From positions 10,354,001 to 10,418,000 of the forward strand of contig NC_090404.1 in assembly GCF_036365525.1 (NCBI RefSeq): a stretch of 64,000 bases of DNA. The letters are read 5' to 3'. A program made the translations under genes and the position numbers. Below are positions 1 to 64,000 of the stretch, in pieces. The DNA comes from Heterodontus francisci. Its lineage: Eukaryota. The notes beneath the pieces are model-generated. The model searched no databases, was not told the DNA's origin, and saw nothing but the letters and a program-made list of their open reading frames with translations. Numbering within the stretch: the first letter of the stretch is position 1; the number at the start of each line of letters is the position of its first letter.

Positions 1-180
1 ATGGCCAATTTACCTATCAACTGCAAGTCTTTGGCTGTGGGAGGAAACCAGAGCACCCGGAGGAAACCCACGCAGACACAGGGAGAACTTGCAAACTCCA
101 CACAGGCAGTACCCAGAATTGAACCCGGGTCGCTGGAGCTGTGAGGCTGCGGTGCTAACCACTGCGCCACTGTGCCACCC
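1..180 (-). mobile_element. HE1-like V-SINE (tRNA head + V domain), truncated by the window start
   Basis: Reverse complement reads GGCACAGTGGCGCAGTGGTTAGCACC...GGTTCAATTC...TGTGTGGAGTTTGCAAGTTCTCCC; near-identical to copies at 4410, 17180, 24360 and 42307. Confidence 0.85.
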
Positions 181-390
181 TAAATTGGGCTAGAGTTTAT
201 TATTCAGAATAAATCTGAAATAATTCAGCTTTGTTTGAAACACAATGTTGCAGATTTTTTTGTTTGCCACCTCAGTGTATAGCAGCACCTGCGCTGGAGT
301 TCAGAAAGGACAATCAGCGGTGTGGGGGGGGGGGGAAGATCATATGGTAGGAACAGATAGTCAACCTGGACACGGTCCAGGAGCACTATG
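181..390 (+). repeat. 3' flank module of a zinc-finger cassette lying upstream of the window
   Basis: Aligns by eye with 11401-11580 and with 25740-25880 + 28859-28920, which follow the other ZNF exons. Confidence 0.7.
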
Positions 391-465
391 GGGGGGTGGG
401 GGGGGGGGGAAGATCATATGGTAGGAACAGATAGTCAACCTGGACACGGTCCAGGAGCACTATGG
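324..465. repeat. 74-bp tandem duplication with G-run boundaries
   Basis: AAGATCATATGGTAGGAACAGATAGTCAACCTGGACACGGTCCAGGAGCACTATGG starts at 336 and again at 410. Confidence 0.9.
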
Positions 466-599
466 CCATCCACATCTTGTCCCATTTGGATAAAATCAAA
501 CACAGTTTTTATTCTCCATCGAGTTACCTGATCTTTTCATTTTGTACAATTTACACTGATCTCCCTGGCACCACAGATATTGAGCCTCCTTCCCTCATT

Positions 600-1595
600 T
601 CTCAATAGTCAATTTAAGATTTATTTCTCCCATTTTATCCAGAACATCGTATGGACTTTCCCAATTGACCTCCCAGCCCTACCCCTTCAAAAAAAAATGT
701 AACATTACTTCATCTCCCATTGAGCAGTTAATGTAACGAGTGGGGTAGTTTTCCCTGGTGGTGTTGAGATGGGCAGCACCATCTCCTCCACTGCGTGTAG
801 CAGGGACAATGCTAAGGTTTGTTGGAGGTTCTGGAGAAACTGGCCGTGAGTCTGACGAGTAAGAATGGGGTGTGGGACCCCGGTGGGGGCACAATCTGCA
901 TTTGCCGACCTGTCATGAGCTGCAATGGGCTGTGACCGGGGGAGTGAACAGGAGCAGTGCGAATGGTCACTAAGGCACCAGGCAAGGCAGTGACCTTCCT
1001 GACAGCTTTGTCCAGTGCTGTTTCTATAGAGTGATTAAAGAGCTCGACCATCCCACTAGACTCTGGGTGGTCAGGATGTGGAAATGTTGTTCCACACTGA
1101 CAAGACGACAGAGCTGTTGTATTACTTCTGCTGTGAAATGAGAACCATTATCACTCTCTGTTCTTTTCAGAAAACCCCATCTGGTAAAGATATGTTCCCT
1201 CAAGATTTTAGCTGTAGTTACTCCAGCATTTTTTACAGGCTGGGTAAGCTTCAAAGCTTCTACCCCTCCTTTTACTGTGGGTAATGGGCCACTTTAATCA
1301 ATCTGCAATGTTTCCTCGGGTAATCGTTCACCATTAAGAACTTTCTTTTGGTGGGTCTGGATTCATCTGGGCACAGATGAGACACAGGTTCAGGTGGTGA
1401 TGGACATCCTGGTGTATCATCAGCCACCAATAATAATTATGTAACATATCGAGGACTCGAGAAATGGAAATTTGTCCCCAATTTAATGTATAAATAAAAT
1501 TAATTCTTTTCTGAGGCAGAGAGGTGTGACCCAAGTCAAATTAGAGCCAACCTTGTGATAAAAAACCTCATCATGTAGGACGAGTGACTCCTTAC
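600..1595 (-). mobile_element. Decayed Gypsy-type integrase (H2C2 zinc-binding, rve core, GPY/F-like motif)
   Basis: Frameshifted ORFs YYWW...CLICAQ (1334-1534) and FTRWG...ESDNGSHFT (1024-1254); WESPYDVLDK near 630-665. Confidence 0.8.
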
Positions 1596-1599
1596 TTTT

Positions 1600-2840
1600 C
1601 CGCCCATTCAACCAAACCATTGATATCATCTGGAGTCTACAGCTATCCTCTTCACTATCAACTACACAACCAAATTTTGTGTCATCAGCAAATTTCCCCA
1701 TCATGCCTCCCACATTTAAGTCCAAATCATTAATATATACCACAAACAGCAAGGAACCCAACACTGAGCCCTGTGGAACACCACTGAAAACAGCTTTCCA
1801 TTCACAAAAGCATCCGTCCGCTACTACCCTTTGCTTCCTCTCACTGAGTCAATTTTGGATCCCACCTGCCACATTTCTCTGTATCCCATGGGCTTTAATT
1901 TTACTGACCAGTCTGCCATGCGGGATCTTGTCAAATGCCTTACTAAAATTTATGTAGACTACATCGACTGCACTACCCTCATCAATCCTTCTTGCTACTT
2001 TCTCAAAGAATTCAATTAAGTTATTAAGACATGACTTTCCCTTTACAAATCCATGCTGACTATCCCTGATCAGTCCGTGCCTTTCTAATGGCAGTTTATC
2101 CTGTCCCTCAGAATTGATTCTAATAATTTACCCACCACCGAGGCTTGACTGACCGGCCTATAATTATTTGGCCTATCCCTCACACCCTTTTTAAACAATG
2201 GTATAACCTTCACATACCCTCCAATCCTCTGGCACCTTGCCCGTATCCAGTGAGGATTTAAAGATGATCCTCAGCGCATCCGCTATTTCCTCCCTGGCTT
2301 CCTTTAACAACCTGGGATGCAAGCCATCTGACCCTGGAGATTTATCTACTTTCAAGGATGTCAGACCCTCTAATACTGCCTCTCTCCTTATGCTTATCGT
2401 ATCTAATATTTCACACGCCTCCTCTTTTATTACAATGTCTGCATCATCCCTCTCCTTTGTGAAGACAGAGGCAAAAATCTCATTCAGAACCCTGCCCACA
2501 TCATCTGCATCCACCTGCAAGTTCCCTTGTACATCTCTGATAGGTCCTACCCTTTCTTTAGTTATCCTCTTGCCCTTAATGTACTGATAAAACATCTTTG
2601 CGTTTTCCTTGATTTTACCTGCCAATATTTTTTCATGTCCTCTCTTTGCTTTTCTAATTTCCTTTTTTACTTCACCCCTGCACTTTCTATACTCCTCAAG
2701 GCTTTCTAAAGCATTAAGAGTTTTGTCATTGTCATAAGCCTTCTTTTTCTGTTTCAGCATACCCTGTAAGCTTCTAGATAACCAGGGGGCTCTAGATTTG
2801 GCCATACCACCCTTTAATTTTGTGTGGACATGCCTACACT
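1600..2840 (-). mobile_element. CR1 LINE ORF2 fragment
   Basis: KFADDTK and LKVDKSPGSDGLHPRLLKE...VPEDWR motifs. Confidence 0.9.
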
Positions 2841-2879
2841 ATGCCTGTAGAATCTCGCTTTTGAATGTTTGCAAGAATG

Positions 2880-3320
2880 GTTTCAGTGATAAGGGACTTC
2901 ATGTGGAGAAGCTGGGGTTGTTGTCCTTGGAGAAGAGAAAGTTGAGAGGAGATTTGTTTATAATCATGAAGAGTCTGGACAGAGTAGAGAGGGAGAAACT
3001 GTTCCTCTTGGTGGAAGGCAGGAGAACTGGAGGACACGGATTTAAGGTGTTTGGCAGAAGAAGCAACGGCAATGTGAGGATAAACTTTTTTACACAGCCA
3101 GTCAGTAGGATCTGAAATGCACTGCGTGAGAGTGTGTTGGGGGCAGATTCAATTGAGGCCTTCAAAAGTGAAGTGGACAATTTCACTAACAGAAAAAAAT
3201 TTCAGGGCTATAGGAAAAAGGCATAGGAGTGGGACTATGTGAGTTGCTCTTAGAGAGAGCCGGCACAGATTCAATGGGCCAAATGGCCGCCTTCGGTGCT
3301 GTCACCATTCTATGATTCAA
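2880..3320 (+). mobile_element. CR1 LINE 3' end
   Basis: LGLLSLEKRKLRGDL...RTGGHGFKV; ends in ATTCTATGATTC tail. Confidence 0.85.
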
Positions 3321-3369
3321 CATGATTTGTCCTGGAAACTTACTGATAATATCCCAAATCATTTGGAGT

Positions 3370-3880
3370 AGACCCCTAATCCCATGTGCTCAAATTTTGC
3401 TTACTAATCTCCTGTGTGGGACCTTATCGAAAGCCTTCTGAAAATCCAAATGCACAACATCCACTGTTCTCACTTATCTCTTCAGCTAGTTACATCCACA
3501 AAAAAACTCTAACACGTTTGTCAAACATGATTTCCCTTTCATAAATCTATGTTGACTGTGCCCAATTCTACCATTATTTTCTAATGTTTTCTCAGTTATC
3601 ACATCCTTTATCATAGATTCTAGTATTTTCCCTACTACTGATGTCAGGCTAACAGGTCTGTAGTTCCCCATTTTCTCTCTCTCTCCTCTTTTAAACAGTG
3701 GAGTTACATTTTGTACCTTCTAATCTGCAGGAGTCATTCCAGAATCTATATATTGAATGGCGGTGCAGGCTCGAAGGGCCGAATGGCCTACTCCTCCTAT
3801 TTTTCGAAGACAGACACAAAGGATTTGTTTAGTTTCTCTATCATTTCCTCATTCCCCATTATAAATTCTTCTGTCTCTGC
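3370..3880 (-). mobile_element. CR1 LINE RT fragment
   Basis: NYRPVSLTSVVGKILE...KGKSCLTN. Confidence 0.8.
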
Positions 3881-4409
3881 CTGATCAGAGAATTCCTCTA
3901 CGCTGATGATGCTGTGCTAGTCACTCACACGGAAACTCAGATACCAAGAATTATGGACTGTCTCTCCCATGCTTATAACTTGTTCTCCTCGACTATAAGG
4001 GTCAAGAAAACTGTGGTCATGGACAAGGTGTTGCATCACTGCCCCTGATCACACTAAATAACATCCCATTGGAAGTGGTTAGAAAATTATGCTAGCTTGG
4101 GTCCATGGTGACAGACAATCAGTCCCTTGATGCAGAGTTTGATACATGCATTGGGAAAGCAGCTACCACCTTTGCGAAATGCACATGGAATAACACCAAG
4201 CTAACCCTTAGGACCAAGCTCATGATTTATAAGGCCTGTGTTCTCAGCATCCTGCTGTATGGCTGTGAAACATGGGCAACTTACAGCTACCGGGAAAAGA
4301 ATCTCAATAATTTCCATCTTCTTGTCTGCAGTGCATTAATGGGTATATCCTGGCAGGACAAAATCACAAACATGACAGTCCTCTCAAAGGTAGAACTCCC
4401 AAGTGTGTT

Positions 4410-4758
4410 GGCACAGTGGCGCAGTGGTTAGCACCGCAGCCTCACAGCTCCAGTGACCCGGGTTCAATTCTGGGTACTGCCTGTGTGGAGTTTGCAAGTT
4501 CTCCCTGTGTTTGCGTGGGTTTCCTCCGGGTGCTCCGTTTTCCTCCCACATGCCAAAGACTTGCAGGTTGATAGGTAAATTGGCCATTAGCAATTGCCCC
4601 TAGTATAGGTACGTGGTAGGGAAATATAGGGACAGGTGGGGGTGTGGTAGGAATATGGAATTAGTGTAGGATTAGTATAAATGGGTGGTTGATGGTCGGC
4701 ACAGACTCGGTAGGCCGAAGGGCCTGTTTCAGTGCTGTATCTCTAAAACTAAAAACTA
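4410..4758 (+). mobile_element. HE1-like V-SINE, full length
   Basis: A box TGGCGCAGTGG, B box GGTTCAATTC, V domain, CR1-like tail GGCCGAAGGGCCTGTTTCAGTGCTGTATCTCTAAA. Confidence 0.9.
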
Positions 4759-5039
4759 ATCAAACATAGTGGATCGAGCATGTCTGCAGGATGAACGACA
4801 GTTGCATATCCAAGGACGTTCTGTCGGGTGAGGTAGCCAGGGCCAGACAACCAGTGGGGTGCCCAAATCTCTGTTTCAAGGATGTTTGCAAGTGTGACAT
4901 TAGGGCCCTAATGTTGACTATCGCACCTGGGAGTCACTAGCTGGCGAAAGAGGGAAATGGCGACACATCCTGTGGACTGGTGTGCACGACCACGATGCTG
5001 CAGCAGCTTGACAACTTCAAAAACAACTCACAGCGTCAA

Positions 5040-5216
5040 TATAAAATAAAAACAGAAAGTGCTGGAATGACTCAGCAGGTCAGACAGAATGTGTGGAGAG
5101 AGAAGCAGAGTTAACGTTTCAGGTCTTCTCTCTCCACAGATGCTGCTTGACCTGCTGAGTATTTGCAGCATTGTCTGTTTTTATTTTAGATTTCCAGCAT
5201 CTGTAGTATTTTGCTT
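5040..5216. mobile_element. Palindromic short element (Penelope pseudo-LTR-like family)
   Basis: ~60-bp imperfect inverted arms around CAGAGTTAACGTTTCAGG; same family as 18661, 43950 and 56484. Confidence 0.6.
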
Positions 5217-5569
5217 CACCTGCAGCACTTGTGGCAGAATCTGCCTCTTAAGGATTAGCCTTCACAGCCACCAGCAAAGATAAACCAAGAGAAGACACCC
5301 CACTTAAATGTACTGTTTGCTGCGAGTCCATCATCTTTCTGTAGATGGAAGGATGTCAACCAACCCTTCATTGAAAACCCCAAAGGCAGGTTCAGAGATT
5401 TCAGACATCTTTGGAAAGAGAGACGAATGGGAACAAGTAAATCAACACTAAAATTAAAATATACCTGCATAATATTTCGACCAAGAAGAACTATAAATAA
5501 GATTCACCACAGTTTGCAAAAGATAAATACTTCTTTTTACAAAACAAAAGCAACATTGTGAAATATCCT

Positions 5570-5940
5570 TCTCGGGAGTGGCGTCCATCTTTCTGTGGGG
5601 CTGCGATGCTTCATTTCTCCTGCTTTAATCGCGTTCGTGCAGATTTGCCCCGAACAAAGATGGGGGCGGGTTTAACGTTTCACCCCGACCGGGGCAGCTG
5701 CGCGTGCGCAAATTGCGAATGTTAGAGGATTTCTTTCCGCATCGAGAAGTTTGAGCGGGAAACGGTTGCTGGCGTTGCCATGGCTGCGGGGGCGGGGCTT
5801 GGTAACGGCGCGCGCCGGCACAGGTGGGCCATCCAGCTCGAGCTGAGCAGCAGCAGGTGAGCGGCCAGGAGCAAGGCCGCGGGGAGAGCCTGGGGCTCGA
5901 GTGGCAGCCGGCAGGCCTGGCTTCTCTACTGGGGAGGACA
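5570..5940. promoter_or_regulatory. CpG-island-like promoter candidate, possibly of the first ZNF cassette
   Basis: High CpG density; NRF1-type TGCGCGTGCGCA at 5699-5710; GC boxes; X-box-like GTTGCCATGGCTGC near 5774. Confidence 0.5.
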
Positions 5941-6176
5941 CCACTCTGACTGGGGCCACCCAAAACACTGGAACTTTAATGTAACAGCCTTTGAGGGGGA
6001 GGCAATGGGTGGGAGAAAACCTGGTTGATAATTACTGAGCTTGGATGGGTTTTGGTGTCTCCAGTGGGTGGGTTTCAGATTTTCCACCAGTCCCTTTGAG
6101 GAAAGGACTGGCTGCAAGTTTTTACTAATTCATTCTTGGGATGTGGGCATCGCTGGTAAAGCTGGTATTTATTACC

Positions 6177-6849
6177 TGTGAGAATAAGAAATACTGAAAT
6201 GTTGTTTCTACAGCTTGTGGAAAGTTACCAAGAAGTCATTTGTGCACAACATAATGAAATCACTGAAAAAGAGAACTGATAAGGGTCTGTAAGTGGAGAC
6301 CTTAAGACAGTACATCACTGACAAAGAGAACTGATAAGGTATGTAAGTACAGACCTTGGGACAGTACATCACTGACAAAGAGAATTGATAAGGGTATGTA
6401 AGTACAGACCTTGGGACAGTACATCACTTAAAAATTGTGCTTAGGCAGATAACAGAGAAACAGCAAGAGTTAGAACAAAGGATGTAGTGAATAAGAAACT
6501 GCCCCACTAAGATAAAGGTTGACAGCTGCAAGTTAAAACACATAATGGAGAGCCAAATAAGGTAAAACAAAAACAAGAGTTAGGGGCTAGAAAGTTAGAG
6601 TAGGGGGAGAAGTAAACAGAGGAGGAGACTGTAGCAACCATAGGATAGGTTAGTGTCATAATACGTTATAACCAATAATGTAAAATAAAGGCGTGGACAA
6701 ATGGATTTGTATTGTATAAACATGAACTGAATATGTTGATCGGTGTGCCTGCTTGTAGGACACCCGATCTTGCAAGAACGTTAAATAAACTTACTTCTTC
6801 AGAGTTTGACTTGGTGTAAATTATTATCAAGTGGGCTACGTTTCTCACA
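6177..6849 (+). mobile_element. Solo LTR
   Basis: TGTGAGAA...TTCTCACA 8-bp inverted termini; 5-bp TSD TTACC (6172-6176, 6850-6854); TATAAA ~6715; AATAAA ~6784; three ~55-bp tandem repeats at 6259-6428. Confidence 0.9.
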
Positions 6850-6974
6850 TTACCCTGTCCCTAGTCACCCCTTGAGAAGGTGCTGGTGGGACCTTGTTAT
6901 CCTACATTATTAGATTTAGTACAAATTATAAAGGTGCTTAATTGGCTGTAAAGTATTTTGGAACGCCCTAGGGT

Positions 6975-7312
6975 CATAGAGTTATACAGCACAGAAACAG
7001 GCCCTTCAGCCCATTGTGTCTGAGCCAGCCATCAAGCACCGAACTATTCTAGTCCCATTTTACTGCACTTGGCCCATAGCCTTGTATGCTGTGGCGTTTC
7101 AAGTGCTAAATACTTCTTAAATGTTGTGAGGGTTCCTGCCTCTACCACCTCTTCAGGCAATGCGTTCCAGATTCCAACCACCCACTGGGTGAATTTTTTT
7201 TTTTGCATATCCCCTTTAATCCTCGTTCCCCTTACCTTAAATCTATGCGCCATACTTATTGACACCTCCGCTAAGGGAAAATGTTTCTTCCTAACTACCC
7301 TATCTATGTCCC
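6975..7312 (-). mobile_element. CR1 LINE 3' end
   Basis: HRFKVRG...FTQWVVGIWNALPEEVVEAGTLTTFKKYL. Confidence 0.85.
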
Positions 7313-7894
7313 ATCGGGAAAGGCGCTGTATAAATGAACGCTCTTAGGCAATCCAGCAGCTTCATGGTCACTTCTACTGACAACCAGCTTTTTTATTTCT
7401 AGATTTTGACTTTCAATTCTCAGACTGCTATGGCAGGATTCGAACTCACAGGCTCTGGATTAATGCAGCATATCTACGACTGAGTGCTGTGTGACAGAGT
7501 GTTTAATTTGAGAATTTGGTAAGTGGAAATTTCAATGGTTGATCTCTTTCTAAAATCTAGTCAAGTTTCCATTTTGCATTTAACTTGATTTTAACATTAA
7601 ATTGTAGTTCCTTTCAGTCTTATTCAATGGTAAAATAGCTGCCTGCTGGTGTCAGCTGCACAGTTAGTTACTTACGTAGCTAGTCAGAACTGGTTCCCTA
7701 GTCAGCACGGCCTGTCTCGGGTCTCTGGAATTCTAGCTAGTATAAATACAGGAGGTTTTGCTAATACTCAAAATAAGCAGCACAAAGATCTGCTCGACTG
7801 AGTCCTGCGAGACAGAGAGCTGAACTCAGGAAAATGCTAAGTGTGGGAATTTGGTATAGTGAGGGAGGAGGTACTTTTCTGATCTTTTACAGAA

Positions 7895-8820
7895 CAAGCA
7901 GTGATCCGAGCAGGCAAAAGACAGAGCTAAGCAATCCCACAACCAATGGATCAGATCTAAGCTCTGCAGTCCTACCACATCCAATCGTGAATAGTGGTGG
8001 ACAATTAACTGCACATCAGTGCAAAAGATAAGGCTGAAGCATTTGCAACAATCTTCAGCCAGGAGTGCCGAATGGATGACCCATCTCGGCCTCCTCGTGA
8101 AGTCCCCAGCATCACAGATGCCAGTCTTCAGCCAATTTGATTCACTCCACGTGATATCAAGAAACGACTGAAGGCACTGAATACTGCAAAAGCTATGGTC
8201 TTGACAACATTCGGGCAATAGTACTGAAGACCTGTGCTCCAGAACTTGCCGCGCCCCTAGCCAAGCTGTTCCAGTACAGCTACAAAATTGGCATCTTCCT
8301 GGCAATGTGGAAAATTGCCTAGGTATGTCCTGTATGCAAAAGGCAGGACAAGCCCAATCCGGCCAATTACCGCCCCAGTCTACTCTTGATCATCAGTAAA
8401 GTGATGGAAGGTGTCGTCGACAGTGCTATCAAGCAGCAATCGTTCAACAATAACATGCTCACTGACAGCTTGAGATCCGCCAGGGCCACTTAGCTCGTGA
8501 CCTTACGACAGTTTTAGTTCAAACATGGACAAAAGAGCTGAACTGGAGGTGAGGTGCGAGTGACTGCCCTTGACATCAAGGCAGCATTTGACCGAATATG
8601 GTATCAAGGAGCCCGAGCAAAACTGGAGTTAATGGGAACCTGGGAAAACTCTCTGCTGGTTGGAATCGTACCACAAGATGGTTGTGGTTGTTGGAGGTCA
8701 ATTATCTCAGCTCCAGGAGATCACTGCAGGAGTTCGACAGGGTAGCGTCCTAGGCCTAATCTTCGTCAGCTGCTTCATCAATAACCTTCTCTCCATCATA
8801 AGGGCAGAAGTGGGTATGAT
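7895..8820 (+). mobile_element. Second LINE family (CR1/Jockey-group RT), decayed fragment
   Basis: TALDIKAAFDRIWYQG; homologous to 26930-27960. Confidence 0.8.
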
Positions 8821-9199
8821 TCAGTGAGAATGACTCCACTGAAGGGAATTAGTGATCCTGATGGGTTTTATGACAATAGTTTCATGGCTATCATTAGACT
8901 AACTTTTTAATTCCAGATTTATTTATTGAATTCAAATTCCTCCTTTTGCTGTGGTGGGATTCAAATCCAGAGCAGTACTGTGGTTACTAGTCCAGTGACA
9001 ATACCACTATGCCACCGCCTCCCTGGTATAGTGCGATGGGTTTGGATTTCAGCACAGGGAGGAGGGAGACTGTGCGGGACGAGGATTTACAGGTTTGGGG
9101 GAACAAGAGAGGAAAAAATGTTCCACAGAAACTAGATTTGTCTGTTCTGAATTTCTATCCTATACTGACAGTGATGACTTTTGTAAACTCCTTTTACAG

Positions 9200-10015
9200 G
9201 CGATTAGAAGGGGAGGATTTGCAGACTCAAACTCAAACCAAAGGTCACGTCAGGATCTGAATATCATCGGCCTTTGAATGTGGAAGGAGAAATGTTTGTC
9301 TGTTCTGTCTGTGGGAAAAGATTTTGAACGTCAGTGTGACTGGAAAAGCACCGTGATGCACACCCCTGAGTGAGAGTGTTCCAATGTAGTGACTGGAAAG
9401 AGTTTTAACTATTTACACAGCCTGTGAAAACATCACACCATTCACAGCGGGGAGAACCGTGTGTGGACGAGGCTTCAGCTGATATCTAACCTGGAGAGAC
9501 ACAAGGTTGCTCGCAACACGGATAAACCGTGGAAAAGTGGGGACTGTGGGAGGGATTCTGTTGCCCATCACTGCTGGAAACTCATTGACGCAGTCACACT
9601 GGAGACAGACCATTCACCTCTTCCATTTGTGGAAAGGGATTTAATCAAGCGTCCAACCTGCTGACACACCAGCAAGTTCACACCGGGGAGAGACTGTTCA
9701 CCTGCTTTGAGTGTGAGAAGGGACTCACTGAACCTTTTGAGATACCAGCGAATTCACACAGGGGAGAAGCCATTCACATGCTCCATTTCTAAGAAGGAAT
9801 TCATTCAGTCATTTCATCTGACACACCAGCGAATTCTCACTCGGGAGAGAACGTTCACCTGCTCTGTGTGTGAGAAGGGATTCAGTAATTCATCCCTCCT
9901 GCTGATTCTTCATCAGCACATTCACACTGGGGACAAGCCGTTCACTTGCTCGATTTGTGGAGAGGAATTTAATCGATCATCCATTCTGCTGAGACGCCAG
10001 CAAGTTCACAAGTGA
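9200..10015 (+). pseudogene. C2H2 zinc-finger exon, cassette A, with multiple frameshifts and stops
   Basis: Acceptor CTCCTTTTACAG at 9188-9199; HTGEKPFTC linkers; ends QQVHK* like cassette B. Confidence 0.85.
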
Positions 10016-10434
10016 CTGCATGGTTTGGATTCTGCTGCTATTATTCACAGCTAGAATTGAATTCTGACCGGAAGCCTTTTTCCAGTTGGGTTTCCACAGG
10101 GTTCAGCACCAGATCACTTACTTTTTTGGTTATATATCAATGATTTAGACTTAAATGTAGGGGCTCTGATTAAGATGTTTGCAGGTGGTAACAGCAGTGG
10201 GTCATATGATTGATAATGAAGAAAACTTGTGCTCCAGAACTTACCGCACCCCTAGCCAAGTTGTTCCAGTACAGCTACAACACTGGCAATGTGGAAAATT
10301 GCCCAGGTATGTCCTGACTCCCCAAAGCCTGTCCACCATCTACAAGGCACAGGTCAGGAGTGTGATGGAATACTCTCCACTTGGCTGGATGGGTGTAGCT
10401 CTAATAACACTCGAGCTCAATACCATCCTTTTTT

Positions 10435-10810
10435 TATTATTTGTTCATGGGTTGTGGGCGTTGCTGGCTAGGCCAGCATTATTGCCCGTCCCTAATTGCC
10501 CTTGAACTGAGTGGCTTGCTAGGCCATTTCAGAGGGCATTTAAGAGCCAACCACATTGCTGTGGGTCTGGAGTCACATGTAGGCCAGACCAGGTACGGGC
10601 AGCAGATTTCCTTACCTAAAAGACATTAGTGAACCAGATAGGTTTTTAATAACAATCGATGATAGTTTCATTAGACTAGCTTTTTAATTGCATATTTATG
10701 AATTGAATTCAAATTTCACCATCTGCCGTGGTGGGATGCAGTCCCCAGACCAATAGCCTGGTCCTCTCTATTACTAGTGCGGTGATATTACCACCACGCC
10801 ACTGCCTCCC
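10435..10810 (-). mobile_element. tRNA-headed SINE sharing its 3' tail with the second LINE family
   Basis: Reverse complement of the 40404-40793 element; nested in second-family LINE fragments 10228-11250. Confidence 0.75.
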
Positions 10811-12359
10811 CACAGGACAAAGCAGGCCGCTTGATTCGCACCCTCACCACTACTTTCAACATTCACTCCCTCCAGCACCGATGCACAGTGGCAGCAAGCA
10901 CTATGTACCATCTACAAGATGCACTGCAGCAACTCACCAAGGCTCCTTCGAGAGCACCTTCGAAACCCACGACCTCTACCATCTAGAAGGACAAGGGCAG
11001 CTGATGCATGGGAACACCACCACCTGCAAGTTCCCCTCCAAGCCACACAGCTCCTGACTTGGAACTATATCACTGTTCTTTCACTGTCGCTGGGTCAAAA
11101 TCCTGGAACACTCTTCGTAACAGCACTGTGGGTGTACCTACACCCCAAGGACTGCAGCGGTTCAAGAAAGCGTCTCACCACCACCTTCTCAAGGGCAATT
11201 AGGGATGGGCAATAAATAGCCAGTGACACCCATATGCCACGAATGAATAAAACCTACAGGGCCAAGGAGCAAGAGCTGGAAAGTTCTTTTTTGGCCAACA
11301 CAGAAATGATGGGCCGAATGGCCTCCTGTGCTGCTAGTTTTCTATGTTCCTGTTCTGACAGTTGGGGTTTGTTTCCCCTGATGTTAATTACCTCTCTACC
11401 TGGGCTGAAGTTTAATATTTTGGATAGATTTGAAATAAATCAGCTTTGTTTTAAACACAGTGTTGTTGATTTTTGTCTTTCCCACCTGAGTGTCTTGCAT
11501 CATCCAGCTGGAGCTCAAAGAACAATTTTGGGGGAGGATCGTACGGCAGGAACAGAACTTCAGCCTGGACACAGTCCTTCAGGGTCACACTGAGAGGAAC
11601 AAATGGCACTTTGGTCTTTCTGGACTCTCTTCACTGACAGCAAAGTCCCGATACTGGTTAATCCTGGGGTGTGGAAGAAATGTGTCCCAGCCGCGCTCAT
11701 TCATGGTTCAGAGCTCCTGGGCACGGAACAGAAGGCTCCTTTACAACTGTGTTTAGAGTCAGGAAGAACAACAGGTGAATGCTGGAAACGTGCTGTCAAA
11801 CCAGAGATTGGTGTAAAACTGTGATCTGTTCCTGATTGAAAGTAAAATGCCAAGTTTCCAGTCTGAAAATGACCGTGGTTCTGATTCTATGAAGATTTAA
11901 CATGTTTGTGCGACCGTCCTGAGTCTACCGTTTTCAGGCAGTCATTAACTCATTTAAAATAAACTCATTTGAAATGACTTGGTCAAAACCTGCATTAAAA
12001 TGGCAGGTGGAGGAGTTCACAGGAGCTTGTTAACTGCTGTACAATTTTCAACAGACATTTGATCTCCAGATAAAGAAGGAACTGCAGGATGTTTTCTGCA
12101 GTCCTGTCTCTGTAATGGCTATCAGATCGAACTTATTTATTTCCATTTGCGCTTTCAGTTCATCTGTTTTGTTTCGAATTCAACGTGCATTCAGATACAG
12201 AGCTTTTAGTTTTGTCCTTTTTATTACTTTCGTAACCTCTAGCCTTTATCTAGTGATTTACTGTTCAATTTGTACTTACTGTCCCTTCCTGTTGCAGTCT
12301 GTTTATCTTTTCCCATATTCATGCCTTTCTCTCTTGCCTTGTCTCTACCCTTTGTGCTG

Positions 12360-12650
12360 GACATGATAGAGGTTTGGACCAGGGTATTGTGGAGGGAACG
12401 GGTCTCACCAGAATGCTGAAAGGGGAGGGGGAATGTGTCTAATGGTGGCATCACGCTGGAGTTGAGGGAAATTATGGAGGATGATGTGTTGAATGTGGAT
12501 GCTGGTAGGGTGGAAGGTGAGGACAAGGGGAACCCTATAGTGCTTCTGGGAGATGGGGAAAGGGTGAGAGCAAACGTGCGAGAAATGGAACAGGATAGAG
12601 GAGGCTGGAGGGAGTGGGTTAATAAACGGTGGGGCAACATGGGCTTCACA
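12360..12650 (-). mobile_element. Penelope-like element ORF fragment
   Basis: RVPLVLTFHPTSIHIQHIILHNF...PPLSAF, typical of the region between PLE RT and GIY-YIG. Confidence 0.7.
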
Positions 12651-13471
12651 TAAACAAATTGCAGTCCCAGGCCCCAATATAAAACAGGGAGCATTATCTG
12701 ATTTACCAACAGCTGGCATAGGTCTCAAAGCCAAAATAAGAACCTTCTAGTCCCACGTTTGTATCTAACCTGTGGTGTACTTGCCGTGGGAGTGTTTGAT
12801 GCGACAGTGTAGAGGGAGCTTTACTCTGTATACAGCCCAATGTGTATCTGACTGGAGAATGCTTCGAGCAGACACCAGGTACTCAGAATTTCCCATTTCT
12901 ATTTCCCTGACGCTGACATCCATCACTATAAACTAAAGATGAGATAAACCCATCAGTTTCTCCTCGGTCACAGATCTGGAGGGACAGTGAGTGTCTGGAA
13001 CATTTTTGTACAGTCTGCTCGATATTTCATCCCTGTGTCTGCACCTTTTGGTGATGATTTGAAATTGAGGTCCTCTAGTTACTGACTCACCGACTACTGG
13101 GAATACATTTTCCTCATTTACCTGATGAAGTTTTGGACCTCTCCCTCAGATCTCCAATGACCCTTTGTTCTAATGAAAAGAGCCCTAATTTCTCCAATCT
13201 CTCCTGATAACTAAAGCCTCTCTTCCCTGGTATCATCTCAGTGAATCTCTTCTGCACCCTCTCCATGGTCTTGACGTCCTTCCTGGTGTAAGATCCCAAA
13301 ACTTCACCCAATATTCCAACTGCCGCCTAACCAATGATTTGTATAGGTTTACGTGACCTCTGTCCTTTTGTACTCTACACCCCTAATTATAAAGCCTAGG
13401 ATCCCGTTGTGCTTTTTAACCACTTTACCAAGTTGTCCATCCGGTTTTAAAGGTTTGTGTATCTGAACCCC

Positions 13472-14236
13472 TTGTAGGTTTCGAAAATATGAACGTAACG
13501 TGTCTAAAATACATTGATATCAAATGTCTGATATAATGTGTATTCTGGGATAGAGAAGTTTAGTCTGAGTTAGAAACTCAAACAGCTGCCTCACTGCAGC
13601 CAGGTCACCATGGCAACACTGATAAGACATTCCATTCCACAGAATCGACTCATTGGAAAGTGTAATCAGATCAGGAGAAAGGACTGGGTTTGTTTGTTAC
13701 TAACCACAATATAAACCTAAACCAGATTGAGCAATATATAATGTGTGATGTTTATATCTATAGTTGTGAAACTGTAAGAAATAACAAAATTAACAGTAGG
13801 CAGGGTAGTTTAGGGATAATAAAGTTACTGAAGTTGCTGGGAACCAGGGAATGTGTCCTTGTAAATCATAGATTAGAGAAATTCCAGCTGTCTTTTCCTC
13901 ACTTCCTGCCAAAAGCCAGCAGAGAAGACAAACAAGAGTCAGGATCCACAACTGGATCACGACAGGATATACAAGTGAGGGGATACTGCTGTAAGGGACT
14001 GGAGACACTGGAAATCAAGCTCATGGAACCCGAGGTTCCATCCAGTGGGCTGACCTCATGTAAGTGACTGTGGACACGTGGGACTTTCATGTTTACTCTG
14101 ATTGATGGATCAATATAAGATATAGTAGAGGACAGAGAATCTGTTCAGCTTATATTTCTTATACTGTATTAAAGATGCTCACACTGGACTCTCAGTCTGC
14201 TAATTAATAAGATAAGGTTTTAGCTAGAATCTTCCA
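13472..14236 (+). mobile_element. Putative solo LTR inserted in a CR1 fragment
   Basis: TGTAG...TTCCA termini; ATTAAA ~14168; interrupts CR1-like sequence; 5' part repeated at 35209-35590; no clear TSD. Confidence 0.5.
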
Positions 14237-14879
14237 GCTCTTTACTGGTCTGCTCCTCTACTACTTTTAAACCTTTACCATTTAGTGTTCATTTCATCTT
14301 TAATAACTCTCAAAATGTATCACTTCATATTTCTCTGTGTTAAATTTAATCTGATATCTACCTGCCCCATTTATTAACCTGTCACTTACATTCCTCTTCA
14401 CCGTTCCCCACGTTCCCTATTTTAAAGTTGTCTGGAGATTTTGATCATATGCCCCATGTGCACAAGCCCAGATCATTTCTCTATATTGGTCCCAAAACTG
14501 ACCCTGGGGACAGTCTGAAGAACATTCATTAACCACTACTGTCTCTTTTCTGCCCTTTACCCAACTTCCCATCCACGCTGTCCCACTCCCCTTTAATACC
14601 ATGAGTTTAAATTTTATCAACAAGCTGCCTGTCCAGCATCTTATCAAACACCTTTTGACAATCCATCTACACAACATCCACTGCATTTCCTTTCTCACTA
14701 AACTGTGTTATTCACTTAAATAATCCCTGCTGTCTGTCTTGAATGAATCCATTTCACTAACAAATGTTGAAATGTTTGCACCACACCCACAGGGTTTCAT
14801 CTGTTTAAAGCCACAACAAAAAGGACTAGTTTACTCCTGGAGTTTGAGATAAATTAGGTTTCAAAATGATGCAGAGTTT

Positions 14880-15100
14880 CAGCCAATGAGGGACATCTGG
14901 GCTCAGCCCCGCCCATTACAAACACTGGTTGGAGGACCAACCACCACCTCGGTCCTCCAGTCCCGTCCAGCCCTTTCTATTGGTCTGGAGCTCATGTCAA
15001 TCACGCAGGCATTATGAGTTGGCAGGTAAGAGGTGTGGAGGGAGCGGGTTAATAAACCCAGGGGGAGGTGGCTCCCGGGTTCACCCGGGCCGGTAAGCAC
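14880..15100 (+). promoter_or_regulatory. Candidate promoter / non-coding first exon
   Basis: CCAAT at 14883, GC box GCCCCGCCC at 14906, ATTGG at 14978, donor-like CAG|GTAAGA ~15025. Confidence 0.3.
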
Positions 15101-16404
15101 AGATAAGCGACAAACTCTGGGAGTAACACGAAATGCTGGAAACTCTCAGGAAGTGTCTGTAAATGAAGGAGAAATTCAAAAACCTTGCATTTCTGTAGCG
15201 CTTTTCAGAAACACAGGATATCCGAAAGTGCTTTACAGCCAAGTGTAGTTACTGTTGAAATGTCAGAAATATGGCAACAATTTCAAGTTCCCACAAACAG
15301 AAATGTGATAATTTTGTTTTTATTCATGGGGTGTGGGCGTCCCTGGCTAGGCCAGCATTTATTACCCATCTCAAATTTCCCTTGGGAAGGTGGTGGTGAG
15401 CTGCCTTCTTGAACCATTGCAGTCCATGTGGGGTAGGTACACCCATAGTGCTGTTCGGAAGGGAGTTCCAGGATTTTGACCCAACGACAGTGAAGGAGCG
15501 GTGATAAAGTTCCAAATCAGGATGGTGTGTGGTTTGGAGGGGAACTTGCAGGTGGTGGTGTTCCCATGCATTTGCTGCCCTTGTCCTTCTAGATGGCAGA
15601 GATCACGGATTTGGAAGGTGCTGTCTAAGGAGCCTTGATAGGTTATTAGTCTTGGACTCACTTTTCTCTCCTTCAAACTGATAGTAAAATTAAATCATAT
15701 TATGATCACGGATACCTAGGGGTGCCTTAACTATGAGATCATTAATTAATCATATCTCATTGCACAATACCAGGTCTAGTATAGCCTGCTGTCAGGTTGG
15801 CTCCAGACCATATTGTTCCAAGAAATTATCCCGAAAACATTCTATGTACTCTTCATCTGGGGTACCTCTGCCCATCTGACTTTTCCAGTCTATATGTAGG
15901 TTAAAATCCCTCATAATTATCGCTGTACCTTTCTGACAAGCTGCCATTATTTCTTCCTTTATACCCGTCCTACAGTGTGGTTAGTGTTAAGTGGCATCTA
16001 GCATTATCTGTTGACTTACTCTTAGATTTGTTTGCTCTGTCCCTTCCTGTCGCAGTCTGTTTATCATCGCCCAGTCACCCGGAGGAGCGAGTGGCTAAGA
16101 GGAGGGAAGTGGCCTGCGACCGACTGCTAGTGTCTTGGAGGGATTTGGGGGGGGGGGGTTGGGGAAACGAGGGGCAGGAGAGTGGGAGCGAGGGGGTGGG
16201 AGGAGCGAGCGGACGGAGGGTGGGGAGGGGGGAGGGAGCGAGTAGCGAGCGGCCTGATGTAGGTGACCGGGGGTGGTGGGGGGGTGGGGAGTGTTTTTCT
16301 GCACATGCGCCAGTTAGCGTTTTGCTGGCAAGGCAAGACGTAGGCTGGGCATGCTCAGCATCTCAGCGCAGTAGACCGTTCGCGCATGTGCGCAGTTCGG
16401 AAAA

Positions 16405-17000
16405 ACATAGAAAATTGGAGCAGGAGTAGGCCATTCGACCCTTCGGGGCCTGTTCCGCCATTCAAAAAAATCATGGCTGCTCATCTAATTCAGTACCCTG
16501 TTCACGCTTTCTCCCCATATCTCTTGATCCCGTTAGCATTAAGAAATATATCTATCTCCTTCTTGAATATATTTAATGACTTGGCCTCCACTGCCTTCTG
16601 CGGTAGAGAATTGCACAGGTTCACCATCCTCTGAGTGAAGAAATTTCTTCTCATCTCGTATCTAACGACATACCCCGTATCCTGAGACTGACTGCTGCTT
16701 CTGGACTCCCCAGCCATCGGGAACATCCTCCCTGCATCTAGCCTGTCTAGCCCTGTTAAAATGGTTTCTGTGAGATCCCCTTTCATTCTTCTAAACTCTC
16801 GTGAATATAGGCCTAGTCGACCCAATCTCTCCTCATACGCCAATCCTGCCATCCCAGGAATCAACTCAGTAAATCTTCTTTGCACTCCTTCCATTGCATG
16901 AACGTCAGATAAGGAGACCAAAACAGCACACAATACTCCAGATGTGGTCTCACCAAGGCCCTGTATAGCTGCAGTAAGACATCGTTGCTCCTGTACTCAA
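16405..17000 (-). mobile_element. CR1 LINE 3' end
   Basis: VQRRFTELIPGMAGLAYEERLGRLGLYS. Confidence 0.85.
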
Positions 17001-17178
17001 AAAGTGCTCTGACAACACCAGTGCGCCGCTGCGTTGCCAGGAGTCACTTTGTTTTTTGTTTTGGGTTTTGATAACCCTGCCCCATCGTTGCCACCTTTGT
17101 TCGGGGCAAAACTGCAGCAGTGCCATTCAGTCAGGCGAAATGAAGCGACACTGCCCCACAGAAAAATGGACACAACTT

Positions 17179-17508
17179 TTTATTTATTTATTTTTTTATT
17201 TAGAGATACAGCACTGAAACAGGCCCTTCGGCCCACCAAGTCTGTGCCGACCAACAACCACCCATTTATGCTAACCCTACAGTAATCCCTTATTCCCTAT
17301 CACCTACCTACACTAGGGGCAATTTACAATGGCCAATTTACCTATCACCTGCAAGTCTTTGGCTGTGGGAGGAAACCAGAGCACCTGGGGAAAACCCACG
17401 CAGACACAGAGAGAACTTGCAAACTCCACACAGGCAGTACCCAGAATCGAACCCGGGTCCCTGGAGCTGTGAGGCTGCAGTGCTAACCACTGCGCCACTG
17501 TGCCGCCC
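17179..17508 (-). mobile_element. HE1-like V-SINE, full length
   Basis: Reverse complement of the 4410 element with a TAAA-rich tail. Confidence 0.9.
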
Positions 17509-17519
17509 TCCTGAGAAGA

Positions 17520-20140
17520 ACACAGAATCACAGAATTGTTACAGTGCAGAAAGAGGCCATTCGGTCCATTGTGTCTGCATTGGCTCGCTCGAAGAGAAAT
17601 TCCTTCAGTCCCATTCCCCTGCCTTCTCCCCATAACCCTGCACATTCTTCCTTTTCATGTAACTGTCTAGTTCCCTTTTGAATGCTACAATTGAACCTGT
17701 CTCCACCACACTCTCAGGCAACACATTCCAGACCTTAACCATTCGCTGCGTGAAAAAGTTTTTCCTCATGTCACTTTTGCTTCCCTTACCAAATACTTTA
17801 AATCTGTGCCCTCTCATTATCGATCTTTTCACTAGTGGGAACAGTTTCTCTCTATCTGTTCTGTTCGGACCCCTCATGATTTTGAATACGTCTATCAAAT
17901 CACCTTTCGGCCTTCTCTTTTCCAAGGAAAACAGTCCTAACTTTTCCAATCTTATCTTCATAACTGAAATTCCTCATCCCTGGAACCATTCTCGTGAGTC
18001 TCTTCGTACTCCCTCCAATACCCTCACGTCTTTCCTCAAGTGCGACACTCAGAATTGGACACAATACTCCAGCTGAGGCCGAACTAGTGTCTTATACAAG
18101 TTCAACATAACTTCCTCGCTCTTGTACTCTATGCCCCTATTAATAAAGCGCAGGATACGGTATGCTTTATTAACTGCTCTCTCAACCTGTCCTGCCACCT
18201 TCAATGACTTATGCACATATACACCTAGGTCCCTCTGCTCCTGCACCTCCTTTAGAATTGTGCCCTTTATTCTATATTGTTTCTTCGTGTTCTTCCTACC
18301 AAAATGAATCACCTCACATTTCTCTGCATTGAACTTCATCTGCCACCTGTCTGCCCATTCCACCAACTTGTCTATGTCCTTTTGAAGTTCTACACTATCC
18401 TCCTCACAGTTTACAATGCTTCCAATTTTCTTATCATCTGCAAACTTTGAAATTGTGTCCTGTAAACTAAGGTCTAGGTCATTAATATGTATCAGGAAAC
18501 GCAAGGGTCCCAACACTGATCCCTGGGGAACTCCTCTACAAATGTTCCACCAGCCCATCCATTAACCACTATCTTTTGTTTCCTGTCACTCAGCCAATTT
18601 CGTATCCATGCTGCTACTGTCCCTTTTCTTCCATGAGCTACAAGTTTGCTCACAAGTCTGATGAAGGGTCACTGACCTGAAATGTTAACTCTGCTTCTCT
18701 CTCCACAGATGCTGCCAGACCTGCTAAGTATTTCCAGCATTTCTTGTTTGTGTTTCAGATTTCCAGCATCTGCAGTATTTTGCTTTTATTATAGCTCACA
18801 AGTCTGTTGTGTGGCACTGTATCAAATACTTTTTGAAAGTCCATGTACACCACATCAACAGCATTGCCCTCATCAACCCTCTCTGTTACCTCCTCAAAAT
18901 ACTCCAGCAAGTTAGTTAAACATGATTTTCCTAAATGGAATCCATGCTGGCTTTCCTTAATTAACTCGCATTTGTCCATGTGACTATTGATTTTGTTCCA
19001 CATTATTTTTTCCAGAAGTTTTCCCACCACCGAAGTTAAACTGACAGCCTGTAGTTGCTGGGCTTATCTTTACACCCTTTATTGAACAAGAGTGTAACGT
19101 TTGCAATTCTCCAGTCCTCTGGCACCACCCCTTAGTCTAAGGAAGACTGAAAAATCATGGCCAGCGCTTCTGCGATTTCCACCCTCACTTTTCTCAGTAT
19201 CCTTGGATGCATCTCATCTGGTCCTGGTGTGTTATCCACTTTAAGTACAGACAGCCTAACTAATACTTCTTTATCAATTTTAAACCCCTCTAGTGTCTGA
19301 CTTACCTCCTCTTGCAACATTGCCTGGGTTGCATGCAAAGTATTCATTTAATATCTCAGCTATGTCCTCTGCCTCCATGTATAAACCTCCTTTCTAGTCT
19401 CTAATCGGCCCCACTCCTCCTACTACCACCCTTTTCGTATTTATATGCTTATAGAAAACTTTGGGATTTCCTGTAATACTAGCTGCCAGTCTCTTCTCAT
19501 TCTCTCTCTTTGCTTCTCTTATTTGCTTTTTCACTTCCCCTCTGGACCTTCTATATTCAGCCTGATTTTCGATAGTATTTTCTACCTGGCATCTGTCATA
19601 AGCACACTTTTTCTTCTCTATCTTTATCTCGACCTCTTTTGTCATCCAGGGAGCTCTGGATTTGTTTGCTCTGCTTTTCCCCATACCTCGACTGTGCCCG
19701 AACTATCTCCTCTTTGAAGCTAGCCCATTGTTCATCTACCAGTTTTCCTGCCAGCTTTTGACTCCAATTTATTCTCGCCAGCTCCATTCTTACCCCATGA
19801 AGATGGCCTCCCCCCAGTTAATTATTCTTACCCTGGATTGTTCTCTGTCCTTTTCCATAGTCAGCCTAAACCTTATGATACAATGATCACTATCCCCTAA
19901 ATGCTCTCCTACTAGTACTTTATCCACTTGGCCCACCTCCTTCCCAAAAACCAGGTCTCGCAGTGACTCCTTTCTCGATGGACTAGCAACATGTTGTTGT
20001 AGAAAATTTTCCTGAACACAATCGAGGAATTCGTGTCCTTCACTGCGCTCTACACTACTATTATCCCAGTCTATATTTGGATAATTAAAGTCCCCCATTA
20101 AAACTACCCTATAATTTTTGCACCTCTCTGTAATTTCCAA
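17520..20140 (-). mobile_element. CR1 LINE ORF2 (endonuclease to 3' end), decayed
   Basis: VLMGDFNYPNIDW, SDHCII, GVPQGSVLGP, KFADD, RPQLEYCVQF. Confidence 0.9.
18661..18793 (+). mobile_element. 133-bp Penelope pseudo-LTR-like insert with a hammerhead-like core
   Basis: 13-bp TSD GCTCACAAGTCTG (18648-18660, 18794-18806); CTGATGA-AGGGTC-ACT-GACCT-GAAA-TGTT-AACT. Confidence 0.75.
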
Positions 20141-20289
20141 TCATATTGTAATTTCCAATCATATTGCTTGTTTTGTTAAAAAAAAATAGAATTATCTTCT
20201 GCAGGCTGGGATGTACATTATTTGCCGTTCTTAATGGGCAAAATGTTATGCAGTATATATCAACTTTTCTGTTGGTTGACTCGGACCTA

Positions 20290-20620
20290 TTTGTCTCCCC
20301 TTACAAAGATGGCTGACTACTCTGAGCAGGCGGATTACCCACCATTCCGCGCGGACGTGAACCTGCCCCATTCACAATACAGGAGTCCAGCACGCAGGCG
20401 CAGTGTCATTTTGATCGGAGTGCTGGAGACGCTTTTGCAACGGGTGAGAGTCGGGCTGAGGCGGGAGGAGATTGTGGGCGCAGGGGATGAACTGGAGCCT
20501 TGGGTGGGCTGGGAAGCTTTATAAACACCAGGGGTAGGCCTGAGGCCCCGAATAAGAGGCCACAGGCCCGGGGGAGCGGCGTCACTGGCCGCCATCCTGT
20601 ACAAGTCTTGGTGAGGGACA
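20290..20620 (+). promoter_or_regulatory. CpG-rich promoter and probable non-coding exon 1 of ZNF cassette B
   Basis: YY1-type CAAAGATGGC at 20304, NRF1-like ACGCAGGCGCA ~20392, donor CGG|GTGAGA at 20444; 1.3 kb upstream of the acceptor at 21709. Confidence 0.55.
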
Positions 20621-22058
20621 GTGATGGATTCAGTAAACTGAGAGATTACAGCGATTGGGAAAGATTGAACAGGGTGGAGCTTTTATATTCCGAAAACAGA
20701 AGACTTAGCGGTGACATGATAGAGCTCTTTAAAATTATCAATGGGTTGGACAGAGTAGATGTGGAGAGAATGTTTCCACTTGTGAGTGAATCCAAATCCA
20801 GGGGCCATGAATACAGTTACTGATAATTCCAATCGGGAAATAAGGAGAGATTTCTTTACTCACAGAGAGTGGGTAGAATGTGGAAGTGATTGAGGTAAAT
20901 AGTTGAGATGCTTTCAAAAGGAAACTGGATGAAAACATGAGAGAAAAGAGAATAAAAAGGTCTGCTGAAAGGCTGAAATTAGGTAGATGGAATGGGAATC
21001 AGATACATGAGGTGAATGGGATATAAAAGTAGCGATATTTTGCTGCAGTTGCACAGAGCATTGGTGAGACCACATCGAGAGTATTGTGTATACTTTTGGT
21101 GTCCTTACTTAAGAAAGGATATGATTGCATTGGAAGCAGTTCAGAGAAGGTGCGCTCAACTGATTCCTGGGCTGAGCGGGTTATCATATGAGGAAAAGTT
21201 GGACAGATTGGATCTGTATTCATTGGAGTTCAGAAGGTCGAGAAGTGATCTTATTGAAACAGATAAGATCCCGAAGGGATTTGACAGGGTGGATGTTGAA
21301 AGGATGTTTGCCCTTGTGGGAGAGACTAAAACTAGGGGGCACAATTTAAAAATAAGGGGTCTCACATTTAAGGCAGAGATTAGGAGAATTTTTTTTGTCT
21401 GAGGGTTGTGAGTCTGTGGAACTCTCTTCCCCGGAGAGCGGCGGAGGCAGGGTCATTGAGTGTTTTTAAGGCAGAGGAATGCAGATTCTTGACAAACAAG
21501 GAAGTCAAAGGGTATCGGGGACAGGCAGGAAAGTGGAGCTGAATCCATAAACAGGTCAGCCATGATCTTGTAGATTAGCAGAGCAGGCTCGAAGGGTGGA
21601 CAGTCTACTCCTGTTCTTCTTTTGCATGTTTGTATAAGCACCTGTACGGACTAGTTCATCTGAATGGCCTGTTTGTATACTGTGTATTCTATGTAATCTC
21701 CTTTTACAGGGAATTAGAAGGGGTAGATTTGCACGCAGGAAACTCAAACCAAAGATCACATCAGGATCTGACAGAGCCACTCAATTCATCTGGACCTGAA
21801 TTTCATCAGCCTTTGAATGTAGAAGGAGAAATGTTTGACTGTTCTGTCTGTGGGAAAAGGTTGCAAACATCAGGGTGACTGGAAAAGCACTGAGACACAC
21901 ACCCCCAAGTGAGAGTGTTCCAGTGCACTGACTGTGGAAAGAGCTTTAACCAGTTACACAGTCTGAAAAAGCATCGCACCATTCACAGTGGCGAAGAACT
22001 GTACACTTGTTCTGTGTGTGGCTGAGGCTTCAACTGATCATCCAATCTGGAGAGACAC

Positions 22059-23000
22059 ATGGATACCCGTACCATGGAGAAACTATGGAAATGTGGGGAC
22101 TGTGGGAAGGGATTCAATTACCCTTCCCAGCTGGAAACCCATCAACGCAGTCACACTGGGCAGAGGCCGTTCACCTGCTCCATGTGTGGGAAGGGATTCA
22201 CTCAGCCAACCCACCTCCTGAGACACCAATTTGTTCACACAGATAAGAGACCCTTTAAATGTCCTTGCTGTGAGAAGAGATTTAAAAGTAAACATGACCT
22301 GCTGCAACACCAACGTACTCACACTGGGGAGAGGCCATTCACCTGCTCCATTTGTGAAAAGGGATTCATGAATTCATCCACCCTGCTGAGACACCAACGA
22401 GTTCACAGTGGGGAGAAGCCGTTCACCTGCACCATGTGTGGAAAGGGATTTACTCAGTCGTCCCACATCCTGAGACACCAACGTACTCACACAGATAAGA
22501 GACCTTTTGAATGTTCTGACTGTGAGAAGAGGTTTAAAAGTAAAAATGAGCTGCTGCAACACCAACGTACTCACACAGGGGAGAGGCCGTTCACCTGCTC
22601 TGAGTGTGGAAAGGGATTCACTCAATTATCCAATCTTCGGATACACCAGCGAGTTCACACAAGGGAGAGACCATTCACCTGCTTCGTGTGTGGGAAGGAA
22701 TTCACTCGATTATCCAACCTTCTGATACACCAGCGAGTTCACACAGGGGAGAGACCGTTCACCTGCTCCATATGTGGGAAGGGATTCACATCGACATCCC
22801 ACCTCACTGTACATCAACTTGTTCACACTGATAAGAGACCTTTTGAGTGTTCTTACTGTGAGAAGAGATTTAAAAGCAAAAGCAATCTGTTGACACACCA
22901 GCGAGTTCACACCGGGGAGAGGCTGTTCACCTGCTTGGTGTGTGGGAAAGGTTTTGCTAACTCAAACACACTGCTGAGACACCAGCAAGTTCACAAGTGA
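22059..23000 (+). CDS. Tandem C2H2 zinc-finger protein, 313 aa, 11 fingers, no effector domain visible
   Basis: Uninterrupted ORF with 11 CxxC...HxxxH fingers and TGERP/TDKRP linkers; exon starts after acceptor TTTTACAG at 21709. Confidence 0.9.
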
Positions 23001-23049
23001 CTGCGGTGATTGGATTCTGCTGTTATTGCTGCTGTTAATCGCATCCAGA

Positions 23050-25490
23050 AGTGAATCCTGACTGGAAGTCTGTTTCCAATTGGGTTTCCACAGGGTTCAG
23101 CACTAGGCCACTTGCTTTTGGTGGTATATATCAGTGATTTAGACTTAAGTGTAGGGCAGCATTATTAAGAAGTTTGCAGATGATACAAAAATTGGTCGTG
23201 TGGTTGACAGTGAGGAATAAAGCTGTAGGCTCCAGGACAATATCAATGAACTGGTCAACTGGGCAGAAAATTGGCAAATGGAATTCAACCCAGAGAAGTG
23301 TGAGTTAATGCATTTGGGGAGGACAAACAAGGCAAGAGAATGCACAGTGAGTGGTAGGATCCTGGAAAGCGTACAGGAACAGAGAGACCTTGGAGTGCAT
23401 GTCCACAGATCGCTGAAGGTAGCAGGACAGATAGATAAGGTGGACAAGAAGGCATACGGGATTCTTTCCATTATTCGTATTTGGGAGATTATGCTAGAAC
23501 TGTATAAAACACCAGTTAGCACCCCCACCTGCCCCAAAGCTAGAGAACTGTGTACAGATCTGGTCTCCACATTATTCAACTATAGAGTAAGACTCGATCA
23601 ATTAATAATTAATTAGCATAAAACTAAAGCCAACTTGATAATTTGTCATAATTACAATCAGTGTTCAAATAATCAGATCCAGGGGATAAAGTTAAATAAC
23701 AAGGGATAGTGACAATAAAGGGATCTGAATTTTTCAGTAAATTAAAATCTGAGATATGTAGATAATAGGAGTTCAGTAAAACATTTAAGTTAACTCCTTA
23801 TAAAATAAATGACATCAGCACAAAGGAAGCAGCTGACCGGTGAGTAGCTGATGAGTCTTTATTCATTTAAATCTTCAATTTATTCCAGTTAAGTCAATTA
23901 ATACTCTAATAAATAAAGACATGGCAGGGCATCTCAGTCCCGTGGAGTGTACATTCTGTTCCATGTGGGAACTGAGGGACACTTCTCATGTTCAGGACAA
24001 TGACATTTTCAGGAAGTGTTGTCAGCTGGAGCAGCAGGAAGCAAAATGTAATGGTCAAAAGGCGATTTGTGGCTGAAGGCTGTTTCCAGTGGGCTTCTCC
24101 GTGACTCAGTGCTATATCAATATCAATGTCAGTATATCTCAATGATTTAGACTTTAACGTAGGGGGCATGATTAAGATGGTGGCAGCCTTGTGGCTGATA
24201 GTGAGGAAGAAAGCTGTAAATTGCAGGAAGATGTCAATGGACTAGTTGAGTGAGCAGAAAAGAGGCAAATGGCGTTGAATTCGGAGAAGTGTGAGATAAT
24301 GTATTTGGGGAAGCCTAACAAGGCAAGGGAATACAGTATTACTGGTAAAATACTGACAAGGCGGCACAGTGGCGCAGTGGTTAGCATCGCAGCCTCACAG
24401 CTCCAGCAACCCGGGTTCAATTCTGGGTACTGCCTGTGTGGAGTTTGCAAGTTTTCCCTGTGAACCGCGTGGGTTTTTGCCGGGTGCTTCGGTTTCCTCC
24501 CACAGCCAAAGACTTGCAGGTTGATAGGTAAATTGGCCATTATAAATTGCCCCTAGTGTAGGTAGGTGGTAGGGGAATATAGAGAAGGTGGGGATGTGAT
24601 AGGAATGTTGGACTAGTATAAATGGGTCGGCACAGACTCGGTGGGCCGAAGGGCCTGTTTCAGTGCTGTATCTCTAAATAAATAAATAAAATTAAAAAAT
24701 AATAATGAAATAAATAAAGTGTAAAGGAACAGAGAGACATTGGAGTGCATGTTCACAGATCCCTGAAGGTTGCTGGACAGGTGGATAAGGTGGTTAAGAA
24801 TGCTTACGGGATACTTTCCTTCATTAGTCAAGGCACTTTCTGTTGATAAAGCATCACAGACCTGAAGCGTTAACTCTGCCTCCACAGATGCTGCCAGACC
24901 TGCTGAGTATTTCCAGCATTTTCTGTTTTCATTACAAGAGCAGGGAGTTTATGCTGGATCTGAATAAAAGCTCTAGTTAGACCACCGCTAGAGTACTGAA
25001 TACAGTTCTGGTCACAGCATTACTGGACAGGTGTGATCGCACCAGAGAGGGTACAGAGGAGATTTGTAAGGATGTCGGCAGGACTGGAGACTTTTGACTA
25101 TGATGAAAGATTGGATAGGCTGGGGTTGTTTTCTTTGGAACAGAGGAGACTGAGAGGAGGTTGATACTATTATAAATAATTGTATACTATGATGAGGGAA
25201 CTAGACTGAGTGCATATGAAGGAGCTGTTTCCCTTAGATTTGAAGTAATTTGCAGAAGGATTAGAGGGAAGTGGAGAAATCATTTCACCCAGAGGGCGGT
25301 GGGGGCCTGGAACTCACTGGAAAGTGTGGTTGAGGCAGAAACCCTCATCATATGTTAAAAAAAAATACCTGGACGTGCTGTAACCTACAGGGCTACAGAC
25401 CAAGAGCTGGAAAGTGGGATTGGGCTGAATAGCTCCTTTTCAGCTGACACAGACGCGATGGGCTGAATGGCCTGTGCTATACATTTACCA
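23050..25490 (+). mobile_element. CR1 fragments downstream of the ZNF stop, with nested SINE and Penelope-like inserts
   Basis: KFADDTK, QMEFNPEKCELMHLG, QRDLGVHVHRSLK. Confidence 0.8.
24360..24700 (+). mobile_element. HE1-like V-SINE
   Basis: Same head, V domain and tail as the 4410 copy. Confidence 0.9.
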
Positions 25491-25881
25491 GGGAGTTTGT
25501 TTCTACTGATGTGCCTAACCCAAAGACTTGCGGGTTGATAGGTAAATTGGCCATTGTAAAAATTGTCCCTAATGTAGGTAGGTGGTAGGAGAATTGAGGG
25601 AAGGTGGGCATGTGAGAGGGAAAATGGAATTAATGTAGGATTAGTATAAATGGGTGGTTGATGGTCGGTGTGGAATTGGTGGGCCGAAGGGCCTGTTTTG
25701 GTGCTGGATCTCTCTATGACTATAACCTCACTAACAGGGATGGAGTTTTATATCCTGGATTAATTTTAAATAAATCATCCTGGATTGATTTGAAATTAAT
25801 CAGCCTGGTTTTCAACACATTGTTGTAGATTTTTGTCTTTCCCACCTAGGTGTTTAGCAGCACCTGGCTGGAGCTCAGAAA

Positions 25882-28858
25882 GACAGAATGAAACTGGACA
25901 GACCACCCGGCATCGACCTAGGCACCGGAAGCGACAACGGCAAACCCAGCCCTGTTGACCATGCAAAGTCCTCCTTACTAACATCTGGGGGCTTGTGCCA
26001 AAGTTGGGAGAGTTATCCCACAGACTAGTCAAGCAACAGTCTGAAATAGCCACAATCATGGAATCATACCTTACAGACAATGTCCCAGACACTGCCATCA
26101 CCATCCCCGGGTATGCGCTGTCCCACCAGCAGGACAGACCCAGCAGAGGTGGTGGCACAGTGATATACAGTCTGGAGGGAGTTGCCCTGGGAGTCCTCAA
26201 CATCGACTCCGGGACCCCATGTAGTCTCATGGAATCAGCTCAAACATGGGCAAGGAAACCTCCTGCTGATTACCACCTACCACCCTCCCTCGGTTGATGA
26301 GCCAGTACTCCTCCATGTTGAACACCACTTGAAGGAAGCACTGAGGTTGGAAAAGGCGCAGAATGTACTCTGGGTGGGGAACTTCAATGTCCATCACCAA
26401 GAGTGGCTCGGCAGCACCACTACTGACCCAGCTGGCCGAGTCCTAAAGGACATAGCTGCAAGACTGGGAATGCGGCAGGTGGTGAGGGAACCAACAAGAG
26501 GGAAAACATACTTGACCTCGTCCTCACCAATCTGCCTGCCGCAGATATATCTGTCCATGACAGTATTGGTAGGAGTGACCACCGCACAGTCCTTATGGAG
26601 ACGAAGTTCCGCCTTCACATTGAGGATACCCTCCATCATGTTGTGTGGCACTACCACCGTGCTAAATGGGATAGATTTCGAACAGATCTAGCAATGCAAA
26701 ACTGGGCATTCATGAGGTGCTGTGGGCCATCAGCAGCAGCAGAATTGTACTCACCCACAATCTGTAACCTCATGGCCTGGCATATTGCTCACTCTACCAT
26801 TACCATCAAGCCAGGAGACCCACTCTGGTTCATTGAAGAGTGCAGGAGGGCATGCCAGGAGCAGCACCAGGCATACCTCAAAATGAGGTGTCAGCCTGGT
26901 GAAGCTACCAACCCAGGACTACTTGCGTGCCAAACTGCGTAAGCAGCATGCTATAGACAGAGCTAAGTGATCACACAACCAACGGATTAGATCTAAGCTC
27001 TGCAGTCCTGCCACATCCAGCCGTGAATGGTGGTGGACAATTAAACAACTAACTGGAGGAGGAGGCTCCACAAATATCCCCATCCTCAATGATGGGGGAG
27101 CCCAGCACATCAGTGCGAAAGATAAGGCTGAAGATTGTTGCAAATGCTTCAGCCTTATCTTTCGCACTGATGTGCTGGGCTCCCCCATCATTGAGGATGG
27201 GGATATTTGTGGAGCCGAGTTGATGATCCATCTCCGCCTCCTCCTGAAGTCCCCAGCATCACAGATGCCAAACTTCAGCCAATTCGATTCACTCCGTGTG
27301 ATATCAAGAAATGACTGAAGGCACTGGATACTGCAAAAGCTATGGGCCCTGACAATGTTTCGGCAATAGCACTGAAGACCTGTGCTACAGAACTTTCCGC
27401 ACCCCAAGCCAAGCTGTTCCAGTACAGCTATAACACTGGCATCTACCTGGCAATGTGGAAAATTGCCCAGGTATGACCTGTACACAAAAAACAGGACAAG
27501 TCCAATCCGGCCAATTATCGCCCTATGTTTATCTCAATCATCAGTAAAGCGATGGAAGGTGTCATCGCCAGTGCTATCAAGTGGCACTTGATTAGCAATA
27601 ACCTGCTCCGTGATGCTCAGTTTGGGTTCCGCCAGGGCCACTCAGCTCCTGACCTCATTACAACCTTGGTTGAAACATGGGCAAAAGAACTGAACTCAAG
27701 AGGTGAGGTGAGAATGACTGCTCTTGACATCAAGGCAGCATTTGATCGAGTATGGCATCAAGGAGCCCTCGCAAAACTGAAGTCAATGGTAATCGGGGGA
27801 AAACTCTCCGCTGTTTGGAGTTATACCTAGCGCAAAGGAAGGTGATTGGTGGAGGTCAATCATCTCAGCTCCAGGACATCACTGCAGGAGTTGCTAGGCC
27901 CAACCATCTTCAGCTGCGTCATCAATGACCTTCCTTCAATCATAAGGTCAGAAGTGGGGATGTTCGCTGATGATTGCTCAATGTTCGGCACCATTCGCGA
28001 CTCCTCAGATACTGAAGCAGTTCTTGTAGAAATGCAGCAAGACCTGGACAATATCCAGGCTTGGGCTGATAAGTGGCAAGTAACTTTTGTGACACAGAAG
28101 TGCCAGGCAATGACCATCTCCAACAAGAGAGAATCAAACCATCTCCCCTTGACATTCAATGGCATTGCGATCGCTGAATCCCCTGCTATCAACATCCTAG
28201 GGGTTACCGTTTACCAGAAACTGAACTGGACTAGCCATATAAATACCGTGACTGCAAGAGCATGTCAGAGGCTAGGAATCCTGCAGTGAGTAACTCACCT
28301 CAATCCTTCCTAAAGCCTGTCTTCCATCTTCAAGGCACAAGTCAGGAGTGTGATGGAATACTCTCCACTTGCCTGGATGGGTGCAGCTCCAAGAGCACTC
28401 AAGAAGCTCGACACCATCCAGGACAAAGTAGCCCGGTTGATTGGCACCTCATCCACAAACATTCACTCCCTCTACCACTGATGCACAGTTGCAGCAGTGT
28501 GTACCATCTACAAGATGCACTGCAGCAATGCACCAAGGCTCCTTAGACAGCACCTTCCAAACCCGCAACCTCTATCAACGAGAGGGACAAGGGCAGCAAA
28601 TGCATGGGAACACCACCATCTGCAAGATCCCCTCCAAGTCATACACCATCCTGACTTGGAACTATATCGCCGTTCCTTCAGTGTCACTGGGTGAAGATTC
28701 TGGAACTCCCTTCCTAACAGCACTGTGGGTGTCCCTACACCCCAAGGACTACAGCGGTTCAAGGCGGCAGCTCACCACCACCTTCTCAAGGGAACTTAGG
28801 GATGGGCAATAAATACTGGTCTCGCCAGCGACACCCACATCCCATGAATGAATAAAAA
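25882..28858 (+). mobile_element. Second LINE family, near-complete ORF2 (APE endonuclease + RT), decayed
   Basis: IPGY...QDRPSRGGG, GNFNVHH, QFGFRQGHS, ALDIKAAFDRVWHQG, MFADD; tail ...CCCATGAATGAATAAAAA; splits the ZNF 3' flank module. Confidence 0.9.
27064..27216. repeat. Perfect 70-bp inverted repeat with 13-nt loop
   Basis: 27064-27133 is the exact reverse complement of 27147-27216. Confidence 0.95.
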
Positions 28859-29450
28859 GAGGACAATCTGGGGAGGATTGTACGGCAGGAACTGAACTTC
28901 AACCTGGACACAGTCCTTCAGGTTCACACTGAGAGGGACAAATGGCACTTTGGTCTCTACTGAGAGTAAAGTCCCTGTGTAGGTTGATCTTGAGGTGTGT
29001 AAGAAATGTGTCCCAGCTGCTCTCTTCCATGGTTCAGAGCTCCTGGACACGGAACAGAAGGCTCCTTTACAACTGTGTTTAGAGTCAGGAAGAACAACAG
29101 TGAATGCTGGAAACGTGCTGTCAAATCAGAGATTGATGTAAAATTGTGATTTGTTCCTGACTGAAAGTGAAATGGCAGGTTTAAGTTTCCAGTCTGAAAA
29201 TGACTGTGGTCATTATTCTGTGAGATTTAATGTATTTGTGTGACAGTCCTGACTCTACCATTTTAAGGCAGACATTAACTCATTTAAAATAAACCTATTT
29301 CAACAGATTAATGTCTGTTGGTAGAGTCACGTGAGAAGGGGTCCCTCTTTTCCCTCTCTGTGTTTGATCACAACAGGTTTAATTCTTTGTTAAAGTGGAT
29401 GTATTGGCCATTTCGGTAGGTTTTTGATTACTTACCTGCAATGAGCATAA

Positions 29451-30651
29451 TGTCAGAAGTGTTTAGATTTTTTTTTTAAAACTAAGATGTCTGTGTGCCT
29501 TTAAGACTGGAAAAAAAAACTATGAACAGTGACTGAAGGTTGACTTTTGGTATTCAGAGTGCAGTCTGCAAGACAATTTGCATCCAAGCAACAGGAAGAT
29601 TTTATGGCAGTCTTGTGATTTCTGTTAAAATAAAGGCTTTCAGTTCAACTTTTTTTTGGTGAAAAGAGACCAGGGGAGCTGTGAGCAGCAAAAGGAGTTA
29701 CTGCTGGAGACTGACCAGCAACAGAGCCCAGAGAAAACTCTTTCTCTTGAAAAGGTAATTCCTGTATCAAGGAAAATTCTAATCTCTTCATGAAGTCAAA
29801 AGAACTTTGAAGGAGTTGCAAATCTAATGTATGGGAGGGAAAAACCCTTGTTGCTGTTTACGCCTGAAGAGAGGAAGAGACACAGAGAAAAGAGGAATTG
29901 CTACACTCTGTGGAGAAACATTGCTTTGGTGAAAGGAAGCCTGTGTTTCAGGTGTTGTAGGTTGCTGTTGCCTACAGTCAAGAATCCCTGCTGCAAGAGT
30001 GAGCTCAGTAGTTGCAGTGCTGTATGGGGAAGGCTCCTTTGCTGAGAGTAAGTCCAGTTGACTTTTGTGTTTTTGGAAGTTCCTGAACTCTCAAGAAAGT
30101 TTCTACTGTTAGACTGCTACTTTCGAATTTAAATAGACCTGTTGCTATGGGATCTATGTGACGCCTGTTGCAGATGAACTACCTTGAACGCCTACTCACC
30201 ACATACTGTACATTAATTTCACTTGGAAACGTCAAGTGGCATCTGACTATTCGACTCTGGGACACCTCATCGACCCAGAAAATACCACCAGAAGTTACAA
30301 CCCAGTTATTTCATTATTCCTAAGAAACTGCTGTAAAGACAATATTTCAGTTTTTCCCAGTTAACCATTCGTAATTGAATGTATATGTGTGCATGAGGGT
30401 TAACTAGATTAAGGAGTTATAGCATGTTTTCATACATACAGATTCATCTCATTATCATTTAAAACTTGGTTAATTAAGTTAATTTTGTTGTTGTATAAAG
30501 AAACCTGGTTTGGCATGCTTTGTTCTGGGGATAAATAAAGTGATTAATTTGGCTATTTTTCCAGTAGGTGGGGACACTTTCCTAATATGCTGTGACCTGT
30601 GGAGTGGTGGGACTGAATTAACATTACATTACTCCCGCCTCTGTCATAACA
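29451..30651 (+). mobile_element. Solo LTR (Gypsy-like, 4-bp TSD) nested in another LTR-like element
   Basis: TGTCAG...TAACA termini; TSD ATAA at 29447-29450 and 30652-30655. Confidence 0.75.
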
Positions 30652-30936
30652 ATAAAAGAACCAAGCAGACAGGTTTTCTTGAATTTAATCTAAACTGAAA
30701 TAATAAAAATAATAATGCGCTAACATTCACTCGCGTGCACGCACAGTAGAGGTTTACACACACACACATACACACACACAAATAGTTTACAGAGTGGGAA
30801 AATGTACATTGGTTGAGTTGGTTTCCATGCAAAAAAGGGGTATACAGTCTGTGGGGTTTGGTGATTTGGCTGGCTTCTAGCTGAATTCGGTGGTCCTGAG
30901 GCTTTTTGTTTAAAGAGGTAGATGATTGGTTCAGTA

Positions 30937-31393
30937 TAGAGGCCTGCTTTAGGTCAGGAAAAAGAACCCGACCCGAACCCAACTGAACCACAGTGGGCCC
31001 CAAGCCCGGCCCGAGTCCCTCTGATTTTACCCCGAGCCCGACCCGACACGAACCCGCCATGACACAGCCCGACCCAAGCCCAATCTGACCATCCCTTTAC
31101 TTACCTTCCGACTGGGAAACTCCACCGAGCTGCAGCGCATGCACGATGATGTCACAGTGATGTCACAGGCGCAGACTCAGTTTCGTCCTGGACTCCCAGC
31201 TCAGGTAAGTTTTTTATTTTTCATACTTACCAGCAGAGCACTTACCGTGCGTGTCCGGCCCGACCCGACCCGACTTGACCTGGACTCGGCCCGACCCGAC
31301 CCAAGCCAGAAAGACGGCCCTGGCAGACGGGCCCGACCCGAACCCGACACGTCGTCGGGTCCCGTTGCTTTCGGGTCGGGTAGCAGCCCTTTA
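30937..31393. mobile_element. hAT-like MITE
   Basis: Imperfect TIRs TAGAGGCCTGCT / AGCAGCCCTTTA; many subterminal ACCCGACCCG repeats; CpG-rich. Confidence 0.6.
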
Positions 31394-32299
31394 TTTAGAT
31401 GGGTCTCTTGGAGACAGCAAGGCGGATGATTTCCTCCAACGGGGTTTTTGGCGGTACCTGGAGTATGCAAAGGTGGTTAGGCAACAGGCAGGACTTGAAA
31501 GCTTTCAAGCTGGAATGGAGAGACAGAGAGAGAGACACCCACTTGGGTCTGCACATGTCAGTCCAGTTGCTTCTCATTCTGCTGCAGAAGGACACAAGCT
31601 TACAACCATAAGAGGTGGAGGGTCTTGTCACGTGACAGTCACTCAGTGATTCAAACATAGCAGTATTTCTTCTGGCTAAAAGAAAAAGAACAATCGGTTC
31701 CTTTAAATTTCCTGGGTCTTGGTTCTTGCTGTGTTATGAGCAGACATTTCGTCTCCCTCCTCACAAGCATTGCAGTGTAGGATACAGTGTTGCAAATTAG
31801 GTAGCCATCTTAAGCTGCAGCAAAGTCACCCTTTAGCTGGTCTTTTAATAAATGTCTTTAAATAAAATATAAATTCAGCTCTCCAGTCAGTGAATTACAG
31901 AAAATTATCATTGAACAAAACATATCAGTGTGTGTGTGTGTGTGTGTGTGTCTGTGTGTGCGTGCGTGACATCAGGATAACTAAAAATACACAACCCAGA
32001 ACATCCACAGGTGTGCGATCCTGACTGTTACTCTGGGATCACTCCAACTGTTGAACTCCACCTCTGACCCTGCTGAAGGTTGTAGGCTCAGGGACTGGGG
32101 CCTCCAGGAGTGGACTGTAAGAAAGCTGGGTTTCAGAATCCTGACAAATATATGGTGAGGAACCAAAAGAATCCTTATGAAAGAACTGTTTGGGGTTTTA
32201 CCTGCCAGTGTAGGTCTCGGGGTGAATGATGCCTGAATCCCTGAACTGTCTTACTTTGTACCCAGTTTGGAACAAGATGAATTCAGTTTCCAGAAGAAT

Positions 32300-33380
32300 A
32301 GGGACAAATATCACCCACAATTGAAGGAGACAAAAAACAGCCATTAGAGAAGCTGAGATCTTTGGCAAAGAAGATGGTGCACAATTGCAGTAATAACAGC
32401 AAAAGCTTTTCCAGCTACATCAGGAGTCAAAAGACTGATAAAGATGGTTTAGAGTGTTAATTGTGTGTCTAAACCGTTGAGTGTTAATTGTGTGTCAACG
32501 GTTTGAGTATATGCAGGTGAATGGTGTTAATTGGGGATTTAGTTGAGCACTTATAAGCAGACAGTCACTGGGACTCAGGGAGGGTTTGAGTGAGGAGCTA
32601 CATATTTGTAATCCTTTTACTATGCACAATAAATGTGAAACTGAGTAGATATAAGCTCCAGCATTATCTTTCCATAACAAGCTTTCTGGAATTTAACGAG
32701 AGCCACTGAGAGACAGTTGAGGACAGATTGAAACAGATTGCCAGGCTATGACAGAGCTGTTAAATGACTATTTCACATCAGTCTGCACTCCTGTGGATGA
32801 TGCTCAGATTCCAGCTGTGGGATGTGCTGTCGACAGTAACATCATAAATATTAAAATAGAAAGGGATTGTCATCCTGGATAAAATAGGAAATCTCAAACT
32901 GTTCCAGGTCCAGATGATATCCACCCAAGGGTATTTAAAGAGATGGGACGGGTGCTCTGTGAACCCCTTGCCCGTATCTTTGACAGCTCAATAGAGTCAG
33001 GGATTGTTCCCTGAGATTGGAAGGAAGCTTGCGTAGTTCCCATTTTCCAAATCGGGTCAAATCAGAGCTGGGGAACTACAGGCCCATCAGTGTGAGCTCG
33101 ATCACAGGGAAGATGCTTGAATGAATCCTAAGAGACGCCGTTTCTGATCACTGGGGAAGTGAAGGAGCCATTCGAGATGCTCCACATGGCTTCCAGAAAA
33201 GATGATCACGTTTTACAAACTTGTTTGTGTTTTGTGAAGAAGTTGCTGTGTTGGTGGATGATGGGGATCTGGTTGACATTGTCAATCTAAGGATGTAATC
33301 CAACAACAACTTGTATTTACATGGAGGGTTGTGGGGCTGAAGGAGGTTACAGAGATACTGAGGATCTGGTTGACATTGTC
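32300..33380 (+). mobile_element. Old CR1-type RT fragment
   Basis: PGPDDIHPRVFKE, VPxDWKEACVVPIF, NYRPIS-like translations. Confidence 0.7.
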
Positions 33381-34399
33381 TATCTCAGGGGTGTTAAACT
33401 CATTTTCCCTGGTGGGTCTGATCCGATATCCTGGCACTGGGTGAGGGCCACATTCAGCAGAAGTTATTAAAATAGAACTAGATGCAGATAAACTATATCG
33501 ATACTTACTGACATTTAGATTTTATTCACTGCTCCTGATACCCGGCACCTCTTAGCTTGAACCATCACATCAACACTTGGAGCAAATGACAGGGCTGAGG
33601 CCTGTCTTGGATAAAAACACAAGGACTGCTTGTCATCACAGAATCATGGAAATTTACAGCATTCAGCCCATTGTATCTGTGCCAACTGAAAAAGAGTTGT
33701 CCAGCCTAAACCCACTTTCCAGCTCTTTACATAACTCTGTAAGTTACAGCACCTCAAGTGCATATCCAAGTGGTTTTTCAAATGTGATGAGTGTTTCTGT
33801 CTCTACCACCCTTTCAGGCAGTGAGTTCCAGACCCCCACCACCTTCTGGGTGAAATAATTCCTTAACTACTCCCTAATCCTTTGTCAATTATTTTAATTC
33901 TATTCTCCCTTCATATTGTGCTCTCATCCCATTGAAGTTGATCCTCCCACAGTTCATTATTTTTATTCTGGATTGCTCCTATTTGCATAGCTAATCTAAA
34001 CCTTATGATGCTGTGATCACTGTCTCCTAAATTTTCCCCTACTGGCACTTGATCCACCTCATTTCCCCAGAACCAGAGTTGGACTGCAAGCATAGTGATG
34101 CAGAATATTCTTCTGAACAGACTTCAGAAACTCTTGCCCCTCTCTGCCCTTGACACTATTACTATCCCAGTCTATATTTGGGTAATGAAAGCAACGCCGT
34201 TAGAACTACTCCATGATGCTTTCACGTCTTGTAATTTCCTTGCAAATTTGTTCCTCTATATCATTCCCACTAGCTTGTGAGCTATAGAATACACTCAGCA
34301 GTGTAATGGTATCTCTTTTTTTTTAGCTCTAATAAAATAGATTAAATGGATTAATTGAAATCCTGTTATTGACTGTTCCATTTTTGGGCATTTTCTCAT

Positions 34400-34800
34400 C
34401 TGTTAAAGACTTTTTTGCACATTTCCTGACATCAGGACGACACATTTTATAGTCAATGAAGTTCTTTTGAAGTGCAGCCACTGTTGTAATGCAGGAAATG
34501 CAGCAGCTAATTTTTGCACAGCAAGCTCCCACAGACAGCACTGTGATAATGCCCAGATAATCTGTTTTAGTGATGTTGATTGAGGGATATATATTTACCA
34601 GGACTCTGGGAAGAACTCCTCCTGATCTTTGAAATAGCGTCAATGAATCTTTCATACCCATCAGATGAAAATCTCATCTGAAAGTTGGAACCTCCAACAG
34701 TGCAGTGCTCCCTCAGTACTGCATTAGAATATCAGCCACGGCATAATGATCAACTCTTTGGATGTGTATCTGAAATCACAACCTACTGAATCAACGATGA
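34400..34800 (-). mobile_element. DeuSINE-like (SacSINE1/AmnSINE-type) element
   Basis: GCACAGCAAGCTCCCAC and ACAGTGCAGTGCTCCCTCAGTACTGCA resemble the reverse strand of the Deu domain (recognised from memory). Confidence 0.6.
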
Positions 34801-35589
34801 GAATGCTACAATGGAGCCATGACTAACACATCATTACTCTAGTTTATGTTGGTCATTCTCAGGGACAAGTCTCAGCTCCCCATACATTCCATAGTGTCTC
34901 TGCTAGCCTTGCTGTCCAGGGAAAGTATTGGTAACACACCCGGGTACCTGTCCCGGGAGTGTTTGATGGAACAGTACAGAGGGAGTTTTACAATGTATCT
35001 AACTAGTGCTGTGCCTGCTGTGGGAGTGTTTGATGGGACAGTGTAGAGGGAGATTTGCTCTGTATCTAACCTGTGCTGTAACTGACTGGAGAATGCTTCA
35101 AGCAGACACTCAGTGCTGAGAATATCCCATTCCCTGGTACTAACAGCCATCACCACAATGAGAATAACATAATAATAACACAATAAAGGTTTGTGTTTCT
35201 GAACCCCTTGTAGATTTAAGAGATAGTAACATAACAGGTCGCCATGGCAACACTAATCAGACATTCCATTCCACAGAATCAATTGATTTGTAACTCTGAT
35301 CAGATCAGCAGAAAGGACTGGGTCTGTTTGTTATTAAGCACAATATAAACCTAAACCAGAGTAGATTAGATGATAATGTGTGATATTCATACCTATAATT
35401 GTGAAACTATAAGAAATAACAGAATTAACAGTAGGCAGGGTAGTTTAGGGATAACGAGAAAATTACTGAAGAAAAGTAACTGCTGGGAACCAGGGAAAGT
35501 GTCCTTGTCAACCACAGATTAGAGAAATTCCAGCTGTCTTTTCCTCACTTCCTGCTAAAACGCAGCAGAGAAGACAAAGAAAGAATCAA

Positions 35590-36120
35590 GATTTCAGACA
35601 TCAGTGAAAAGCACCGAGACACACACACCGGAGTGAGAGTCTTCCACAGAAAGAGCTTTCACCAATTACACAGCCTGAAGAAAAGATCACACCGTTCACA
35701 ACAGGGAAAAACTGCACACGTGTGCTGTGTGGATGAGGCTTCAACTGATTATTCAACCTGGAGAGACATAAGGACACCTGCACCACAGCAAAACCGAGGA
35801 ATTCTGGGGATTGTGGGAAGGGATTTAATTACCCATCTGAGCTGGAAACTCATCAACGCAGTCACACTGGGGAGACGCCGTTCACCTGCTCCGTGCGAGG
35901 GAAAGGATTCACAGTTACTCAAGTTCCAATACATGTGCGAGTTCATAATGGGGAGAGGGCATTCACCTGCTTCATATGATTCACTCAGTCAGCCACCCTC
36001 CTGACACAATAATGCACTTTGCAGAAACACCAGTGAGTTCACAGTGGGGAGAAGCCGTTCACCTGCTCCATGTGTGGGAAGGGATTCACTCAGTCACAAC
36101 ATCAGCAAGTTGACATGTGA
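35590..36120 (+). pseudogene. C2H2 zinc-finger exon remnant, cassette C, 5'-truncated
   Basis: Degenerate fingers ([36 protein letters not shown]) with frameshifts; acceptor lost. Confidence 0.8.
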
Positions 36121-36231
36121 CTACACGGGCAGGATTCTGCTGTTAATTGCATCCTTTGTTTCTGCTAATGTTAATAAGCATTATGACTGAGCTGGAGTTT
36201 AATATTCCGTATCTCTTCAAATAAATCGGTT

Positions 36232-36525
36232 TTACAAGTAGTAGTTTGGTAGTACAGAACTTGAGAATTGCTGAAAATAGAGACATGTTGTTGAAGCTTT
36301 TCATCTTGTACTCATCAGGGCAATCCACAAGAATAACCAATGTAAGGGAAAACAATAACTTATACTGCATGAGAAGAGAGTGCTGATTGGTTAGCAAGTG
36401 AACTCTGGTAGAGGCGTTGCCATGGAGAATGTACCAGTTTACGGTGACTGACAGTAACTGCCAAGCTTTGTTTAAAATTTAAACCAGGCAGCTTGACTCT
36501 GATTGGTCAAGACATTGCCCCGAGG
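36232..36525 (-). mobile_element. Penelope terminal fragment with a minimal hammerhead-like motif at 36288-36323
   Basis: Minus strand TTGCC-CTGATGA-GTACAAGAT-GAAA-AGCT-TC-AACAA. Confidence 0.65.
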
Positions 36526-37409
36526 ACTTTGTTTTTGTGTAAGTGTCAGTTTTTGTGTAAGCACACTGCATGTTAGGAATATAGGAGCAGAAGTAGGCCA
36601 GTCAGCCCATCGAGTCTGCCTCACCATTCAATATGATCATGGCTGATCATCCACATATTGTGTTCTATATTTCTCCAAGAGGAGACTAATTGATGTCCTG
36701 TTATTGACTGTTCCAGTTTTGGACCTTTTCTACTTTCGAGCTCTAAATTATTTCAGTTCTCATGCCTTCAGTTACTCACATGGACAGCTCCAAGCTCCCC
36801 TACTTCCAGAGTGCCTCTCCTAGCCTTGGTATCTAGGGAAGGTATCGGTAACATGCTCGATATCACCAAAGAAAAAACTCTGTCTGTTGACCACTTTCAG
36901 CTACTGGACTTAGCCTGTGTCCCACAGCATCTCTTTCACTTTCTGTGTGAATCGAGCATCAAGCCTGCAACCCTGGTTTAAATTTAAATCCACTCAGAGA
37001 ATATATTTAACAGGAGCCTGCAGACTGTTGAGACTCAGTTAAGCTGCCAGTGTGCTGCTGTACTGCTCTATATTTTGCCTGTAATGGAAAATGACTGAAC
37101 CTTTGTCCCAGTGTAACCTTTGCTGTTCTGAAATATGGGTGTAGATTAATGAGCCTCACATCCTTGCTCATGTCTGCTGCAATTGTGTAGAAAGGGGATG
37201 TGTAAAGAGATGGTCTTTGTGTGGAGTTGTTAAACAAGGAAACGGTACCTGCGTGTGATAGTGACACAGCCTTGGACTCACAGAGCAATGCACAGATATT
37301 GTTGTGGTTCTGGTTTGAGCAGGAGCAGATCACGAATTTAGTGAACATGTTAAATATGAATATCACCAGTGTCGCTGCAGCTTTTTGGATCAAAGCTGAG
37401 AAGAAGAGA

Positions 37410-38380
37410 GCTCTGAATCCAAGATGTAAGCTCTGCAGTCCTGCCACATCCAGTCATGAATAGTGATGGACAGTTAAACAACTAACTGGAGGAAGTGGCT
37501 CCACAAATATTCCCATTCTGAATGGCATAGATCTGATCCGTTAGTTGTGGGATCAGCCTGTTCATGCTGGTTATGCAGTTTGGCATGCAAGTAGTCCTGG
37601 GTTGTAACTTCACCAGGTTAACCCCTCATCTTGAGGTATGCCTGGTGCTGCTCGTGGCATGCCCTGCTGCACTCTTGATTGAACCAGGATTGTTCCCTTG
37701 GCATGATAGTAATGGTAGAGTGGGGGATATGCTGGGCCATGAGGTTACAGATTGTGGTTGAATGCAGGTCTGCTGCTGCTGATGGCCCACAGCGCCTCAT
37801 GGATGCCCTGTCTTGCATTGCTAGATCTGTTCAAACTCTATCCCGTTTAGCATGGTGGTAGTGCCACATAACACAATGGAGGGTATCCTCAATGTGAAGA
37901 CGGGACTTTGTCTCCAGAAAGACTGTGCGGTGTTCACTCCTACCAATGCTGTCATAGACAGATGCTTCTTTGGCAGGCAGATTGGTGAGAGCGAGGTCAA
38001 GTATGGTTTTCCCTCTTGTTGGTTCCCTCACCATCTGCTGCAGACCCAGTCTAGCAGCTATGTCCTTTAGGATTCGGCCAACTCGGTCAGTAGTTACGCT
38101 ACCTAACCACTCTTGGTGATGGACATTGAAGTCCCCCACGCAGAGCATATTCTGGGCCCTTGTCACCCTCAGTTCTTCCTCCAAGTGCTGTTCAACATGG
38201 AAGAGTACTGATTCATCAGCTGAGGTGTGGCTGGGCGGTGGGGGGTGGGGGGTGGGGGGTGGGGGAGGGATTGCGGGGGCGGTGGGGTGTGTGGATAATA
38301 GGTGGTAATCAGCAGGAGGTTTCCTCGCCCGTACTTGACCTGATTCCAGAAGACTTTATGGGGTCTGGAGTCGATGATGA
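37410..38380 (-). mobile_element. Second LINE family endonuclease fragment
   Basis: VGDFNVHHQEWLGS...EPTRGKTILDL. Confidence 0.85.
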
Positions 38381-38399
38381 GGACAAAGCGAGCAATGAC

Positions 38400-41370
38400 G
38401 TCACATGAAAGCTGCAAGGTGATTGGTTGGTGAGTATCTGCTGTTAGGGAAGAACTCTAAATTGCTGCGTTAGTACACTACTGTTGGAGTGCGTGTGTAA
38501 ATATCTTAATAATAAGGAACAAGTGAGTAGCTGGTATTTTGTTTTGAGTAAGGTTATTTTAACAAGTGAACTGTATTGATTTTTAGTAGGATTTGTCAGT
38601 ACTAGTAAGGTTTTATTAACAATTCTAAGCTGCTGTAGTATTGGTAAGGCGTTTTAACAGTAGCAAAGGGTCAACTAATAAATAAAGGAATGGCAGGGTT
38701 GCTTCAACCTCGAGAGTATACCTCCTGTGCTATGTGGGAGTTCCAGGATGCTTCCTGTATCCTGGAGAACCATTTGTGCAGGAAGTGTTGTCAATTGAAG
38801 CAGCTTGAGGTCCGCCTTTTGGAACTTGAGCGGCAGCTGGCGACACTGCCGTGCATTCATGAGAATGAGATTTACGTGGATAGCACGTTTATATATGTGG
38901 GCACTGCACAGCTTAACAGTATGCAGGGAGAGAGGGAATAGGTGATCACCAGGCAGTCAAAAAGAAGCAAGCAGGTACGGCAGGAGACCGCTGAGTGCAT
39001 CCCACTCTCCAACAGGAATTCAGTTCCCAATACGGAGGAAAGTGATGCTTCACCCGGGGAGCGCAGCCAGAGCCAACCCCATGGCACCACGGGTGACCCA
39101 GCTTCACAGGGGGGTATAGGAAAGACTAGAAGAGCCATAGTGATAGGTGCTTCAATAGTCAGGGACCAGACAGGCGTTTCTGTGGCCGCAGATGTGAATC
39201 CAGGATGGTGTGTTGCCTCCCTGGTGCCAGGGTCAAGGATGTCACTGAGCAGCTGCAGAGCATCCTGAAGGGGGAGGGTGAACAGCCAGCAGTCGTGGTC
39301 CACATAAGAACCACCGACATAGGTAGAAAGAGGGATGTAGTCTTGCAGTCGGGATGTAGTCTTGCAGTCAGAATGTAGGGAGCTAGGGAAGAAATAAGCA
39401 AGCAGGACCTCAAAAGTAGTAATCTCCGGATTACTTCCAGTACCATGCACAAGTGAATATAGAAATAGAAGGTTAAGACAGATGAATGCGTGGCTGGAAA
39501 GATGGTGCAGGAGGGAGCACTTTAGATTCCTGGGACATTGGGACTGGTTCTGGGGGAGATGGGCTCTGTACAGGCCGGACGGGTGCACCTGAACAGAGCT
39601 GGGACTGAGTTCCTTGTGGGATGTTTAGCTAGTGCTTTTGGGGAGGGTTTAGACTAGTTTGGCAGAGGGATGGGAACCTGAGGGTAGAATCAGTTGGGGC
39701 AAAATCAGAAATGAAAATGGAAGGTGAAAAATTAATGGATGAATCTGGAAGACAGAGGAAACGAAGGTTAGAAAATTTAAAAAAAGTTTGGCAGTGCTCA
39801 AGGGTATCTATTTAGGAAATGAAGATGGGCAGGAGGTAGGAGTGGCAGTGGAAGAGCATTTGGTGGTAGTGATCATAATTCAGTCAGTTTTAACATAATT
39901 GTGGAAAAGGACAGAGATAGAACAGGAGTTAGAGTTCTCAATTGGGGCAAGGCCAATTTTATTAAACTGAGGAGTGATTTAGTGAAAGTGGACTGGAAAC
40001 AGCTACTTGAAGGTAAATCAGTGTCAGAACAGTGGGAGGTATTCAAAGGGGGAGATTCAAGGGGTTCAGAGTAAACATGTACTCACAAAGAAAAAGGGTG
40101 AGACGGACAAATCTGGAGCTCCACGAATGTCAAGGAGCCTACAGGGTAAGATAAGGCAGAAAAGGAAAGCATATGTCCTCCACCGAGAACTCAATGCTAC
40201 AGAAAGCTAAGAGAAGTGCAGAAAGTGGAGGGGTGAAATCAAAAAGGAAATTAGGAAAACAAAGAGAGGGCATGAAAGAATATTGGCAAGAAAAATTTAG
40301 GTGAACCCAAAGATGTTTGATCAATACATTAAGAGTAAGAGGATAACTAAGAAGAGAGTAGGGCCCATAAAAGACCAAAAAGGTAACCTATGTTTTTGTA
40401 ATAGGGGAGGCGGTAGCGTAGTGGTAATGTCACTGGACTGGTAGCCCAGAGGCCCAGGCTAATGCTCTGGGGACGTCGGTTCGAATCCCACCACAGCAGA
40501 TGGTGGAATTTGAATTCAATTAATAAAATCTGGAATTAAAAAGCTAGTCTAGTGTGACCATGAAGCCATTGTCGATTGTTGTAAAAACCCATCTGGTTCA
40601 CTAATGTCCTTTAGGGAAGGAAATCTGCCGTCCTTACCTGGTCTGGCCTACGTGTGACTCCAGATCCACAGCAATGTGGTTGACTCTTAAAATGCCCTCT
40701 GAAATGGCCACTTAGTTCAAGGGCAATTAGGGATGGGCAATAAATGCTGGCCTAGCCAGCGACGCCCACATCCCATGAACGAATAATAAAAAATGTGTAG
40801 GTGTGGAAGATATTGGTATGGTTCTTAATGAATACTTTGCGTCTGTCTTCAGAAAAGAGGGGAATGATGCAGATATTGTAGTTAAGGAGGAAGGGTGCAA
40901 AGTACTGGATGTGATAAACATAAGGAGAGAGGATGTATTAATGGGATTAGCATCCTTGAAAGTTAATAAATCACTAGGGCCAAATGAAATGTATCCTGGG
41001 CTGTTAAAAGAAGCAAAAGAGGAAATAACAGATCGTTTGACCATCATTTTCCAGTCCTCACTGGATGCAGGTGTGATGCCGGAGGATTGGAGAACTGCTG
41101 ATGTTGTACCTCTGTTTAAAAAGGGAGCAAAGGATAGACCGAATAATTACAGGTCAGTCAATCTAACCTCAGTAGTGGGCAAATTATTGGAATCTATTCT
41201 GAGAGACAGGATAAACTGTCACTTAGAAAGGCACAGGTTAATCAAGGATAGTCAGCATGGACTTGTTCAGGGAAGATCTTGTTTGACCAACTTGATCGAA
41301 TTTTTTGATGAAGTAACAAGGATGATAGAGGAGGGTAGTGCAGTTGATGTGGTCTACATGGATTTTAACA
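38400..41370 (+). mobile_element. CR1 LINE with ORF1 (Cys-rich N-terminus, SGNH esterase-like) and internally deleted ORF2
   Basis: SCAMWE...CRKCCQL, RRAIVIGASIVR, CCLPG; RT NYRSVNLTSVVGKLLE...DVVYMDF. Confidence 0.85.
40404..40793 (+). mobile_element. tRNA-derived SINE with the 3' tail of the second LINE family
   Basis: A box TAGCGTAGTGG 40414-40424; B box GGTTCGAATCC 40478-40488; tail matches 28786-28858. Confidence 0.85.
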
Positions 41371-42100
41371 AGAGAGAATCGAACCCTTGTTGTTCAATAG
41401 CATTACCATCGCTGAATCCCGCACTTTCAACATCCTGGAGGTTACTATTGACCAGAAACTGAACTGGACCAGCCATATAATTACTATGGCGAAAAGAGCA
41501 GGTCAGAGGCTAGGAATTCTGTGGTAGGTAACTCACCTCCTTTCTCCCCAAAGCCAGCCCACCATCTGCAAGGCAATATCAGGAGTGGGATGAAATACTC
41601 TTCATTCGCCTGGGTGGATGCGGCTCCAACAACACTCAAGAACTTCGCCACCATCCAGGACAAAGCAGCCCGCTTGATTGGCACTCAATCCACCACCTTC
41701 AACGTTCACTCCCGCCACCACCGACGCACAGTGGCAACAGTGTGTACCTTCTACAAGATGCACTGCAGCAACGCACCGAGGCTCCTTCGACAGCACCTTC
41801 CAAACTGGCGACCTCTACCACCTAGAAAGACAAGGGCAGCAGATGCATAGGAACACCACCACCTGCAAGTTCCCCTCCAAGCCACACACCATCCTGACTT
41901 GGAACTATATCGCCGTTCCTTCACTGTCGCTGGGTCTAAATCCCGGATCCCTTCCTGATGGCACTGTGGGTGTACCGACCGCACATGGACTGCAGCGGTT
42001 CAAGAAGGCAGCTCACCACCACTTTCTCAAGGGCAATTAGGGATAGGCAATAAATACTGTCCTCGCCAGCAATGCCAACACCCCATGAATGAATAAAAAT
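41368..42100 (+). mobile_element. Second LINE family 3' end fused to CR1
   Basis: Homologous to 28120-28858. Confidence 0.85.
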
Positions 42101-42306
42101 TAAGAACTTTTATGCAGAGGAACGAGAAAGGCTGGGAATGTTGTCCACATATCAGTATAGAGTAGAATACACGTAATTGTTTCCACTAGCAGAAATTGTG
42201 TAAACCAAGGACTCCGATTTAAAAGAATTGTTTACAAAACGACAGGGAAAATTGAATTTAATTTAATACACGGCGATTTGCTAAGATTTGGAATGCACTG
42301 CTTGAA

Positions 42307-42652
42307 GGGTGGCACAGTGGCGCAATGGTTAACACTGCAGCTTCACAGCTCCAGCGACCCAGGTTCAATTCTGGGTACTGTCTGTGTGGAGTTTGCAAGT
42401 TCTCCCTGTGTCTGCGTGGGTTTCCTCCGGGCGCTCCGGTTTCCTCCCATATGCCAAAGACTTGCAGGTTGATAGGTTAATTGGCCATTATAAATGTCTC
42501 CTAGTATAGGTAGGTGGTAGGGATATATAGGGACAGGTGGGGATGTGGTAGGGATATGGGATTAATGTAGGATTAGTATAAATGGGTGGTTGATGGTCGG
42601 CACAGACTCGGTGGGCCGAAGGGCCTGTTTCAGTGCGGTATCTCTAAAACTA
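42307..42652 (+). mobile_element. HE1-like V-SINE
   Basis: Same head, V domain and tail as the 4410 copy. Confidence 0.9.
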
Positions 42653-43191
42653 AGAAGGGTGAGGTCAGCAGATTGAATAGTAACTTTCGAAAGGGAATTG
42701 TACATGTACTTGAAAATGAAAAACAGTGCAGGGCAATGTGAAAAATGTAGATGGTGAGGGATGAATTGGAGAGCTCTTTTAAAGAGGCATAGGTACGATA
42801 GGCCGAATGGCCTCACTCTGTGCTCTACGATTCTCGTAATTCTAGTCCCTTCATTCTCCTTCCACTCTATTTTTGCCCAGTCACCCCAACAGTGAGCAGG
42901 TGCAGAATAGCCACAGACCTCTGGAGATGCAACCGTTGCTATTTCCGCTCCATCAGTTCCGAGTCCAGCTGAGTGTCGCCGCACACTGCGCTCAATTTTG
43001 AGGCTGCGGTATCCCCGCCCACAGCTTCCGTTTGCTGCTCTCACTCTGACCCGATTTTGTTATTGGAGGGATTGCTGCCGCGGGTCCATTCTTGTCATTG
43101 GTTGGATCAGCAGTGCAGTGGGACGCGGATCTGTATTTCTGTTCCGACAGAGAATTTCTTGCACTGCAGAGTTACAGATTCAGGAAGTATA

Positions 43192-43675
43192 ATGGGGAAC
43201 CGTCTGACACCGCTTCTTATCATTCTATCACTTATCAGTAAGTATTTCCTTCCCAGTAAAAATTCATTCTCCCTCTGACTGCTGCAACCCAGCTGTTATC
43301 ATTGGTGAAAGGAAAGTGATGATGATGATGTTAATGATGTGATAATGTCTATTATTATTATTTTATATCAGAATGGAGTCACCAAGACACAGTGGAACAG
43401 TCGGTTTCTGAAATGAAGGTCGAAGAGGAAACCAATGTCACACTAAACTGCACCTTGAAAACAAATGATCGTAGCCCTGTAGTGTACTGGTACAGTCAGC
43501 ACCTCCAGCAGCCTCCACAGTACCTGTTTTATATCATTGCTGGTAGAGTAAACCGGAACCTGGGCTTCACTAACCGATTCAATTCCACGTTTAATAAAAC
43601 AACCAAGGTTACAGAACTAACGATCAGCAATGCCCTGATCTCCGACACCGCCGTGTATTTCTGTGCCATGAGCCC
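43192..43675 (+). CDS. TCR alpha/delta-type V segment, apparently functional (leader 43192-43237, V exon 43372-43675)
   Basis: Leader MGNRLTPLLIILSLI with GTAAGT donor; in-frame V with VTLNC, VYWYSQ, DTAVYFCAMSP; RSS follows. Confidence 0.92.
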
Positions 43676-43714
43676 CACACTGCTGCAGAGAGAAGCGGAT
43701 CCCGTACAAAAACC
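43676..43714 (+). other. 23-RSS
   Basis: CACACTG + 23 nt + ACAAAAACC. Confidence 0.95.
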
Positions 43715-43738
43715 CACACTGAGAGTTCACTTAGTCTT

Positions 43739-43805
43739 CACCAGAGGGCGCTCTCACACCGATAAACAAAAGCAATAAGGTGGCGTTGTTGACACCAGAT
43801 GGCGC
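43739..43805 (+). promoter_or_regulatory. Two tandem CTCF-like motifs just behind the RSS
   Basis: CACCAGAGGGCGC 43739-43751 and CACCAGATGGCGC 43793-43805. Confidence 0.7.
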
Positions 43806-44604
43806 ACTACCCGCACATGCGCAAATTCAGTGTTTTTGGCTGTAACGTCACTGTTAGTGACGCCCCAGACCTTTCTCAGCTGCTATGAATTGTGGGAGCC
43901 GCAGCCCTCCATAGCCCAGGCATTAAGGGAGTCAATCCAAACCCAATTTAAGAAGGGTCACCCGCCCGAAACGTTAACTCTGCTTCTCTTTCCACAGATG
44001 CTGCCAGACCTGCTGAGTGGTTCCAGCATTTCTTGTTTTTATTCAAACTTCCTTCCAGCCGGGAGCTGCCCGGGTCCCGACAGACTGCAGGTGTCCTTTT
44101 GAGCGGAGAGAATCACTGAGGTGCTGACCGCTCATCAATACAATCGAGGAAAGATGGATTGAAACAAAGGAAAGAAGCTCTACTGGTCCCTGTGACAACC
44201 GGCGGACAACAACAATAACCACCAGTGTGAGATTTCAAACAGCAAATAGAGGAGAAAATTACTCACAACGTAAGATGTGTAAATATGCAATTCTCTGCCA
44301 GAAAATGTTATTACTGACTCTGGCATTGACTCTTGCATAGGATTAAAGGAACTTATATTCTAGATACTTTTAATTTGTGGTCAACAATAACAAAATCCTT
44401 TGGATGTACAATGTACAATAAAATTGTCAGTCAGTCCGTTTATGATAAACTGAGGAAAATAAAGGGTGAAAGAATTGTCACCCTTCTCCATTAGGCCATT
44501 TCACTCTATAGTGACATTGGGCCATGAAATACAGTGATACCAGGAGATCACTTTCACAGTCGACATGTCTTAACACATTCAGTTTATGTATACGTTCGAG
44601 CCCT

Positions 44605-45020
44605 ACATACACCGCCGAGTCTGTCAGTTCTGTTTTAAGCACTTTCAGTGGGACGGTTCGGATCGAATCATCAAGCTCCCGAGGAAAACGGTCCGATGGA
44701 AATCTGTCCTGGTCCTCATTGTATTTGTTGCTCTGCAGCAGATATTCCATGGTTCCGCTGGGATACTGACTGTACCAGAATAGGTAGGGCTGGTGCTTGG
44801 AGATGTATAATTATAGTGCAACTGAACATTGCCTCTTTCACTTACTGTGATCGCAGCCGGTGTCTGTGAAACGGAGTTCCCTCGACAGCATCCTACAAGA
44901 ACAGAGTGATGTTACATTAACCAAAGTCACCTCACTGTGTCTATCGCCCAGAATCAGTCCGTCACTTCCTACACTTACCTGAGAATTTAATCTGTTAAAC
45001 ATAAATACACTTCCCACAGT
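44605..45020 (-). pseudogene. TCR V pseudogene
   Basis: NSVSQTP...VQLHYNY (first Cys lost), frameshift, YLFWYSQYPSG...ELTDSAVY then truncated with no second Cys or RSS; exon boundary at 44892; degenerate leader with donor at 44978. Confidence 0.85.
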
Positions 45021-46205
45021 TCAGGAGCTGCAACAGGAAGGTGCTGGGATCGACTGAATAAAGGAAAAACTGCAAACGGCCTGTGGGTGTAAGACTCGTG
45101 TGTCTGTCATTAGCCCTGGTGGGATGGAACGGGTCTGTCTGTCACTAGCCTGTAATCTCAGTTTACCTCTTCCAATGTTTCTTACTGGGGGAACTTGTCG
45201 AGTTTCCTCAAACTGTTTTGATTGTTTCGAATCAAGGTAGATCCGGATTGTTTTGTTCCCCTTGTGCTCGGGGAACTGATCGATTAAACGTATGATAAAG
45301 ACGTGAAAGACAGCCTTGTATAAATTGTGAATTTACCAGTTAAGAGAGCTGCGGCTGTGAGGAATAAATAAAAAGTAACAGCCAACATGCTTGCAGAGAG
45401 TTGATGGCTGGTTGAGCTGAACGTATTGAAACTGGAATTGTTTTCGTTGGGACTTGAGAAGAGGCTGTTCGATATTCGGCTTCTCTACCAAATAGGTTCA
45501 TTTCTGGCAGGGTCAGCAGGTGACATCCAATTAGGCCAGGGGTCCTTAGTTCTTTAATTCGTTCACAGATCCTTTGTTCTCCAGTTCATCCAATTCAGCG
45601 CGTTAGTACCCTAATTCATCCAATCAGCTCAGAGGTCCTTTATTCCACAATTCATGCCATCAGAGCATGCTCGGCAGGCAGCCGAGTGAAATTATTCTCC
45701 TCACAATGGGAAACTGAATGGAGATTACACTCAATGTTGGCCCTTAAACAGGGTCAGTCTGTGAGTCTGGGCATGAGGAAAATAATTCATGTTGTCCAGG
45801 CATCTGTGCCGTTGAATCCCATTAAAACAGCTGCTCACTGCCCATTAGAACTTCCCACAGCCGACATAACAAGCTTGTTCTTGCTCTGGAGGTAATTGAG
45901 ACAGACAGCACCTTTCACTTGAATACAATAGGGAATGATTGACAGTTTTGACCAGAATGGCGGGGCGTCGCAACAAACGGACTTAGTGATTCTGACGTGA
46001 GCTGCTTATTAAAAAATGCAGCTTATTTCCATTAACAATATTTTAACCCTTCATAATAACATTAACACGAAGCAATTTCCATTTAAAATGAGTGGTTCGG
46101 TTACCGAAACTTTTTCTTTTATGCGTTTCTTCAGTAAAGTCACGGAATGCTGCTTCGAGGCTGAAACTCGTCTCCACACTGACACCAACTGAGTGAAGAT
46201 ATTCA

Positions 46206-46240
46206 GTGCCCTCTGCTGGCGACTACATGTGACTGCATGT
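46206..46240 (-). promoter_or_regulatory. CTCF-like motif with upstream TGCAGT module
   Basis: Minus strand TGCAGTCACATGTAGTCG-CCAGCAGAGGGCAC. Confidence 0.7.
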
Positions 46241-46976
46241 TCAAAACCAATCGCCTGCTCCAGCGATTGATCACACGATCATGCCGGACGGGAGAAGGAA
46301 TCCTGCCACTGTTAGGATAGATAATCTAACACCAACCACACCTTCCCCCGCAACCTTCCCTGTTGGAACATCCATTATTTCATGAAATTATTCCCAGGTT
46401 TGACCTTCCTCTGTTCCATTTAGAAGCAGATACCACACATTGACTGCTCCGTGTCTGAAGAATTTCCTGATACCAGTCCTAAAAAGTCATAAAACGAGAC
46501 CTTTCTTAGTTTGAACCCGTGTCCGTAGGCTCTAAGTCCGCTATTTAATGTAAATGTATATCCATAGTTAGCTGTTTTGCATTCTTCATGATTTGATCTA
46601 CCTCTTGGTTAGCTTGCAGTCGGGCACTCGCTGAGATGAATGAAATGCTAATATCCAACTATCTCATTATTCTGCTCCAAACTAACAAGAATAAACCGGT
46701 TACTGAGCTGTGAAAGACACTGAGTTTTATACTCGAAGACTCCGCACTGGAATTCACAGGCGCTTGTCTGCAGGAGCTGGATACTTTCAAACAAAGGAGG
46801 AAGTGATCATTGAGGGAGGAAGTGAGGGCAGCGGGAATGTCTATTCATCTCTCTATCTCTCTAACTGTTTAAGAACTAACTATTTATTGACCCATTTGTT
46901 CATCTCCATAATTTGGTTTGTGTTCCATTATCAGATCATAATCCAGATTCAGGGAGAGGAGGTGAGAGTCCTTTGC

Positions 46977-47394
46977 CATTTTTGTACTGACTGATTACGC
47001 CTCTGTAACAGTCTGGGGCTCAGTGCACAATAATACATGGCAGAGTCAGAGACAAGAGCGCCGGTGACTTTTAAATGAACCATGTTCTTGTCTTTCTCCA
47101 GATCAGCAGAGCACTTGGGAAATCTGGAGATTTATGGCCCTGTCCCATGCCGTATGTCCTCAGTAAATATCTGAGTTTCCCCCGGATACTGGATGTACCA
47201 TAAAGAGTCCTTCCTGAACCGTTAATTCAGGCAATTCCTGGAACACTGAATCGTCACCATTCGTTTCTGTAACAAAACATAGGAGTCAAAATCAAAAGAA
47301 TGAATACTACCCATGGAAGACACACTGGCCATTTACACATAGGCTCACCTGACAGCAAGACGATTATTATCGGTAAGAAACGTAGGAAGCACAT
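46977..47394 (-). pseudogene. TCR V pseudogene with intact leader and defective 23-RSS
   Basis: Leader MCFLRFLPIIIVLLS (47349-47394); V exon 47016-47266 lacks the first-Cys/CDR1 region and ends VSDSAMYYCALSP; RSS CAGACTG + 23 + ACAAAAATG; CRE-like TGACGTC ~47550. Confidence 0.88.
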
Positions 47395-47749
47395 GGTGCC
47401 TGGTTTACAGTTCGAATGAAAATAGCAGAATGTTCTACTTCTTAACTCTTCTAATCCGACATTGAAGAATGACCTTTGATCGGAGCAGAATTCACTTATT
47501 GGTAAACGGAGGGGCGTTTCTCAGGGTGGAATGTCTGGTCGCTCAGATATGACGTCGGCTGTGAACCAATCACGTTCGTTGAGGACCAATTACTGCTGCG
47601 TCTCTCCAAGGACTTTCCTTCCCCGACTGTGTTTGTGTGTCTCTCTTTGTCTCACTCCCTTGCCCTTTATCTCGTTGTCAGTCTTTCTGTTCCTTTCTCA
47701 CTTTGTCTCTATCTCTGCCTAACTCTATATCTTTATCACATATGAGAAA

Positions 47750-48660
47750 TAGAACATAAGAACATAAGAAATAGGAACAGGAGTAGGCAATTCGGCCCCT
47801 CAAGACTGCCCCGCCATTCAGTAAGATCATGGCTGATCTTTCCCAGACCTCAACTCCTCTTTCGCGCCAGCTCCTCATAGCCCTCAACTCTCCGATATTT
47901 CACTGATCTAGCCTCCACAACTCTCTGGGGTAGAGAGTTCCAGACATTCACTACCCTCTGAGGGAAGAAATTCCTTTGCATCTCAGTTTTAAATGATTGT
48001 CCCCTCATTCTGTGACAATGTCTCCTAGTTCGAGATTCCCCCACTAGCGGAAACATCTTCTCAACATCTATCCTGTCAAGTCCTCTCAGAATCTTGTATG
48101 TTTCAATAAGATCACCCCTCATGTTTCTAAACTCTAATGAATAAAGGCCTAACCTGTTTAGCCGTTCTTGATAAATCAACCCCTTCATCCCAGGAATCAG
48201 CCTAGTGAATCGCTTTTGTACTGCCTCCATGTCTGTATATCCTTTCTTAAATACAGGGACTAAAACTGTACACAGTACCAGGTGCGGCCTCACCAACACC
48301 CTGTACAGTTGTAACAAGATTTCCCTATTTTTAAACTCCAACCCGCTAGCAATAATGTCCAAAATTCCATTTGCCCTCTTAATTACTTGTTGCACCTGCA
48401 TGCTAACTTTTTGTGTTTGATGCACAAGAATACCTTTTTTGGAGTCTCTCTCCATTTAAATAATAGTCTGCCTTTTGATTCTTCCTACCAAAGTGCATTA
48501 CCTCACACTATCCTACATGAAACTCCATCTGCCAAGTTTTTGCCCACTCACTCAATCTATCTATATCCCCTTGCAGATTCCTTATGTCCTCATCACAACA
48601 TGCCCTCCCACCTATTTTTGTATCGTCAGCAAATTTGGATATATTACACTCTACCCCCTT
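47750..48660 (-). mobile_element. CR1 LINE 3' part
   Basis: LYRVLVRPHL...VQKRFTRLIPGMKGL; AGAACATAAGAACATAAG tail repeat. Confidence 0.9.
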
Positions 48661-49164
48661 CTCCCTAATTAAGGTGAAAAATGAAAGAATTCGAATTGCT
48701 CTCGAGCCCCGGTATGAATGAATACCTTCCAGTCAATGACCATCTTCGCTACAGTTTTATGGCCACCAGGGACATTGTAAATAGTCCCCCCTCTTCAAAT
48801 GGGATTGTGGTACCATTCAGGCTCAACTTACACCAGTATAGTGCTGATTTCAGTCAGTCACTCTTGTTACCAACGCGATTCCAGAAACATTGAAAGATGT
48901 GGCCTGACAGATATGATCAGATAACAGATATGACAGATTGATCCTGTTATTCATCCCAGAAATCTGCAGGTTTGTGTGAACAGTTAGCTCTGAATATCTG
49001 AATTTGACCCTGGATTCAAATGCTGGAGAAATGTCACATCTCACAAGAGTGATAGCAGTGACTTTGACGAGAGAAGACCGCTCGGATAAAGCTGTTCGTT
49101 TTCTCTACAAACTCTCTGGTATTCAATCCCTGTTATTTTCCTGGAGCGCATCTTAAATACCAAC

Positions 49165-49505
49165 GTGTTTTGCCCGAGGGGCCTTATTCACTGTGGGTCG
49201 TAGGGTGCAGTAATAATCGGCGTTGTCTGTGATGCCCAAGCCTTTCATAGATAGGTGAAAATTGCCTTGCATCCAGTTGAGATTCTCGTGGAAGTGTTCA
49301 AAACCGGGAACCGTCTCCATATTCCCGTGACTATGGGTTCTGAACAGATACTGAGGAGTTCGGTGTGGATACTGGCGATACCAGAACAGGTTATAGTTTG
49401 TAAGTGAAACGGAAAAAGAGTAGCTCCAGTTGCTTGCTAAATCTACACCCTCTTCTGATCTGACTGCTGGTTCTAACTGGGACAGTGACTCGCCATTATT
49501 CATCT
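49165..49505 (-). pseudogene. TCR V segment with open frame but probably non-functional
   Basis: ESLSQLEP...SNWSY (Cys to Trp), LFWYRQYP, DNADYYCTLRP; heptamer CACAGTG (49189-49195) only 15 nt from a nonamer-like GCAAAACAC; no clear leader ATG. Confidence 0.85.
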
Positions 49506-49829
49506 CTGAAAATAAACAGCAGACAGACAGCTTGTGAGATGGGACATAACAAAGTGAATAATGACCCTGCAACGGAGATGGCGATGAGAAATGTTGTGAT
49601 GATTGGCGAATATTGTAGGGTGTTTCCAATATTACCGACCTGTGATCAGGCAGCGTTTCACCTCCGTGGTTCCAGTCTGAACTCCAGAAACAGAGACTGT
49701 GATCACTGCCCTTCCGGAAACTAGAAAGGGACAAACTATAATAGCGCCGACTTGTTATCAGAGCGGCTGGGATGTGTTCTCCCGCTCATTTCTATCTCTC
49801 TGAACAGTCACCACCTGTAGGTGATCAGA

Positions 49830-50833
49830 ATCTTAGGATCTCCTCTTTGCTGACGATGCTGCATTAACATCCCACACTGAACAGTGTCTGCATCAACAGG
49901 ATTGCGGCTGCCTGCAACGAATTTGACCTAACCATCAGCCTCAAGAAAACGAACATCATGGGACAGGACGTCAGAAATGCTCCATTCATCAATATCGGCG
50001 ACCACGCTCTGGAAGTGGTTCAAGAGTTCACCTACCTAGGCTCAACTATCACCAGTAACCTGTCTCTCAATGCAGAAATCAACAAGCGCATGGGAAAGGC
50101 GTCCGCTGCTATTTCCAGACTGACCAGGAGAGTGTGGGAAAATGGCGCACTGATACGGAACACAAAAGTCCAAGTGCTTCAAGCCTGTGTTCTCAGTTCA
50201 TTGCTCTATGGCAGCGAGGCCTGAACAATGTCTGTCAGCCAAGAGCGACATCTCAACTCATTCCATCTTCGCTGCCTCCGGAGAATCCTTGGCATCAGGT
50301 GTCAGGACCGTATCTCCAACACAGAATTCCCCGATCCGGCCAACATCTCCAGCATATACACCCGACTGAGCCAGCGGCACTTGAGATGGCTTGGCCACGT
50401 GAGCTGCATGGGAGATGACAGGATCCCCAAGGATGCATTGTACAGCGAGCTCGTCACTGGTATCAGACACCACCAGCCATACATGTCTCCGCTTTAAAGA
50501 CGTCTGTCAATGCGACGTGAAGTCCTGTGACATTGATCACAAGTCGAGGGAGTCAGTTGCCAGCGATCGCCAGAGCTGGCGGGCAGCCATAAAGCCGGGG
50601 CTGAAGAGTGGCGAGTCAAAGAGACTTAGCAGTTGGCGGGAAGAAAGACTGAAGCGCAAGGAGAGAGCCAACTGTGTAACAGCCCCGATAACCAATGTTA
50701 TCTGCAGCGCCTGTGGAAGGGTCTGTCACTTTAGAATTGACCTTTATAGCCACTCCAGGCGCTGCTTCACAAACCACTGACCACCTCCAGGCGCGTATCC
50801 ATTGTCTCTCGAGACAAGGAGGCCGAAGAAGAA
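49830..50833 (+). mobile_element. RTE-clade LINE 3' part
   Basis: LFADD, EFTYLGSTI, LLYGSEA, LRWLGHV; GAAGAAGAAG tail. Confidence 0.9.
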
Positions 50834-52689
50834 GTAGGAAACTAAACAAAGAGCGCGCACCTATGGCCAGCACAAGTATGACATAGTGCAGTGGAAACAT
50901 GAATGCAGATGGACAAACACACTTACAGACACACATATACAGCCACAAGCAGATGAACAGACAGGCATAGACACAGATAAAAACACACAGACACAGGCTT
51001 AAACGTTCGTGTATAAACTGCGGTAAAAGGGACATTCTGAGGTAGTGACACTGTGACAGTTCTGGAACAGCGGCAGCAATCTCTCCAGTAACACAAGGCA
51101 GGCAAGGGGGTGGGGGCGTGGGTGAGGGGGGGGTGGGGGGGGGTGGTTAGAGTTAAGAGCGGCAAACGGAGGCTGAGAACGCGGCTGCTGCGGGCAGTGT
51201 TACTGAAGTCTGTCTCTGTAATTCCCATTGGATAGCGGATTTGATCAGAGACACTGGCGGTCACTGTATCAAGTATCTGAGGAGCCAGTCACTCAGTGAG
51301 GGCAGTCTATGGTGTGAAGAAATTGCTTAAGTATATTCAATGGTTCCGAATAGTTCACTTCTGTGAGTGTTTATTTTATTTTATGCTGCTGTGTGTCGAC
51401 TCATCGATAGCATTAACAGAATTGTCTTGTGACAGACATATTTACACTGAAGTGTCCACACTGTGTGGGAATAATGAACACATTCTAAAAGAATGAGTTT
51501 GCGTTTATTCTAGAACAACTTTCAATGGTGATTTCCACATATAGATCAAATGAAATAGAATCATAGAATGTTTAAGGCACAGAAAGAGGCCACTTGGCCC
51601 ATCGTGTCTGTGCTGATCATAAAACGATCCACCTATTCTAATCCCACCTTCCAGCATTTGGGCCGGAGCCCTGCAGATTATGGCACTTGAGGTGCATATC
51701 CAAACTCTTTTTGAATGAGTTGAGGGTCTCTGCCTCAACTACCCTTTCAGGCAGTGAGTTCCAGACCATCACCACCCTCTGGGTGAACAGGTTTTCCCTC
51801 ATCTCCCCTCTAACCTTTCTACCAATCACTTTAAAATGTGCCCCCTCGTCACTGACCTCTCTGCTAAGGTGAATAGACCCTTTACCTCAACATTTTGCAA
51901 ATTTCAATTAGATCTGCTCTCAGCCTTCTCTGTTCCAAGGAGAACAACCCCAGCCTATCCAATCTTTCCTTGTGTTCATCAAACCCGAACCCCCGTCAAC
52001 CACCTCAGTCTGATTAGTGACAGTGAGTGAAATAAATAGAACTTCTTCTCATACACGCAAACAAATATTTTATAACTTTGAAATAATATCTTACCACCAT
52101 CACTCGACAGTGTTGGTAATTTCTCGATGAGGAATATGAGGCCCTTTCCTCAAATATCTGCTGAAACTTTTGGAATAACTTCTGCCTGAACATTTTGTTG
52201 GAGATGATGTCGGAGCCAATCAGAAATAGGCCCATCTATCGGTTAAAGGGATAATTCCATTTAAAATTGGTTCTGGGAAATGAAGCTGAATGTTTATAGA
52301 AATACTGTGGAATCTTTGTTTAATTCAGTGAGTGGTACACGCCTCCAGCATGTATACTTTCCACATAAACAAATACATTTTTTTGTGGGAGTTAGGTGTC
52401 TCAATTAAAATATTAACTATGACACCAGCACTTGTTGGGTTAACGAATGGTAGAATTTTAATGGTACTGCTGAATAGTTAGGAACACATTGGTCACCCTG
52501 CTTGAAATACATTGAATTCAATATCTGGTGGGGTGCAGAACAGGCAGCTTGTTCATTATCACTGCACACCCCACCCCACGCGTTCTGTGATACTGCATGT
52601 TCGGAATAGTAAGGAAGGTTGAATTGTAGAATGTAGCTGTGATTAACGGGTGAACAAGATCAAATCCGGAAGCGGATAGAAGAGATAAA

Positions 52690-53900
52690 GATCTCAGAGA
52701 ACTTCCAGGTGGTGGTGTTCCCATGCATCTGCTACCCTTCTCCTTCTAGGTGGTAGATTTTGCGAATTTTGAGGTGCTCTCAAATAAGTCTTGGCGATTT
52801 TCTGCAGTGCATCTTTTATGTGGAGCACACTGCTGCCACTGTGCGCCAGTGGTGGAGGGAGTGAATGTTTAACATGGGATGGGGTGCCAATCAAGCGGGC
52901 TGCTTTGTCCTGGATGATGTCGAGCTTCTTGAATGTTGTTGGAGCTGCACCCATCCAGGCAAGTGGAGAGTATTCCATCACACTCCTGACTTGTGCTGTA
53001 TTAGTGGTGGAAATGCTTTGCAGAATGAGCAGGTCATCACAGAACATCCCGAATACCCAGCCTCTGACCTGTCCTTGTAGCCACAGTATTTGTTTATTCT
53101 TTCGTGGAATGTTGACCTCACTGATAAGGCCAGCATTTGCTACCCATCCGCAATTGCCTTCAACAACTGAATGGCTTGCTTAGTGCAGTTAAGAGTCAAC
53201 CACATTTCTGTGAGTCTGGAGTTACATGTAGGCCAGACCAGGTAAGGACGGCAGATTTCCTTCCCGAATCGACATTAGTGAGCCAGATAGGTTTTTATGG
53301 CAGCTTTCAATTCCAGATTTTTATTAATTAATTAATTTTATTAATTAATTGAATTTAAATTCCACGGGCTGCGGCGTGGGTTTTGAACCCGTGTCCCCAG
53401 AGCATTAGCCTGGGCCTCTGGATTACTAGTTCAGCAATATTGTCAATGGTGAGCCCCAGGATATTGATGCGGAGTGATATGTCGACGGTAATGCTTTGAA
53501 TGCCAGAAGGAAACTGGAATTTCTCATCTCGGAAATCGTAATTGCCTGGCACTTCTGTGAAGTGAATGTCACTTGCCACTTGTCAGCCGAAGCCTGAATG
53601 TTGTTCAGGTCTTGCTACATGCGGGCCAGGATTTCTTCATTGTCTGAGGCAAAATACTATGGATGCTGTAAATGTGGAAATCATTAACATGATTTCCTAA
53701 CTGTTTCTCCCTCCACAGATGCTGCCTGACCTGCTCAGCATTTTAATATTTTCTGTTTATAATGTTGTTATCTGAGGAGTTGTAAATAGAACGGAACACT
53801 GTGCAATTAACAGCGAACATCTCCACTTCTGACCGTATGATGGAAGGAAGGTTATTGATGAAGCAGCTGAAGATGGTTGGACCTAGGACACTACCCGGCT
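52690..53900 (-). mobile_element. Second LINE family 3' part with nested SINE and Penelope-like fragments
   Basis: AQVRSVMEYSPLAWMGAA; GSVLGPTIFSCFINNLP. Confidence 0.8.
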
Positions 53901-54137
53901 GATCAGAAGCGTAAAGGACAGTATAATCGGTAGCTTCATTCTGTCGGTTTGGGTTCTGCACTTCGTTTTCTCGATCGCTTCTGGAAACAGTTGGGTGACA
54001 GTTTGATCCGAGGTTAATTTGGTTTCCTCTCGGCGTGTGTTTGAGCGCCTGACAGCGCGCTGCACATTGTGGCTGCATCTGCCTGCGATTCTACACAACC
54101 GACAACAGACAGGAGCTCCCACCCATAGTCCAAAGGC

Positions 54138-54176
54138 AGTTTTTGTACAGGGGTGAGACTGCTTTCCATCACTGTG
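54138..54176 (-). other. 23-RSS
   Basis: Minus strand CACAGTG + 23 nt + ACAAAAACT. Confidence 0.95.
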
Positions 54177-54641
54177 AGTCCGAGAGCGCAGTAATACACG
54201 GCAGAGTCAGTCAGTTGCAGACCCGAGATGGTTAAACTGGTGAATTTAGTCGCAGTCTGGAGCTTAACAGAGAAACGGGTTTTAGCAAAATCTGCTTTAT
54301 CTTCAGCACCGCCTGTGTATTTCCACAGTATAAACTCGGGATGTGTATCTGGGTGTTGTCGATACCAGTATAATATATAGCTGCTCATTGTAGTATCATA
54401 GGTACAGCTTAAAGTCACAGCTTCTCCTTCTGTCTTAACATCTGAGGGCAGGAGCTGAGTGACAGAATCTCCATGACTCCGATCTGAAAACAAGTTTAAA
54501 CAGGAAAAGATCAGACTGACGACTGTTCAAAATTCTAATTTAAACCATGTTTGTGAAATAAGAGAAAAGATGAAATGTGTTTAGTCCACAATTACCTGTC
54601 AGAAATGCTCCCCACACAACCCAGATGCTGAGCAGCCGCAT
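54177..54641 (-). CDS. TCR alpha/delta V segment (TRDV1-like), apparently functional (leader 54596-54641, V exon 54177-54483)
   Basis: Leader MRLLSIWVVWGAFLT; GDSVTQ...VTLSCTY...LYWYRQHP...LQLTDSAVYYCALG; near-consensus RSS. Confidence 0.95.
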
Positions 54642-55779
54642 TGTCACTGTCCGCTCTGTAAAAGGGGAGTTGGATATTTGAAGACACCCGTTCTAATCCC
54701 CATCAATAATCTGCTGTTGTGTCTCAGGATTCTCTCACCTCACTTCCTTGTGTCCTCAGTGGTGCTGTGAGAGCGGTAGGTGGTGAGCTGGCTGTCAGTG
54801 AATGGAAACACCCCGAGCTGGCCTGTAGTCACTGTCCTTATATGGGGAACGGTTCCGCTGTTGGAGAGGTGGGGCGGGGACTGAAACCCTTGTCTGGTTA
54901 TTGGAACCGGAAACATGGGATTGTTAATAGATTTGATTTATTCTGGCGTCAACTCTTCCTCTCAAATTCCAGCATCTTCACCATCAGGACACTGGTAACC
55001 GTGACTCCAGTGAAATTTCCCTCACCGATCAGTTAACTAGTGAACTAACTATGATTCTGTATTTTGCTGGAGTGATTTATAGATCCGTCATATTGGAACG
55101 ATGATATCTGTTGTTACAGAACGAACAACTGAACAGACATAAAAAGAATAAATTCTCACTTGTTTGAACAGCGTCTCCAGCACTGTGGTTTGCAATTAAC
55201 ATGGTGTTGTCATCCCTTCTGTTGAATTCTGACACTCTTTTTGTTCGTAATTGCTAATTTAATCATGCATAAACTTCAGATTTTGGATTGGTGATAAGAG
55301 AGAACTGAGGGAGCGGCGCACTGGTGCTTTTTCTTTTCGCAATTTGCCGCTCATCGACTGAAAGTGACGGGATCAGAGCGCGGGGAGCGGGTTCAAAGCC
55401 TCCAGGGTGAGGTGTAGGGCGAATTCTCATTGACAAATATTCAACATCAGCAGGACATGAAAAACTGTCCTTATAACTTTCACACAGAATAGAAAAAGGA
55501 GTGGAGCAGAAAAAGAAACGAAATACTGGGGGTTCGATTTGTCTTTCGCTTCTTTAACATCGATCTCCACTAACTGTACAGCGAGTGGCTTCAGAAATCA
55601 GATCTCAGTGTTTGTCTGTCATTCATATATTAATATTCTTTTCCCCATCTTCCACACCTTCCACTCACTTGTCCTGCACACTGTTTAGTATCAATCCTTC
55701 GATATGTGGATACATCTTTATGAGGATCATTTTCCGATGTAGCTTCCCAAGTAATTGAGGAAAATTGATTTCAAACTAA

Positions 55780-56360
55780 ACCTCTTGCATAAAACGCTAG
55801 TTAGGCCACCGCTGGAGTAATGTGTACAGTTCTGGTCATCACACTATAGGAAGGATGTGATTGCATTGGAGGGGGTGTAGAGAAGATTCGCCGGGAGGTT
55901 GCCTGGGATGGAGCATTTCAGCTATGAAGAGAGCCTGAAAATGCTTGGGTTGTTTTCCTTAGAACAGAGAAGGGTGTGGGGGGACATGATTGAGGTATAC
56001 AAAATTATGGGGGACATAGATAGGGTTGATGGGAAGAAACATTTTCCCTTAGCGGAGGGGTCAATAACCAGCGGGCATAGATTTAAGGTAAGGGGCAGGA
56101 GGTTTAGAGGGGATTTGAGGACAAATTTGTTCACGCAGAGGGTTGTTGGAATCTGGAACACACTGCCTGAAAAGGTGGTCGAGGCAGGAACCCTCACAAC
56201 ATTTAAGAAGTATTTAGATGAGCACTTGAAACGCCATAGCATACAAGGCTATGGGCCAAGTGCTGGAAAATGGGATTAGAATAGTTAGGTGGTTGATGGT
56301 CGTCACGGACATGATGGGCCGAAGGGCCTGTTTCTGTGCTGTAGAACTTTATGACTCTAC
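55780..56360 (+). mobile_element. CR1 LINE 3' end
   Basis: LGLFSLEQRR...FTQRVVGIWNTLP. Confidence 0.9.
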
Positions 56361-56483
56361 GACTCTTGGGGAAACAAAACTCACCTCGTTGCCTGGGGTC
56401 TGATCCATGAAAGGAACTTTGTTATCTGACGCTCTCTGGTGGCTATGCGGAGAAGTGGTCAACTGGCAGTGAACGGTGTGCCA

Positions 56484-56650
56484 GAAATAAAAACAAGAAA
56501 TGCTGGAACCACTCAGCAGGTCTGGCAGCATCTGTGGAAAGAGAAGCAGAGTTAACGTTTCGGGTCAGTGACTTTTCTTCGGAACTGGGTGGTTCCAGCA
56601 TTTCTTGTTTTTATTTCAGATTTCCAGGATCCGCAGTATTTTGCTTTTTT
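56484..56650. mobile_element. Penelope pseudo-LTR-like palindromic insert
   Basis: Minus strand AGTT-CCGAAGA-AAAGTCACTGACCC-GAAAC-GTT-AACT at 56550-56586. Confidence 0.6.
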
Positions 56651-57074
56651 TTTAGTGTGCGAGAAATTCTGTGTTGTGAGATTAACTTGATCTGGCAGCT
56701 CCTGTTGACAGAAAGTTCGATTGGCGAGGTTCTGAATTTATATGCTGAGCAGAAACAAAGTTTTTAAAAAACTTTTAAGCTGAAGATTGGAAGAAGGAAA
56801 TGTATTCAATTATGGGTAAAAGATAGAGATAGACGATAATGAGGAGCAAGGAACCAGGGAAAGGGCAGAGAAAAACAAAATGGAGTTAAGCCATCACAGA
56901 TCGAATAAAAAGTTCATTTTTCTTTGAAATGCGTGTTGTAATTACAAACTAATATAACTGTACAATGAACATCGACTGCTGTTGTTGATTGTTGTGTCTT
57001 ATTGCAATTTTTAGAAGGTTCCTGCGACTCTTTCAGAGGAGGCAGAATTATTGCTTCTGTTTATCGCTGTGAGG

Positions 57075-57087
57075 GCGCCCCCTAGTG
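57075..57087 (-). promoter_or_regulatory. CTCF-like motif behind the pseudogene RSS
   Basis: Minus strand CACTAGGGGGCGC; positional homologue of 43739-43751. Confidence 0.7.
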
Positions 57088-57112
57088 AGCTGTAACTGGA
57101 TCTCTCAGTGTC

Positions 57113-57676
57113 GTTTTATATTCGGGATCCGCCATTTCTCTGCACCAGTGTGAGGCCCATGACACAGAAGTACACGGCAGTGTTAGAGATCAGGGTGCTG
57201 TGGATCATTAGCTGGGTAATCTTGGCAGTTTTACTAAAGGTGAAAGAGGTCAATGAAGTCGGGGTTCCGGTTTACTATCCCTCCACAGAGATAAAACACA
57301 TACTGTGGAGGATGCCCGGGGTGCTGACTGTGCCAGAATAGAAGTGTTTGTTTTCAAGGTACAGGTTAGTGTGATATTACTTCCCTCTTCAACCATCATT
57401 TCATGAACCGGCTGTTCTATTGTGTCTTGGTGGCTCCATTCTAAAACACAAAAAATAGTAACAATCACAATGAGCATCAACATCATATGGATCAATATCA
57501 CTGTCAAAACTACTATCACTATCATTTCACCTATAATAACAGCTCTGCTGCAGCAGACAAGGTGGGGGGGGGGGGGGGGGCGGGGGATGATGGGGAGTGA
57601 ATGGTTTTTTATTGGGAAGTAAATACTTACTGAGAAGTGTTAAAATAATGAGCAGTGGTGTGTGACGGTGCCACAT
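57113..57676 (-). pseudogene. TCR V pseudogene, inverted paralogue of the 43192 V
   Basis: Leader MWHRHTPLLIILTLL (57631-57676); WSHQDTIEQ...ITLTCTLKTN then frameshifts; NTAVYFCVMG; RSS CACACTG + 24 + degenerate nonamer. Confidence 0.9.
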
Positions 57677-58826
57677 GATAATCCCGGAGTCTGTAACTCT
57701 GCAATCCAGGAAATCCTTTGTCGGAGCAGAAATACAAACCCCGGCCACACCGCACTGCCGATCTAACTAATACCAAACAAGGAACAGCGGCAGCAATCAC
57801 CCAAACTGGGCAGGCAAGGCACGTCAGAGAGAAAGAGAGCGACAGAAGCAAACAAAAGCTGTGGGCGGGGTTGCTGCAAACTCCAGTTTGAGTTACCTCA
57901 AGATTTTGTGTAACTGCAGAAAGTGCGCGGTGACGTTCACATGAACTCGGTGTTGATGGAGTTGAAAAGGAGATGGTTGGATGCCAGAATTCTGCTGCCA
58001 GGCTGCTTCTGCTCACTGTTCAAGTGACTGGGAACAAATAACTTACGAGAGAAATGAAGGAAATAGAAATGTTGGATCATACAGCACAGAATGACGCAAT
58101 TAGGCCCATCGCATATGCGCCGGTTCTTTGAAAGAGTGATCACCTTCGCTTATTCTCAATGCTCTTTCGACACAGCCTTGCATTTTCCCCGTTCAATTAC
58201 ATATACAGTTCTCTTTTGAAAATTACTATTGAATCTGCACCGTTTCAGGCTGTGCATTCCAAATCCTGACAATCGAAGTGTGAAAAATAAATCTCCTCTC
58301 TCTTGTCTTTTTTTGTCAATTCCCTTAAATCTGAGTCAGTGGAATATCAAACTTCCTGCTCTTGGAAACAGTTATGCGAGATCTACTCCATCAAAACCCC
58401 ATATAATTATCAACCACACAATTAAATCTCCCTTAATCTTCTTTCATATAGGGAGAATAATTGCAGCTTCACGAACCTCTCCACAAGTCCCACATCCCTG
58501 TACTATCCTAGTAGATCCTCTCTGCACCCTCTGCAAGGTCTTCACATCCTTTCTACATAGAATTGGACTCAATACACTAGCTGCTGCGTACTCAGTTATT
58601 CTGAAAGTTTTGCCACAACTGTCTTCTTAAACAACACCAAATCTAATGACAGGGTCTATTTATCTCCAATTTACATTTCTGGAATACACATCTGACATTC
58701 GTGTTTTGATATGTGACGATCAGAAATGTTCCTATTGGGGACATCTGGGTAGGTGGGAGGTTGCATACACCCAAGTTCAGACTGATCCGGTTTAACTTCC
58801 GGTTCTTTGTTCCTCTACCTTCACAG

Positions 58827-59010
58827 TTGGACTATGTGCCGATCCAGCAACTCAATCGCTGGTGATATTAACCTTGCCAGAAGGGAGTCTGGTGCAGCTT
58901 GATTGCAGATATACAGATCCTGATATTGACTACATGCAATTGTAACTGAGGGAGGTCCCAAAGGGTTTAATGTGGCCGATTTGTGCACAGAAACATCAGC
59001 AACAAAGAAA
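58827..59010 (+). pseudogene. 5' fragment of a TCR V-alpha-like segment
   Basis: Acceptor CTTCACAG at 58826, then GLCADPATQSLVILTLPEGSLVQLDCRYTDPDIDYMQL*; no 3' half or RSS found. Confidence 0.65.
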
Positions 59011-60889
59011 CGTGGTTCAATTCCTGTTTATGTATTTTTGTTGATCTTGGTTGAAGGGAGGAATGTTGAGCAGGACACAGTGTGGGACACTGGGAGCTTT
59101 AATGTCCACCTAAACAGACATGGGGTGGGGGAGAGATTATTGGTTCCTGCTGTCCCCAGAAATATACTTCCTTTTCAGCACTGCACAGATTGGAAACCTG
59201 GTTAATATGCTCAGGATCTGAAGTTGAGGTGGAATCCACAATCTCCTGATTCTGAAATAGGAGTCAAGTCACTTTATTCAAGCTGCTGCCAAATTGATTA
59301 ATGCATTCAGGTGACATTTTATACCGACAATTTGACAATGACATTGGTTAATACCGTTGCTGTTAAACTTCCATAGACTGATATCACAAATAGTAACGTC
59401 AAAAACGCAGTGAAGAAACGTTTGATTCATGTAATTGAATTTTTTAGAGACAAGGAATATGGTTGCACAGAAGGAGGCCATTTAGCCCGTCGTGTTGGCT
59501 CTTTGAAAGAGCTGTCCGATTTGTTCTACTCTCTTGGTCTTTCTCCAAATCCCTGCCAATCTTCTCTTTATAGTATATATCCAATTCTCTTTTGAAAGTT
59601 ATTATTGCATCTGTCTCTACCGCCCTTCCAGGTAATTTTTTCCAACTCATAACAATTCACTGCATAAACAATCTCCTCCCACTCCCACTCCTTCACCAAT
59701 TGTCTTCAATCTGTCCTCTGGTTACGAACAGTCCTGAAAATGGAATGAGTATCTCACTACAAACACTATCAAAACACTTCTTAATTGTGAACACGGCTAT
59801 TAAATCTCCTTATAAACGCCCCTGCTCGAAGGAGAACAACCTCAGCTTCCCTCACCTCGACATAAACCGAAGTCCCTCACTGCTGGTCCAAGTCTATTGA
59901 ATCGCCTGTGCACCTTCTTCAAGGCCGAGAAAACATCTATGACGTGGGGCTGGAAATAACTTCAACCATTCATTATTTCTTCTTAAGATTATTTCCAAGG
60001 ATTCGTGGCCTCTTCAAATTGGGCTCTGTACTCACGTGAGTATTATTAATATTCATAAAATTGATAGTCCTTGCTCTGATAATGTAGGCCGTGCCGTATG
60101 AGCTCCGCAACAGCGGCCTCTGCAGGAATCTCATTTCAGGAAGGTTTCTGTCCCGACCTGCGGATGGGGCGCTTCATTCCGTTAACGCCGCTCTATAAAT
60201 ACAGATTGTTGTTGTAGACATGAGGGAAAAAAATTATACAAAGAGTTGTTGTGCCTGACAGGGAACTGACAGCAGATTCAATAGTAACATTCAAAAGTAA
60301 AAGACAATTGGATAAAAAACTTAATGTACAAAAAATATGTATCAGGCTGTCAATTTGTGAGCGTTCTTTCAAGTTGTTCCGATCAAGCAGATGAGAGTAA
60401 AGTATCGACATGGACATTAGGTTCCTGCGGCCACCAATCCGGCGGTGCCGTTTAGGTCGATTAAACCAGTGGCCATGTTGATGAGGGGCTGTGCTCCTGA
60501 AGTCTCCTTTTGTCCTGAGCAGCCATTTCCCCGTCTCCCGGTCAGTTTCCCGGAGTCTTTGACCGCGGCCTGTTCACAGGATTTATTGATCGGAGTGCGG
60601 TCAGAGACAGTTTATACAAAATAAACAGATTTCACAAGATAGTGACTGTGATCTTTAAAACAAGCCCCAAGCACAGAGTTCCCCCAATGTCCGTGGTCCT
60701 TCCGAATGTCTCTTCATTCTCTGTCACTGTAACTGGAAACTCTGAATATTACAGACCTGGAAACCAATCATTACTGAATTGAAACATCATTTTAAATACA
60801 AACCACAGAAGGGGAGGGTACAGGAAACATGTGTTTAAATGACAGGGAGAGTTTATTCTTTGTGTCTATTGTGTATATCTGCCTGGATA

Positions 60890-61190
60890 TTGACAATGTC
60901 ACTGGACTGTCTCATATTGTAACCTGACCCTCAGTTGTTGGACTGAGGGAAGCTGCCGGGTCTGAGGCTCCGTCCTTCAGATCAGCCGTTTAACCGAGGC
61001 CCCGACAGCCCGTTCAGGGAGATGTTAACGAATCCGCGGCACGATTGGAATCAGAGCGGGGAGGGGGATTCTCCCGGTGTCCTGGGCCCATATTCTACCC
61101 TCAACAAACACCACCCAATAAAAACACATGGACCGACCTCCCAGCTCATTACTGTGGGTGAAAGGAGGGCGGCAGCTTCTATTGACAGAA
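60890..61190 (+). mobile_element. DeuSINE-like fragment upstream of the NAR-TCR leader
   Basis: ACTGAGGGA...TTAACCGAGGCCCCG...TTCTCCCGGTGTCCTGG...CCCTCAAC; related to the reverse complement of 34400-34800. Confidence 0.55.
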
Positions 61191-61504
61191 CAACTCCCCC
61201 AGCCCCACCCCCTGTACATCAGACTAATGTGGGAGGGGATTTCACATCCGGCTCACAGACTCAATGAAGCGACAGAAAACTGCAGATTCCCTCTTTAAAC
61301 CTGTCGCTTATTCACACAACACACAGCCAGAGACCCGGGAACCGTGCGGCCCATCAATGATCTCCGGGACACTGCCCTCTGCAAATCAACTCGATCCCGC
61401 TGAAGTATTTCAGTCCAGCTCTGAGGTCCAGTCTCCCAGAACAGTCCAGGGCTGCAGTCTCCAGCTCCCCGTCATATAAACCATCAGCTCCGGACAGCAG
61501 AACA

Positions 61505-61983
61505 ATGGGAATCCTCCTTGTTTTCATCCTGTGTGTCTGTTTACCCCGTGAGTACCAATCAAACAAACCGACATTGTGTGGATTTAATGTAAAGCTGCCC
61601 GAGTCCATCCGAATTACAGACATTGTCTCGGGTTTTAGTCTCGTTATGTGTTTCGGCTCTGATGGCCCATTAAACTCTCTCTCTTTAATTTCCAGGCTCT
61701 TTCAGTCAGTCAGTGACACAGACCCCGGGAGCGGTGACCAGGAAGGAGTGTCAGTCTCTCACCATCACCTGTGTTTACAATGGTGGTTATTGGGATTATA
61801 CTTTCCTAAATGGACATTTCTTCAGACAAACCCAGACCGGGACACAGTGGGAGCGGATCTCCAGCGGAGGCCGATTTGCTGTGTCGGTGAATAAGGCAGA
61901 AAAAAATTTTTCCCTGCGAATTCGGGATGTGAGAGTTGAAGACACCGCCACCTATTACTGTAAAGCTGAATACTGGTACAACA
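61505..61983 (+). CDS. NAR-TCR (IgNAR-like) V segment, apparently functional (leader 61505-61547, V exon 61696-61983)
   Basis: Leader MGILLVFILCVCLP with GTGAGT donor; SVTQTPGAVTRKECQSLTITC...ERISSGGRFAVSVNKAEKNFSLRI...EDTATYYCKA; CDR2 region absent as in VNAR; extra FR1 Cys. Confidence 0.92.
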
Positions 61984-62021
61984 CACAGTGATGGGCCTCG
62001 GCTTCCCACGGTACAAAAACT
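61984..62021 (+). other. V RSS with 22-nt spacer (23-class)
   Basis: CACAGTG + ATGGGCCTCGGCTTCCCACGGT + ACAAAAACT. Confidence 0.95.
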
Positions 62022-62336
62022 CTCACTGCAGATTATCACATGAAAAAGCGGAGTTAATCTGCCGGTGAACCCCACAGTTCCGCCTCGCACCGACTCCCCA
62101 CAGTCTAGTTTATAATGAGTTGGATTATTGCCGTTAACATCTTGAGTTTTATAAATGCCGAGTGTGCGCGGATGGTGATATCTTTCCCGGGATCGGTGTC
62201 AATGAATGGAGATTGGGAATGACTGATCCCAGTGACAAATCCCTAACACCAGATGGGATACTGATCTAACCGCTGGAATCGGGAACCGCATTCCCCGCCG
62301 TTAAACTAATGTCCCCACATCTCACCAAGTACCAGC

Positions 62337-62406
62337 GGATTTGAAGCTGTCTTGAAGCACAGTGTTTACTGGAATGGCCACAGTGGGTGAAACCTGAACA
62401 AATACC
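62337..62406 (+). other. D segment (62365-62378, TTTACTGGAATGGC) flanked by two 12-RSS
   Basis: GGATTTGAA + 12 + CACAGTG | D | CACAGTG + 12 + ACAAATACC. Confidence 0.92.
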
Positions 62407-62729
62407 TCTGCACAATTAAAATAGAAGCTCCCCGGGCTCGGTTCCCGAATTGTAGGGCTGATGCTATTATCGTTGTAATACGGCTTAATTTGATAGTAAT
62501 TTCCTCCTTTCTATTATCTTCGTCTGATATTTTCCTCCGTTTAAACGAAGCACCCATCCCCAGCCCGTGATCCTGGGCCATGTTACCAAGAGCTCAGAGT
62601 CTCACAAACACCAGTTTGAACAGAGAGGAATGTGAAACATGGAATTTTGTTTATTAATCTAAAACCCCTGGAATAATTGGGTTGTGTCTATAGCCTGGTG
62701 ATGTGTGGCCGGCAGGTTGAGGTGTTGGC

Positions 62730-62816
62730 AGTTCTTGCACCAGGCTGACTGAGAACGGTGTCACTGTGACACTGAATACGTGGATGGTTCCGGGACGGTA
62801 GTGACTGTCACAGCGG
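62730..62816 (+). other. J segment (62769-62816, TEYVDGSGTVVTVTA) with 23-RSS
   Basis: AGTTCTTGC + 23 + CACTGTG; xGxGT motif; phase-1 GTAAGT donor at 62817. Confidence 0.92.
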
Positions 62817-63299
62817 GTAAGTGACTGCAAACCCCGCCGTGCTACAGACTGTCCTGGTGAATGTTCACCCTCAGTTTATTATTGCGATCAATATCACCTC
62901 AATCCCTTGAAAACAAAACAGAGCAGTTTCCTAATGAAGTTTTTCCATTGCAGTTTGAGATTCAGGGCAGATTATGAACCAGGAGTAGGTTCCAGGTTTG
63001 AGTCTGGAGACATGAGGTGAGATCTCCACAGAGAGGACAGTCTGCGGGGTGTTGACCGCATCGGGACCATCACTGGCTTTACGTGGACTTTGGAGGATCC
63101 CGAAAACACCCCAAACTCTTTCTCATTCTGATCCACAGTTGGTTTAAATGAGCGCAGATCGTCCAGACTCCGGCCTCCGCTCCCGCTGTTCACTGTGACA
63201 GAGGAAGCTCTGTCTGTCCCTGTAGGAACGGGAGAGGGTGACAGAGCTCTGTCAGTCTGCGGCAGGATAGTCTATTCCGGGCCGGGCAGTGTGATTGAG

Positions 63300-64000
63300 G
63301 TACCGGGAGAGTGAACCCAACAATAAAGCAGCCCCTTCGATACCTGCAGCCACCTGTCCGATACCGACAGTTAAATGGAGGGACACAATATATTCCCAAT
63401 GCTAATTTAGCAAGTCTGAAGGGATAAATCATAGCTGCAGCGCAGAATAGCGATTTGGGTAAAATCCAGCTGTTTGAGGCAGGAACGGCCAGGTGGTTTA
63501 ATAACGGTAATAAGGGAGCGACTAAGGCCACAACAGAGAAAAATAATATAAAAATAAATTGAAGGGCGCTATATCTGAATTCACGCAGCACTCGTAAGAA
63601 GACAGATAAATTAACGGTACAGTTGGGGATTAATGTATTTGATCTTGAAGCCAATATACAACTCAATATAGGCAAAACTAGGCAAAATGAAAAAGGAAAC
63701 GGGATAGGCCGGATAATAAAGGATGAGGTAAAGAGCATTAGTGAGAAAGGATCTTAGACCAAAAAGTCAGGATCTGAAATTAGTATGGAGCTACGAAATA
63801 AGAAAGTGCAGAAAACAGTGGTGAATTAAAAACAATCATATTGTTAGCCGGAGTCTAAATCAGCAAGTTAGAGGAGCATGTAACATGACGAATGCAATAA
63901 TCATGGGGGACTGTAATCTCTATATAGTGAGCAAATCAAATTGACAAAAGTAGATTGGAGGACGAGATTCAGGAATACATTCGAGACACCTATCTAGAAC
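63300..64000 (+). mobile_element. CR1 ORF1/endonuclease fragment
   Basis: LYLNSRSTRKK and IIMGDCNL resemble CR1 endonuclease motifs. Confidence 0.65.

What the first reader, a model, noticed from the sequence alone, without database searches (positions are those of the whole stretch)
43714..43805. CTCF-like motifs about 25 bp behind V RSSs, retained in the inverted paralogue
Seen: CACCAGAGGGCGC 24 nt after the nonamer, a second motif at 43793, and CACTAGGGGGCGC at the equivalent position of the decayed paralogue (57075-57087). Known: mouse D-proximal VH genes carry RSS-adjacent CTCF elements that promote RAG-scanning access. Inference: an equivalent RSS-CBE design operates at a shark TCR locus, suggesting ancient or convergent loop-extrusion control.
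Basis: partly seen in the sequence, partly recalled or inferred. Interest (0 to 1): 0.7.

Follow-up and report, generated by a model that had tools for sequence, protein, structure and literature searches.

The report
Shark TCR V-gene CTCF site, repeat-doubled
One family of shark T-cell-receptor V genes carries a conserved, likely CTCF-binding motif just behind its recombination signal, as some mouse antibody genes do, but this gene lies 7 Mb from and faces away from its J genes, dead copies keep the motif, and the second motif is part of a dispersed repeat, so the site likely helps fold the locus rather than serve mouse-style one-way scanning.

Summary
All three motifs are present at the stated coordinates. 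The V is an intact TCR alpha/delta segment, shark by inference.

Motif 1 is clade-wide, not locus-wide. It sits behind 52 of 62 members of one V clade, which mostly have a 24-bp RSS spacer, but behind only 1 of 99 other V segments on the contig. It is under purifying selection, even on pseudogene branches where the RSS decays at the flank rate.

Motif 2 is the start of a dispersed repeat, found behind only this V and one sister.

The mouse D-proximal model does not fit. This V is about 7 Mb from J and inverted, and 47 of 60 family cassettes face away from J. Best reading: a clade-inherited, likely CTCF-bound loop-extrusion impediment in a two-way (Igk-like) locus, arisen convergently. Binding and effect are untested.

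Also found: a 17-kb minisatellite rich in CTCF motifs, just 3' of the constant exon and mostly facing the V array.

The scan noted the RSS-side motif before on other DNA of this genome.

The parts
43192..43237 (+). Leader exon of an intact TCR alpha/delta V gene
   Evidence: ATG 43192, GT donor 43238; splices in frame to the V exon
43372..43675 (+). V exon ending Y-F-C-A-M-S; member of the 'CAMxP' clade
   Evidence: best PDB hits are TCR alpha/delta V domains, E 2.7e-14; tree
43676..43714 (+). RSS: CACACTG, 23-bp spacer (one base shorter than the clade's usual 24), ACAAAAACC
   Evidence: contigs of 4 other organisms carry the extra base behind 43693
43715..43734 (+). Conserved 20-nt linker (21 nt in most of the clade); partial, inconclusive match to the CTCF upstream motif
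   Evidence: 87% identity between subfamilies whose exons are 53% alike; upstream motif from PMC12885311
43735..43753 (+). Motif 1: clade-wide CTCF-like site (core 43739-43751), pointing away from the J/C end
43776..43862 (+). Fragment of a dispersed repeat that replaced the clade's normal 3' flank
   Evidence: 17 dispersed copies at 78-85% identity; alignment
43789..43807 (+). Motif 2: CTCF-like site carried in by the repeat (core 43793-43805)
   Evidence: 8 of 8 repeat copies examined score 10.5-19.7 bits at this place; behind only 2 catalogued V segments
46204..46222 (-). Strongest CTCF-like motif in the window (23.1 bits), 754 nt behind the pseudogene V at 47027
56427..56445 (-). CTCF-like motif (14.6 bits), 667 nt behind the paralogue's nonamer
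57073..57091 (-). Motif-1 equivalent in the paralogue (core 57087-57075), pointing toward J/C
57113..57152 (-). Paralogue RSS: heptamer kept, 24-bp spacer, decayed nonamer ATATAAAAC
57153..57429 (-). Paralogue V exon, frameshifted pseudogene, deletional orientation (upper bound approximate)

Best explanation
Motif 1 is a conserved, likely CTCF-bound site inherited with one clade of shark TCR alpha/delta V genes, and it likely acts as one of many pausing points for cohesin loop extrusion that fold a 10-Mb, two-way V array so that V and J ends would meet by short-range diffusion, not as a one-way scanning stop for its own V. Shown: the motif, its fixed offset, clade restriction, purifying selection that persists on pseudogene branches, V segments and motifs in both orientations, and J/C at the far end with motif clusters beside it. 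Inferred: CTCF binding (the motif is near-identical from lamprey to mammals, PMC5504073), cohesin stalling, and diffusion capture as in mouse Igk and Tcrb. Motif 2 is a later, probably incidental addition from a dispersed repeat. The likeness to mammalian VH sites is likely convergent.
For: (1) Clade restriction: 53 of 161 catalogued C34 V segments have an adjacent forward motif, 52 of them in one clade (support 0.993); 0 of 21 V on C5/C407. A re-test with the published consensus gives 48 of 53 versus 0 of 108. (2) Selection for a CTCF-like sequence: the 21 variant types seen cost 1.4 bits on average versus 3.1 for all possible changes (permutation p 0.0004; core only p 0.019). The core is 89% identical between subfamilies with 53% exon identity. 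(3) Independence from the own RSS: on pseudogene-only branches the RSS took 34 substitutions in 16 sites and flanks 138 in 70, but the 7 high-information motif sites took 3 (p 0.001 vs RSS; whole 12-site core 11, p 0.008). Cassettes also survive where the RSS or V is deleted (L170, L174). (4) Geometry: J and C lie at C34:3.18-3.34 Mb on the minus strand, with one C locus plus an identical copy on C1869; 47 of 60 cassettes face away (31 of 44 outside a 16-copy array); inversional V segments are intact as often as deletional ones (50 of 79 vs 36 of 70 without the array, p 0.18). (5) Motifs are dense near V genes: 150 in 618 kb versus 2 in 100 kb outside the locus, 78 plus and 65 minus outside the array. 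(6) Contigs of 4 other organisms cover the V end, RSS and motif 1; the two tabulated in detail keep the 13-bp core.
Against: There are no binding, Hi-C or repertoire data. The fixed offset to the RSS, and the pairing with an atypical 24-bp spacer (29 of 32 intact motif-bearing V vs 0 of 66 without), suit a role for the own RSS equally well; both traits were lost together in a nested subclade of 7. The whole ~110-bp 3' block is more conserved than the exon, which could reflect gene conversion. Igk-type diffusion needs strong RSSs, and none of the 103 mouse Vk has an RSS-proximal site (PMC11153149), whereas this clade's RSS looks non-consensus. The V sample (692 kb of about 10 Mb) was chosen by RSS patterns and by a query containing the motif, which may favour pseudogenes that kept it. 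Indels near decayed nonamers may inflate RSS counts. Blind in-locus picks held only 5 motifs in 100 kb. The matrix was recalled from memory.
Confidence: 0.5

Rival explanations
1. Mouse-like accessibility element: CTCF bound next to the RSS stalls cohesin and exposes this V's own weak RSS (CACACTG, mostly 24-bp spacer) to RAG, directly for deletional copies or after an earlier inversion has flipped the inverted ones.
For: Fixed offset and same strand as the V; clade restriction as in mouse VH; co-occurrence and joint loss with the 24-bp spacer; mouse proximal VH RSSs are weak without their sites.
Against: Not D-proximal: catalogued carriers lie 2.2-10.6 Mb from D, plus one more cassette at 0.5 Mb; 0 of the 8 catalogued V within 0.7 Mb carry it. 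Most face away from J. The site is kept by pseudogenes whose RSS is dead. Three carriers, including this V, have a 23-bp spacer and keep the motif. The spacer-motif link rests on one clade and one joint loss.
Confidence: 0.27
2. The 3' block is conserved for another job: an insulator between tightly packed, oppositely oriented V promoters, or a site for a different factor that includes the conserved linker.
For: The linker is nearly as conserved as the core (0.87), unlike mouse, where only its length is kept; partial match to the upstream motif tied to enhancer blocking; head-to-head and tail-to-tail V pairs are common.
Against: Variation tracks the degenerate positions of the CTCF motif; the upstream-motif match is only 6 of 10 letters.
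Confidence: 0.12
3. Neutral passenger: a chance GC-rich motif copied by V duplication and homogenised by gene conversion.
For: All carriers but one descend from one ancestor, so positional enrichment is essentially one event; motif 2 shows that such motifs arrive by repeat insertion; the whole 3' block is similar between subfamilies.
Against: High-information sites change far less than flanks on both branch classes (3 vs 138 and 1 vs 104; p<0.001); substitutions are biased to tolerated bases; the motif's CpG is kept in 33 of 36 copies; the cassette is present in 4 other organisms.
Confidence: 0.11

Closest known systems
RSS-associated CTCF sites of mouse proximal and human VH genes (PMC6746451; VH81X-CBE as reviewed in PMC7930373)
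   Same: CTCF core at a fixed short distance behind the nonamer, one strand relative to the V, predictable from the V tree, CpG near the 3' end of the core.
   Different: TCR alpha/delta rather than IgH; 21-22 nt versus 17-19 (mouse) or 19/48 (human) to the equivalent base; linker sequence conserved; not D-proximal; mostly facing away from J; kept in pseudogenes; 5 and 3 mismatches to the mouse and human VH-specific motifs.
Mouse Igk locus architecture (PMC11153149, PMC5859386)
   Same: V segments and CTCF motifs in both orientations over megabases, which excludes pure one-way scanning.
   Different: No Vk has an RSS-proximal site, Vk RSSs are strong, and Igk site orientation does not track V orientation; here it does.
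Mouse Tcra/d CTCF sites, including TEA-CBE and EACBE (PMC5859386, PMC7515734)
   Same: Same locus type; many motifs among the V genes; motifs between the J clusters and 3' of the constant gene.
   Different: Mouse sites are mostly upstream of V promoters and 129 of 144 face J-C; here they are split about evenly, one clade has RSS-side sites, and the 3' element is a 17-kb minisatellite rather than two motifs.
Repeat-borne CTCF sites (mammals and lamprey; PMC5504073)
   Same: Motif 2 sits at the start of a dispersed repeat whose copies carry the motif.
   Different: The repeat class was not identified, and binding was not shown.

Membership tests
CTCF-binding element (general) | Match to the CTCF core consensus beyond chance | tested here: met
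   p about 7e-7 by a recalled matrix; 1 mismatch to the printed consensus; shuffles
CTCF-binding element (general) | Constraint concentrated on high-information positions | tested here: met
CTCF-binding element (general) | Upstream (ZF9-11) motif | tested here: inconclusive
   6 of 10 letters at a 9-nt gap, compared by eye
CTCF-binding element (general) | CTCF/cohesin occupancy | not testable with these tools
   no ChIP or binding data
Mammalian RSS-associated VH CBE | Fixed distance 17-19 (or 48) bp behind the nonamer | tested here: inconclusive
   fixed, but 21-22 nt to the equivalent base
Mammalian RSS-associated VH CBE | One orientation relative to V transcription; restricted to V clades | tested here: met
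   (strand convention for 'pointing' is recalled)
Mammalian RSS-associated VH CBE | At most 2 mismatches to the VH-specific motifs | tested here: not met
   motif 1 has 5 (mouse) and 3 (human) mismatches
Mammalian RSS-associated VH CBE | D-proximal position (mouse) | tested here: not met
   7.05 Mb from D/J; 0 of 8 catalogued proximal V carry it
Mammalian RSS-associated VH CBE | Faces the recombination centre on a deletional V | tested here: not met
   this V is inversional; 47 of 60 cassettes face away
Mammalian RSS-associated VH CBE | Typically absent from pseudogenes | tested here: not met
   kept under constraint on pseudogene branches
Mammalian RSS-associated VH CBE | Adjacent V usage depends on the site | not testable with these tools
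   needs mutation and repertoire data
Igk-type diffusion locus | Intact V segments and CBEs in both orientations | tested here: met
   62 of 91 plus and 36 of 70 minus V intact; motifs 78 plus / 65 minus outside the array
Igk-type diffusion locus | V-facing anchors next to the recombination centre (Cer/Sis-like) | tested here: inconclusive
   V-facing motifs at C34:3,292,036 and 3,396,638 and the 3' minisatellite; function unknown
Igk-type diffusion locus | Strong RSSs and real inversional joins | not testable with these tools
   the clade RSS is non-consensus; no usable repertoire data

The most novel reading that the evidence does not exclude
Sharks independently evolved a CTCF/cohesin system for a 10-Mb, two-way TCR alpha/delta locus: V pseudogenes are retained as carriers of CTCF sites, one clade couples an RSS-side site to a weak 24-bp-spacer RSS, repeats add new sites, and a 17-kb minisatellite with about 40 strong V-facing motifs behind the constant gene acts as a super-anchor like the Igh 3' CTCF cluster.
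Probability: 0.25. Interest if true: 0.75.

Novelty: new variant of a known kind. Interest (0 to 1): 0.48.

Why it matters
Loop-extrusion control of V(D)J recombination is worked out in mice. If these sites bind CTCF, the oldest lineage with RAG-based receptors uses the same parts in a combination mice do not show: RSS-side sites on TCR V genes in a locus with mixed orientation. That gives a natural test of whether such sites need one-way scanning, whether they offset weak RSSs, and whether dead V genes persist as architecture. Without binding data it remains a sequence-level prediction, and the core motif was already noted elsewhere in this genome by the scan.

Tried and rejected
Expression: no RNA holder listed. 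In guessed-RNA run X5, depth falls from about 1400 over the V end to about 60 over the RSS, but X8 shows no such fall and no V-J junction appeared among the listed loose ends; this was not used as evidence.

Locus-wide RSS-CBE rule: rejected (1 of 99 non-clade C34 V segments).

Motif 1 as part of a dispersed repeat: rejected; 60 of 60 cassette matches lie on C34 between 3.84 and 13.89 Mb. The window's own site, with a 1-bp-shorter linker, is not among them.

A second, oppositely oriented constant gene of this type: not found. The J pattern is lossy (12 matches), and the delta constant exon was not located.

Strict spacer-motif coupling: rejected; three carriers have 23-bp spacers.

A DNA search with the minisatellite was not scored, so diverged copies elsewhere are not excluded.

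Literature: searches listed no paper on CTCF at shark receptor loci. CTCF occurs 0 times in the main texts of PMC12227049 and PMC5931798. Two wanted papers (the primary VH81X-CBE paper and a shark genome paper) were not held, and one guessed id gave an unrelated paper. Most subscription papers are unsearched, and no supplements were read; Tables S1 and S3 of PMC6746451 could bear on species coverage.

One script stopped with an error after printing most of its output; the remaining part was rerun.

Full report
What the locus is. The window is G000:C34:10,354,001-10,418,000. The gene before the motifs has a leader at 43192, an in-frame V exon and a 23-RSS, and its best solved relatives are TCR alpha/delta V domains. 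A NAR-TCR-like V-D-J set of RSSs at 61,984-62,768 (the label is recalled) points to a shark. J segments and an Ig C1-type constant exon lie at C34:3.18-3.34 Mb on the minus strand. The exon is single-copy apart from an identical copy on C1869; its alpha identity is inferred from position. The window V is therefore about 7.05 Mb away and would join by inversion. The 'inverted paralogue' is the one facing J, and it is a pseudogene.

The observation. All three motifs are at the stated coordinates. They score p 7e-7, 7e-7 and 2e-6 with a recalled CTCF matrix and differ by one base each from the consensus printed in PMC6746451. Shuffles put one such site in the 100-nt flank at 0.0002.

How general it is. 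I catalogued 182 V segments in 759 kb of fetched DNA: 161 on C34, 9 on C5 (gamma-like) and 12 on C407 (beta-like; both labels inferred from the V ends). Hits ending before query residue 80 were dropped (236 hit clusters gave 182 V ends). An adjacent forward motif was found in 53 of 161 and in 0 of 21. 52 carriers fall in one clade of 62 (support 0.993); the exceptions are a nested subclade of 7, one truncated copy and two decayed copies. One unrelated pseudogene has its own site at +39. The clade also has an atypical RSS: 29 of 32 intact carriers have a 24-bp spacer versus 0 of 66 intact non-carriers. The nested subclade lost both traits, but three carriers, including this V, have 23 bp. A linker-plus-motif pattern matches 60 times in the 6-Gb genome, always on C34 at 3.84-13.89 Mb, 47 times facing away from J.

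Selection. In 36 non-redundant copies (of 54), the motif core is 89% identical between two subfamilies whose exon ends are 53% alike. Observed variants fall on tolerated bases (p 0.0004), and the motif's CpG is kept in 33 of 36 copies. On pseudogene-only branches the RSS changes at the flank rate (2.1 vs 2.0 substitutions per site), while the high-information motif sites change at 0.43 (p 0.001). The site is thus maintained regardless of whether its own V can recombine, unlike mouse proximal VH pseudogenes. Caveats: the sampling is not blind, indels may inflate RSS counts, and the conserved linker and flank allow for gene conversion. Contigs of four other coded organisms cover V end, RSS and motif 1 and carry the 24th spacer base, but none covers 43798-43851. 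In the two tabulated closely, no variant reaches 15% in the 13-bp core; laying needs 80% likeness, which favours conserved copies.

The second motif. Behind 43775 the window departs from the clade's flank. That stretch matches 17 dispersed copies (78-85% identity; 12 contigs in all) that begin at the motif. All 8 copies inspected carry a CTCF-like motif there and share 100-380 bp with each other. Among the catalogued stretches only this V and its sister at C34:9,235,094 have it, and a contig of coded organism B spans both motifs with 4 differences and 1 gap. It is a repeat-borne addition, not part of an RSS design.

Locus architecture. Strong motifs (p<1e-5) number 150 in 618 kb of V-targeted DNA, 5 in 100 kb of blind in-locus picks and 2 in 100 kb outside the locus; the window has 0 in its V-free first 43 kb and 5 in the last 21 kb. 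Many sit at family-specific offsets and flip with their V, giving 78 plus and 65 minus outside a tandem array. Inversional V segments are intact at least as often as deletional ones. About 17 kb 3' of the first constant exon lies a 42-bp minisatellite of about 410 units (C34:3,150,434-3,167,655) with 41 V-facing and 7 opposite motifs at p<1e-5. All 22 genome-wide copies of its best 19-mer are there, as are 112 of 113 copies of a 23-mer within the mapped bounds. The region holds many other minisatellites, so chance is not excluded.

Mechanism. One-way RAG scanning uses convergent RSSs and, in mouse Igh, fails on inverted V segments. A locus where over half of the sampled intact V segments are inverted needs diffusion capture as in Igk or Tcrb, or prior inversions. 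I therefore read motif 1 as a likely CTCF site that slows loop extrusion across the array (0.5). A mouse-like boost for the own weak RSS is the main rival (0.27), and the two can coexist. Binding, looping and usage are all inferred. The absence of the motif behind the sampled IgH-like V segments (0 of 8) and all other families favours convergence with mammalian VH sites.

Literature seen. PMC6746451: parts 1-3 of 8 of the text. PMC10772921, PMC5859386, PMC11153149, PMC7930373, PMC7515734, PMC12885311, PMC5504073, PMC12227049 and PMC5931798: passages only. No supplements. In mouse Tcra/d the sites are mostly upstream of V promoters and 129 of 144 face J-C. Searches listed nothing on CTCF at shark receptor loci. 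Earlier scan notes on other parts of this genome reached a similar reading of the RSS-side motif; they are not independent support. Among the notes listed in those two look-ups I saw none on the repeat origin of motif 2, the pseudogene-branch test or the minisatellite.

Verdict. A real, selected motif and a new variant of a known element. Interest 0.48.

Noticed in passing
G000:C34:3,150,434-3,167,655 (L163, L142): 42-bp minisatellite of about 410 units, about 17 kb 3' of the first TCR constant exon; 41 motifs at p<1e-5 face the V array and 7 face away; exact unit words were found only here. Candidate 3' super-anchor.
   Followed up: partly
G000:C34:3,292,036 and 3,396,638 (L131, L140): V-facing CTCF-like motifs (16.7 and 17.3 bits) between the two J clusters and among the most proximal V segments; positions recall the mouse TEA-type and V-D anchors.
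   Followed up: no
window 61,700-62,800: NAR-TCR-like mini-cluster: V with 22-bp-spacer RSS (61984), D-type 12-RSS (62379), minus-strand 23-RSS before a J (62768).
   Followed up: no
G000:C34:8,685,000-8,724,000: Tandem array of 16 near-identical clade V genes at 2.56-kb spacing, all with the motif and all inversional.
   Followed up: partly
CAMxP clade, e.g. L004:1807-1846: 24-bp RSS spacer and CACACTG heptamer fixed in most of the clade; the extra spacer base is also seen in 4 other organisms.
   Followed up: partly
L115-L122: Unclassified dispersed repeat whose start carries a CTCF-like motif; a possible genome-wide source of sites.
   Followed up: partly
G000:C34:9,244,899 and 5,521,242 / 9,342,321: Unrelated V segments with their own downstream motifs at +39 (17.3 bits) and +158/+202 (23.5 bits); possible independent gains.
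   Followed up: no
G000:C34:6,700,000-6,731,000: Four near-identical IgH-like V(-D) units in alternating orientation inside the TCR V array; none has the RSS-side motif.
   Followed up: no
e.g. G000:C34:8,412,085 and 8,414,311: Recurrent head-to-head V pairs share an intergenic CTCF-like motif (about -1600 from one RSS, -750 from the other), so many clade V genes sit between divergent motifs; the window V lacks the upstream one.
   Followed up: partly
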